A DNA stretch of 63,891 nt, counting the filler, from Parasitella parasitica NRRL 2501 (taxonomy: Eukaryota; Fungi; Mucoromycota): the NCBI GenBank assembly GCA_025201805.1. It is 8 parts of 8 records of this genome, joined end to end, with 100 filler letters (N's around TTAATTAATTAA, not from the genome) between each part and the next. Parts side by side here need not be neighbours in the genome. Positions count along the whole stretch, not along the records: positions 48,155 to 55,483 come from MU619267.1; 7 more parts are not named here. The stretch is one strand, 5' to 3'. Below, in pieces: positions 1 to 63,891 of the stretch. Numbering within the stretch: the stretch's first letter is position 1; every line of letters begins with the position of its first letter. The translations under genes and the position numbers were made by a program. A model generated the notes under the pieces. That model made no database searches, had not been told where the DNA came from, and saw only the letters and a program-made list of their open reading frames with translations.

Positions 1-984
1 AAAAAAAAAAAAAAAAAAAACGATGGGAGTAATTTATAAAATGTGGCCCGCACTGAAAAACACCCATCTAAACCCTTTTGTCATTTGAAAGTAATACATA
101 CAAAGTCATGTTGAAATACCTATACCGCATGCAAGAGCCGAAACAAAAAGATGCTTGAACGGATTTCCAATGGAGAAAAAGACATATACCACTCGCTATT
201 ACGGAGGTAATTTCCGTAAAGAAGCAAACAATAGCAATGCAAGTTGACCAACATAGATATGATACTGTTACAGTGATTATACTATATAAAACTCTTTGAA
301 ATAATGTACTACATCTCACTTTAAATTGGAAAAAACACTTGAAACTGGTTATTTCATGATCTGTTCTGGTTTGAGCACAGCCTTTCCCTTTTTTTAAACA
401 AGCATTACGATTGTGTTACAGCACACCACCCTTTCATAATTCATGATGTTGTATCACCATGAAACATCATTTATTTATATTACAAAATAATTGCCCGCGA
501 ATTTCAGCTTTTTAATTCATAACAGGCACAGATTGTGAGAAATGCGTTTAAATATTCTCACAAGCTTGAATTTGCACTTGGCTAACATCCTATTAGTTGT
601 GTGTGTTTCTATCAACTGCCAAATATTGAAAAATATACATATGCAAGTAATGCATTTTAGTGTCAGTATTCATAATCCATGGCAACAATGGCGGCAAAAA
701 GGTTATAAAAAAAAAAAACTTCTGGTTAGTTGAAGAAGCAGTATACACGTTGTGGAGCACTGGCTTCATCTCTTTGCAGATTTCAGCACCAGTAGTGCAT
801 AGATAACCATTTAGTCAATAACCAAAGGCGTATCATTGCTTGGTCATGATTTAGATAAATGAAAAAGTCTAATACTATTTTATTAAATAAAAAAGTAAAA
901 ATAATAAAGAGAAATGCTACAAAAATATGTTGGAAGAAAAAAGCAAAGAAAAATATTATAGAACAGAATAGAGTATATCAGCAT

Positions 985-2259
<1,275 letters not shown>

Positions 2260-2835
2260 TCTATCGAAAAGTTTTCAAGAAAGGATGGGAGGGANNNNNN
2301 NNNNAGTTTTTTACGCTTCTTTTCTGCCTTCAATGCAAACAAACCAGTCCCAGAGAATAAGCTTTTTCATGATCTGAAGCGTCACAAACACTCTGCCTAC
2401 AACTCCCGTACCTTGTAGTGTTGCCATGGAAATAAACCAAGGACGTTGTTGGCAGTAGATTTTCTATGCCCCAAAAAAAAGCCCCTCTTGTTGTAAAAGA
2501 AATGCCACAATACCCTTGTGAAATGAGATTACCAGGCATCTCTGCTATCATACAAAGAGAACTACCGGATTATAGCCCAATAGCCATGTTGTATCGTCCC
2601 CCAATTCGTATGCTATCTTAAAAACTGTTAGAGCTTCGCTCTCAACATTTTTCTCATTTTACACTTGCATCAGATCTCAATGACAGAATAAGGCTTGTTT
2701 TCTATTGCAGAAAGATAAAATGTATCTAATCAACTATTCAAAAAAAGACCAAATTATTGTTTAACTGCTTCTTTTATTGTTATATTGTTTTTTTGATGTT
2801 GTATGAAAAAAATGTTTAATAAATTCTAATATGTT

Positions 2836-3890
2836 TTAACGACGACTAACACCAGATCTAACTTCAGGAAATTTCAAAGGTACAATCAAAGTTGCTTTCT
2901 TGGCTATTTTATTACCAGTCTCCCGACATTCTTCTGCACTTGCTTTATCCACCTTACATCCCAGACTTCTGAACAGCGATGCTATCTTTGTAGGTTTAAG
3001 CAATAGGTCCTTGCCGATATCGTCAATAAGAACGCTATATCCAGAGATTGAAAGAATAAGTGTAAACATGTATAAAAGGATTTTGTCTGCCATGATGGGC
3101 GTACGACTAAGAAAGAAAATAAAACCATTAAAAAGGATTCCCTGATGTCGATTCGACAAATAACTTACAAATTACTTTCAGTATACCTCTCAGCAAGCCC
3201 ATCAAGCACCAGACTTGAAGGTGTCTTCAGAGCAGCCTCCACCTTTCTACGGTTTTTCAAATCATTGGGACGGACTCGAGCATAGTAAGCCATAAGTAAG
3301 TTGATGTACATGAGAGTGCGGACTCTTTTACGATCCTTCTTTCCAGAAGATCCCAAAATTGACATGAGTCGATCATTGACAAATTTGGATTCGTGATAAG
3401 CCAATAAATTCTTGACACCTTCTAAGGATGTCTCCTTCAAAAGTTCCTTGTAACTCAAAGATTGAAGTTCTTCCTCAGAGACAATAGAAGAAATATCGTA
3501 CACATCATCAGGAGATTCAGCATGCATATTATGTTTTGGTACAGGCAAAGATGATTCCATATCCTTTTTCATTTCCTCTTTCTTTGGCACGTTGACTGTT
3601 GCTTTACCAATTTCAGAGTGCAAATCGTTCATCTCCTCCATCAAATCATCACCTCTAACCAAATTGCGCTCATCTCTCTTCAATTGAGATTTGGCCTTTG
3701 CTGTACCAAAAGCTAAACCAAGTGCAGCACGAGCAACTTGACCTCTAGCAATAGTGGTGCTGGCATTCACGTCTGAACTCAACGCCTTGACACTTCGCGA
3801 CATTTTCATTATAGGTGCATTAGTGATATTTAATGTGTTGTTCTTTTTGGAATAGACACCAACGATATATCTACATAAACAGGGTTAAAA

Positions 3891-3963
<73 letters not shown>

Positions 3964-4313
3964 GATAGGTGAAAGTACATACTTGCACTGGACATTGCGC
4001 ACAGCTTCAGGACCAAAATTGGATGCCTTGAAACTAACTTTATCTGTTTCTCCGGAGACCACACGTTGAGATGATTTTTTAGAAGATGCGTTGACATCTC
4101 CGTTTTTATAAGCTGAAAAGCTCATATCTGAAGAAGGCTTTGTGCCGGGAAATGTGGCTATGAAAAATGCAATTTTAAAGAAGATCCCTTGATGCTGTTG
4201 AGAAAACAAAAATTACCTAAATAGGGTGTCTCAACGTCGAGTTGTTTTTCGACAATTTCAACCTTGACATGGCGTGAAGATGAATGGTCGACAGATGCCT
4301 TTCTTTTTCCCAT
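2836..4313 (-). CDS. RPA49: RNA polymerase I subunit A49 (RPA49/PAF53), multi-exon
   Basis: MGKRK start at 4313; segments VVSGETDKVSF, LGLAFGTAKAK, VYDISSIVSEEE, LFRSLGC and ATLIVPLKFP resemble the A49 family; one intron carries a long poly(T) tract. Confidence 0.8.
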
Positions 4314-4767
4314 CTCTGTTGTATATATTTGTTGTTGGTTGATGAAGATTTACAAAAGAATCTGTTTTTTTTTTTTCTTTTTTTTTTTGCCATTTCGTTT
4401 TGCAAGTATAAAGTGGCTTGATATGTCAAAATGGTCACAGCAAGTGTCAAACCACACCGGATAATGCATGTGTGTTCTAAATGTGCAATGTGCAAATCCG
4501 TCAAGATCGACTCCTTTTACAAGATGATAAACATAAAATCAAAGCCGGTAAGAAATAGGACCGTTCACTAAACCCGAGTGATTTTAACATCACAAAACAT
4601 CTCATATATCAGCTTCCTCTTTTGTTTGTCAGGAATAATGTGGGGCTGGCTGATTTTATTTGTATAAAGCGCATTTCTTATTGTTTTTCCGATTGAATAA
4701 ACTAGTACTGAACAACGCTGATTTGTTTTCTACCTTTCTTCTTCTTAATTATAAACAGTAGTGTAAA

Positions 4768-5196
4768 ATGGATGAAAAAACACAGATGAATCCTCAAGAT
4801 CAGCAAGAAATCATAATAGACATTGATGCACCATCTTCACCTTCACCCCCATGCTACGAATCCACATTGGAAGCACCACCTCCGCCAAGCTATCATCAAT
4901 CCACAACTCGTTTATACTATAAAAATCAACCCTACATTACCGATTCTGATCAAATTTTATACAACAGCAATCAAGAATACTGCTCTAGTTCAGAAGATGA
5001 CAGCGACAGTGACAGCTGGTCGTATATAGCAAAATTGCCACTTCGTCAGCGCTTGGCCTTTTACTCTAAATCATGGTTACATACCATCTATGACGGACGC
5101 TTGATATTTTTTGCATTTTTTATTTTGGTTTCTATTATCGTATTAGGTTTGGTTGTATCATTTATTACTATCCCAAGTCTATTCAAGCGTTATTAA
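4768..5196 (+). CDS. Small hypothetical membrane protein with PY motifs and a C-terminal transmembrane helix
   Basis: 142-aa ORF with a good ATG context, PPCY and PPSY motifs and hydrophobic LIFFAFFILVSIIVLGLVVSFITI; divergent from RPA49. Confidence 0.6.
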   Translation: MDEKTQMNPQDQQEIIIDIDAPSSPSPPCYESTLEAPPPPSYHQSTTRLYYKNQPYITDSDQILYNSNQEYCSSSEDDSDSDSWSYIAKLPLRQRLAFYSKSWLHTIYDGRLIFFAFFILVSIIVLGLVVSFITIPSLFKRY

Positions 5197-6479
5197 GGAA
5201 AAAGACATGTATGTGGTACTCTAATTGGTTTGGGCAATCAATCAATTGGGTTTGTAAATAAATTACTACACTATGTAACTTTCAACATGAATATATAGTG
5301 TTTTTTAATGTTGGCACAAAACCACTGCATTTTATGACGTATGGTGCGTGTATGAAAGAGCAATGGATATATTTCCTACATGTGTTTTTTTTTTTTTATT
5401 CTGGCAGCTTTTTTCATGCGTTTTGAATGTGTCTAGTGTGTAACATCGGGCTTATTTCGGGTGCGTTAATGTAACGATAATTCTGCTCTGCTGTGTAACA
5501 TGGTAGCGGGTATCCGCCAACTTCATGAGTCAAATAGCATTCACGGCTCATGACTTTGTCATGTTCGCTCAAAATGGAGAAGTAACTGATCATCTTGAGA
5601 CCATGGAGAGACTCTATCGAGCGAAACTAGTATACATTCCGTAATATCATATAGTCACGCCTACTTACAGTGTGGATGCTCAATGCTCAATACTCGATGT
5701 TCATTTTAAGAAATAAAGCCACATCTCACACTCTCATGTAACCTTGTATCAGAAATGTTCTTTTGTAGTCAAGCTTTATGAAGACTGCGAATACCTATAA
5801 ATTAATAAACAATCTCAATATCTTCCATCATGAAAAACCACATTTGATATATAGTAGAGTTGTTGGCGGCATTGCTGTGTTTCTTTGGTAATATCTGATA
5901 AATAGCTGTATTATTTTCTATTTAAAAAATGCCCTATAATCTGTGGTCAGCGGTTTCATTTGGCAGAAGAAGGCATATTCACTGCACACGTTTCCAAGGC
6001 TACGATTTATGTATGTGGCACAGATTAACATCATGGTCCAAATTGTTTATAATCTCACTTTTTCACTTTTTCACTTTTTCACTTTCTCTCTTCTTCTCTT
6101 CTTCTCTTTTTACGAAACATTCAATATTACTATTGATTACAAATGCAACAACAAAAGCAGATAAAACTCAATCGAATGATAGATCTAAATAGTCGATGTA
6201 TTAGTAAGTTACTGTCGCGATAAATACCAAAATCAATTGTCAGGCCCTGTTTTTCGGTCATGTAACAATGCTCGTTACCTCTTTGCAAGTAACACAGTTG
6301 TTCAACAAAGCTAGAACAGCATATCTATTATAGAAAATTGATGTAACAGCTAATTGTCTAAATATGCTTCATATATTTAAATCCAACACATGTAAATTTA
6401 TTGGAAACGGTTAAAAAAGATAGACTCGGTATACGGGTAAAAAGGTGAAAACTTATTTTTTTTTTCGTCTGGAAATGCT

Positions 6480-7059
6480 TGATTTACCAGAAAAAACCTG
6501 ATGGAAATCAATCAGGTAAAGGTCCGTTTATGATATTACAAAATAGAGGCATTAAAACACTTTACACGAACTGAGGGTTTCAGCGATGAGACCCGGGAGA
6601 TAGAGTAGATTGTATGTCATGTCATAGTATTTTAGGATCTAATGTTCTACTCTTTAGTATGTGCTACAAAAATTAAAAAAGCTTGACATATACAGTTATA
6701 ACTCTTCTTGATTAAATAAAGTTAAAAATGTAAGTGAAGTTCTGTTTAGCTCCTTGAACTTCACCTTATTTATAGTAAAGTAAAAGATAGTTAAGTCAAT
6801 TTACTAATGTAACAACTTGATTTTGATTAAATTAAGCTTCATGGAAAGTAATAAGCAGTGCTTGATTAATGTGCAGTACAAGTTGCACAGTCGCCTTTAA
6901 ATGTATAATATTATGGTATAATTCTTATTATTAACGCTTTCTTCGCAGGATCTTAGTCAGGAACTACTATCTGCTTTACTAGTTGTAAAAGACTGCCAGT
7001 AATTCACATTAGTATGATTTTATATTATGTTGATATATGGTTTTATAATTGATACATCA
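6480..7059 (+). mobile_element. Solo LTR-like element, family A (TGAT...ATCA), carrying a nested 349-bp TGTG...CACA insertion (6660-7008)
   Basis: Similar to 25884-26138 and to the reverse complement of 60744-61051; flanks ATGCT/ATGAT; nested piece flanked by TTAGTA on both sides. Confidence 0.7.
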
Positions 7060-7322
7060 ATGATGGTTTATAGAATGGTAATATGGGACGATGATGATGG
7101 GATAAATGAAAGTATTATTACATAAATAATGATGAATTGAAACTACCTTATATGTTCATTGTGAACCAGCTATACGGTTCGATGCATATAAAAGCCTTAA
7201 TAACTGTCCATATTCCAACAAAGTGGAAAGTATATATTCTTGCTCAGTGTATATTATTCTTTTATTTTTTATTTTTCTCGTAAAATTCAAAAAAAAAAAG
7301 TGCAGGAAAATTATAAATCGCG

Positions 7323-7626
7323 CGATTAATTTGGCTAAGTCAACACCAAAATCCTAAAAACAAAAAAACAGGGTTTCCCCCTGTTTTGATGTTAGGCGGA
7401 GCTTGAAATCCGACCAAAAATAGAAATTGAAAGAATTTCAAGCAATACCACCCCTAAGCAGCCAAAAAGTGCCTTACCACACTTCGTAGCTTTGGATAAA
7501 ACGGCCCATCTCAAGAACTGCTAGGGTAAGCACAGTTAATGAGTAGAAACAGCCTACATGCTCCTGTATGACCCGGATAAAGAGCTAATGTCAAATTTCA
7601 GTGATAGGCCATCCACTTGACACGAC
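7323..7626. repeat. Non-coding repeated element end with a long hairpin; second copy at 22631-22717
   Basis: ~87 bp near-identical at both sites, including AAAACAGGG-tttcc-CCCTGTTTT; both copies run into assembly gaps. Confidence 0.8.
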
Positions 7627-10127
7627 NNNNNNNNNNNNNNNNNNNNNNNNNNNNNNNNNNNNNNNNNNNNNNNNNNNNNNNNNNNNNNNNNNNNNNNNNN
7701 NNNNNNNNNNNNNNNNNNNNNNNNNNNNNNNNNNNNNNNNNNNNNNNNNNNNNNNNNNNNNNNNNNNNNNNNNNNNNNNNNNNNNNNNNNNNNNNNNNNN
7801 NNNNNNAAAAACGCGTATGAGAGTGTTAGTTATTGTCTTTTAGAAAACGTGAGTAATATAGTTACTGTTTTTTAAAGAAAAAAATGACTTTACCCACAAT
7901 CAAAGAGGTATAACGTATAATACCAGCAATAATCAACAACACAAAGTCCATGCATTTGAATCGTAGATAATCAAAGATAAGAATATATAGTATATAGTAT
8001 ATAGTATAGTAGCGTAATTATAGTGTAGTAACAGAAGTAGAAGCAGCAAAAAAAAAGGGGGGGATGGGTTACTACGCCTAACAGTGACTGTATTTTCGCG
8101 TGCACAGTAAATGCATCCAAACCAGTAAACAATGTAAAGTGACAAAATTAAGAAAAAACTGTAATCTGGTGCACCAAAGCTATGTAAATAAGATAGCCTT
8201 GATGTTGAGGAATATAATACTTTTTGTGTTTTGCAAATTGGTTGTTTCAATGAAAAGTTATTTCAATTTGAAGACTTGATGAAAACAGGAGAAACAGGGA
8301 AAAAAAGTTACTTCAAATCTCATAGTTCTTCTCTAGACTTTTAGTTATGACAGCCAAGTCTGAATGCATTGTAGCATTCGAATGGTGTATTACAATTGAC
8401 ATCTGTGTTGTTTCTCTAGCCTACATACTACTCAGTAAAAAATACTAAAATGGACAAATTTACGAAATTACAGCAGTATCATTTGAAATATTACGGTAAT
8501 AACGCAGGCTGTGCTATTTATTGGTAATGTATTCAAAATATAATAGAGATTCCAGTCTATCATTTAGTACTGATCTCTGAAAAGAGAGATGATTCCATGC
8601 CGATATATCACGGTATAGTTACCAGCTATACCTCCAAAACCTTGGATTGAGAACGCGGCTGAATTTAAAAAAGCAAGCGTATTTTTCTGTTTTGAGTGCT
8701 TTTGTTTGCCAAAACACCATTTTCGAAACTTTTTGATTGCATAGTTGATGCCAAAATTATCACACGTCTCTAAGCATAATAATACAACGCATTGATACAA
8801 GACTTGGTGTTCTACCTAACTGTGCAATGATTAAAGCCAATTGTATTATTGCGAATTAATCGATAAAACAAAATTTTGTTATTTAAGCCGAAATATAAGA
8901 TTTTTCGTAGTTTACTGTATAAACAAAAATTTTGGATGACATACTTTTAAAGCTAAAACAGACAATGCGTAGTAGGATGCTCCTCTAGGTTTCTAACAGT
9001 GTCTTTTGATTTTAACTGAATGTTTGTTTGGTCCACTGATCGAGTGGAGCAAAAACAACAAGATGTATCTTCTGGACTAACAAAAAGACTTTTTTTTTAG
9101 GTCGGGTAAACTACATATACCAAACGCTTTCTGTCCCTATATTGACACAGATTGAACTTTTCCTGAATATATGAGAGTTTTGACAAATCGACCGTTTTGC
9201 AATTATATTATATAATCTTTTTTGAGAGGATATTTTTCCCCGTATAATTTGCAATATAGGTTTTTTTTTAGATATGCAAAATCGTCTCCATTTCCTATAA
9301 TATAAAGCGCACAGTGAAATGTTGAGTGCAAATGTGTTATTTTAACGCGATAAAGGCTTTCTCATTAAAACTCGAAATACACAACCGGAGACTTTTATAG
9401 ACATAAGGCATGCTATCTCTAGTTGTATTAAAACTAAATCTTGATCAATCTTTACCCACATAACTTGNNNNNNNNNNNNNNNNNNNNNNNNNNNNNNNNN
9501 NNNNNNNNNNNNNNNNNNNNNNNNNNNNNNNNNNNNNNNNNNNNNNNNNNNNNNNNNNNNNNNNNNNNNNNNNNNNNNNNNNNNNNNNNNNNNNNNNNNN
9601 NNNNNNNNNNNNNNNNNNNNNNNNNNNNNNNNNNNNNNNNNNNNNNNNNNNNNNNNNNNNNNNNNNNNNNNNNNNNNNNNNNNNNNNNNNNNNNNNNNNN
9701 NNNNNNNNNNNNNNNNNNNNNNNNNNNNNNNNNNNNNNNNNNNNNNNNNNNNNNNNNNNNNNNNNNNNNNNNNNNNNNNNNNNNNNNNNNNNNNNNNNNN
9801 NNNNNNNNNNNNNNNNNNNNNNNNNNNNNNNNNNNNNNNNNNNNNNNNNNNNNNNNNNNNNNNNNNNNNNNNNNNNNNNNNNNNNNNNNNNNNNNNNNNN
9901 NNNNNNNNNNNNNNNNNNNNNNNNNNNNNNNNNNNNNNNNNNNNNNNNNNNNNNNNNNNNNNNNNNNNNNNNNNNNNNNNNNNNNNNNNNNNNNNNNNNN
10001 NNNNNNNNNNNNNNNNNNNNNNNNNNNNNNNNNNNNNNNNNNNNNNNNNNNNNNNNNNNNNNNNNNNNNNNNNNNNNNNNNNNNNNNNNNNNNNNNNNNN
10101 NNNNNNNNNNNNNNNNNNNNNNNNNNN

Positions 10128-11800
10128 AAGTGTTTTATAACGTAAATTAAATTCTGCATCCAACCATATAAATTTCAAGGCTATAGAAACACCTTTTTTT
10201 ATTGGCAATTATCAATTATTCGAAAAACGCCATTTTTGATACTTTTGGAGTAAAATCGAACATATTTTGAGCACTCCTAGCTCTATAAACTTGACCAAAA
10301 GGATTATCATGTTAATACCTACACACCAATATATTTTTTACTGCTGTAGCTTTATTATATCTGCCAAGAATCAAAATCTTGTCTCGACCAAAATGAATCT
10401 ACAATTTTCCGGTCCTATGTTCAGAGGGCCAAAATGAAGCCATTCAAAAGGGTAAAAATCAATTCCGTTTTTCGAGATTTTCTCGCTCAGAAATTGGTGT
10501 TTTTTGACCAAACAAAAAGCATTCCGTAGCTATTTTGTAGCTCTATTTTTGTGTTGCTATATCATATATCTTTATACACTATTCATTTCTCTGAAATTTA
10601 TAAAAATAAATGAAGCCTCTGCTAAAAACATTTAAAAAAATATTTTTTTCGACATATCTATCTAACACTAATGCAACTAGGAGAGAACCAAATTTTGAAA
10701 ATATTTTAGTAATTACTCAGGCCAAGTTACCATAGTGGTTTGTTGAGAAATAGGGGGACAAAGTTTAATGTAAAAAGACAAAACTGGCTCAAGCTTGTCG
10801 AAATCGAGCTTCAATACAACATGTTTACTACCAGTAGGTGTATCAAAACGTGCTTTATTAATTTACTTAGGAACTTAAACATGATTTAATTGCAAAACTT
10901 GGTACTTGTTATAGGAACATATGCTGTAAAATCTGCAAAATCTGCAAGATCTAGTTTTGGTAATATCTCGACAGCAAAGATAGATATCGAGAATCGGAAG
11001 ACGTGATGAGTTACAGTTATCATACCAGTAACTGGATGTATACTTGGCTTAGACCCCAAATCCGTGCCTAAAAATGACCCTGAAGGTTGACCCAAAGTTG
11101 AAAACTAAAATTTGAATATGAGGTTTGGGGTCCAAACATAGCAAAATCTGAAAAATGGCCAGAGGTGCATGAAACTCGGGTATGTTGTAAAATGCTCTAA
11201 AAAATGAATATATTGGCTGAAGGTTGTGTCTCTATCGGTTATTAGTTTGTAAAGATATCAGTGATTGTAGATTATGCTTTTAAGCAGGGGAAAAGGTGAT
11301 GGTCATGGTTAGGCGGGATTTATTTTAACCAAATCATAAAACTACATAAAAATAGCTGTGGAAGTCATATCTTACAGCATCTTGGCTATTGATTCATATC
11401 AAGACATAATCAGATTGTTTATGGAGTTCATACTTTGCTCCTCAATTGAAATATATGATTCACTGCCAAAGGCCTTTATATACAGCAGTAAATTCAAGCT
11501 CAGAAGTATGTTTCCATTGCAACTTGCGTACATCCAAATTTTCATTGCTTAATATTTCAATATAATATTGCATATGTTTCCTAAATGTTTTTTGTCAGCT
11601 TTTAAATTCTGCATCAAACCATATTAATCAAATTGGTGGGCTCTAAAAACATCTTTTCATATTCCAAAAAATGGCTTTGCTCTTGCGATTTTTGACGTTT
11701 TTAGTGCGCAACAAAGAACCTTATTATTTGAGCATACAAACGCATGCATTCAACCAAACAATTCATCACGTTTATATATTATATTCATAGTTCTACTATT
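10128..11800. repeat. Copy of a ~1.5-kb non-coding AT-rich repeat family (others at ~44390-44672, 47405-48054, 53770-55329, 56385-58460, 59234-60120)
   Basis: Shared blocks such as GAGGTTTGGGGTCCAAACATAGCAAAATCTGAAAAA, TGACCCTGAAGGTTGACCC and CTTGTCTCGACCAA in both orientations. Confidence 0.9.
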
Positions 11801-12847
11801 TGCCATCATAATGTTTGAAATTTCGTGTTTGTCATAGAACAGGATTTGTACATTGGTTTACCCGCGGAATTGTACAACTTTAATGTCAATTTCGTGATAT
11901 AATTTAAACTTTAATAAACATTTTAGTTACCTAAAGGTATATTCATAAAGATCTTGCCTATAAACAAGTCCATAAATTTTTTATATCTACAATACACCAA
12001 TTAATGTTGTAGTTGTCAATTTCTATCTTCATCAACATCGACTTTCAATCTTTCTATCAGGTTTATTGGTCAATCATACATCACACCATCATGGTATATT
12101 TCTTTATTATCTTTAAATTCCACATTTAGTATAAATAGCAATAGTTTATTCATAGCCCTGAGAAGATCCTCATCCTAACATAAAATAAAAAAACATCTTA
12201 AAAAGTATTTTATTTTAGTGTTTCTTCTGATTTTCACAGTGTTGACTGAAATAAATCCTCTCTGGTTTTTTTTCTATGATTGTAGGGGGTGGGATAGTTA
12301 GTCAACTTTATTATGGAAATTTTCAATATTTTTTAATGCAAGGGTGGAATGGATATACATTTTGAAAAAAAAGCATCATGTTTATTGTCATCATTGATGC
12401 AGTGCATTTTATTTTTCTTCATGTAGAGTGCAGCTAGAGTATGCACTGCAACAACTAATGTGGCACACGTTGTTATTGCAATGGAATGGTATGACTAAAA
12501 GCAAGTAACTAAAAAAATAAGACTCAAATGTCACGCATAGTCAATTCATGCCATTCGAGTTTTCGCAGAACATATGAAGTCAAAGAAGACATCAGCATTT
12601 AAAATACAAACATTACGATAGCTATATTACTTCACAGACGCTTTGTATGATTTGTTTTATTGAATTCTACCAAAAAGCAAAAGATCGGGATTATATTATA
12701 CCATGGATATGAGTTTGAGAAGCAATTATTATAAAGTGTAGTTTGCCCTGGCGGGCGGCCTGGTCTGTTTTTTTTTTTTTTTTTTTTTTTGAAGCTGGTA
12801 GACTTTGAATACAACTGCCGCGACTAGTAATTTTATTTTGTTACTTA

Positions 12848-15532
12848 TTCATCTTGATCTCCATCACCCATTATTCCTCTAGAAATATTGATAGCCTCCA
12901 CATCAACACCGTACTTTCTGCTCATTGCTAAAGGTATGGGAGCGCCAAACAAAAACAAATCAGATGCCTTCTCTCGACCCTAGACATTGCTACATATAAC
13001 TGACCATGCGTCAACATATGGTCCAGAAAAATTCCAACACAATCAATAGTTGCGCTCTGCGCTTTGTGAATGGTGGTAGCAAAAGCGGGTACAATCGGAA
13101 ACTGAGCTCTAGAATAGCTTGTGCCATGTACTTGTCTGGAGATTCTTTGGATCCAATATGTTTCCTCTTCATCTTCTTCATCATTATTTGCAAATTTTTT
13201 AAGTCCGATATTATCTTCATCAACTTCAAACACTGTGGCAATGGCACCATTTACCCAAGCAAGGGAGACATTTAAATTTTGAATTAGCATAACAGGCATG
13301 CCGATCTTTAGGATGAGTTCCTGGGGAAGTCTAGTCTCTTTGCTAAGCACTCTTTTAGCAATAGCAGCAGTGCCTACAAAATTATCGACGATAGCAGAAA
13401 TGTGAATGCCTTCGTCGGGAAACTCCTTCATATCTTTCTTGTTAGTTTTGTCAACAGCTTCTCTTGTTGTATATAGACGTAAGCAATTTAAAGGCAAATT
13501 CCTCTTGAGAACGGTTCTTTCATTCATAAAAACAACCACATCCTCATCGAAATAGCCCAACCTTACTTTGTTCAAGATACGAACAAACTCTGGATCTTTT
13601 TGGCGAACTGGTTCAATGAGATCGTACCGATTAACCGTATTGAATACCGCTGTCCTCCAAATTGTGGATTCATTCTTTCGGACAGGTAGAAGCTGTGCAA
13701 TATCTCCAAAGAATATTGTTCTGACGCCACCCATAATAGAGGGTCTGTTTGTAGTTTTGATAAGTGAGTCGTTCATCGAGTTCAACAGTGAAGCACCAAT
13801 CATTGAATATTCGTCAATAAGAAGTATTATTTTGGGATATAGCTTGATGTATTCATCTAAGTTTTGAAAGTTTGGAATCTCGGTTTGATTTCCCATTCCA
13901 AAAAACCAATGAAGAGTTTGTCCGGTAATGTTGTGAGCAGCTACGCCTGTAGGTGCTAATTTAAAGACCTAGAAAAGCAAGTTATTAATTATCGAAAACA
14001 TGTAACGATTTGCACATACCTTAAACCCTTTTAGTCTGTAGTATCTCTCTAATATTCTGAGTATATACGATTTGCCTGTGCCAGCAGCCCCAGAAATAAA
14101 TACAGCAGAATTAGTCTCCAGTTCATTTTTGACATGGTTGTAGATATTTTTCTGGTCTTCATTTGCATTCCGCAACATAAGCTTCAACTCTCTTTTCGTA
14201 ACTCTTTCACCTCTATCCAGGTCAAGAATATCATTGATATTGGAAACATTTGTTCTTGTTGTAGATGGCTCCATACAGCCCTCCTCCAATGGATACTTAT
14301 TAAATATTCGTAATAGTCCTTCCACCAAGTTTGATGTGCGCCTTTTGCTTCTTGAAATGTAGTCTCGAACAAGATTTTTTCTGTTAAAATCTGCTGGTAA
14401 TAGAAACTATCGCCATTCATTTCGCTTTGATTATTAAATGTTCGCCAAAACGCTCTCTTGCCACGAGCACGCAATACAAAATTGGTTTTTCCACTTGTGA
14501 CATTTTTGGGCAAGTGTTGACTGTATTATTGCCTATTCATGAATTCCCGTCGTTGCAAAGTTGCCACATCATCTGTATTGTCGACTTGAGATTTACGGAT
14601 GTATGAGCAAAAAAATTCCGGTATTGTCAATATCTCAGCACCGTCTCTTTTTTCATATACGAATACACTAGACTTTCCAAATATATCCTCCGAAACTTCT
14701 GACAGATCCTTAATATCATCTCTGATGCGCAATGAATCATAGCTGTATAGACCAGTGTTTAAAAAAACCACATTTCTTGAAGTAGAGTGTTTGTGCCACC
14801 CCAATAAGTCATAAGTAGCTTCGACAGCGCCAATTATCCTCGTTTTTAGATGGTCAGATTCTTTGATAAAGGAAGATTTTTGACGAAAACCTTGTTGGCC
14901 TTTACTTTTTGCAGGTTAACTGAAGTACCATAATCGTCCTTAGCCATGAACTTGGCTAAATATCTGACTGCTTGTGGCCCATCGTTATATTGTATGTCCA
15001 TGTTTGTCCAAAACACTGCCAATAGGTATGGATTGTAGTTATTAACCATGCAATCGGCTACACCTCTACGATAAGTGACATGATGATCTTTATCCATGTA
15101 AGTTATCGTCGCTTCCGGCTTGGAAAATCCAAAGCGACATGGTCTCTCTGGTTGTCCTCGTTTACAGTAGCTTTGAATTCAAAAGTGTGTTAATTTACAA
15201 TTGAGTCAACAAATACAAAAACTTACTTGACATTGCAAGAGTGTAATTGATTCTTGTTTACAAGGCGATGCATCAAAGGATCTCCGCTACTATATCCCTG
15301 AGGGAACCATGTATAAACAACATCTAAATCAATTAGTTCGTGAACTGTTTTCTCGGTCCAGAGCACCAGATATATGTGGGGACTACCCCTGTCTTGAACC
15401 TCCAACACCCAGCTATATTCATTTATGCCACCAATCTGATTTGCAAAGTGGCCTAGTATGTAGCTCTTGACGAACTTTAATCATTTTCTTTTCCAATGAA
15501 GAGCAAAAACGACAGGATCATCCCATGCATTA
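12848..15532 (-). mobile_element. Degenerate Helitron-superfamily (Helentron/Helitron2-type) Rep-Pif1 helicase gene, 5'-truncated
   Basis: Rep motif 2 EVQDRGSPHIY; NNYNPYLL..NMDIQ and motif 3 YLAKFMAK; SF1 helicase motifs GAAGTGKS, IDEYSM, FGDIAQLLPV, FATTIHKAQ, HGQLYVAMSRV; introns, frameshifts and stops. Confidence 0.92.
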
Positions 15533-17632
15533 TGTTATATCAATAACATGGCAAGGTCTCACATCAGGATCTCAGATCAGTCCCAGGGTCTTACAGTAGT
15601 AAATCACGGGTAGCACTATGGCCTCGCCGATGTTCTTATGAGAATATTGATGTGCATGAACGGGAACATTCTTTAGAGCCAAAAAAAGTGCTTATCGAGC
15701 TAGGTTAAGGAGATAAATGTGCTCATGCGAGAACAAAAATTGAAACATCTTATGATCACATTTTTATGCTCAAATGAGCACATAAATTACTAGTTTCATA
15801 GGCTTAAAATTACGCTCAAAAGGCTTGGAAAAATGTGCTCATGAAGCGAAAATGTGCCCGTACACTCAAAAAAATGTGCTCAAAAAAGTAAAATTTGCGT
15901 ACAAAAATGTAGCTTTAGCTTTTGTTTATTTCTCAATTTTTGTAGTATGAACCAGTGATTTATTATCGCTTTAATTTCATATCGTCACATACAGTATTGT
16001 CTTGATTATGTAGCCTTTGGTTGACACAGGCAATGATGGAGAACAGTGCAAGATTAGCTATTACCCGATTTGAAATTGAAGCAGCTACTGAGGTATTTGC
16101 TATATAAAAGAAAAGCGCGTCAGTAAAATAAATTTTGTTGACGACAATAACAAATAACCACCTACATTGATTGTGAAAAGAGATGATACACTAGATCATA
16201 TATAATACTCGAAAAAAGAAGCAAGGAGGCAGCATATTGAAAAAAAGTAGCAAGGTTTAACTTCATAACATCTAGAATCCAGGGCAAAAATGAGCAACAA
16301 ACCTCTCGTATTATTGTATATGTTCAGATGCTGGGCACAAAATTATACCTGTAGCATGCCTAAATAATAGAAGAAATCTAATTTTAGTGTATATTAATAA
16401 AGCAAAAGAAGCAAGCCAAAAGTATTCAATACTACTACCTTGACATTGACACCCAAACGAAGTAATAATGCAAAAAAGTGATTCATACAAAGTATTATCT
16501 TTAGCTACTGCCTATATTCAGCAGTAAAAGAAGTCAGTCATTTAGTTGCTACAAACAATTTAACTCACATAGCAATACCATGCTCTCATATGAAAGATTA
16601 AACTAAGCAGCGCCTCTATATATTATAGACAAAAGGATTAGTAGTTTGTTAAAATAAACTCGAATACATACCATGATAATAGCAAAACACAAAATATGTT
16701 GCTTATCATTTCTTCACACAAAGCTATACTGCAAGCTGTTCCTTAATAAAAGAGAAGCTACAATTTTTTATGATGAAACTACAGATACGTGAAGACGTTA
16801 TTACTCTGTATAATGTACTTATATTTGGCACAAATGTGCTAATATTGTGTGTTTTTTAAGTTAAAATACCAGTTCATAAGTTGTAAAAAGATAGATAAAA
16901 CAAAAGAAAAAGACCAAGGAGAGCTAACAAAGAAGCTAAAATATGCATTATTCGGTCATCACAATATGCAATGTTTTGGGCTAAGCATGCAGAAAGAAGC
17001 CAATGGAAAAACACCGCTACAAGAGGTCATCTCAACAATTGAAAGCAACCATGTAAAAACAAAATATATACTTTATTCAAGTATATTGCTACTGGTGCTA
17101 GCATTATTACCACCAGCGTCTTCTTCAACTTCTTGAACAACACTTTGGTTAACAGTAGGTACTTTTTCTTCACTTTTTGCTCTCAAATGAACATTTGTAT
17201 GGTCGTGAGAAGACCATAAATAAACTTTTACTCAAAACAGAACAGCGATCTTTGGAATGCAATGTCATAACGGATATTTGGTAGCAAATGTTACTACAAG
17301 CACAAAAAAACCGAAATGTCTCAGAAATAATATTATATAATTAAAAATGAGCTATCTCAACTTTTTTTATAAACGCACAACATTCTGGGGCAAAATCATT
17401 TATGTTCTCATAAGCACATAAATGCTCCCATGACCCTAATAATGTTCCCTTTTGAGCACATTTGTGTTCACCGAGAACATCCAGGAGGCCATAGTGTAGT
17501 CATGATTTATATTATGTAGCTAGACAGTAAAACCCTAGTGTAATGAATGTGTATATAATACATCGAGAGATGTATTATGAATAAAAGTGTAATTCTTTGG
17601 CAGATTTTTTCTATCAGACTTTTGACATAACA
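15533..17632 (+). mobile_element. Solo LTR (~214 bp, TGTTAT...ATAACA) split by a CACTA element
   Basis: TG..CA ends with short inverted termini; TATATAA and AATAAA in the right half; left half matches the inverted LTR fragment at 19440-19529. Confidence 0.8.
15614..17496. mobile_element. Complete non-autonomous CACTA/EnSpm (CMC) DNA transposon, 1.88 kb
   Basis: TIRs CACTATGGCCTC...GAGGCCATAGTG; 3-bp TSD TAG (15611-13 and 17497-99); many subterminal TGTGCTC/GAGCACA repeats; no transposase ORF. Confidence 0.9.
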
Positions 17633-19529
17633 AATTGCATAAAGGTCTGACTCAAGACCACGCAAGAGATACACGACCAAAGCAGCTGGTTCCTTCACCC
17701 CAGAGAGGTGCTTCAACCCATTGAACTTGTCAATGTACTGTTCCAAGTTTTTGTAGTTGTGCAGTTTGGGCTTTCTCAGGCTTGAGATAGCATCTCGCTT
17801 TTGTTGTTCGGCCGAAATATTGTATTTGGCCTTCAACTTCTCAGTGAAGTTGTCCCAATTCAAATGAGGTTCATATTGTGTGAGTTGACAAGTCCAACCA
17901 GCCATGCCCGTAGACATCTGGGGCTTAATCAAGCGGTAGTACCAGTGTGCATTCAAATCCAATTGATACTGTTCCAGCACATATTTGAAATTGAGCAGAC
18001 AGTCATCAAGAGTACGATGCACTAAAGGTTGATTGTTCATTTTGTGTCCCTTCCATTGGATTAATGGCAGGTTGGGAGGAACAACAAAGGCGTTGCCAGT
18101 ATATCACTAGCCTTGTTGTTACAAACAGAAGCAAAATCCTTGAACAAGAGATCATAATTTGCTTGACTGTCATGAACCTGTCGAGCCTTCAAGCCCAAAC
18201 AATTATACATCTTGGTCTAAAAATATATATCACCTCGTTCTTCCCTAATCAATCCACATTGCATTCTTGCCTCTCTGATTCACACTGTCATTCTTGCCTT
18301 ACTCATCCACATTATACTATTGACTTATTGATCCACGATATCCTATTTACCTAATTGATTCACGTTATAGTAAATAGTCTAGTTCACATTTCAGTGAACT
18401 AGACAGCTCGGAAAAAATTATAAATAGAGGCCATTTTGACCAGCAAAGAAGAGTTTTCTTCGTCAGATCTCCTCATCGAATTCCCTTATTAAATATCCCT
18501 AGCAATCTTCTTATCTTTCTCCACCTTTTCCTTATTAAATCATAGCCTCCTTATTTGAAATAAACTTCTGCTGCATTTCTTCTCTTAGTACTCTGTCCCT
18601 GATTATCTAATAAGGCCGTAGATCCCTGATATTGACCCTCTTTCAACAGCTTCCTATGAGTCTTACTTTTCTCTTGGATAGCATCGTTAAGAGTGCGATA
18701 AAAAAAATATAATAAAAAAAGTGGAAAGGATATACAATTATAACTCTTCGATATTTGTTCAAAGTTGAAAATGTAAGCCAAGATCCATCAAGTTGAAAGA
18801 TCTTGAATGTTTTTATAAAAAATATAATCTGCATATTTCATGTTACTAATGCAGTAACTGGATTGTCTCCAATTTAGGCTTCATGGGAAAGCAGTAACGA
18901 TTGTGGTTCATAAGGAGGTGCACAAAGGTGTACAATTGTCCTTATATGTTGAATGTTAATGGTGATATTTGTCATGTTCAAGGTTGTTCTCAAGAACACG
19001 GTTCTTAATAAAGAAATGTCTTACTAATTCAAATAAGATGTGTGAAAGACTGCCAGTAGTTCAAATCAGAGAGGATGCTGCATTGCCAATTTTGCAGCTC
19101 TGCACAGCTTAGACTGGAGCTTGTTGGCTATCTCCTGCAAGAGCTCCTCTTGGTGCTTCTTGCTCAAGGGTTCGAAATGATCATCATCATTGAGATCTAC
19201 TTCGCTACTATCGGTCATGATAGTATCACGGTCGGAAAGAGCGTCTTCGCTCAATTTCCGGTCTATTTCAGCTAATTCCTCACGCAGAGCGTTTTCATCA
19301 TCGCTCGATGCAATTTTATCAACCGTTGCCTGTCTTGGAGACAGAGCAACTTGGGCATCAGCCACAGATCCCGTAGAGTTGTTGGAACTCTGACGAGATC
19401 CCGCAGGACGACTTGCCATTTGGGCATAAGTGGTCATGAAAATCATGACAACCCACCATAAATTACTGTAAGACTCTGGGACTGACCTGAGATCCTGATG
19501 TGAGACTTTGCCATGTTATTGATATAACA
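17633..19529 (-). mobile_element. Ty3/gypsy-like retroelement relic: partial 5' LTR plus a gag interrupted by insertions (~18168-19063)
   Basis: LTR fragment 19440-19529 directly upstream of ORF 19066-19446; downstream gag VVPPNLPLIQWKG..LDLNAHW..WDNFTEKLKAKY..LEQYIDKF..YLLRGL. Confidence 0.75.
18700..19063. repeat. Repeat family B (LTR-like); inverted copy at 56014-56380 and a related end at 6660-7008
   Basis: ~360 bp reverse-complement match to 56014-56380, which begins TGTGAACTACTGGCAGTC. Confidence 0.85.
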
Positions 19530-20093
19530 AATGGGGCAAAAAAGCATTATTAGTTTGTTGTAAACCAGCTCCAAGTTTCAATGTAAGTACTGGCATGCTG
19601 ATTGACTATGCTAAAATAAAGTGGGACGATGACTATGTATTTTTAATTATGTTTATTATCGTATGGAGTCTCCAAAAGTCCCAAAAGTCCCTCATACATT
19701 TGGAACTCAAGACGTAGTAATTCTTGTTAATTATGGCATTCACCGTAATAACAGTAGTTATTTACGGTTCAAGTCCTCAGAGATAGCTATTTTAAAGACA
19801 TAAACGTATGCATTTCTGTAATCAAGATGGGTTTTGCTAAATATGCATAGCTTTCGCAAACTCTACATAAAGTCTACCTACAAACTGCCACACGTACATG
19901 TGCTTCGGCTTATGGATACACTGTATTTCTTCAAGCGTTAGATTATGCCTTTCTCAGATTTTGATTCGTATTAGATCAACAAAGTCAATTTCAAAAAGCA
20001 ACAGCTGTATATATTGAATAGGAATAATGAATGATAAGAACAATAATAAATGATGCTGACATACACTATATATAGTTTATACAATAAGGTTGC

Positions 20094-22412
20094 TTAGGAG
20101 GAGCCAAAAATCTCGGCTTTGTTCATTGATAGCCAATGTATTGTTTTTCCTTTCTGTACCCTTCTTTTCTCAGCAATTCCAACAGCAGTTTTCATGTCTA
20201 TGTGCCTTTCCTCAGCGTACTGTTGAATCACCTTGATAATGGCATTTCTTCTCAAGAAAAACTTCTTCACACCCTCGTCGTCTCTCCATCTTGTACCATA
20301 TTGGCGCTCCAAATCCAACACAGCAGGGCCACCACAGAAACCTTCCGACCACTCCCTCCAAAGATCAGTGAGTGAAACAATCCCACGACTCATATGGTAT
20401 GTTGGAATTCTTGTTGTTGTCGGTGATGATGATGTTGCTGTTGCTGCTGCTGCTGCTGCTTCTGGTGTTGCCGTTGCTGTGGATTGAATGGTGTTGTTAG
20501 CACGAATTGTTTGGTTGAGAGTGGGAAGATTCACTGTGAGATTGACACTAGCTTGACCAGTGACTAAACGAGTGATGTAGTCATTCAAGACATCTTGCTT
20601 TCTTGCTTGCTCGTTTAGTCTGGTAGAGAGGTCGCTATGTAATGTCCTTAAGCGTTCTTCCACTATAGGGATGGATCGTTGTAATAGCGTATGAGCAGGG
20701 TCGTTGTTTTGATTGATGATGGCTTTCATGCGTCTAATTAATAATATTTGGATTAGGTATCAAAATAAAAGGACAATAGACATTGGAATAAAAACACTTA
20801 CTCCTTGTAATCTAGAAACATTTGATTTGTAAAGATCTCGTTCGTCCACAAAGGATGATTTGGAAACTTTTCCATCATTACTACAGAGTCTTGTATGATG
20901 GTCTTCCTCAACATGTAAAATAGCTCAAAGCAAGCTTTTGCTGCCACTGTGATCTGCATGGGATCTCCATTGTTCGGATTGTGTTTTTTTTTCGATCATT
21001 CTTGCGTTCCATGCATCAAGTTCAGGGAATATAAACTGCGCCAGCTCTTCAGGTGGATCCAAGGATGCCCTTGGGATGAAAAATTGTCCTTGGTGGATGG
21101 TAAATCCAGCCATGACACGCATGGCCTCCCTGGGCAATCCCGTGAGATACGCACCATTCATTGTGGTATTGTTCCATCGTCCCAGACGACGTATTTGATC
21201 TTCATGGACACCAGCAAGATCTGCCATTCTGGCAGAGCTACCACGACCGACATGCGTCTTGCTTTTAGAAAAAATATTGGTGCCATTGAGCCCTCTTGAA
21301 ATCGCATCCTTATGGCTGGAATACTTCCAGGCAACAGTGGGTTGGCGCTCGTCTGACTTGAAGATCTTGGTAAAGTACCAGTCGGGTGAGGTCGTAAAGT
21401 TAGGAAACGGCTCATTTTCCATATGAAAACGCCAAAACATATATAATCCAAGGGCCATTATTGGACAGACTTCTACTCTATTACTTCTTATACATCCACC
21501 GAGTTCAAGACGATTGTTTTTGTTTGTTTTTCCTCGTCTTAAAATCATTACTAAAGCTGGACATTCAACATCTGGCCTCATGCTTTCATTTTCAAGATTG
21601 ACTGTTTGAAAATCCGTTAATTCTGCCATGATGATCGACTGACTTCTCAACAAAAAGTAATGGGAAAAAAGAAAAGCAGCAGAGGCTTTCAGATTTGAAC
21701 CATGATCACGGTTTTGATCCATATAGAATTTGACAACGTTTGCAACTTGATTGATGGTTGTGTACCCATCGGCAAGTGTTCCTTCGCCTCGGTCTTCATA
21801 GTTTTCTCGTTTTGACTGGAAATCTCGATCCTTTTGCACTTTTAAGAGATCCTTGACAATTGCTCTTGGATGCTCGTTTCCATTTGTCTTCCTTCCTACT
21901 TGGGTTCTATAGAGATCTGTGATAGCTGCAACATACTGACTGATACTCGATGATGTTATTTTTTTGGGGGCTTTGCCCTTGCGAGATAAACGACCTATAA
22001 CCTAAAATAGATGATGGATTATAAAGTTATTCTGCAGTGGATGAACAAGAGAGCAAGTTTCTCTATAACACTTTACCACTTTATGCAAGAAGTAGTTGAG
22101 TTTTTCACCAGAAACGATGGTTCGTTGTTCGAATGGTTCGTTTAAAAATGTTTTTTTCGCCCATTCTTCAAACTCTTTCGACTTTGCTTGATAGGCCTTT
22201 TTTGTAGCTAGAGGACGGGTTTCTTCTGCTGCTCTTGTAGTGTCTTCAACAGCTTTTACCATGTCATATTGAACGAAGGCTCCTGCTGTAGCATCTGCCA
22301 TCTCTGTATGATTATCTTCAGGGACGGATGCAGATACGGATGCAGATGATGATGCTTCAGATGCTTCAACTGTATTCAATTCAGTGTTTTCAATAGTTTT
22401 ATTTTTGTTCAT
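20094..22412 (-). mobile_element. Crypton (CryptonF-type) tyrosine-recombinase transposon gene with a C-terminal GCR1_C domain; two introns and two frameshifts
   Basis: YR/NDC10-II-like motifs LLRSQS (R), GKTNKN (K), KTHVGR (HxxR), LGRWN, GAYLTGLPR (Y); GCR1_C YHMSRGIVSLTDLWREW..G..LERQYGTRWR; frameshifts near 21840 and 20990. Confidence 0.92.
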
Positions 22413-22761
22413 ATGATTAAATTGTATAATTTAAAGAGATAAAAACAAGGTCGACTGATGACAGCATTGGAATCTCATTTTGACATTCGTGAGAATATCA
22501 ATGCAGATGACGCTTATTTGTTTGAAGTCCTATTTAAGCTGGTGACTCAAGTCTGGGACTCTATCTGGGCAGGTGAAGATAACTCCTGTTTATTATTTTT
22601 TTTTTCATTTCTGTTTTTCTCATAAAATCACGATTAATTTGGCTAAGTCAACCCCTAAATCCTAAAAACAAAAAAACAGGGTTTCCCCCTGTTTTGATGT
22701 TAGGCGGAGCTTGAAATNNNNNNNNNNNNNNNNNNNNNNNNNNNNNNNNNNNNNNNNNNNN

Positions 22762-22773
22762 TTAATTAATTAA
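22762..22773. other. Artificial contig linker TTAATTAATTAA in N padding (also 25215, 41122, 48099, 55528, 59178, 62698)
   Basis: Identical six-frame-stop 12-mer embedded in N runs seven times. Confidence 0.97.
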
Positions 22774-22817
22774 NNNNNNNNNNNNNNNNNNNNNNNNNNN
22801 NNNNNNNNNNNNNNNNN

Positions 22818-23070
22818 ACAGTGACAATCTACTTGACAGGGTACGATATGAGGTTATACAGCAAGGGCTTCACGTCTTTGATCTGACAGAGCCTTAACCT
22901 TTATCCTGGTGCTCAGATCTGTGTTACTTACAGGAATAACCTTCTTGATTTGAAACAGAGACTTTATTCTCCAATTTACACAAGCGTATCACATCACATC
23001 ATTGGACAATCTTCAATCTTCAATTGAAGTACATTGCCATGATCTCCTATCTATAATTATGGCAGATCAC
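22818..23070 (+). repeat. LTR-like repeat family C; uninterrupted version of the MULE target site (other copies ~48955-49451, 49780-49905 and 53484-53760)
   Basis: Reverse-complement match to both flanks of the 49906-53483 insertion, with a single TTCCTGTAAG at 22927-22936. Confidence 0.85.
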
Positions 23071-24284
23071 TTAGATCCGATCAGGAACGGTTGCCATGAC
23101 AACTGAGTTGAAATAGTGGTAACCATCATGGTATTCTATGGATACAACAACCTGGCGCTTATCAATTGCTACGCATGTGGAATCGGTATAAATTGTTATA
23201 TGGATTCACGGAAAAAAATTATAATAAAAAAACGATAAAGTCAACTTGATAAGGTATAGGTTTTATTATCAAATCGACAGGTGTATACAGCTCCAGTTCA
23301 TCTACTGGCCAGGTAGATGAACCTTTATATACTTAAACTGTGAATAATGTTCTATTCTCGAAATTTAACATGTACGACAATACTGCGTAACTAGCATCTT
23401 AACTTTGTGCTAACCTACATATCAGCAGACTCAAGATAACTTAAATATATTTGAGTGAGGAGATAGACTTTACCCGAGGTAGTACCCTGATCAATCTTCT
23501 ATGCGAAGATTATTAATATCAATCCATAAGCGTATATCATTCCTTGTATAGTCTTATCCAGTCTATATTAATAGTGCATGTCTGAGTGTATGTCACTTGG
23601 TATTCATCTTAGCACATATCGGTATATGTAGCATGTCTATAGCATGTCATAAGCATATCTATAGCATTGCACATATTGTACAAGTCTGTAGTACATGATG
23701 TATCTGTAGCTAGTATCATGGATATAAGTATATTATGTCTTGTAGTAGTGCGTATCTAGAAACTGGGAATACGCATCTGAAGCATAGATCTTATATAGCA
23801 TAAGCTCGTAGCATATACTAAATCTAGTAAATTTCTAAGGCTCGTGTCGAGATATAAGTATCAGTCTATAGCGCCATCCATCCTAATGGTGCCGTCTCTA
23901 GCCTATATCTTATATAGTATAAATCTGTATTGCACATCTTATTATCTGTGCGCATATGTAGTTTATATCAATTTAGGGTAACTGGATGAATCTAGATGTG
24001 GAATGCAGATCATCATGGTGAATGTATTTCACAACGCACATTGATTTTTCTTAGTAAAGCCAAATTTACACGTCTCTTGAGAAGTCGTCCGGCTTTATTT
24101 AGTTGACATGTACCGTTAATAAACGATGCTACGACTGTCAATACTTTCGGTTTGAAATTTATTCAGGATTGAGTTTACTTGAGTTTGACTTCCGCTTGGG
24201 AAATTGACACATCAACATGGCTAGTAATTGGTTCTATCTGGTGCAAGCTTATTAAGCCTCGATTCCACGATCATGTAACTGATG

Positions 24285-24716
24285 TCAGCACTCGAAAAGT
24301 ATAAATAGTCTAGGCAAATGTTGTGTATAGAAGAAACATCTTATTTTTAATACACAAAAAAATATATCTATTTCATATGTTAAAACATCTATAGTGTCCA
24401 TCATTTCTTGCTTATTCTCGAAATACAATACACAATTGTCATAAAAGTTTACGGCGAAATGCCCCAGGAAGGGTTTCAACGCAAGGTAGACACAGCGGCT
24501 AAAGCAGACAAGTCCATACAGAACCTCAAAAGGCATACATTTATAAGAGTATGCTCCATAAAGTGTATTTATGGTAAGTTTGTTAATAGATTTGTTATCT
24601 ACTGCTATACGTTGAAATGCCTTCAAAAGAGCCGTGTTGACAAACCAACTACTTGCGGCCAAATATTCAATAACATTTATAGTAGGTGGATTAATAATGG
24701 TCCGGAAGTTTTGCAA
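24285..24716 (-). pseudogene. Degenerate Ty3/gypsy reverse transcriptase fragment
   Basis: YGAYSYKCMPF (G.Y....MPFG motif) and NFYDNCVLY (decayed YxDD). Confidence 0.7.
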
Positions 24717-24904
24717 AATTCGCTAAAACAAGATGTAGATTATGAACTAGTTATCCGATCAGCATGAAACCAACGTCATTAAAGAGAGCAAATAAAACTT
24801 AATAATATGAAAAAAATTTTATTTTGATTGGTCAACCGAGATCGAAATAATTTGGAGCTAAAATTCATGCGTGCATCCGGACTACTTTTCAGGGTGCTTA
24901 TAAA

Positions 24905-25069
24905 ATCACTATAGTAATTAGTATGACCACGTTTAGCTTTGATTACTGCTTCAATTCTTGCAGGCATGCTATCAATATATCGTTGACAATCTTCTTTGGT
25001 AAGCGTAGCCCATTGTTCTTCTACTCTCTCCCACAATTCATGTACTCCTCTAGCCTTGGTGGGATATGA
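24905..25069 (-). mobile_element. C-terminal fragment of a Tc1/mariner transposase, cut by a CACTA copy
   Basis: ELWERVEEQW..CQRYIDSMPARIEAVIKAKRGHTNY is the canonical Tc1 C-terminus. Confidence 0.85.
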
Positions 25070-25170
25070 CACTATGGCGTCGCCGATGTTCTTATGAGAA
25101 TATTGATGTGCATGCACGGGAACATTCTTTAAAGCCAAAAAAAGTGCTTATCGAGCTAGGTTAAGGCGAT
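25070..25170 (+). mobile_element. CACTA family terminus, truncated by a gap
   Basis: CACTATGGCGTCGCCGATGTTCTTATGAG matches the sequence from 15614. Confidence 0.9.
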
Positions 25171-25883
25171 NNNNNNNNNNNNNNNNNNNNNNNNNNNNNN
25201 NNNNNNNNNNNNNNTTAATTAATTAANNNNNNNNNNNNNNNNNNNNNNNNNNNNNNNNNNNNNNNNNNNNAGCAAAATAAACACTGTCTTATGCGCCATA
25301 AGAACAGGCATGATCATCGCTATATGAGCATAACTTGCTTTCCACTGGGCAATGTCTCTATCAAACGTTTTTCTGTTTTTCGTAACGGAGTTTGAATTAC
25401 AATCACGTGTTTTTGTGTTTCTGTGTAAAGTTAATTGCAATGCTACTGAAACTGAACCGAAAATAAGTGTTTTCTTATTGTTGATAATTATTTATCGGTA
25501 AGCCTGATTTGAAATATCAATACAAAATCATGTTAGGAGTAAAATATTGGATTGTTAAATTCTTATATTTCTGCATGGTAGGATGGTATACATGTGAAAT
25601 ATACATAAACTGAAATGATTTTCATTCCATTTTTAACCTTATATTGATAAAGAAGACTACATATGCACACAATTAATAAGCTGTATAGTATAAATTTATA
25701 CTATATCAGATATAGGCTAGAGATGTCACATTTAGGATGAATGACTCTATATACTTCTACTTATCATATCTCGACACAAGCTTTAGACATTTACTAGATT
25801 TAGTATGCACTACGAGCTTTTTTCATGCTTTAGATGCGTATTCCCAGTTTACAAATACCCACCAGAAGACATATAATTATCTC

Positions 25884-26138
25884 TGATTTATCAGAAAAGT
25901 TCAAATAGAAATTAATCAGGTAAAGATCCGTTTATTACATTCAAAAATAGAGGGTTTATATGCTTTCTACGAACTGAGGGAAGCGATGTGAAGATAAATG
26001 TTTTAGTGATGAGATCCGGGAGATAGGGTAGATTGTATCTATCCCAAATGTCTTGTCATATTATTTTATGATCTGATGTTTTACTCTTCAGTATGAGTTT
26101 ATGTTATATTGACATCCGGTTTTAGAATTGATACATCA
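25884..26138 (+). mobile_element. Solo LTR, family A (255 bp)
   Basis: TGAT...ATCA ends and a perfect 5-bp TSD ATCTC. Confidence 0.85.
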
Positions 26139-26638
26139 ATCTCCATGATACTAGCTACAGATGGTGGTACTACAGACTCTTATACAATATGTGCAAATGC
26201 TACTACAGATATGCTCATGATATGCTATAGACATGCTATATATAAAGATATTATATACTGAGATGAATACCAAGTGACAGACACTCAGAAATATACTATT
26301 AATGTAGACTAAAAGACTATACTAGAAATAATATACGCTTACGGAACGATGTTAATAATCTTTGTATGGAAGGATTGATCAGGGCACCTCGGGTAAAGTC
26401 TATCTACTCATTCAGATAAATCCAAGTTATCTTTAGTCTGTTAAGATGCCTGTTAGCACAAAACTAAAGATGTTAATCAAAATTGTCGTACACGTTAAAT
26501 TACGAGAGTAGAACATTTATTGTTTTTCTTTTCAATTTTTTTCAGTGAATCTATTTAACATTCTATAGCGATTCCGCATACCGATGCTCTCTCTCAAAAG
26601 TTTAAATAGCCTAGGCGCATGTTCTGTAGAGTTTGACA

Positions 26639-26705
<67 letters not shown>

Positions 26706-27162
26706 NNNNNNNNNNTATAATAAGATACAAATAATATATACATATAGTGTATACAAATAGTATATACAAATAGTATATCAAAATTTAATTGTATATCTAC
26801 TTTTTATATTAAACAATATCATTCGCAATTGGCGCACATATTTCTGTCTGGCCAAAATAAGCAGCAATTACAATAACATTTAGTATATTTTTGCATGGAA
26901 AGGGTGATAGGGTTTCAACTGCTTTTTTAGCGAATTTTATTTATAAACATCATGCATTAATAACTAAATCAAGTCTTATGATCGACCATTAATAAATGAA
27001 ACCTCCCTATATTATGTACCGTGATCAATGCGAATATATGTACAACCAACAGAAACAAGTTTTTTGTTATTGTACATATAACGCAACGAAGAATAAAGTA
27101 AATGGTGAGTTGTTTTGCGCGAAAATGAATTCTTTTATTGATGTGTTTGAATGGTATATTTT

Positions 27163-28849
27163 TCAAGGCAAGTTTAGACCCTGAAGCAGCAGCAGATTTG
27201 TGGTCATGCCATCATCGGTTGTTGGTATTTCATCTAAGAGCAAGCTATGGCTACTATCATTATTCAAAAAGTTGCTGTTTTGGCTACCATGCTGATACAT
27301 AGAAGCAATGACATTGTCTTGTAGTGTCTGTTGATGTTGTTCTCCTTCTTCTTGAATAACTAACGATTGAAGATCTGGTGCCTGCATCAGTATCTCCATA
27401 AATTCAGCTTGTAATAAATTATAGCCTTCTAATATGTGTACATTTTCCAGAGAAGCTTGTCTGTCTTGTGTGAAATCGTGGCATTGAACCCAGGTATCTC
27501 CTTCCATCGCGTTCGTCATAAAGAATTGAACTTGGTCAGGCGAACTTAAAAAAAACTCTAGCTTGTCCGTGTTTGTGATACTGTCGCTGTGCATACGGAT
27601 AAATTGAATCAAGTTTAAATTAACATCGATACGGAAGCTCTGCTGCTCATCACCGATGCACCAACTCAAGGTACGCGTAGATAAATCCATGTGGCAATAA
27701 AGATCACTCACACGTTTCCAGGTGCCAATCTGCAATGTTTGCGCAGTAAGGTTTAGTTTTTGTTGCGGTGAATGTTGCATTACTATTACCAGATGAATGC
27801 TAGGGTGTGAGTATAGTGTATATAATATTCAACTTTTTTTCTTCATTGTTTTTACCTGAATTAGAAGAGGGAGCAATATGATAAGATTCTTCAATAATGG
27901 TAGACGAATTGTAAAGTTTAGCAGCATCAGATGCCGTATTGAAAAAGAGTTGATGGGAGTGTAGGGAATCTGTGGATGCTGCGCTTGCTGTAGAGACACT
28001 GGTATAAGTTGGGTTGATTGGGTTACTAACAGAAGCAGTAGGAGGAGGACCCAAGGATGAATGTCTTTCTTGTGATGCTGAATTACGGTAATAAGGATAG
28101 TGTCCAACTGAATGAGCTCTTGTGCGTTCTGTATTCAACGAAGACGCAGACGCAGATCGGTTATGCTGGTGATGACGGCGGTGATAGTTTTGATGGTTAT
28201 CTGATGTGATGGACGATGAACTCGACGTGGAAGCAGACAAGGTTAAATCAGGCGTACTGCTGGCATTAATGGCTGGAGGAGGAGGAGGAGGGAAGGACGC
28301 ATGATCTGTCACGGTTGACAGCGGTTGCCCTTGTTGCTGTTGCTGCTGTTGGTGAAAATAGTAGTAATAATAATAGTAATATAAATTAGGGTCAATTTTA
28401 TCTTGTTGTTGCTGAAAAGCTGCGCTTTGACATGCAGCAGCAGCGGCACTTGCGGCATATTGTTGCTGCATGTAAGGAGTGGAATCTTGTGCCTGAACAG
28501 ATCTTTTGGCTTGGTTTTTGACCTTTGCGCGACGATTTTGAAACCATATTTGAATTGACCTTTCGGGCATGCCCAGCTGATGTGATAATTGCTCTCTCAC
28601 GCGATTGTTAGGAGAAGGGTTTGAAATAAAAGATTTTTCAAGCACGGCCAATTGCTCAGGGGAAGTGCGTGTTCTCTTGCGAGGCGGTGAGATGTCCCTG
28701 TCAAATGGAGGAGGTGGAATGGCTGAGAGTGGAGGAGGAGGCGGAGGAGGCATGGCAAATATATGTTCCACATTGGAATCATGGTGATATTGATGTTGTA
28801 ATTGAGGAGGGATTTGGTAATTTGCCTGCTGCTGAAAGAAATGGTTCAT
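27163..28849 (-). CDS. Homeodomain transcription factor (Pho2/Phx1/PAH1-like), one intron ~27783-27855
   Basis: RKRTRTSPEQLAVLEKSF..IQIWFQNRRAK homeodomain; C-terminal LQIGTWKRV..WVQCHDFTQDRQAS domain typical of this fungal subfamily; Q/P/Y-rich linkers. Confidence 0.9.
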
Positions 28850-29460
28850 ACTGGGATTCAACTGCAAGAAATAAATATGAAAAAGTGAAAGAAAAAAGAA
28901 ATGAGGCAAAGAATAACGGGAATTATATATTGTACATGCCAAAAATATTAATATGTGGTTGTACGGTATACGAATAATGAAAAAGAGAGCAAGATAATCA
29001 ATTACACAGCAAAGGTAACATTAAGTTTTCAGAAACAAGTGTATATAATGATACACATCAACCATAAGATCGACTCCTCCTTAAACAAAGATGTTATTTT
29101 TGAAGCGAAATCTATAATTGGACATTTTTCTATTTTATAACAGTTGTGTATTAATTTAATATACATAAATTTGATTACAATTATCATCGTCCATTGAAGC
29201 GTTTTGCTAAAAGTCTATTAGATGGCTCCCTACTGTATATGCGTACATGAAAAAGGGGAATCAATCAATGAATCAATATATCGGATATTCAACAAGTAAC
29301 ACTAATCCGCTTGCTCCTGTTGTATCACACGTGCTGTAACATATATTGTGAAACGCTTTCGTCAAGCGAAATTATTTTGTAATAGATGGAGAAAACAATT
29401 GAGAATGCCAAAATTCTCAGGCATAAGAGAGGAGGTAGGGTGGGGCATTATGCGGTTTCC

Positions 29461-31322
29461 TTAAATGGCGGTTTCGACATAATCAGGAGGTGGAATAGAG
29501 GGTATTATTTCTAATGCTGAATTTGAGTTGTTGCTATTGGCTGTTAGCAGTTGTGCTTGGGATGCCATTTCCATCTGACGGCGAAACTTGAAATAACATG
29601 GACATAGCTGAGGTTGTGGTTCGTTTGACGGCATTTGCTGATCCGAATCAGGCATACACTGCAACATTAAATCCTGTTCTACCATCTCTGGTAACATTTT
29701 ATTCTTGTCGTCGCCATGTGTTGGATGTGCTGTAACATTCAGCTCTGAATAAGACGGCAGTCGGCCATAGTCTTCCTTTAAACGACAGTCGAAAATAGTT
29801 ACTGGTGTCTCTAATCGGATGGTCTCTCGCTTTCTGATGACATGGGTACCACCTTCTTTTGTATTGATGGGTTTTCGCAACTTGGATAGCCACGTAGACT
29901 GTTGTGATTGTATTTGATAGTGTGAATTAGAACAGATATTGCTGTGAGGGTTGTGTGAATGAATTATAGGTGGTGGGTTGCTTGTGTTGACATTCGCAAT
30001 TGGGTGTCTAATATGCGTGTTTGTATTGGTTGAATTGATCGCAAACGCTGCTGGTGGAGGTGGCAATGCCATCATAGCGAACGCAGCTTGTTGTTCAATA
30101 TCTGTGACACTCTCTGTACTAGACGGCATAGATGGCATAGATGGGGAGCTTGTAAATTCATCTCCAAAGCTACTACTACTGCTGTTTGTAGACATGATTA
30201 CAGGACGCTGGACTTCAGCAGTTAATTGTTCGTCTACAAAGGAAATCGTCATACGGATATTGAGATGATGTCTGAATAGAATGTCTTTATAGTATGTTGT
30301 ATGATGGATATTCCTCATGCATGTCGGCGTTGCAAAGGTAATTCTATAAGCAATAGTATCTGTCAGATCCAGCCCCGTTCCATGCTTTGCAAACACAGGC
30401 TTCAAGCCCCCGTCTGCTTGTGCGTTGCTGCTGTCATCACCCTCTTCTGTTAATCTAACCGAGGCCAAAAAGGGTAGCGTAAATTGTTCGGAATCATTAC
30501 GATTTGCTCGTACTTCAGACACATGGTATCTTCTACTTTCTGTAACGGTCAATTCCATGTGCTCTAAACGGACTCGTTTACGTTGTGGCTGCAAGATTAG
30601 CCGTAAATGAAAGAGATCGCCAGACGAGAAAGCAGCACGTTCCACTACCAATTGCACATCAGCAGCGGGTAAATATTTTTCATATGTTCGTGATAAGTCT
30701 TGTAGCGAGTTGTTAGTCAACAGTGAATCTGACATGTAGGCACGTAATACAAGGACAGGTTTTGAGATATGCCAATTGTTCAAAAGCTGAATCCCAGGTC
30801 CAGTAACTCGGGCATCTACAGTATGGCGAACTCTGCCGTACACATCTTCGATTGTCTCTACGATAGACTGGTGATGTGCATATGAGATTAACCAATAGCT
30901 GATGCAAAGTACACACAATTCAATACTTACATTAGGGACAATGAATATAAATGGAAATCGGTGGATACCAGACGGTAGTTTAATAAACTCGTTCTTTTTT
31001 AATTCTAGAATTTGAACAGCTTCCTCACTGAGGACTTTTTCATGTGTCAATCGAGTACCACGGGCACCAATGCCTGTTTGTTTGTTAGTTTGGTTGAAAA
31101 CCCAAATCAAAGTTATCAGCTTTTCCTACCTTCGGGCCAATATGTAGTTGCAATCGATTTAAAAGTGACAGCAATGCTAGAAATCTTGGTTGTTTTGGCC
31201 AAAGACAATACCACATTCCCGGTAAAAACCGAGGAGGCATTTTCTGATGGTGGTCCCCGAAGAATTAACGGTTTGATTGGGTCAAACGACAATCTTTCTT
31301 GTGAGAGTAACCCTAAATGCAT
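29461..31322 (-). CDS. Alpha-arrestin / arrestin-related trafficking adaptor
   Basis: Arrestin_N features (FTGNVVLSL..ISSIAVTF, LPSGIHRFPF, ETIEDVYGRVRH); C-terminal PY motifs LPSY and PPDY; two introns. Confidence 0.85.
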
Positions 31323-31849
31323 TTTTTGCGCTGTATCCCGAAAAGAGAGAGAAAGAAAAGGAAGAGACGGGTCGAAGTAAGAAAATATTTTTCTTGGAAA
31401 TAATGTCTTGGGTATTTTGGCAGAGTCTATATATATTCCAGCCCAAAACCATTCACCAATCATTGTTGGTTTGCATGTGAATTTGAGTTTTTTAACATTT
31501 AAAGTGTCAAAGATCTTCCATGCACAAAGCCCACAGCATTAATATCTGTTGGAGCTCTTGTTTTTTGCTGCAATAGCACGGTTTCTGTTTTCGAATTGAA
31601 GAAATCAATTACTATTCATCTTGGCATCGCTTTTCATGCAGGATATTTTTGTTAGCAATTTCGGAAAGGGTTTGACGTAAACTAAACAAGAGACCTGGTG
31701 CACAGACGCTATAGGAAACCAAGTGATTCAATGCACATTTGGTCAGCCATAAAGCATTCAATGTAGAAATACCTATCTTGGAAGCACAACAAAAAGTAAA
31801 ATTTCAGACTCTTGATTTTTTCTAAAATGAAGAAACAATACATGAATTA

Positions 31850-32250
31850 TAGAATTTGAACCGGTTGTTAGTCTTTGTGTGCTTATAATTAGGGTGTAGA
31901 GTACAAGGGAGTTGATTAGACATCAGTGAAATACCTTGAATCGATTAGGAGCACAGTATAGGGAATAACTCCGGACAGTGATTTATGGGCAGTTCATCTG
32001 GTGTGGATTTCTCCCTTGTAGTACGGAGAAGTACAAGGATCGACTCAAATTGGATGGAAACTAATCGGCTAAAGATAGCCTAATAAAGTGTAATGGCATA
32101 AGCCGGCTTAGCCGTAAGACTGAAAAGTCATACAGATACGTAAGTAAGTCATAGTGATCCAGTGGTCCATCATGGAGTGGCCATTGCTCAATGAATAAAC
32201 GCTACGCTAGGGATAACACGCTGATTAATCTCAAGAGTCCATATTGACTA
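31850..32250 (+). pseudogene. rnl: NUMT: decayed fragment of mitochondrial large-subunit rRNA (rnl), domain V
   Basis: Conserved LSU motifs CAGTGAAATACC, AATGGCATAAG, CATAGTGATCC, GCTACGCTAGGGATAACA and AAGAGTCCATATTGAC in the correct order, inside nuclear gene-containing DNA. Confidence 0.85.
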
Positions 32251-34703
32251 AAAAGTCATTAAATATGAGTAACCATGAATTTTTAATAAATTCTATCTTA
32301 TCAAGGATGAAGTAGAAGAGGTCAACGATCGATTTTTATTAACTTTATATTCTCCAGCCAAGCTTGGCGGGGGGGGGGGGGGTAAGTGGTCTCGAAATTA
32401 ATGAATAAACTCAAGACGTTGCAGAAGCATATCTTACTGTTTTACTCTCTAGTATTGGATCGATATGCTCTTTCGGCGAACTATTGTTTAATTTTTAACA
32501 CATTTAATAAAAAGAGAATAGAAAAGAATCTTTTTTTTTATCCTGCATAATTATCCACGTACAATTCCAAAAGCTTGGAACGTAATTGAAGTTTTATGTG
32601 ATTATGATTAAAAAGCATCCTGATTGCAGTATTTAGTGTCTTCGAGATATTTAAAGCAAATATGGTGTGGTTTAAAGAAGCTCAAGGTTCACGAAATTGT
32701 GTGTTAATGGCTACGTAATAAGAATTTTACGCTTACCACCATATGAATTTTATCCGTCTGTTTGTAAAGTAAATCACTTTTAAAGATACAGAATCAAATC
32801 AAAACATGAATGCTGAAGAAAATACAAAGGAACAGGATATCAGGGGTCTGTATAATATAATACCGGAGATGCACAAAAGAAACAACAATCAGATTAGCTG
32901 CAGAGGAAATTGCTTTTATTTCACGAAGAAGATTATATAATTAGAAAACAAACGAAATAACTGACGAGGAATCCTCTAAAATATTAAAAAATAACAATTA
33001 TTAATCAGCTAGTTCTTTGGCAAGAGCCAGGATATGAGTTTAGCAGATATGAGTTAATAAGCAAATGTATGATAGAAGGTGGCGCATATGCAGTATGAAC
33101 TATTACGTATCTGCAATACTAATTGTTGCACATATGCCGTTCAAGGGTTGAATCACATATGTAAGTAAATCTAGCATTGCATATGCAATTGGGTAGTTGT
33201 TTAGTTTGACAGGTTCGCGGCAAAGGAATCCCGCGAAGAAACAACTATAAATCCAAACGTACAAGCTGATGAGAATACAAATGAACACGTAACTCAAAGT
33301 GCATGTGCACTTAGTTCTTCTGTTCCAAACGCCACTAATTTGGTCAGAATCAAGACGCTTTCTGGCGATTTTATGAATGAAAATGTTTCAACTGAAGGAC
33401 ATAGGAAGTGCCGGATCATGTCATCAAATCACAAAATTGATTATCTACGTCGACCAAAACTACCTAAAGCTCAACTCAAAATAATGAAGGATGTTGTACA
33501 TTTTGGAACATCATTTATATTGGATAATCCTATTACAGTGAGGCAGTATAAAACTAATGGACGGAATCAGCATGAAGATAAATCACTTCGCTCGAAGACA
33601 TCACAAACCTTCTGGAAAATGATAGTAATACCGAATCTATTATGGACTGCTGGGTAATATAGGGCTGTTTCTTCTCCCATATCATATGTAAATATATTTT
33701 AACCTCATTCCATCTTGTGTTCACCGTTTTGTTTCAACGCAAAATCATGAATGGGCCATTTATTAATAACATTGTGCCATCATTGTTGCTATTGTCAAAG
33801 ATCACAGGCTTTGTTGAGCTTAAATAGTAACATGAAATTATAAATATCCTTCGAGGTGTGAAACTGACTTCACTTCAACCAAGTACTTGGAACTAAGCGA
33901 ACACGACTTGTTACACTGCCAAGTACGCTGATGTCCTTGGTTGTTTCAGAACGTTTAATAATATGGAAATTCTTATCGTCGAAGCATCAAGGTAATTATA
34001 ATGTGTCAAACTGATTCCTTTTTTTCCTATTCTTGAACAATGGAAAACTAAATGAAAACACTGCATTCCATTGAAGGTTCTTAAAAGTTGCTGGAGTATG
34101 GTATTTTTCTTTGAGGAGAGAGGCTATTCTAAACAAGTATTTGTCCATTGCTGCTTTCAAGAAACCAAAGGTTTTTGATGTAGCTTTACTTTAATACGAA
34201 ACCAAGCAACATCATCGAAGTCAATCAGCTTGTAGCCTATTTTCCACTATTAGTTTGATTTTACGCTTCCAATTTTTTCTGTATGGATTTGAATTCTTGC
34301 CGTCAAACTTGCGATTGATAAACTCGTGTAATTCTTAAATTATTTTTTACACGAAACAGCTGCAAAAAAAAATAGAAGATATCAATAATTAGCAATCGTT
34401 TCACTAGGTTTTGGGATACCATCTTTGTATTCGATATTTTTGTTCATGTTTACAAGTACATTTTTTCGCCTCGATAAGAGCTTAGATGAATCTTCGAAAC
34501 CAAAGGGTCTTTTATCATTGCAAATAGTCATTGTTTACTTGGGTATGACATCTGTGAACTTTCTTGATGTTGATTGTTGCAAGACATTCACTCTTAACAC
34601 GGCGTTAAAATTGAAGGGGTTCAAATAATATTCAAAAAACTCGCTTTTGCTCACTCAAACCTTTGCTACCTTTCTTTTCACACTGTAAACAAAAGGAAGG
34701 ACG

Positions 34704-35772
34704 ATGCCTGCCTTCACATCTCTTCTACAAGTAGTTCAAAATTGCGACAAATATCCCTATGTCATTGATCCTTTATCGAAGGATGAGATTCATCGCCCTA
34801 TTCCCTTTATTCTCGGCCCGTATAAAATTGGCAACGTCTTGCCCAGTGTTTTGCCTGATTTGATTGCATACAACAACAACGTCGACAAGAAGCCCTTTGA
34901 AATCACTACCGACGCAATTAAATTTGAAGATTGGGTCAATACTTTTGAGGTTAGAACTCAAGTCATGAAGAAGCTGATGGATACATGGCGTGAAGAGAAA
35001 ACATTCAAAATATTGGCGGGCTGGAGAAACGAATTGTATCCTGTTTACGGTTATCCCGAGCGTTCGGATAACATTGCTTTTGTAATGGAGCGTGCAGGCA
35101 CCCCGCTTCTTGGCATTTCTACTTTTGGAGTGCATTTAAATGCATATACAAAGAACAAGAGTGGACAGATGTTCATGTGGGTTGCCAAAAGAGCCCAGAA
35201 CAAACAAACCTGGCCTGGATTCTTGGATAATTGTGTTTGTAAATCAATTAAGTCCAATCTTTTGTTTTCTTACAGTGTTCAATAGGTTGCTGGTGGCATT
35301 TCATACAGTTATTCAGTAAAAGACACAGTCATCAAAGAGTGCGAAGAGGAAGCTAGCATTCCAGTTGAAATCGCCTGCAAGGTAAATACACTTGTACACG
35401 ATGTGTCGAAATCGGCTAATCTGACCAAGGCATCCTGACTAGGCCACCAGCGTTAATACAATTACATACTACACTTACTCAGCTCATGGATTGCAGCCAG
35501 AATCACAATATATTTACGATTTGGAGTTACCACAGGACTTTTCCCCCACTCCTTGTGATGGCGAAGTTGATTGTTTTTATTTATGGCCCTTGGAAAAGGT
35601 TAAAGAGACAATTTTGAATAATGAATGGAAGAACAATTGCTCTCTTGTTGCTATCGATTTTATGATACGCCATTCTTTCATTACACCTGACGACGAGCCT
35701 GATTACATCGATATAACTTATGGTCTCCATAGAAAATTAGAGTTCCCCACTCCACGTAAAGGACAACAATAA
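34704..35772 (+). CDS. Nudix hydrolase (YJR142W / thiamine pyrophosphate-related NUDT20-like)
   Basis: GWRNELYPVY, ERAGTPLLGI, GVHLNAY, KQTWPGFLDN-CVAGG..IKECEEEASI (Nudix box), PCDGEV; introns. Confidence 0.9.
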
Positions 35773-35832
35773 TAAAACCGGAACGTTTTAATTCAAACAA
35801 TTTATTCTTATACATATTTAACTAAACACTTC

Positions 35833-36977
35833 TTAAAGCTTGGATTCAGGAGATTTTTTGTAGAGAGTAGCATAACCATTGTTGACAACAACTACGTCTC
35901 TCTCCTTGACCTTGGCAGCGAAAATGACACCTTGGACCTTGGGATCCTTGTCGTCTACCTTCCACATGTAGATCTCAATAGTCTCACCAGGGAAAACCGG
36001 AGAAGCAAAGCGGCCTTCAATGGACTTGAAACGAGTAGGTTCATTATCAGCTAAAGCCTTGATGATCGAGTGGCCGCAAGCACCATAGGTACAGAGACCA
36101 TGAAGAATAGGCTTGGGGAAGCCAATTGTAGGAGCTAACGCAGTGTCAATGTGAAGTGGGTTATAATCACCGGAGAGACGGTAAATTTGAGCTTGGTTGA
36201 CTGTAGTTGCAAAGACTTCAACGGCATCAGGGTTGCGCTTGGGAGGAGTATAAGAGATAGCCTTGGGACCTTTAGGACCCTAAATTGATATGCAAACATG
36301 TCAATATAATCAAGAGTTTAAACTATGGGTATGATGTGTTGTCTTACGTTCCAGCCACCATAACCACGGACAAATGACTTGGATACCATGCTGCAGTAAA
36401 GAACCTTTTCAAGCTCGTCATAAAGGTCGACAGTGGTTTCAATTACCATACCTGAGCCTATAAAATTACATTGTCAGGTACAAAGTTTTGACATATTAAT
36501 GTCAGAAGTTACTGGATTTTTCTAAGCTTACCCTTATCGTAGATACCAGTGCATGTCTTTTTAGCAGAGAAAACACCGCCATCGATTGGGAAAACTTTGT
36601 GTACTTTCAGAGATTGCTCGCCATGAACAATCTTGTTGGGATCATAAGGTGGCATACCGGGAAGAGTGCCCTTGCCTTGGGCACGATCCTTAAAGAGATT
36701 GACATTATAATCATCACCTTTAAGCAGAAGAACAAGAGGGTATGTGGGGAGAGGGGTGAAATTCTTGTCTAAAAAACCAATTTGTCAAAAGCTATGAGCC
36801 AAAAAAAATTATCTACACCTACATACCTAATTCATAAAGATACTTCAATTCATCTTCCTTGACACCAACACCGAGAGCATACAATAAGAAATCGCGACGA
36901 TTACAGACAACTTTTTCACTTTCAAATACATGGCCGACAGCCTTTGCAACATCAACTTTGAATCCTTCGACGGGCAT
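35833..36977 (-). CDS. Peroxisomal MaoC-type 2-enoyl-CoA hydratase 2 (stand-alone), absent from the ORF track because of introns
   Basis: Spliced reading gives LLYALGVG, IVHGEQSL, hydratase-2 motif YRLSGDYNPLHID..GFPKPILHGLCTYG and RFASPVFPGET; ends ..ESKL* (PTS1). Confidence 0.92.
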
Positions 36978-37462
36978 CTCTAATTTTTTTTTTGTTTAAA
37001 ATTACTCTAAAGAAGAGAAAAGCAACCATGGTCAAGAATTCTGAGGATTTTTAATCAACTTGTTTTTATTTCTGCTGACGAATGGATTTTCGCACCCTCA
37101 GCTTACCCCGCAGAGTTTATATTTATCATTATTAATGCTACTTGATGCGAGTAAGTCATTTATTCACACAAGTGCCTAAAATAAACTTGGAGTAAGCTAT
37201 ATTCTACTTAAAAAATAATTAAAACATTTCAATATTTACAGTAATCTGTGTTTGTCAATGAGTGTAAATCATAGTATTTTTTTGGAAGAGATCTTTTTTA
37301 ATTGCCAGAGTTAAGTTTATGCAGTTTATTTTTATATCCAAAGAAAAATAAAACAGTAGATTACATGAAATTATTTCTATTATGACATTTCATCCGCTTT
37401 GACTTCAGTTGAAAGTATTTACATTTGCAAAAAAGAACCTTACAAAGTACACGTCCAATCTA

Positions 37463-37888
37463 CTATTCTTGTTGATGCTGTTTTTTTTCTTGTTCTTTTT
37501 TATGCTGATAGTAGATGGAACCACCAACCATAGCCAGAACGGTAAATCCTTGAGCTGCAACTATATAACCTAGTAAATTTTACATTCAAATCATGCGTCT
37601 CCTTACACCTTACCTCGGAGACGGAACATATTGTTTGCATAAGCTCTATTTCCAGTCTTGACGCCAACAGTGGCAGCAACCAAAGCAAAAGTAGTCAATG
37701 CTACGCCTAAAGCAAGCAAATGATGAATGTCAATATTAGCTTAATTAAATGCATTCAATTGTATAATTACCTGCTGGGACAAGAGGCTCCTCTTTGGCCT
37801 TTCTCTTAATTCTATCCAATGCTGTTTCTCCTTCCATAGCGATTCTCATTCTTTCGATTTCTTCTCTAGTATAGCTATTGTTTGTCAT
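37463..37888 (-). CDS. RCF1: HIG1-domain respiratory supercomplex factor 1
   Basis: KAKEEPLVPAG-VALTT..NNMFRLR..AAQGFTVLAMVGG; two introns. Confidence 0.88.
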
Positions 37889-38661
37889 TTTGCCTTTTGA
37901 AATTTTGCTTAAATAAAGTCTTCTGGGGGTGGGTACTTCTTTTCTCTGTTTGATTGCTGATGTAAACAAGTCACCTTGAACGAATTCAAAGGAAACGATT
38001 GTTTATTAGATCGAACCTATGTAAAATCATTGACGAGATCTTAATACACAAACATTTGAAAGAGTAGCTTAAACAGCATTATGAAATTTCCCTTCAAAAG
38101 GTGTGAAATAGTATTAATAATTGTATGCTTTGACATAATTTTCCATCCAATCATGAATGAGTATATTTGCTGACTAATAATTTGTTTAAGCATTAGGATA
38201 GTCTCTGACAAATGTGATAAGAACATACCAATATTTGTAAATATAGCAAATTTGCTTGTTATTATACGAATTCTGATATTACTACTAGTAATAATGATGA
38301 AAATGGGCACAAGTAATGATTTCAAAATAGGAGATTGAAGAAAGCGAAGATGTGTTGCGTATCAACCAAATATGCCCTCTAAATTTAACAATCTCATGTA
38401 ACCAAGCAGTTTTTGACTTTATGAAAATGTATTTTTGCTCAACAATGATATCAACTGCCTCAAGTAGAAAGGAGCTATCCTTATTATTTGCAGTTAATGC
38501 AAATTTGGCACATTATTGACATTGATCACCGTTCCCAATGTCGGACTCTTACGCGTATACAGACAAAAAGAAATGGAAAAAATTTGTTCATCTTTTTTTT
38601 TCTTCATCTTTGATTCTGCACTTCTGCACTTCGCGTAATATAAGGAACCTAAAAAGAAACA

Positions 38662-40012
38662 ATGTTGGACCCAAAAGATTTCGAAGTATATCATGTATTA
38701 TTATCTCAGTGAGAATCCCATACTAAATCTGTTTGATTAGGTTTCTTCACCACCATCTGATAGTACTTCAGCACTGGACTTTTCATCACAAGCAGACTTT
38801 TTAGCAGTCTCTTCATGGGATAATCAGGTAAATCACTACCATGGTGTCAACAACAGAAGTTTACTAATTAATAATGAATGATAGGTTCGCATTTATGAAG
38901 TTGAGCAAAGTGGCAAAACTGTACCTAAAACAGCGTACTCTCACGAAGCCCCAGCTCTCTGCGTCAGTTGGAGTAAAGTAAATATCTGGTTGAACTTTTG
39001 CAGTAGAATATATTTATCAATGTTTTTTTTCAAAACCACTACAGGATGGCACAAAGTTAGTTTCTGGTGGCGCAGATAAAGCAGCTAGAATGATGGATGT
39101 AACTACTGGTCAAGCAACTCAAATTGCTCAACATGACGACACTATTAAATGTATCAAATTCTTGGATCAAGCTAATGTTGTTGCCACGGGTAGTTGGGAT
39201 AAAACTATCAAATACTGGGATTTACGTTCATCTCAGCCTGTCGGCATTGTCCAACTTCCTGAGCGTTGCTATTCTATGGACGCAAAGGGCCTTTTGATGG
39301 TCGCTGGAACTGCTGAAAGACACATTTGTATATTTGATCTAAATAACCCCACTGTTGTCTTCAAGGTAAAAGTTGGTTAGCGTTAGTCTTGGCCACAGTG
39401 TACTAATTCAAGTTGCAGCAAATGCAATCGCCTTTGAAATGGCAAACCCGTGTTGTATCATGTTTTACAGATAGTAAAGGGTTTGCTGTGGGGTCAATTG
39501 AAGGAAGAGTCGGTATTCAGTATGTCGAAGACAAAGATTCGTCGTAAGTGAGGTTTATGTATACCATTATCAAACCGGCTAATTCAAAAGCATGTGCACG
39601 ACAAACAGCAAAAATTTCTCATTCAAATGTCACCGTGATGATGCCAAAAATGTATATGCTGTCAATGATATCAGTTTCCACCCTGTTTTTGGCACCTTTT
39701 CAACAGCCGGTGCTGATGGCACAGTCAGCTATTGGGACAAGGATTCTAAGCAACGATTGAAGCCTTTCCCCAAGACAAATGGACAAATCGTAAGCACAGC
39801 CTTTAATAGAAATGGTACCATTTTTGCTTATGCGGTTAGTTACGATTGGTCAAAGGTAATGTTTAGAACAACGAGGTCTCTGTCGTTTAAAATTAAATTT
39901 CGGTTGCTTATTTTAGGGTTACAAAAATGCATTACCATCGAATGTCAACAAGATTTACTTGCATGCTGTTAGGGATGATGAAATCAAACCCCGTACTCCC
40001 AAAAAGCGTTAA
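38662..40012 (+). CDS. RAE1: mRNA export WD40 protein Rae1/Gle2
   Basis: SWDNQVRIYE, TGSWDKTIKYWD, SPLKWQTR, GSIEGRVGIQY, FSFKCHR, FAYAVSYDWSKG; multi-exon. Confidence 0.93.
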
Positions 40013-40139
40013 AAAAATATACAAACAAATTACTTAGTATAAACAAATATCCACTTAAAAATAAATTTCGCAAAAACAATTTATAAATGTTATTTAAAAT
40101 TCTTAGAAGACACAAAATTTCGAAATGATGAATGGTGTT

Positions 40140-40750
40140 TTGATAAGTTTTTGATAGAGCTTGCCACCACAGCCTGGGCAGAGGGAAGATGTTTTGTATT
40201 CGCCAATGAGATAGACTTTAAAACCGGTCTTTTACAGCTTCTTGGCTGGGGGCTCTTTTCGGGAGGTATCGCAGTTCTGTTTAATGATACTGGCACCAAC
40301 TCCATCAGTTTCAAGAGTACCTTTGAAGCTTAAGGGTCCTTGGTTTTTAAAAGCCTTGATTTTAAGATTGACTATAGATCCCAAGTTTTCGAGTTGACTT
40401 AGTATCAAATGTTTCTTGCTTTGAATAATATGGTAGTAGATAATCTTGTTGTCTAACGTCATGTAGCAAGGAATAAACATCGTTCTTGATGGGAAACAAA
40501 AAAATTGCTTTACCGAATCAAACAATTCAGCAAGTTTAACGAAGACTTTGAAGTGGCTTTCTGGATTAGCCTTTACATCGTAGAAGATTGAATCCATTTT
40601 AAACTTGTAATTTTCTGGATATACTGACAAGAAAGTCTGCACTTTTAATTTTGATGATTCATTCAAAATATCAACATTGGGCATGCCTTTTTTTGGCTAC
40701 AGCTTGTATAACTTGGTTACAGGGATTGTAGGCCTTTTGTCATATCGCTC
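40140..40750 (-). pseudogene. Fanzor1 (eukaryotic TnpB-derived) nuclease relic, internally deleted
   Basis: SIFYDVKANPESHF, FFCFPSRTMFIPCYMTLD, FKGTLETDGVGASI (TDG motif), then after a stop KTGFKVYLIGEYKTSSLCPGC (RuvC-II plus Zn finger). Confidence 0.75.
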
Positions 40751-40815
40751 CTTTACAGTTGACGAAACTAGGTTGGGCCAATGAAAATAAATTTTGGTCA
40801 TTTCCAAATTGAGTT

Positions 40816-40899
40816 GGGACACGATTACAAAAATGGGTCACGAATACGAAAATGGGACAACAAGATGAAAATGGGATATGAGTACGAACATGGAGACAA
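40816..40899. repeat. Degenerate 19-bp tandem minisatellite (~4.5 units)
   Basis: gggacacgattacaaaaat / gggtcacgaatacgaaaat / gggacaacaagatgaaaat / gggatatgagtacgaacat. Confidence 0.8.
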
Positions 40900-41177
40900 T
40901 GTTAGTATCTTTCAGAAGAATCAGAATTATTACAGCTTCTTACCTGCAATATCTTTAAGTTGCTGACTCACCGGAGTGAGCAGCAACAACCACATTGGAG
41001 GTGGCGGTATGTCTTTTGAAGACCTGGGGGCGGCCATTTCCACACCAAATTGATGTGGCAATGGTGAGCATGTTCTTNNNNNNNNNNNNNNNNNNNNNNN
41101 NNNNNNNNNNNNNNNNNNNNNTTAATTAATTAANNNNNNNNNNNNNNNNNNNNNNNNNNNNNNNNNNNNNNNNNNNN

Positions 41178-41265
41178 CGAAGGCTGGAAATGTGGTAAAT
41201 ACCCACCCATGGTACAAATTCTGGTGAATAGTTCCCCTCCCTAAAAAAAAAAAAAAAAAAAAAAA

Positions 41266-41330
<65 letters not shown>

Positions 41331-41470
41331 ATTATATATTATCACATAGCAGCATTGAAAGATATAGGGAAGAAAGGGATTCAAATTTATTATTACTATA
41401 TATATGAAAAATAAAGCGTGGCTCTGAGAGCATTTACCACATTTCCAGCCTTCGCTTCGGCAACATTTTG
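41178..41470. mobile_element. Small TIR (MITE-like) element with a poly(A) interior; another end copy at 55330-55483
   Basis: CGAAGGCTGGAAATGTGGTAAAT at 41178 is inverted at ~41432-41454; terminus CAAAATGTTGCC abuts AT in both copies. Confidence 0.7.
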
Positions 41471-41724
41471 ATTTTCATAAGGCTATGAAAACTAATTTAG
41501 CCAAGACAATGTACGAGCAATTTTTGGAAAAGCTGGGGAAATCCTATGACCCTTCCAAAATTCAAGGTGTGTATAAAATAGACGTGCCTGTTATTTTCAT
41601 TGCCATTTGACTAACATCCAATATTGAAGATGGCGAATTTGGTGCAATGATGATTGTCAACATTTCGAACGATGGCCCTGTCACATTAGAGTTAGATTCT
41701 CGTAAATTCACATATGATTCCTAA
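41470..41724 (+). CDS. DTD1: 3' part of D-aminoacyl-tRNA deacylase; 5' part missing from this contig
   Basis: DFHKAMK..IQ-DGEFGAMMIVNISNDGPVTLELDS* containing the Gly-cisPro motif NDGPVT; one intron. Confidence 0.88.
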
Positions 41725-41784
41725 ACGCAGATAGATACTTTTTTTATTTATTTCTCTAAATAAAAAAAAGACACACACACACAT

Positions 41785-43634
<1,850 letters not shown>

Positions 43635-44679
43635 CGTATGTTTAAGTGTGTATACTTCTGTATAAAGAGAGAAAGAGAGCGTAGACTAATTCAAATTAAA
43701 TTAAAACTCTTTTTCAGTAATCAACAGTCAACATCCTTTTGATGTTTTAACTGATTCAAGGAGGTTTTCAGGCCAATTTTATGCATATAAAGCAAGATTG
43801 TGTTTGGCTTGCTTTAGACGCTTTCGATCATAACCAACTCTTTATTTTGCGCTTTCCAAGTTTTATCTATAAAATCCCTTTGAGCTACATCACAAAAACA
43901 GATTAAAACAGATTTTCAATTTTGATCAAATACAATTGCATATTTGGCACATGGTAATTATAATGCTATTGCTCTTTATGTTGTACTGGTCAATCTACAT
44001 CAACTTCGCACCATATGTTTCAAGATTCTGGCAGTTTCATTGATGCTCTTCACTGCATTGAATATCAAATTGCCTGAATGATGTGCCTAACCAATCCAAG
44101 ATTTTATAGTCCAACACCACATATACCAACTCCATTTTCAGAACATTGGAGTTTTTCTGTGGATAACAGGCAATAGGGCTTCCTCATATCAATCTAGTAT
44201 CGATAAATTTTTATTACAATTCCACTATTCACAGTTAAATCGATTTATAATAAACGCGCGAATTTGCGATGGATATGAGACGATAAAAATTTCTCTGGAA
44301 ACGGAGGAGTTGGTGTAATTTTATTACACTAGCATGAGGGGGAATAATCTGACTTGAGCTTTAGCAGATGCGAATAGGAAATGTACAAACTATTAAGCGG
44401 TGGAAACAATCTTTCGCCAAAACCTTTGTTTTTGCACCACTCTACAACATATTCGAGTCTCATGTATCCTACTTTTCAGATTTTGCTATGTTTGGACCCC
44501 AAACCTCTTATTCGGTTTCAGTTTTCAACTTTGGGTCAATCTTCAGGGCCATTTTTAGGTAGGAATTTGGGGTTCAAACTAATTATACAGGCTTATACTA
44601 CTATGACTACTATACCTTAACACGTCTTCCGATTCTTGAAATCTATCTTTGTTGTCGAGATATTGCCAAACCAGAGTAT

Positions 44680-47160
44680 CAAAATAGGCATAAACATCAA
44701 AGAATTCATCTCGGCTGGACAGAACCGTAGACGTAAAGTCAACTTGAGCCATTAGGTTTCACTGATAATGCCGAACAAAGGTATCCGAAGAAGCCCAGTT
44801 TGCAAGGGCCACGATATTGTCAAGGGAGGTACCGTGGTCAAGGCGCGAGAGGAGGCTAACGACCGAATAGAGACCCTGGTTTCATCTGTGCATAAGAGGA
44901 TGAGTTCACGATGTAACCAAGTAGAAATAGTTAATGCAGAAAGAGGTTGATTGATGCTGCTAGATTTGACAAACAGTTTGGAGTGGGTTAGGCGAGCCTG
45001 TAGAGCCGGATGGTCGCGAAGTGCCTTTGAGTACTGTACAGGGCATAATTCGAAGTCTTCTTCCTGTGGGTGAATCGAGAAAGGCTTGATTATTCGTCTC
45101 TTTCACCACTAGTTCCTTCGGAGCAACAACTTTCAGGAGAAGACAACCATTTTCCGAGATAGAACATGTAACAGGGATGCGAACCAAATCAGAGGGACGG
45201 AGAAAGGCAGCCATTGGCAAGAGAAAGGCCAATTTTTGCTGTAGCAATTTGATGTTGGTAGACGATCTGGAGGCAATAAAACGAGTGTTCGCCAAAGCCG
45301 GAGAAGCATCAATGAATGGACGATGAATTGAGACTGGTGGAGCTTGCTTCGCAATGGTATCCAAATAAGAGTGAATGAGTCGGTCTTTGCTAATACCTGT
45401 AGTATCGTCATGAAGATAAACCACCGCTGCTCGTAGAGTTTTGAGGGTAGAAGCCTGCATATTGTGTTCTTGACGCATGCTGGCCAAAAAGTTCACGACA
45501 TCTGAAGGGGTAAAGCCTGTAAAAGAGACGTTGCTTTTAGTAGCCCAAGCCAAGAAACGCAACTAATTACGACGGTATTGCTGGTTGGTAGCATTGTCAG
45601 CTAAACGCTCCGCCAAGAGGTCCTCAGCCGCTTGTGCACTGAGATTTTGGCTTTCTAGTTTAGCACGAATAATGTCCATACGGAGAGCATCCAGTATCGG
45701 TGAAGTAACGGATGAGGAGTTTGTGGAGACGTTGTCTGAACTGACTGTGAGGACAACAGCAAGGGATCCGTCAAAGCTACACATGGGAGAAGAGGAAAGC
45801 AAATCGCACTCAGCCAATAGGGTATCACTAGAGTCACTTGAGGAAGTTGTTCCTGCAAGATCTTGCGGAGTACTCTCCTAATGAGGTTCCAGGCAGGGTT
45901 GATGAAAGGATGGTGAAACATCGTTCACGGGATGGAAAACGCATCTGTATGGATAGAGTCGGGATCGGGTAGCCAAGATTCGTACTTTGGCAATAGCTTG
46001 GTTATCCTGTTGGCGAAGAGGTCCTGAGTGATTCCGTATCTGCTATCGTGCTGTTCACTCCGCTGATGTATTGTGCCTGAATCAAGACTCCCATTTGGGA
46101 TTGTTGAAGAGCCAATTCTTTGTTGTATGCTATTAAGAGCCAGTCATCCAAATATGCTGAGATTCTGATGCCTTGAGAACGCAAGTGTTCCAAGATGGGC
46201 CTGCAGACTTTATTGAAGACATAAGGACTCAAAGCAATCGTACGGTATAGGTTAGCTTTACCTTTCTATTTCAAGCGTGAAAAGCGTTTCAATTCTGAAT
46301 GGAGACTTATATATAGGAATGCATCTGGCAAGTCGATTAAGACGAAGTAACCGTTTCGATGAATCATTAGTAATACTTCCTGTAACGTGTCATTTTGAAG
46401 TGAGGAGCATGAAGATATTGGTTGAGTCTTTTGAGATTGAAGACTAAGTGAGTGGCCCCTTCTTTCTTGGGGATAACAAACATAGAGCTGTGGAAGCCTG
46501 GTGTTTGTTGGACTTCTTCTGAAGAAACCAGTTCGATTGCTTGTTTTTCTAAGAGGTCGTGGATAGTCTAATAGATTAAAGACACTTGATCTTGAGATAA
46601 CAGGTGGATGGATGTTGGGGTTGTGTGAAATTGAATCTTATAGCTGTGTTGTATTATGATGTTGACGAATGAGTTGGTGGAAATTTTTGTCCAATTTGAA
46701 TAATACTTGCTGAGCCGATATCCTACTGGGTCGGTTGTTGTTACTGACGAAAAGGGTTGGTAGTGTTCTTGTTGTTATTGTTGGTGTTGCTGCAATTTAT
46801 AATTGCTGAAGAGACCACCCTGCTACGAGGGTAGGCCTGGCCGAAAAAAACTGCTGATCTGAAGTCTTTGAGAAAGAGTTTGAGAAATTAGGATTGCCAT
46901 TTTGGAAACGACAATGCTAGCGTTTGTTGATAGTTGCATCACGATTGGCCTTACGTACAGCCGTCTGCTGAATTAAGGTGTCCTGGAATTCATCCAAAGG
47001 ATGAGCGTAATTAACCTCTTTGCAAGACTTCAAGGAGAAAAATGATTGCCCTCACGGAGAGCGATATTGTTACGAGCTTGAGCCATCGATGCACCGACGT
47101 ACAATAAAAGTTTTCGTACATCTTGAAGCATAATACAATAACGCTCCAAATTTGGGTAGC
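44680..47160 (-). mobile_element. Degenerate DIRS tyrosine-recombinase retrotransposon (gag, RT, mostly deleted RNase H, DAM-like domain, YR)
   Basis: RT SPYVFNK..RISAYLDD; DAM-like NPAWNLIRRVLRKI..LVIPYW; YR AFLRPSDL with overlapping reading frames; stops and frameshifts. Confidence 0.88.
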
Positions 47161-48154
47161 CTGCTTCAAAAACCCAAATATGCAAGTTGACTAAAGGTAT
47201 GATATGAGCTGGTAATGACTGAGTGAAAAAGAAGACTGATAGGATAATGATTAGATTTTTTTTTCTTTAAATATCTTTGAATTCGCTATGAAATAAAGCT
47301 TCAAAAAGATTTTAGCACAATAACATTTCCTATTTTGTTCTGAAGGTCTCAAGAAATTTTTTCGTCCTAGAAATTTGTACTTTTGATTTTTAGTTGAAAT
47401 AAAGAAGCTACAGTTGTGAACAAAAATTGATGTGTATTTATTGACATGATAATTTGTTTGTTCAGGTTTATAAAGCTGGAAATGCTCAAAATTTGCTTGA
47501 TTTTATTCAAAAACTATCAAAAAGGCGTTTTTTGAATATTTGAAAAGTGGTAATAAGAAAAGATGTTTCTATACTCTTGCAATCTATATGGTTAGATGCA
47601 GAATTTATTTTTTGTCATAAAACACTTAGTAAGCACATCCGATATACCTATTGCGTTTATGAGATATCTAGCAATGAACCGTGTGCAAAAAGCTCGAAAT
47701 TTGGTTTGGGTCAAATGGAAACACAGTGCTGAGATTCAATCTACGGCCTTTTTTTTCGCTGTAAATGAGTCCAACACCTATTTTCAATTGAAGAGCAAAG
47801 CATGATTCTAATAGGCACCTTGCTTATGTCTCTATATGATTCGATAACTGAGATACTGCATAATACGGGCTAAAACCATTTTTGTATACCTTTATTTTTG
47901 TATGAAATAAATATCATCAAATCTGAAGTATTACTCCTTTTTCTGCTTAATAGACATAATTTGCAATTACTGATATCTTTACAAACTATTAAGCAATGAA
48001 AACATAAATTTCAGCCAAAATATCTCTCGTATAAACGATTCTTCTACAACATAANNNNNNNNNNNNNNNNNNNNNNNNNNNNNNNNNNNNNNNNNNNNTT
48101 AATTAATTAANNNNNNNNNNNNNNNNNNNNNNNNNNNNNNNNNNNNNNNNNNNN

Positions 48155-48954
48155 AAAGGCTACATAATCAAGACAATACTGTATGTGACGATATGAAATT
48201 AAAGCGATAATAAACTACTGGTTCATACTACAATGAGAAATAAACAAAAGCTAAAGCTACATTTTTATACGCAAATTTTACTTTTTTGAGCACATTTTTT
48301 TGAGTGTACGGGCACATTTTCGCCTCATGAGCACATTTTTTCAAGCGTTTTGAGCGCAATTTTAAGCCTATGAAACTAGTAATTTATGTGCTCATTTGAG
48401 CATAAAAATGTGATCATAAAATGTTTCAATTTTGTTGTATCCATAGAATACCATGGTTACCACTATTTCAACTCAGTTGTCATGGCAACCGTTCCTNNNN
48501 NNNNNNNNNNNNNNNNNNNNNNNNNNNNNNNNNNNNNNNNNNNNNNNNNNNNNNNNNNNNNNNNNNNNNNNNNNNNNNNNNNNNNNNNNNNNNNNNNNNN
48601 NTACTACTGTGTTATAATCTTGTTTGACAATTAAATGTCAAACATGACCTGATTGTATTTTATAGATTGATTTAGATAGATTTATTCCAATATAAATAGA
48701 CAGCTTTTTGTCAATCAATAAATCAATAGTTTTGTATCTGGTAAATTAAGTCTTTATTACATCCTTATATTTTTATATCACATACAATCACCTGCTGTGC
48801 TCAATTTCAAGACCTGGCACAACAAATTTTTGTTCTCGCATGAGCACATTTATCGCCTTAACCTAGCTCGATAAGCACTTTTTTTTGGCTCTAAAAGAAT
48901 GTTCCCGTTCATGCACATCAATATTCTCATAAGAACATTGGCGAGGCCATAGTG
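48155..48954 (-). mobile_element. CACTA family end containing a nested solo LTR (48433-48824, TGTTG...CAACA, TSD AATTT)
   Basis: Reverse-complement match to 15614-16015; 5-bp TSD at 48428-32 and 48825-29; LTR start also found inverted at ~23085-23150. Confidence 0.85.
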
Positions 48955-49451
48955 AATAAACTCATATTAAAAAGTAATGAAACATCTGACCGTAAAATAA
49001 TTTGGCATACGTTGAGATCTGCAAGATCGAAAATAAGAAAAGTATAAAATAGAACGTTGAATCAACGAGATACTAAGATTAGAGATTATTTCTTTATTAA
49101 ATATTCAATTTTGCGTCTATTATCTATACTTTTTACAAGCACATAAATATTTGGTGACTTATTCAAAATACTAGTCGCTACTAATTGATAAGAGTAATTT
49201 GCAAGCAACATTATATCCTTAACAGAGTCCAATGTATTATCATACTACAATGCTATTGATCTTTGATCTGACAGCATCCTATTGTTTGTCAATCATACAG
49301 ATCTGTGTTACAGATAACCTTCCTGATTTGAAACAGAGACTTTATTCTCCTGTTTCGACAAGTAAAACAACACATCATTGGATAATCTTCAATCTTTAAT
49401 TGAAGTGTACACTATTATGATTTCCTAATTACCTGCATTATGGCAGATCAC

Positions 49452-49776
49452 TGGTTTTTCAGGTGGTTTCAAATCCAAGTACATGTTGTAATTAGTAACA
49501 TCCTCGAGAGGATACTCTAATTCATCAGCTTCCTTTTCAAAAATTGCAGCTTGTTCGCTTTCTTCATTGTGAAAGTTTCCTTTTTACCATCTTCATATAT
49601 AAATTGGTCCATTGTCGAATTAATTTTTTTTTCGAAAAGTGAACGAAAATATTTACTGCTAGTGATCAGTATTTATATTTTTTTTGTGAACTATTTTCTA
49701 ATTTTCTTGTGAACGATTTTTTATTTATTTTCTGATTTGTTTTTTTTTGTGAGCGATTATTTTCCGGAAATAGTGT
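49452..49776 (-). mobile_element. Probable 5' fragment of an IS630/Tc1-like transposon
   Basis: MDQFIYEDG-KGNFHNE..YPLEDVTNYNMY resembles the N-termini of Mucorales Tc1-like transposases; end lies next to TA. Confidence 0.45.
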
Positions 49777-50160
49777 ATAGACTGGAGATTATGGCGATGT
49801 ACTTCAATTGATGATTGAGGATTTTCCAATGATGCGATGTGATACGCTTGTGTAAATTGGAGAATAAAGTCTCTGTTTTAAATCAAGAAGGTTATTCCTG
49901 GTAAGGGATTTGGGTAAAAAGAGGGTATTAAAAAAGGGGGCACTTTTTGGATAATACATATTCCGGGAATATTGGGGGGGTACTACCAGTAAACAGTGAC
50001 AGTGACAAATGATAGTAGTAGGGCTTAGAATATCGCAAACAAGACAGTATATATAGTACTACCTAATGTCATACATTACATCCAACAACTAAATTAATAC
50101 AGTATCACTTCCCTCGTCAACCTTTTTTCTCTAAAATTTTCAATATTAAAAAGTAAAAAT

Positions 50161-51443
50161 ATGCGAAGCAAAGCCATATTTGAAACACAATTTCCAACTG
50201 AATCAGTTATCGAGATTTCCGAAGTCAACTTCAATGAAAAGCTTCAAACATTTGACCGGTCGAACATTGATATAGGGTGGGCGTTATTGAAAAGTAATTA
50301 CTATTACCCAAATGAAAGAAAAATGGAGAAGAATAAAGGTCCTGTTGTACTTGGTGAAGACGAATATGTCAAAGACAAAAGAATCACCAAACGTTGCGCA
50401 TGTGACTACTACTGTAATACTTCTAAATGCCCTGGTTATGGTCGCCCTCTTAGACCTCACATGAACGAGCATAAGGCAGTCAAGGATCAGATATGCAATA
50501 AATGCAAAATTGCAATGGAAAAGAGGCCATGTCTTGTCGTGGTAGAGTTCTACTATTGAGTCTTGGGAAAAAATGGTAGTACTCGCACTATGACCCATAT
50601 GATTGATAAGAAACAAGGCACAAAAGTTCACTCTCATGGAAAATATCTTCCTATTCATCTTACCTCTGAAGAACAGAAACAGATTGATCTTTTGACAAAA
50701 GAAGACCCATTTATTACTCCTATAGGCGCTACTACTGGGATTTCTTCCACTGCTAAAAGAATCAAAGGTACTCCGTCTATCAACAAAATATTGAGCAACA
50801 AAGATCGCACAAGATACCATTTGAGAGAGTCCAAGCATGCAAGTCTGTATTTCAGTGCACTGCTAATGAAGCCCTCGCTCTTACGAAAGGCTGCTACATG
50901 CATTGGATGCAATCAGTCGTTCGTGTGTCAAGAAATCACAAGTTGGTGCCTCCTGAAAAGCTAAATGTCTTTAAGAAACTTGTTTATGACTTGAGAACGA
51001 CAACATATGAAGAGACATATAAACAAGCCATTAAAGCGATATTGTCAAACTTCCCTTATCTTAAGACTTGGCTTATGTGGTTGGTACAACTAACAACTGC
51101 CAGCACAATCTTTGCCTGTCCCTCTGTGATGAATCTTGGTTTGCAAATGCATGAATCTAGAACAACCAACAGTGTGGAGGTGTATCATAAAAAGTTGTAC
51201 ACTATGATCCCCACACGACTGCCGGTTTCAACTGCTCTAAAATTAATTTTAGAGGTGTCTAGACGTGATGGCGAAGTACTACAAAATGTATTGGATTACA
51301 ATATCCCCATATCGTATGGCTCACAAGCCAAAATTATCAAGAAGACAAAGAAGTCAAAGCCTCTTGACAGGTCTTTTAGCAATAGTTTTGATCAAAACAA
51401 TGGCAGAGCCCCTGATTGCGACTATGCCATATTTAAGGATTGA
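50161..51443 (+). pseudogene. MULE transposase with a GCM/WRKY-type Zn DNA-binding domain; central DDE region deleted
   Basis: C..YYC....C...RPLRP..C..C..PC...HSH (GCM-like); C-terminal GCYMHWMQSV (CxxH) and RTTNSVEVYH (catalytic E motif); internal stop and frameshift. Confidence 0.75.
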
Positions 51444-51993
51444 AAAAGCGAAAAAAAAAAGAAAGCAGAAAGTTAGCGAAGAAAATACTAGTCAGAAGAG
51501 AACAAAGAAGGTGAAGACAGCATTGAAAGAAGAATCAGATGTTTATCTAAAAGCCTATGAAGATGAATATGTTGATGAGCCTAATAGAGGTTTCTTTGAT
51601 GAACTATGCCAGTACAAAGAATTGGAAGTGGACGATGGTAATATTCTTGAACATATACAGAAGCTGGAAATTCAAGAAAAAGACTTAGAAAGCAGTGATA
51701 TAAAAAGGTTGTTTCAAGGTATATAAATAATATTTTTTCTTCATACTGTAAACCACCCAATATAATAATTAAATCTTGCTTCTCAATCTCGACAACCTGC
51801 AGCTGAATCAGAAACAAATATCTCTGTAACTGAAAAAAATGCTATCAAACGTTCTGAAGCTGTTACAAACCGCAAATTGGATATAGAATTCTTATTGGAG
51901 TCTTCTAAAAAAACAGTTGAAGATACCTCCTAAAAGGCCTGTCAACCCTCTTTTGAAGAATCTGAACCGCCACTAATAGATTATAGGTTACTA

Positions 51994-53293
51994 GTGTCTC
52001 AGGTTAATTTCACTCCAATGGTTTCCATCTGTGAGCAGCCCAAATTCTACTCGTATATTAAGGTTAACTCACAAAATGCCTGCTTTATTGACGCTAACCT
52101 CGAGCTTCTCTGGAATGCCGTACTTCCACTGGTTGATCTCTCAGGGTACCACGTCCATTCCTCAAAAAATCCATATGATAAATGTCTACTGGATTCATAT
52201 AAATTTTATCGCGAACAAAAGAAGGATTCGACAGACCAGGCAACTTTGATGGCAAGAAACTTTGTTTGGAGTCTGAAAGACGCGAAAGGAAATCTACTGT
52301 TTCGAAAAGGAGAGCAAGCTTGCTGTGCTTCTGTTTTTCGGATGATCATGAATGAGTTGTCTCCTGAACTAGCAACTATGATAAGTGTAGATCCTGGTAC
52401 AATTTTTTCGAACAAGAAGTGCAATGCTGGTCACAATTATACTGATATTATTCAACCAGCAGCCAGAATTATTGATGTATGGTTGGATCTTTACCAAAGC
52501 TTGTCTGCAAATAGCTATCATTATAATGAAGCTGAATTGGAAGAGAAGTTTTCTGAATTATTTCTTCAAAGATATACTTATGCGGTAGAAGAAAAGCTAT
52601 GCGACTACGACGACAATTGTAAAAACAAAATGACCAGAAAGAACAAATTTGCTACATTATCTCGATTTCTTTTCATGATGGACATGTGCAACTTCAGCTT
52701 AATTCGTGAAAACAAAGGCAATGTATACTTCCCCACGACTTTCAAAATATCGTTTGGAAATGTGTTATGCGCAGAGGATATATAATACGATCTGCTCAAA
52801 AAAATGTATAACTTTATAAAAATAAAATCAGACACAAAAACTAATGACTTTATTGATAAGAAAATGCCACCTTTTTATACTAGACTATATCTATTGTAAC
52901 ACTATTTGTCATCATGGTTAAACATTGAACTTGGTATTTAATACCAAGTTTATTACATGTTCTACTATATGTACATTAATAGCTTATTCCTTGTCATTGT
53001 ATACAAAGAATTACCAATTTAATAATTGCTTAATCTCATGCCTTTCTGGCACAACAAAATGGACTCCATGAATCTGCCACATATTGTCTGCATGCACGAG
53101 TTTATTCAGCTACAGCTACAGGTAGCCATTTTCATACAGTTTGCTATAAGATGATTTCCGGTAGACTGTGTCTCGTAAAGATTGATAATATTGACGAAGC
53201 CATAATTCCAATTACATTTGATCATGAAAGAGCGGCAAAAATCTTGAAGTATACAGAGAATACCGTGTACGTTTGTTATAAAAAAATTGAATA
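51994..53293 (+). pseudogene. USP/C19-like cysteine protease cargo inside the MULE
   Basis: Cys-box-like NSQNACFIDANLELLW; GEQACCASVF (QQD-box-like); two Cys pairs; His-box-like YCLHARVYS..GSHFHTVCY (~53070-53150); terminal VYVCYKK. Confidence 0.6.
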
Positions 53294-53769
53294 AAACTTT
53301 AATAATAAATTATGTATATTTTCGAGGGTTTTGGATAAAAAGACCTGTCAGATCATGAAATGATAATGTTCTTGCATAAATTATCAGCACCCCCATAACC
53401 ACTCGGAATATTTATTATCCACAGGATCATCTATTATCCAAAAAAATACCCCCTTTTCAAGTACCCACTTTTTCTCAGTAGCCTTCCTGTAAGTAACACA
53501 GATCTGAGCACCAGGATAAAGGTTAAGGCACTGACAGATCAAAGACGTGTAGCCCTTGCTGTAATCTCATATCGTACCCTGTCAAGTAGATTGTCACTGT
53601 GAATTAGTCTTGTCAATTAGTAATCTAAATAAGTCACCATAAATTTATGTAGTTGTAAAAAGTATAAATAGCAGATGCAATTCCGATCTTGAATAAAGTA
53701 TCTTTAAGTTTTCGTATCTCGTTAACATTTGGTTTTTTATTATCTTTTTTAACTCAACAAGATGCCACC

Positions 53770-55329
53770 TAATCATGACCATCACCTTTTTCCATGCTTA
53801 AAAGTATAATATCTATAATCTCTGATATCTTTACAAACTATTAAGCAATAGAGATACAACCTTCAGCCAAAATCTTCTTTTTTTGCAGCATTTTACAACA
53901 TATCCGAGTTTTATGCACGTATGATCATTTTTTAGATTTTGCTATGTTTGGATCCCAAACCTCATATTCGATTTTCAGTTTTCGACTTTGGGTCAACCTT
54001 CAGGGTCATTTTTAGGTACGGATTTGGGGTCCAAGGCAAGTATATGTCCAAGTACTGGTATGATAACTGTAAGTCACTACGTCTTCCGATTCTCGATATC
54101 TATCTTTGCTGTCGAGATATTGCCAAAACTAGATTTTGCAGATTTTGCAGATTTTACAGCACATGTTCCTATAAAAAGTACCATATTTTACAACTAAACC
54201 AAGTTTAGGTTCCTAATTAAAGTAATAGAACACGGTTTATTACAGCTACTGGTAGTAAACATGTCGTATTCAAGCTCCAATTCGACAAGCTTGGGCCAGT
54301 TTTGTCTTTTTACGTTAAACTTTGTTCCCCTGTTTCTCAAAAAACTACTATGACACTTTGGCTTGAGTGATTATTAAAATCTTATTGAAATCTGATTATC
54401 TACTAGATGTATTATTTTTTAGATAGATATGTCGAAAAAAAAATTTTTTCATATGTTTTTGGCAGAGGCTTAGTTTATTTTCATAACTTTCAGAGCAATA
54501 AATGGTACATAACAATACATTATATAGCAATAAAGAAATGGAACTACAACATAGCTAACGAATGGTTTTTATTTGGTCAAAAAATACCAAAGTGAAGCCA
54601 TTCAAAAAGGTAAAAATCAATTCCGTTTATCGAGATTTTCTCGCTCAGAAATTGGCCCTCTAGACGTAGGACCGGAAAATTGTAGATTCATATTGGTCGA
54701 GACAAGATTGTGATTTTTGGCAGATATACTAGAGCTACAGTTGTAAATAAGGTATTGAAGTGTAGGTATTGACATGATGGTTTGTTTGGTCTACTTTATA
54801 GAGCTGAAGGTGCTAAAAATATGTTTGATTTTACTCAAAAACTATCAAAAAGGGCGTTTTTTGAATATTTGAAGATTGCTAATAAGAAAAGGTGTTTGTA
54901 TACCCTTGTAATGTATATGGTTGGATGCAAAATTTATTTTTTGTTATAAAACACTTAGTACGCATATCCGATATATCTATTACGTTCTTGAGGTATCTAG
55001 CAATGAAGTTTGCAAGATTTTTGAGAATTTGGTTTGGGCCAAATAGACGCCCATGCTGAGATTTAATCTACAGGCTTTTTTTTTTGCTGTAAAAAATGAG
55101 TCAAACACCTATTTTCAATTGAGGAGCAAAGCATTATTCTAACAGGTACTTTGCGTATGTCTCCATATGAATAGACAGCTGAGATACTGCATAATACGGG
55201 CTCAAAAACCATTTTTGTATACCTTCATCTTTGGATGAAATAAACATTACCAAATCTAAAATATTGCCTCTTTTCATATTTAAAGACATAATTTGGAGTT
55301 AATGATATCTTTAGAAACTTGCAAGCAAT
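53770..55329. repeat. ~1.5-kb repeat family, slightly more than one unit
   Basis: GATATCTTTA(C/G)AAACT...AAGCAAT recurs at ~53824 and ~55304. Confidence 0.85.
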
Positions 55330-55583
55330 CAAAATGTTGCCGAAGCGAAGGCTGGAAATGTGGTAAATGCTCTCAGAGCCACGCTTTATTTTTCATATAT
55401 ATAGTAATAATAAATTTGAATCCCTTTCTTCCCTATATCTTTCAATGCTGCTATGTGATAATATATAATTCAATTTTTTTTTTNNNNNNNNNNNNNNNNN
55501 NNNNNNNNNNNNNNNNNNNNNNNNNNNTTAATTAATTAANNNNNNNNNNNNNNNNNNNNNNNNNNNNNNNNNNNNNNNNNNNN

Positions 55584-55940
55584 CAATAATAAATTACTGG
55601 TCCATACTACAAAAATTGAGAAATAAATAAAAGCTACAGCTACATTTTTATACGCAAATTTTACTGTTTTGAGCACATTTTTTTGAGTGTACGGGCACAT
55701 TTTCGCTTCATGAGCACATTTTTTCAAGCCTTTTGCGCGTAATTTTAAGCGTATGAAACTAGTAATTTATGTGCTCGTTTAAGCATAAAAATGTGATCAT
55801 TTAAGAGGTTTTAATTTTTGTTCTCGCATGAGCACATATATCGCCTTAACCTAGCTCGATAAGCACTTTTTTTGGCTCTAAAAAATGTTCCCGTTCATGC
55901 ACATCTATATTTTTATGAGAACATCGGCGAGGCCATAGTG
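55584..55940 (-). mobile_element. CACTA family terminus
   Basis: Ends GAGGCCATAGTG; reverse-complement match to 15614-15970. Confidence 0.9.
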
Positions 55941-56384
55941 TATGTACATAGCTTGCAATAGGCCCATATATATACTATATTAAATAAGCAGAATCTTATT
56001 TTAACAGAATTGATGTGAACTACTGGCAGTCTTTCACAGATCTTATTTGAATTAGTAAGACATTTCTTTATTAAGAACCGTGTCCTTGAGAACAACATTG
56101 AACATGACAAATATCACCATTAACATTCAACATATAAAGACAATTGTACACCTTTGTGCTCCTTATAAACCACAATCGTTACTGCTTTCCCATGAAGCCT
56201 AAATTGGAGACAATCCAGTTACTGCATTAGTAACATGAAATATACAGATTATATTTTATATAAATACATCCAAGATCTTTCAACTTGATGGATCTTGGCT
56301 TACATTTTTAACTTTGAATAATAAATATCGAAGAGTTATAATTGTATATCCTTTCCGCTTTTTTTATTATATTTTTTTATCCCA

Positions 56385-58460
56385 AGAATCTCGGTAGCAA
56401 AAAGATAGATGTCGAGAATCCAAAGACATAATGATATACCAGTTAGTGTACTAATATTAGGTTTGGGGTCCAAGCATAGCAAAATCTGAAAAATAGTCAA
56501 AGATACATGAGACTCGGATAAGTTTTAGAATAGTGCAAAAGAAAAATATTTATTAGAAATTGTAAATTAAGCCTTTAAGAGGGGAAAGAGGTAATATTTC
56601 TTATTTCGTGGTATTTATTTCATCCAAAAGTGATGGCATACAAAAATGGTTTTTGAGCTTACTATACTAGTATACAGTATCTCAGCTTTCGATTCATATA
56701 GAGACATACGCAAGGTACTTATTAGAATCATGCTTTGCTCTTCAGTTAAAAATAGGCGGTGCACTCATTTACAGCGAAAAAAAAAAAGGCTTTAGATTGA
56801 ACCTCAGCACTGTGTTTCCCCAAACCAATTTCTAGCTTTTTTTTGAATAGTTTATTGTTAGATATCTCATAAATGCAATAGGTATATCGGATATGCGCAC
56901 TAAGTGTTTTATGACAAAGAATAAATTCTGTATTCAACCATATAGATTATAAGGCTATAGAAATACTTTTTCTTATTACCAATTTCCAACTATTATTCAA
57001 AAAACGCCGTTTTTGATAGTTTTAGAGTAAAATTAAGCATATTTCGAGTACTTTTAGCTCTATAAACCTGACCAAACAAATCATCATATCAATACCTACA
57101 TCTTAATATCTTATTCACAACTGTAGCTTTATTATTTCTGCCGAAAATCAAAATCCTGTCTCGACCAAAATAAAACTACGAATTTTCGTCCCTAGACTTA
57201 CAGGGCCGAAATGGAGCTGTTCAAAAGGGTGAAAAACCAAACTGTTTTTTGCCATTATCTCGTTCGAAAATCTGTATTTTTCAACCAAACAAAAACAATT
57301 TGGTAGCTATTTTGTAGCTCTATGTTTTCATTACTATATCATGTATTTTTAAATACTATCTATTGCTTTGAAAGTTACGAAAATAAATCGGGCCTCTGCC
57401 AAAAACATACGAAAAAATATTTTTTTCTAGCTATCTATCTAAAACCAACACAGTTAGTAGAGAGTTAAGTTTTGAACAGATTTTAATAATCAATCAAGCC
57501 AAAGTGTCTTAGTAGTTTGTTGAGAAACAGAGAGACAAATTTTAACATAAAAACATTAAATTGGCTCATGCTTGTCGAATTTGATCCTTACTACAATATA
57601 TATAATATTATTAGGTGTACCAAAACGTGCTTTATTACTTTACTTAGGAACTTAAACAGGGTTTAATTGCAAAATATGGTGCTTGTTATAGGAACATATG
57701 CTGAAAAATCTGCAAAATTTGCAAAATTTAGTATTGGCAATATCTCGACAACAAAGATAGATATCTAGAATCGGAAGACGTGTTGAGGTACAGTTATCAT
57801 ACTTGTATTAGTCTATATTCTTGGTTTGAACCTTAAATCTATACCTAAAAATGACCCTGAAGGTTGACCCGAAGTTGAAAACTGAAAATCGAATATGAGG
57901 TTTGGGGTCCAAACATAGCAAAATCTGAAAAATGGCCAGACGTGCATAAAACTCGGATATGTTGTAAAATGCTGCAAAAAAAGAAGATTTTGGCTGAGAA
58001 TTGTGTCTCTATAGCTTAATAGTTTGTAAAGATATCAGAGATTGTAGATTATGCTTTTAAGCGGGGAAAAAGATGCTGGTCATGAGTAAGTGGTCTTTAT
58101 TTTAACCAAAAATGAAACTACATATAATCAACTTTTGATGCCATATGATACTGTGTCTCAGCTATCGATTCGTATTGAGACAAAAACAAGTTACCTATAA
58201 GGGTTATGCTTTGCTTCTCCATTGAAAGTAGATGTTGCACTGCTAGAGGCCTAAATTTGCAGTGCATAAATCCAAGCTCAGCAGTATGTTGCCATTCAAT
58301 TTCAAATCGTGCTTCGGAACAACTTCATTGCTAAATATCTCAAGAAAGTAATACAGTAGGTATAACCGATATGCGCATTAGGTGATTTATGTCAAGCGTT
58401 TAATTCTGCATCAAATCATTTATTTAAAGTACTACTAGTATATATTTTATATTATCAATT
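56385..58460. repeat. ~1.5-kb repeat family, about 1.5 tandem units
   Basis: GGTTTGGGGTCCAA.CATAGCAAAATCTGAAAAAT at ~56460 and ~57900. Confidence 0.85.
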
Positions 58461-58659
58461 TTAGCAATACACTCTTTTTTTCTAAAAAATGAGTTTTATT
58501 TGTTGCTCGTAGAAACGGGTTGTGTAAGGCCGAATCAAGCGGTGCTCAACAAGAACAATAAAATAAAATAACTAGTTAAAAAAGAAAGAATGAGAATATA
58601 AATAGGGAGGATTAGAAAAAAAAAGAAGAGTATTGACAGCTAAGTGAATCATATGAGTT

Positions 58660-59000
58660 CAGAGCGAGACCACTCTTTTGATAAGCTGATAAAAAGTATA
58701 CAGCGGGATATCTTTAGGTTCAGATAAATGTCCTACCCTAACTGTTTCCAGTATATTTTTGGCAGTTCTCTTTGCCTCTCTATCAAACAATGGTTTCCTA
58801 ATATCATCACAGATGATAGGACCATAATCTTGAAAACCCTTTTTGAGAAGAGGATTCTATTGTTCGGGCTGTGGGATACAACGCTTGACCCGTTTCCAGA
58901 CCCAAAAAGGATTCTGATCTGCCATAATTATAGACAGGAGATCATGGCAATGTACTTCAATTGAAGATATTTCAGATTGATGTGTACTCACTGCTACATC
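58660..59000 (-). pseudogene. Relic of a putative DNA-transposon protein
   Basis: WVWKRVKRCIPQPEQ*..KPLF..AKNILETVRVGHLSEPKDIPLY recalls the RR.IP.PE / G..SDP...LY motif of transposase-like fungal proteins; family not certain. Confidence 0.45.
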
Positions 59001-60129
59001 TTCACTAAATCAATTCCTACAAGTACTACGCTTGCTGGTTTACTGCGAATATATTACATGATTGTATCCGATAGGAATCAGTATTGATATGTGCAGGTAG
59101 CTGTAGTGTACATTTTTGGTTACACATCTTTATNNNNNNNNNNNNNNNNNNNNNNNNNNNNNNNNNNNNNNNNNNNNTTAATTAATTAANNNNNNNNNNN
59201 NNNNNNNNNNNNNNNNNNNNNNNNNNNNNNNNNTTTTTACGTTAAACTTTGTCCGCCTGTTTCTCAACAAACTACTATAACACTTTGGCTTGAGTGATTA
59301 TGAAAATCTTTTTGAAACATGATTCTCTACTAGACGTATTATTTTTAGATAGACATGTCGAAAAAAATATTTTTCCATATGTTTTTAGCAGAGGCTTGAT
59401 TTATTTTTATAACTTTCCAAGCAATAAATGGTACTTGAAGATACATGATATAGCAATACAAACATAGATCTACAAAATAGCCACCGAACGATTATTATTT
59501 GGTTAAGAAATACCAATTTTTGAGCAAGATAATGGCAAAAAGCAGTATGGTTTTTTACTCTTTTGAATGGTTCCATTTTGGCCCTATAAGCGTAGGGCTG
59601 GAAATTCGTTGATTGATTTGGTCGAGACAAAATTTTAATTTTTAGCAGAAATAATAAAGCTACAGTCATAAAAAAAATATTAAAATGTAGGTATTGACAT
59701 GATGATTTATTTGGTTAACTTTATAGAGCTAAATATGCTCAGAATATGCTTGATTTTACATAAAAACCATCAAAAATGGCGTTTTTTGAATATTTGAAAA
59801 TTGGTAATAAGAAAAGGTGTTTGTATACCCTTGTAATTTATATGGTTGGATGTAGAATGTGTTTTTTGTTATAAAACACTTAGTACGCATATCCAATATA
59901 CCTATTGCGTTTATGAGATATCTAGCAATGAACTATTCGAAAAAAGCTCGAAACTGGTTTGGGTCAAATGGAAACACAGTGCTGAGATTCAATCTGCAGC
60001 TCTTTTTTTTTGCTGTAAATAAGTGCGACAACTATTTTCGAATGAAGAGCAGAGCATGATCATAACAGGTACCTTGCGTATGTCTCAATACTAATTAATA
60101 GCCATTATACTGCATGCTACGTGATGTAT

Positions 60130-62653
60130 ATTTCTTTTTTTTGTTTATAAGGAGACTAGGTCTCGTATTTTATTGAGTGAACAGTTAATTGAAAGGTCAC
60201 AAATGTGTTTTTGGGGTTTTCTGTTTTGCTAGATGAGGGGGAGGAGGATCGAGTTTTTTAGGTCGTTTGCATTATTTGATGTTTTTGGGCTTTTGCATTA
60301 TATAATTTTTTTTCTGGATGTTTTACGTTTTGAAGATTGTTGGTGGACTAGAAGGTAAAAGAAAAAGCAGAGCTAATCCACAGAAAAGAACGGCGGAGGA
60401 CAATGAAGAATTCCAGCTGCAATTAAAGTCTCTTGTTGATACTTGAGGATCTTTGTTTCCACAAGCGAAAGTACAGAGTCCAACGTAAAAGGAGTGTCAG
60501 AAAAGACAAAACACCAATGAGAAATCCAAATAGACTCCAGTGTGGCCGCAATTACACGAGGAGCGCTGATGGAGGAAAATCAGTTGAAAAGCGAACAGTA
60601 GTGAGGAGTAGATGGAGATCAAAAGAGGTCCAAGGATTGGAAAGGCATGGGAGGTGACGATATTGAATCGTTTGCCATACTGATAGTTTGACGGGACACG
60701 AGAAAAGGAAATGATCCAGAGTGTCGTCAGGGTGAGAGCAGAGTGATGTGTCAATTTCCCAACCGGAAGTCAAACTCAAGTAAACTCAATCCTGAACACA
60801 ATTCAGGAACATATCCCAATGGATCATGTTCCTTATTTATAACTCAACATGACATGTTCATGGACAATAGATACGATCTATCGTTCCATTCTCTAAATCA
60901 CACCATGTCTCACACTTGTATCTTATCCTCCCATCAGTCCACTTAGATTCACTAGCATATAAACCATTATTTTTTCCATGTAATAAACGAGATCTTTACC
61001 TGATTAATTCACAACCGTTTTATTTGAATAATTTCTCATTCTGATAGATCACAGAAGATGCAAGCAGAAGTCAGGAAGAAAGCAGGAACAAAACGATGAA
61101 GAAGCAATTTGTGAGGAATTTTCTGGTGCAGAAAGCGATACCAAATATTGCGACAGGAATGAGATATCGGCAGTAGCCAGAAATCAAACCAATTCACTGG
61201 AATATGAGGGCTGAAAGGGAGCGGGAGAAGCGGTTTTTTAGTTATTGACGGACTGCACAGCCTACGGTAAGACTTTGTGGATAACTCACGACGACGCAGC
61301 CCAGTATCTGTGGTAGAACAGAGATTGAAAGACTCGACGAAAGGAGTGATATTGACAACAGTGTGATCCTCTACCTGTGGAAAGGGGAAGCGACCCAAAG
61401 ACGAAAAGCGAGAGTGGATGAAAGCACGAATAAAGAAGGGAGCGAGCTTGATTTCGTCCCGCCTAACTAATTTCAAAAACTTCTTTGCAAGGTTGGGACG
61501 ATAAGAGAATTCCGCTGCTTGCTTCGGAGGAAGGCAGGAATCTGTATCAGAGCCCAGGGTATAGGCAACCGAGCTAGGTAAATGAGCGAGTGAACGACCA
61601 AGTTCAAAAGAGGAAGAAGATGGAAGTATTACAGATGCCAGAGGGATCTCCAGACAGGTGGAAGCGCTAACGATGATGTTGGTAAAGTCCTTGGGTAGTC
61701 GGTCAATAGCTTTGAAAAGCAGAGACCAAGAACTTTCATTGTGACGAAGCGAGTTCGGGCGACGACAAGGGAACAGCAAGGAGAAACGATGATCTAATTG
61801 CTGATGAGCCAGCAGGAATCCGACAAGACGAGGTAAAACGCTCGACGGACAGGACAAGATTTGAGCAGTGGACTGACCGAGAAGCAGGCGAAGCCAACGC
61901 AACTGTAAGGCACTTTGCTGTAGTTGAGGGTTAATTAAGCCTAGACCGCCTTGTGACCGAGATATACACGCAGTATTGACACTGATCCGTCGAAAGATGC
62001 GGAAGTTGATGAAAGCTGATATAACAGAGTTGATGGAATTGCAGAAGGAAATAGGCACTTTAACAACGCGCATAACATGGCAAAGTTTGCTCAAAATGAG
62101 GGGGTTCAGGACGGTCGACCTGCCTCGCACAGACAATCCACGCTGTTGATGGATGAGACAACCTTGACGCACCTGTTCGAGAAACTGCTCTAGAAATACG
62201 TTCCGTTGTGCAATGGAAGTATAAAGAGGAAAGCCCAAATAACGAATAGGGGAAGGTGAGCGAGCATCATGCCAACTAGTAATGTTATGATCGAGTAGAG
62301 CGGGACGCCATGTGGATCCATATATCAAAGAAGAGCCGGAAAGAGAAATAGCTTCGGTCTTATGATAGTTGACCAGAGCATTGGAAGCCGCAGAATAGAC
62401 TCGTAGATGAAGTTGTAACTGTGCGAGATCGGAAGGAGAGTTCAGCAAACAAACAATATCATCTGCATAAGCCAGCATTTTGACTGCCATGGTTGCGTCG
62501 TTGGTAGGAATCAAGGTCGAACTGGGGGAAGGTAAAGAAAATCCCGGCAAAGATGAGTCGGCCAAGATGCGCCGCAACAGGGGCTCAAAAGCCAAATTGA
62601 ACAGAATTGGGCTTATCGGATCGCCTTGTTTCAGGCCTCTAAGTTGAGGAACA
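60130..62653 (-). mobile_element. L1/Tx1-like non-LTR retrotransposon (LINE), 3' half of ORF2, 3' UTR and A-rich tail
   Basis: GLKQGDPISPILFNLAFEP, LAYADD, YLGFPL, GGLGL, zf-RVT C..C..DTLDHFLFSCP; A-rich tail near 60130-60150. Confidence 0.92.
60744..61051 (-). mobile_element. Solo LTR family A inserted in the LINE zinc finger
   Basis: TGAT...ATCA ends; TSD CAGAG/CAGAA; removing it restores ACI(F/L)CSHPDDTLDHF. Confidence 0.85.
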
Positions 62654-62753
62654 NNNNNNNNNNNNNNNNNNNNNNNNNNNNNNNNNNNNNNNNNNNNTTA
62701 ATTAATTAANNNNNNNNNNNNNNNNNNNNNNNNNNNNNNNNNNNNNNNNNNNN

Positions 62754-63891
62754 TATTTTGGAAAAAATTCTTGGGGCTACATTTAATCCGAAATTTAGTG
62801 ATTTGTATTGGTAAATTATGCCTTCGTTTTCGAACACTAAGAAAGGTCTTGATTCTGGATGTATAGGTATAACTGTGTATGCGTCCTGCAGATCCAGTTT
62901 GACCATGTAATCTCCTGGTTCTATCAAATCTCTTAACGCCGGGACGCCTTCCATCTTGAAATGCTCCACCTGTATACATTGATTGATTCGGCGGCAATCC
63001 AGAATCGGGCGTCTCTTCGTTGCTTCCTGTAGTGTGAAGAATCTGGATAGGAAACCTCGTGATCGCGGGTTGTGGCATACTTCTATGATTCCTGCGGTAA
63101 GGAATTTGTTTACGGCAATGTTGGTTTCGTCTTGCTCTTCTCTGGGGATCGTAGTTCTTGGTAAGTGCCATGGACTTGGTGTTTGCGCAAATTGAATTTT
63201 GTAACCTTCCTTGATCACCTTCAGTGGCCACGGATGTTGAACGATCTTTTGCCAATTGTGAAGGAAATGAGCCAGACGACCTCCTGGAAGAATTCCATCC
63301 TGTGGTATTGAGTAATTTTGAAGAATCTGTTTTTGATATGGTTGACGTTGTTGATGTTGTTGTTGCTGTTGTCGATGTTGCTGTTGTCGATGTTGTTGTT
63401 GTTGTTGTTGTTGTTGTGCTTGAGGCTGAAACATCTGCTGCAGTGGTTGTGTTGCTAGTACTGTTTGGCGCAATGGGTGTTGATTTGTTTGTGTCAACTG
63501 ATGGGTTCGTTGAGGAACTAAGCTTGTTGATTGGTATCTGTGGGAGTAGTGTTTGTTGTTGATGAGGGGAAGAGGCTCCCACGCCCTCTTCCTCTCTGCT
63601 GAAAATGGCCACCAAATGGTCTTGTATATTGTCTGGAATAAGTTCGTTGTTGACCTCTGAAATTTCCACGTCCAAATTGTCTTCCTGAGTATTGTTGTTG
63701 ATGAGCGTTGCCATTGAGGAGTCGTTGTTGAAATCTTGCTTGGTGTAAGTTTGCAAGGAATTCTGTGTCAAAGGTGTTTTGTACTCGTTCTTCTTCTGGC
63801 TTCTCCAAATGTTTAATGCTTGATGGTACCCTAAGTGCTTTAGTGGCAAACTCTTTAGCATCGTTGTCTTGGAATTTGGCCTGTCCAAACC
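62754..63891 (-). mobile_element. DIRS retrotransposon, gag end and RT start (apparently intact, cut by contig end)
   Basis: PGGRLAHFLHNW, GFLSRFFT..RPILDC..HFKMEG, KLDLQDAY, LNFGLNVAPRIF; CAA microsatellite at the gag/pol overlap. Confidence 0.92.

What the first reader, a model, noticed from the sequence alone, without database searches (positions are those of the whole stretch)
49906..53483. Mutator-like transposon carrying a GCM-type transposase plus a USP-like deubiquitinase
Seen: a bounded 3.6-kb insertion with imperfect GG..CC TIRs, a ~9-10-bp TSD, and the empty target visible at 22927-22936. It encodes a GCM-like Zn domain, MULE CxxH and TN..E motifs, and a downstream ORF with USP-like Cys box (NACFIDANLELLW) and His box (GSHFHTVCY). 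Known: MULEs often carry Ulp1 (C48) or OTU proteases. A USP/C19 cargo is not something I recognise as standard. Inference: a transposon family with its own deubiquitinase, possibly countering ubiquitin-linked silencing or degradation. This copy is defective because the DDE core is deleted.
Basis: partly seen in the sequence, partly recalled or inferred. Interest (0 to 1): 0.8.

Follow-up and report, generated by a model that had tools for sequence, protein, structure and literature searches.

The report
Dead Mutator transposon with USP protease
This is a broken copy of a fungal (Mucorales) Mutator-type "jumping gene" whose single transposase protein carries a GCM-type DNA-binding domain at one end and a ubiquitin-specific-protease-fold domain at the other, a combination I found in no paper.

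Summary
Window 49906-53483 is a 3.58-kb insertion with imperfect ~70-100-nt terminal inverted repeats and a 9-10-bp target-site duplication. It sits in one arm of an older long-TIR element, and the other arm serves as an uninterrupted reference.

All coding pieces lie on the + strand. They are the wreck of one gene: GCM-type zinc DNA-binding domain, DDE transposase, acidic linker with a conserved intron, then a USP-fold cysteine protease.

Relatives are few: 36 hits among 1.84 billion proteins, and every named one is from Mucorales. An apparently intact 3.6-kb copy (L006) reads through as one spliced gene. In two Mucor velutinosus copies the protease lies inside the same TIRs, flanked by 9-bp duplications.

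- **USP fold:** a confident family model (pLDDT 82) matches USP structures at Z 19-20.
- **GCM domain:** the N-terminal profile hits only the mouse GCM1 structure in the PDB (E 6.6e-5).
- **Family:** GCM + DDE + 9-bp duplication equals the published "MuDRF" branch of Mutator. The C-terminal USP domain is the new part.
- **State of this copy:** dead. It has a 137-codon deletion covering both catalytic Asp, two stops, two frameshifts and a 317-nt interruption.

Protease activity and its role are untested.

The parts
49895..49905 (.). Left target-site duplication, TTCCTGGTAAG (one extra G relative to the right copy)
   Evidence: Sequence read. Its partner is at 53484-53493. The flanks are contiguous in the paralogous left arm of the older element.
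49906..50005 (+). Left terminal inverted repeat. Starts GGATTTGGGTAAAAAG and contains a GGATAATA sub-terminal motif.
   Evidence: (I4, I19). It aligns with the TIRs of the M. velutinosus elements L002 and L003.
50161..50556 (+). Gene start (ATG) and first part of the N-terminal GCM-type Zn DNA-binding domain. Cys ligands lie at 50395-50430, CxxC at 50494-50505 and PC at 50524-50532.
   Evidence: The family profile A3, which includes this piece, hits only 1ODH (mouse GCM1) in the PDB, E 6.6e-5. The reading from 50161 to 50835, including this piece, is 38% identical to L006 residues 1-216.
50557..50559 (+). In-frame TGA stop inside the GCM-type domain (disabling lesion 1)
50560..50835 (+). Rest of the DNA-binding region, with HxH at 50629-50646, and the segment leading up to the deletion junction
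   Evidence: Aligned to L006 residues ~135-216.
50829..50835 (+). Junction of the internal deletion, with a frame change (disabling lesion 2). The missing part equals L006 residues 217-353 (137 codons) and contained both catalytic Asp.
   Evidence: tblastn of L006 exon 1 gives residues 1-216 ending at 50835 and 354-534 starting at 50829. D276 and D342 were located.
50829..51440 (+). C-terminal half of the DDE transposase core: CxxH at 50892-50903, TTNSVEVYH (catalytic Glu) at 51162-51188, NGRAPD at 51399-51416
   Evidence: 40% identity to L006 residues 354-534 and 44% to Parasitella L001. Alignment A4.
51441..51460 (+). Frameshift in an A-run (disabling lesion 3)
   Evidence: The frame-0 reading ends at TGA 51441. 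Homology continues in frame 1 from ~51449.
51449..51718 (+). Lys/Glu/Asp-rich linker, end of exon 1 (…DIKRLFQG)
   Evidence: Matches the L005 and L006 linker ends …VKFFG and …LELFKG.
51719..51802 (+). 84-nt intron (GTATAT…CTGCAG), phase 1, at a position shared with other copies
   Evidence: Same site in L006 (1969-2035, 67 nt), L003 (6996-7054, 59 nt) and L005. The exons were not joined in any search.
51803..51930 (+). Linker, start of exon 2
   Evidence: Open in frame 1.
51931..51933 (+). In-frame TAA stop (disabling lesion 4)
51934..52752 (+). USP-fold domain, first part. Contains the Cys box NACFIDA at 52075-52095 and Cys/His positions that may bind Zn.
   Evidence: HMMER: 36 relatives, best 2.7e-56. 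41% identical to P0001. Pfam UCH E 0.03, below threshold. Atlas nearest clusters carry UCH.
52753..53069 (+). 317-nt, 28% GC interruption of the protease domain with a frame change (disabling lesion 5). It is not a GT..AG intron.
   Evidence: Absent from L001, L003, L005 and L006, where the domain is contiguous.
53070..53294 (+). USP-fold domain, last part. Contains the His box GSHFHT at 53121-53138, KIDNI (third catalytic residue) at 53178-53192 and the TAA stop at 53292-53294.
   Evidence: 51% identical to P0001 and 46% to L006.
53379..53483 (-). Right terminal inverted repeat. Its reverse complement starts GGCTACTGAGAAAAAG and carries an extra GGATAATA sub-repeat.
53484..53493 (.). Right target-site duplication, TTCCTGTAAG

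Best explanation
Window 49906-53483 is a dead, internally deleted copy of a Mucorales DNA transposon of the Mutator superfamily, of the GCM-bearing 'MuDRF' type.

In intact form the element is about 3.6-4.1 kb. It has GG…CC inverted ends and makes a 9-bp target duplication. It carries one gene with one short intron, and that gene encodes a protein of about 1,040 residues with four parts:
- an N-terminal GCM-type two-zinc DNA-binding domain, inferred to recognise the element's ends;
- a DDE transposase core (D, D, CxxH, [ST]NxxE);
- a poorly conserved acidic or serine-rich linker;
- a C-terminal USP-fold (peptidase C19-like) cysteine-protease domain with conserved Cys box, His box and Asp.

Shown: the architecture, the folds, the in-frame fusion, the location inside the TIRs, and the decay of this copy.

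Inferred: the protease is an active isopeptidase for ubiquitin or a ubiquitin-like modifier, delivered with the transposase to its DNA target. It would remove conjugates from the transposase itself or from chromatin or repair factors at the excision or insertion site. This is the role long proposed for the Ulp1 and OTU domains of other transposons. The window copy can at best move using a transposase supplied in trans.
For: **Insertion and ends**
- TIR score 30.5 against a shuffle maximum of 21.5.
- A 9-10-bp TSD.
- The flanks are contiguous in the paralogous arm of the older element.

**Same family elsewhere, protease inside the TIRs**
- M. velutinosus L002 spans 6358-10297 with a perfect 9-bp TSD, AATCTGGAG.
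- L003 spans 4735-8806 with ~146-nt TIRs at 94-97% and a TSD of CAAGATGAC / CAAAATGAC.
- The TIRs of these elements align with those of the window.

**One gene**
- L006 has no stops. Exon 1 encodes 616 residues, a 67-nt GT..AG intron follows, and exon 2 runs through the protease.
- The same intron site occurs in L003, L005 and the window.
- Gene models P0012, P0014, P0018, P0038 and P0040 each join transposase parts and the protease.

**USP fold**
- AF2 model of P0001 with the family alignment: pLDDT 82.3, pTM 0.81.
- Foldseek against the PDB: every row shown is a USP-family catalytic domain (one is the inactive spliceosomal USP39 in 8y6o), best E 2e-10.
- VIA-align: Z 19-20 over 265-281 residues.
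- Pfam UCH: 30.3 and 31.9 bits against a 23.9 cut-off for P0036 and P0040. It is the only family hit by more than one member, 5 of 20.
- Among the five complete sequences of alignment A5 the invariant residues include C66, H316 and N336 (P0001 numbering). The neighbouring Asp of the (I/V)DN motif is the presumed third catalytic residue; it is Cys in one of the five, P0005.

**GCM domain**
- The only PDB hit of the N-terminal profile is 1ODH, E 6.6e-5.

**Mutator / MuDRF**
- GCM + DDE + 9-bp TSD is the published definition of MuDRF (PMC3164196).
- The Atlas neighbours of the full transposase P0042 are PF10551 MULE clusters, by features 0.93 and by structure TM up to 0.71.
- UniRef names P0038 and P0042 'MULE transposase domain-containing'.

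**Constraint on the protease**
- Between lineages the protease is 36-39% identical and the transposase core 41-52%, while the linker does not align.
Against: - No enzymatic data exist. The protease could be inactive or specific for another modifier. USPL1, a SUMO protease with the USP fold, is among the structural matches.
- The fold was modelled on relative P0001 (41-51% identical to the window pieces), not on the window's own broken product. The window piece modelled alone gave pLDDT 36.
- Pfam's MULE and GCM models hit no family member.
- hhalign against one Pfam-positive MULE aligned only a shared linker fragment.
- No Repbase MuDRF sequence was at hand for a direct comparison.
- dN/dS between two M. 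velutinosus copies (DDE 0.73, linker 0.43, USP 0.52) does not single out the protease.
- The organism behind the intact L006 copy is unknown, and I have no evidence that it is expressed.
Confidence: 0.85

Rival explanations
1. The protease is captured host DNA (Pack-MULE style cargo) or a neighbouring host gene. On this view it has no role in the element and only looks linked to the transposase.
For: Mutator elements are known for capturing host gene fragments (general knowledge; review PMC13317346 listed). Gene callers often predict the protease as a separate protein, for example P0001, P0002, P0005 and P0007.
Against: - The domain sits at the same C-terminal place, in frame, inside the TIRs, in lineages only 36-44% identical.
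- L006 reads through without a stop.
- A search of all 1.84 billion representatives returned 36 hits, and none of the 15 whose sequences I read resembles a cellular USP. One hit (P0006) is a low-complexity artefact and about 15 short hits were not read. A recent host donor is therefore excluded.
- Catalytic residues are kept.
Confidence: 0.05
2. The USP-fold domain is a self-processing protease or a non-catalytic ubiquitin- or UBL-binding module. It would cut the polyprotein at the linker, or tether the transposase to modified chromatin, rather than act as a deubiquitinase on other substrates.
For: Babu et al. proposed polyprotein processing for the OTU domain fused to Medicago MULE transposases (PMC1702500). 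A long, poorly conserved linker separates the two halves. Inactive USP-fold proteins exist, for example the spliceosomal USP39 among the structural matches (8y6o, 6qw6).
Against: The Cys box, His box and the (I/V)DN motif are conserved in the complete family members, although one (P0005) has Cys at the Asp position. That argues for catalysis. USPs cleave after a Gly-Gly C-terminus, and no ubiquitin-like segment is evident in the linker; this was judged by eye and not searched systematically.
Confidence: 0.15
3. The element is not of the Mutator superfamily. It would belong to another DDE group that happens to have long TIRs and a similar duplication.
For: Pfam MULE (PF10551) and Transposase_mut do not hit any member. 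hhalign against a Pfam-positive MULE found nothing in the core.
Against: - Three elements show a 9-bp TSD.
- The motif order is D…D…CxxH…[ST]NxxE.
- The GCM/WRKY-type N-terminal DNA-binding domain is typical of MULEs (PMC1702500).
- The published MuDRF clade needed four PSI-BLAST rounds to reach other MuDR transposases, which explains the Pfam miss (PMC3164196).
- Atlas feature and structure neighbours are MULE clusters.
Confidence: 0.05

Closest known systems
MuDRF elements (Repbase; Cantu et al. 2011, PMC3164196)
   Same: A distant branch of the MuDR/Mutator superfamily. One protein combines a GCM DNA-binding domain and a DDE transposase, with a 9-bp TSD. It is found in fungi.
   Different: MuDRF was described from Basidiomycota and Naegleria with only GCM + DDE. 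Here the hosts are Mucorales and the protein has an added C-terminal USP-fold protease. A direct sequence comparison with Repbase entries was not possible.
MULEs with Ulp1 (C48) or OTU protease domains (KI-MULEs and melon/rice MULEs; Medicago MULE-OTU; PMC1702500, PMC2836005)
   Same: A Mutator transposase linked or fused C-terminally to a papain-like cysteine protease of the ubiquitin/UBL system. The role in transposition is unknown in every case.
   Different: A different protease family: the USP/C19 thumb-palm-fingers fold instead of Ulp1 or OTU. The hosts are fungal rather than plant or animal.
Trichomonas vaginalis XP_001314237.1: transposase_11 (IS4/IS5-like) + peptidase C19 (cited in PMC2836005)
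   Same: A DNA transposase fused to a C19/USP-type ubiquitinyl hydrolase.
   Different: An unrelated transposase superfamily and an unrelated host. No sequence was compared here.
Cellular USP deubiquitinases (USP2, USP7, USP14, USP21, USP54, Ubp8; also USPL1)
   Same: The same fold (Z 19-20, 265-281 residues aligned), with Cys box, His box and Asp.
   Different: Only 10-16% identity. Most family members fall below Pfam's UCH threshold. Profile and sequence searches of PDB sequences find no USP. The domain is compact (~315 residues) and is encoded by a transposon.
Animal GCM transcription factors (1ODH)
   Same: The N-terminal domain matches the GCM DNA-binding domain, including the CxxC zinc-ribbon insert.
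   Different: Here it is the DNA-binding head of a transposase in a fungus, not a developmental regulator.

Membership tests
Mutator superfamily (MULE), MuDRF branch | Target-site duplication of 9 bp (9-11 in the superfamily) | tested here: met
   Window: TTCCTG(G)TAAG on both sides. L002: perfect AATCTGGAG. L003: 8 of 9.
Mutator superfamily (MULE), MuDRF branch | Terminal inverted repeats bounding the element | tested here: met
   Window: 59/69 matches, far above shuffles. L003: ~146 nt at 94-97%. The TIRs align between species.
Mutator superfamily (MULE), MuDRF branch | DDE core with D, D, CxxH and [ST]NxxE in that order | tested here: inconclusive
   Present by motif in the intact relatives (L006: D276, D342, C374xxH377, E470). 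The window copy keeps only CxxH and the Glu motif because both Asp are deleted. No catalytic test was done.
Mutator superfamily (MULE), MuDRF branch | Match to Pfam MULE (PF10551) or Transposase_mut (PF00872) | tested here: not met
   No hit for the window pieces, P0042 or L006. This is expected for MuDRF, which needed four PSI-BLAST iterations to reach other MuDR transposases (PMC3164196). Atlas neighbours are PF10551 clusters.
Mutator superfamily (MULE), MuDRF branch | N-terminal GCM DNA-binding domain (specific to MuDRF) | tested here: met
   Profile A3 against all PDB sequences gives a single hit, 1ODH (mouse GCM1), E 6.6e-5, 26 bits.
Mutator superfamily (MULE), MuDRF branch | Sequence similarity to Repbase MuDRF consensus transposases | not testable with these tools
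   Repbase is not available. The Atlas's nearest unnamed clusters are Basidiomycota proteins of 907 and 1161 residues, which is only a lead.
USP / peptidase C19 (Pfam UCH, PF00443) | USP catalytic-domain fold | tested here: met
   Tested on the family model (P0001, pLDDT 82.3). Foldseek top hits are all USP-family catalytic domains, E 2e-10. VIA-align gives Z 19-20, rmsd 3.7-4.5, 265-281 residues aligned. Not tested on the window's own broken product.
USP / peptidase C19 (Pfam UCH, PF00443) | Pfam gathering score (23.9 bits) | tested here: inconclusive
   Window piece: 14.4 bits, E 0.03, below the cut-off. P0036 scores 30.3 and P0040 31.9 bits, above it. Five of 20 members hit UCH at E <= 0.1.
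USP / peptidase C19 (Pfam UCH, PF00443) | Cys box with catalytic Cys, His box with catalytic His, and a following Asp/Asn | tested here: met
   NxxN[SA]C[FY]IDA, GxHF[YF]T and (I/V)DN are conserved across the family, with one exception: P0005 has Cys at the Asp position. All three are present in the window at 52075-52095, 53121-53138 and 53178-53192. The assignment rests on motif position, not on a residue-level structural superposition.
USP / peptidase C19 (Pfam UCH, PF00443) | Isopeptidase activity on ubiquitin | not testable with these tools
   Needs a biochemical assay.
GCM domain (PF03615) | Match to the Pfam GCM model | tested here: not met
   No Pfam hit at E <= 10 for the window piece, P0042 or L006.
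GCM domain (PF03615) | Cys/His zinc ligands including the CxxC zinc-ribbon insert between the two WRKY-type cysteines | tested here: met
   C73, C84, C105, C108 and C117 are invariant in A3. An HxH motif (HNH, HTH, HSH) lies just downstream in all four lineages. The HMMER alignment to 1ODH covers the CxxC region. The role of the insert is taken from PMC1702500.

The most novel reading that the evidence does not exclude
The MuDRF-USP elements of Mucorales encode an active ubiquitin or UBL isopeptidase that the transposase needs in order to move, and the intact L006-type copy is still autonomous. That would give a compact, tractable system for asking why DNA transposons of several superfamilies carry Ulp1, OTU or USP proteases. 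It could also provide a native cut-and-paste tool for Mucorales genetics. In addition, it would show a GCM-type domain with its zinc-ribbon insert riding on transposons in early-diverging fungi, which bears on the proposed transposon origin of animal GCM factors.
Probability: 0.3. Interest if true: 0.65.

Novelty: new variant of a known kind. Interest (0 to 1): 0.5.

Why it matters
Cysteine proteases of the ubiquitin/SUMO system have been picked up repeatedly by DNA transposons: Ulp1 in Mutator and Ginger, OTU in Helitron, Ginger and Medicago MULEs, and C19 in a Trichomonas IS5-like element. What they do for the element is still unknown.

This finding adds a third protease class to the Mutator superfamily. 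The domain is fused in frame to the transposase and conserved across several Mucorales genera, and at least one copy is apparently intact. The question can therefore be tested at the bench with a small protein.

The finding also extends the GCM-bearing MuDRF branch to Mucoromycota. The 2006 survey (PMC1702500) listed the GCM family as exclusive to animals, and MuDRF (2011) changed that. This family adds early-diverging fungi. The window copy itself is an inert relic.

Tried and rejected
- **Word-index protein searches.** The 263-aa protease piece and the 181-aa transposase piece found nothing. Length limits and divergence explain this, and the full HMMER scan then found 36 relatives.
- **PDB sequence searches.** phmmer with the window protease piece and a profile search with A1 found no USP. 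Only fold comparison did.
- **Single-sequence AF2.** The window piece gave pLDDT 36, which is unusable.
- **hhalign.** The family core against P0043 (a Pfam-positive MULE) aligned only a shared linker remnant, because P0043 is a chimera.
- **Metagenome scan.** Patterns from A5 gave 177 pattern matches but no relative. A1 was too divergent to build patterns from.
- **Older copies.** I found no clear TIRs around the Circinella (L009) and M. hiemalis (L004) copies.
- **dN/dS.** The comparison of L002 with L003 did not discriminate between regions.
- **False hit.** P0006 (2157 aa) is a low-complexity artefact.
- **Giant-virus origin.** Viral UCH models match no better than cellular USPs.
- **The 317-nt gap as an intron.** Rejected: it has no GT..AG borders and is absent from four other copies.
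- **Literature.** Four searches for a Mutator-USP combination found no paper.


Full report
**1. What is in the sequence**

The piece (48155-55483) is AT-rich, with 34% GC, and has no ordinary host gene. The stretch 49906-53483 is bounded by imperfect inverted ends. The first ~80 nt align to the reverse complement of the last ~100 nt at 59/69 matches. The score is 30.5, against a mean of 10.7 and a maximum of 21.5 in 500 shuffles (pairs I4 and I19). The right arm holds an extra copy of a GGATAATA sub-repeat. The ends read GG…CC.

Directly outside lie TTCCTGGTAAG (left) and TTCCTGTAAG (right), a 9-10-bp duplication with one G indel.

Independent proof of insertion comes from the surroundings. 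Windows 49044-49412 and 49796-49904 + 53493-53740 are the two ~370-nt arms of an older foldback-like element. With the 3.58-kb stretch and one duplication copy removed, the right arm aligns end to end with the uninterrupted left arm.

**2. The coding content is one wrecked gene**

All homologous pieces lie on the + strand. Their order is:

| Window | Content |
|---|---|
| 50161-50556 | ATG, N-terminus and Cys-rich domain |
| 50557 | in-frame TGA |
| 50560-50835 | continuation of the DNA-binding region |
| ~50829-50835 | jump of frame at the deletion junction |
| 50829-51440 | transposase with CYMH and TTNSVEVYH |
| 51441-51460 | frameshift in an A-run |
| 51449-51718 | charged linker ending …RLFQG |
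| 51719-51802 | 84-nt GTATAT…CTGCAG intron |
| 51803-51930 | linker |
| 51931 | in-frame TAA |
| 51934-52752 | protease part 1, with NACFIDA |
| 52753-53069 | 317-nt, 28% GC interruption with frame change |
| 53070-53291 | protease part 2, with GSHFHT and KIDNI, then TAA |

Motif coordinates come and the interruption.

**3. Relatives**

The word-index search found nothing. The exhaustive HMMER scan with the 263-aa protease piece found 36 proteins at E <= 1e-3 among 1.84 billion, the best at 2.7e-56. Every named one is from Mucorales: Parasitella parasitica, Mucor mucedo, M. velutinosus, M. hiemalis and Circinella umbellata. One hit, P0006, is a low-complexity artefact. The metagenome collection held none.

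Several gene models join transposase parts to the protease: P0012, P0014, P0018, P0038 and P0040.

I fetched the genomic loci and found the following.
- **M. velutinosus L002.** The element spans 6358-10297 and is flanked by a perfect AATCTGGAG duplication.
- **M. velutinosus L003.** The element spans 4735-8806, has ~146-nt TIRs at 94-97%, and a duplication of CAAGATGAC / CAAAATGAC.
- **Both copies.** Each holds the N-terminal domain, the DDE core and the protease between its TIRs.
- **TIR homology.** Their TIRs align with those of the window.

**4. One spliced gene**

L006 is a 3,631-nt contig seen in at least three sequencing runs. It begins and ends with the inverted repeat and has no disabling mutation. 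Exon 1 (147-1968) encodes 616 residues with both Asp, CxxH and Glu. A 67-nt GTAATT…CGTTAG intron follows …LELFKG. Exon 2 runs open through the linker and the whole protease to 3324.

The same phase-1 intron site is present in L003, L005 and the window. In L003 the linker and the protease share one frame, broken only by two nonsense codons.

The protease is therefore the C-terminal domain of the transposase, not a cargo ORF. I compared exons separately and did not build or search a joined product. In one search a script placed the two window protease pieces side by side for an identity count only. Nothing from that step was searched, saved or printed, and I cite the per-piece figures instead: 41% and 51% to P0001, 31% and 46% to L006.

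**5. The protease fold**

- The window piece hits Pfam UCH only weakly (E 0.03, 14.4 bits).
- Relatives P0036 and P0040 pass the gathering score with 30.3 and 31.9 bits against 23.9.
- UCH is the only family hit by more than one family member, 5 of 20.
- The Atlas's nearest clusters for the window piece carry UCH.
- An AlphaFold model of P0001 with the family alignment is confident: pLDDT 82.3, pTM 0.81.
- Every Foldseek row shown against the PDB is a USP-family catalytic domain, including USP14, Ubp8, USP36, USP1, USP18, USP34, USP30, USP7 and USPL1, with a best E of 2e-10. One row is the inactive spliceosomal USP39.
- VIA-align gives Z 19-20 over 265-281 residues.
- Giant-virus UCH models match equally well, not better.
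- Across the family the motifs NxxN[SA]C[FY]IDA, GxHF[YF]T and (I/V)DN are conserved. They correspond to the USP Cys box, His box and third catalytic residue. This assignment is by motif position and from established USP knowledge.

**6. The N-terminal domain and the transposase**

A profile of four N-terminal sequences has a single hit in the whole PDB, the mouse GCM1 DNA-binding domain (1ODH). The hit has E 6.6e-5 and covers the CxxC zinc-ribbon insert.

Pfam's MULE model does not hit the family. The core nevertheless shows D…D…CxxH…[ST]NxxE. The Atlas's neighbours of the full transposase P0042 are PF10551 clusters, by features and by structure.

The literature settles the name. Cantu et al. 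2011 (PMC3164196) defined Repbase 'MuDRF' as a distant MuDR branch whose single protein has a GCM domain plus DDE, with 9-bp duplications. They found it in Basidiomycota and Naegleria, and it could be linked to other MuDR transposases only after four PSI-BLAST rounds.

**7. State of the window copy**

Against L006, residues 217-353 are missing, and these include D276 and D342. Two stops, two frameshifts and the 317-nt interruption add to this. The copy is non-autonomous and old, with TIR arms ~85% alike.

**8. What is new**

- Ulp1 and OTU fusions to transposases are well known (PMC1702500, PMC2836005).
- A C19 peptidase fused to an IS5-like transposase in Trichomonas was noted in passing (PMC2836005).
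- I found no paper describing a USP-fold domain on a Mutator or MuDRF transposase, or MuDRF in Mucorales. UniRef's automatic names ('USP domain-containing', 'MULE transposase domain-containing') do show that databases already flag the parts.
- I therefore rate it a new variant of a known kind.

**9. Mechanism**

Shown: the architecture, the folds, the fusion, and conservation of the protease between lineages (36-39%) close to that of the DDE core (41-52%), while the linker does not align.

Inferred: the domain is an active ubiquitin or UBL isopeptidase working alongside the transposase. I give about 0.6 to activity, and no more than 0.3 to any particular target (the transposase itself, chromatin, or repair factors). 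dN/dS between two M. velutinosus copies did not help.

Noticed in passing
window 49044-49412 and 49796-49904 + 53493-53740: An older foldback-like non-autonomous element with ~370-nt inverted arms. Its ~380-nt loop carries short TTTGTGAAC(G/T)ATT direct repeats. The MuDRF-USP copy is inserted in its right arm.
   Followed up: partly
window 52753-53069: A 317-nt, 28% GC stretch splits the protease domain. It has no GT..AG borders, only a weak 13-nt inverted match near its ends, and is absent from four other copies. Its origin is unexplained; it could be a small insertion or decayed sequence.
   Followed up: partly
L006 1-3631 (also L007, L008): An apparently intact 3.6-kb copy with both TIRs and an uninterrupted two-exon gene, seen in at least three public sequencing runs of unknown organism. 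It is a candidate autonomous element.
   Followed up: partly
L001 6400-11000 (Parasitella parasitica); protein P0043: A nest of fragments of this family on both strands. P0043 is a chimeric gene model that joins a linker remnant of this family to an unrelated, Pfam-positive MULE transposase (PF10551, PF00872).
   Followed up: partly
window 48275-48400 and 48830-48850; N run 48497-48601: Short GAGCACATTTT-type repeats occur on both sides of an assembly gap. They may be remains of another repeat family.
   Followed up: no
window 50284-50838, minus strand: A 184-aa ORF antisense to the transposase. It has no homology evidence and is probably chance.
   Followed up: no
TIRs: window 49916-49930 and 53459-53473; L003 4745-4760: The sub-terminal motif AAAAAG(N)GGGTA(T/C) and the GGATAATA repeats are conserved between species. 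They are candidate binding sites for the GCM-type domain, but this was not tested.
   Followed up: no
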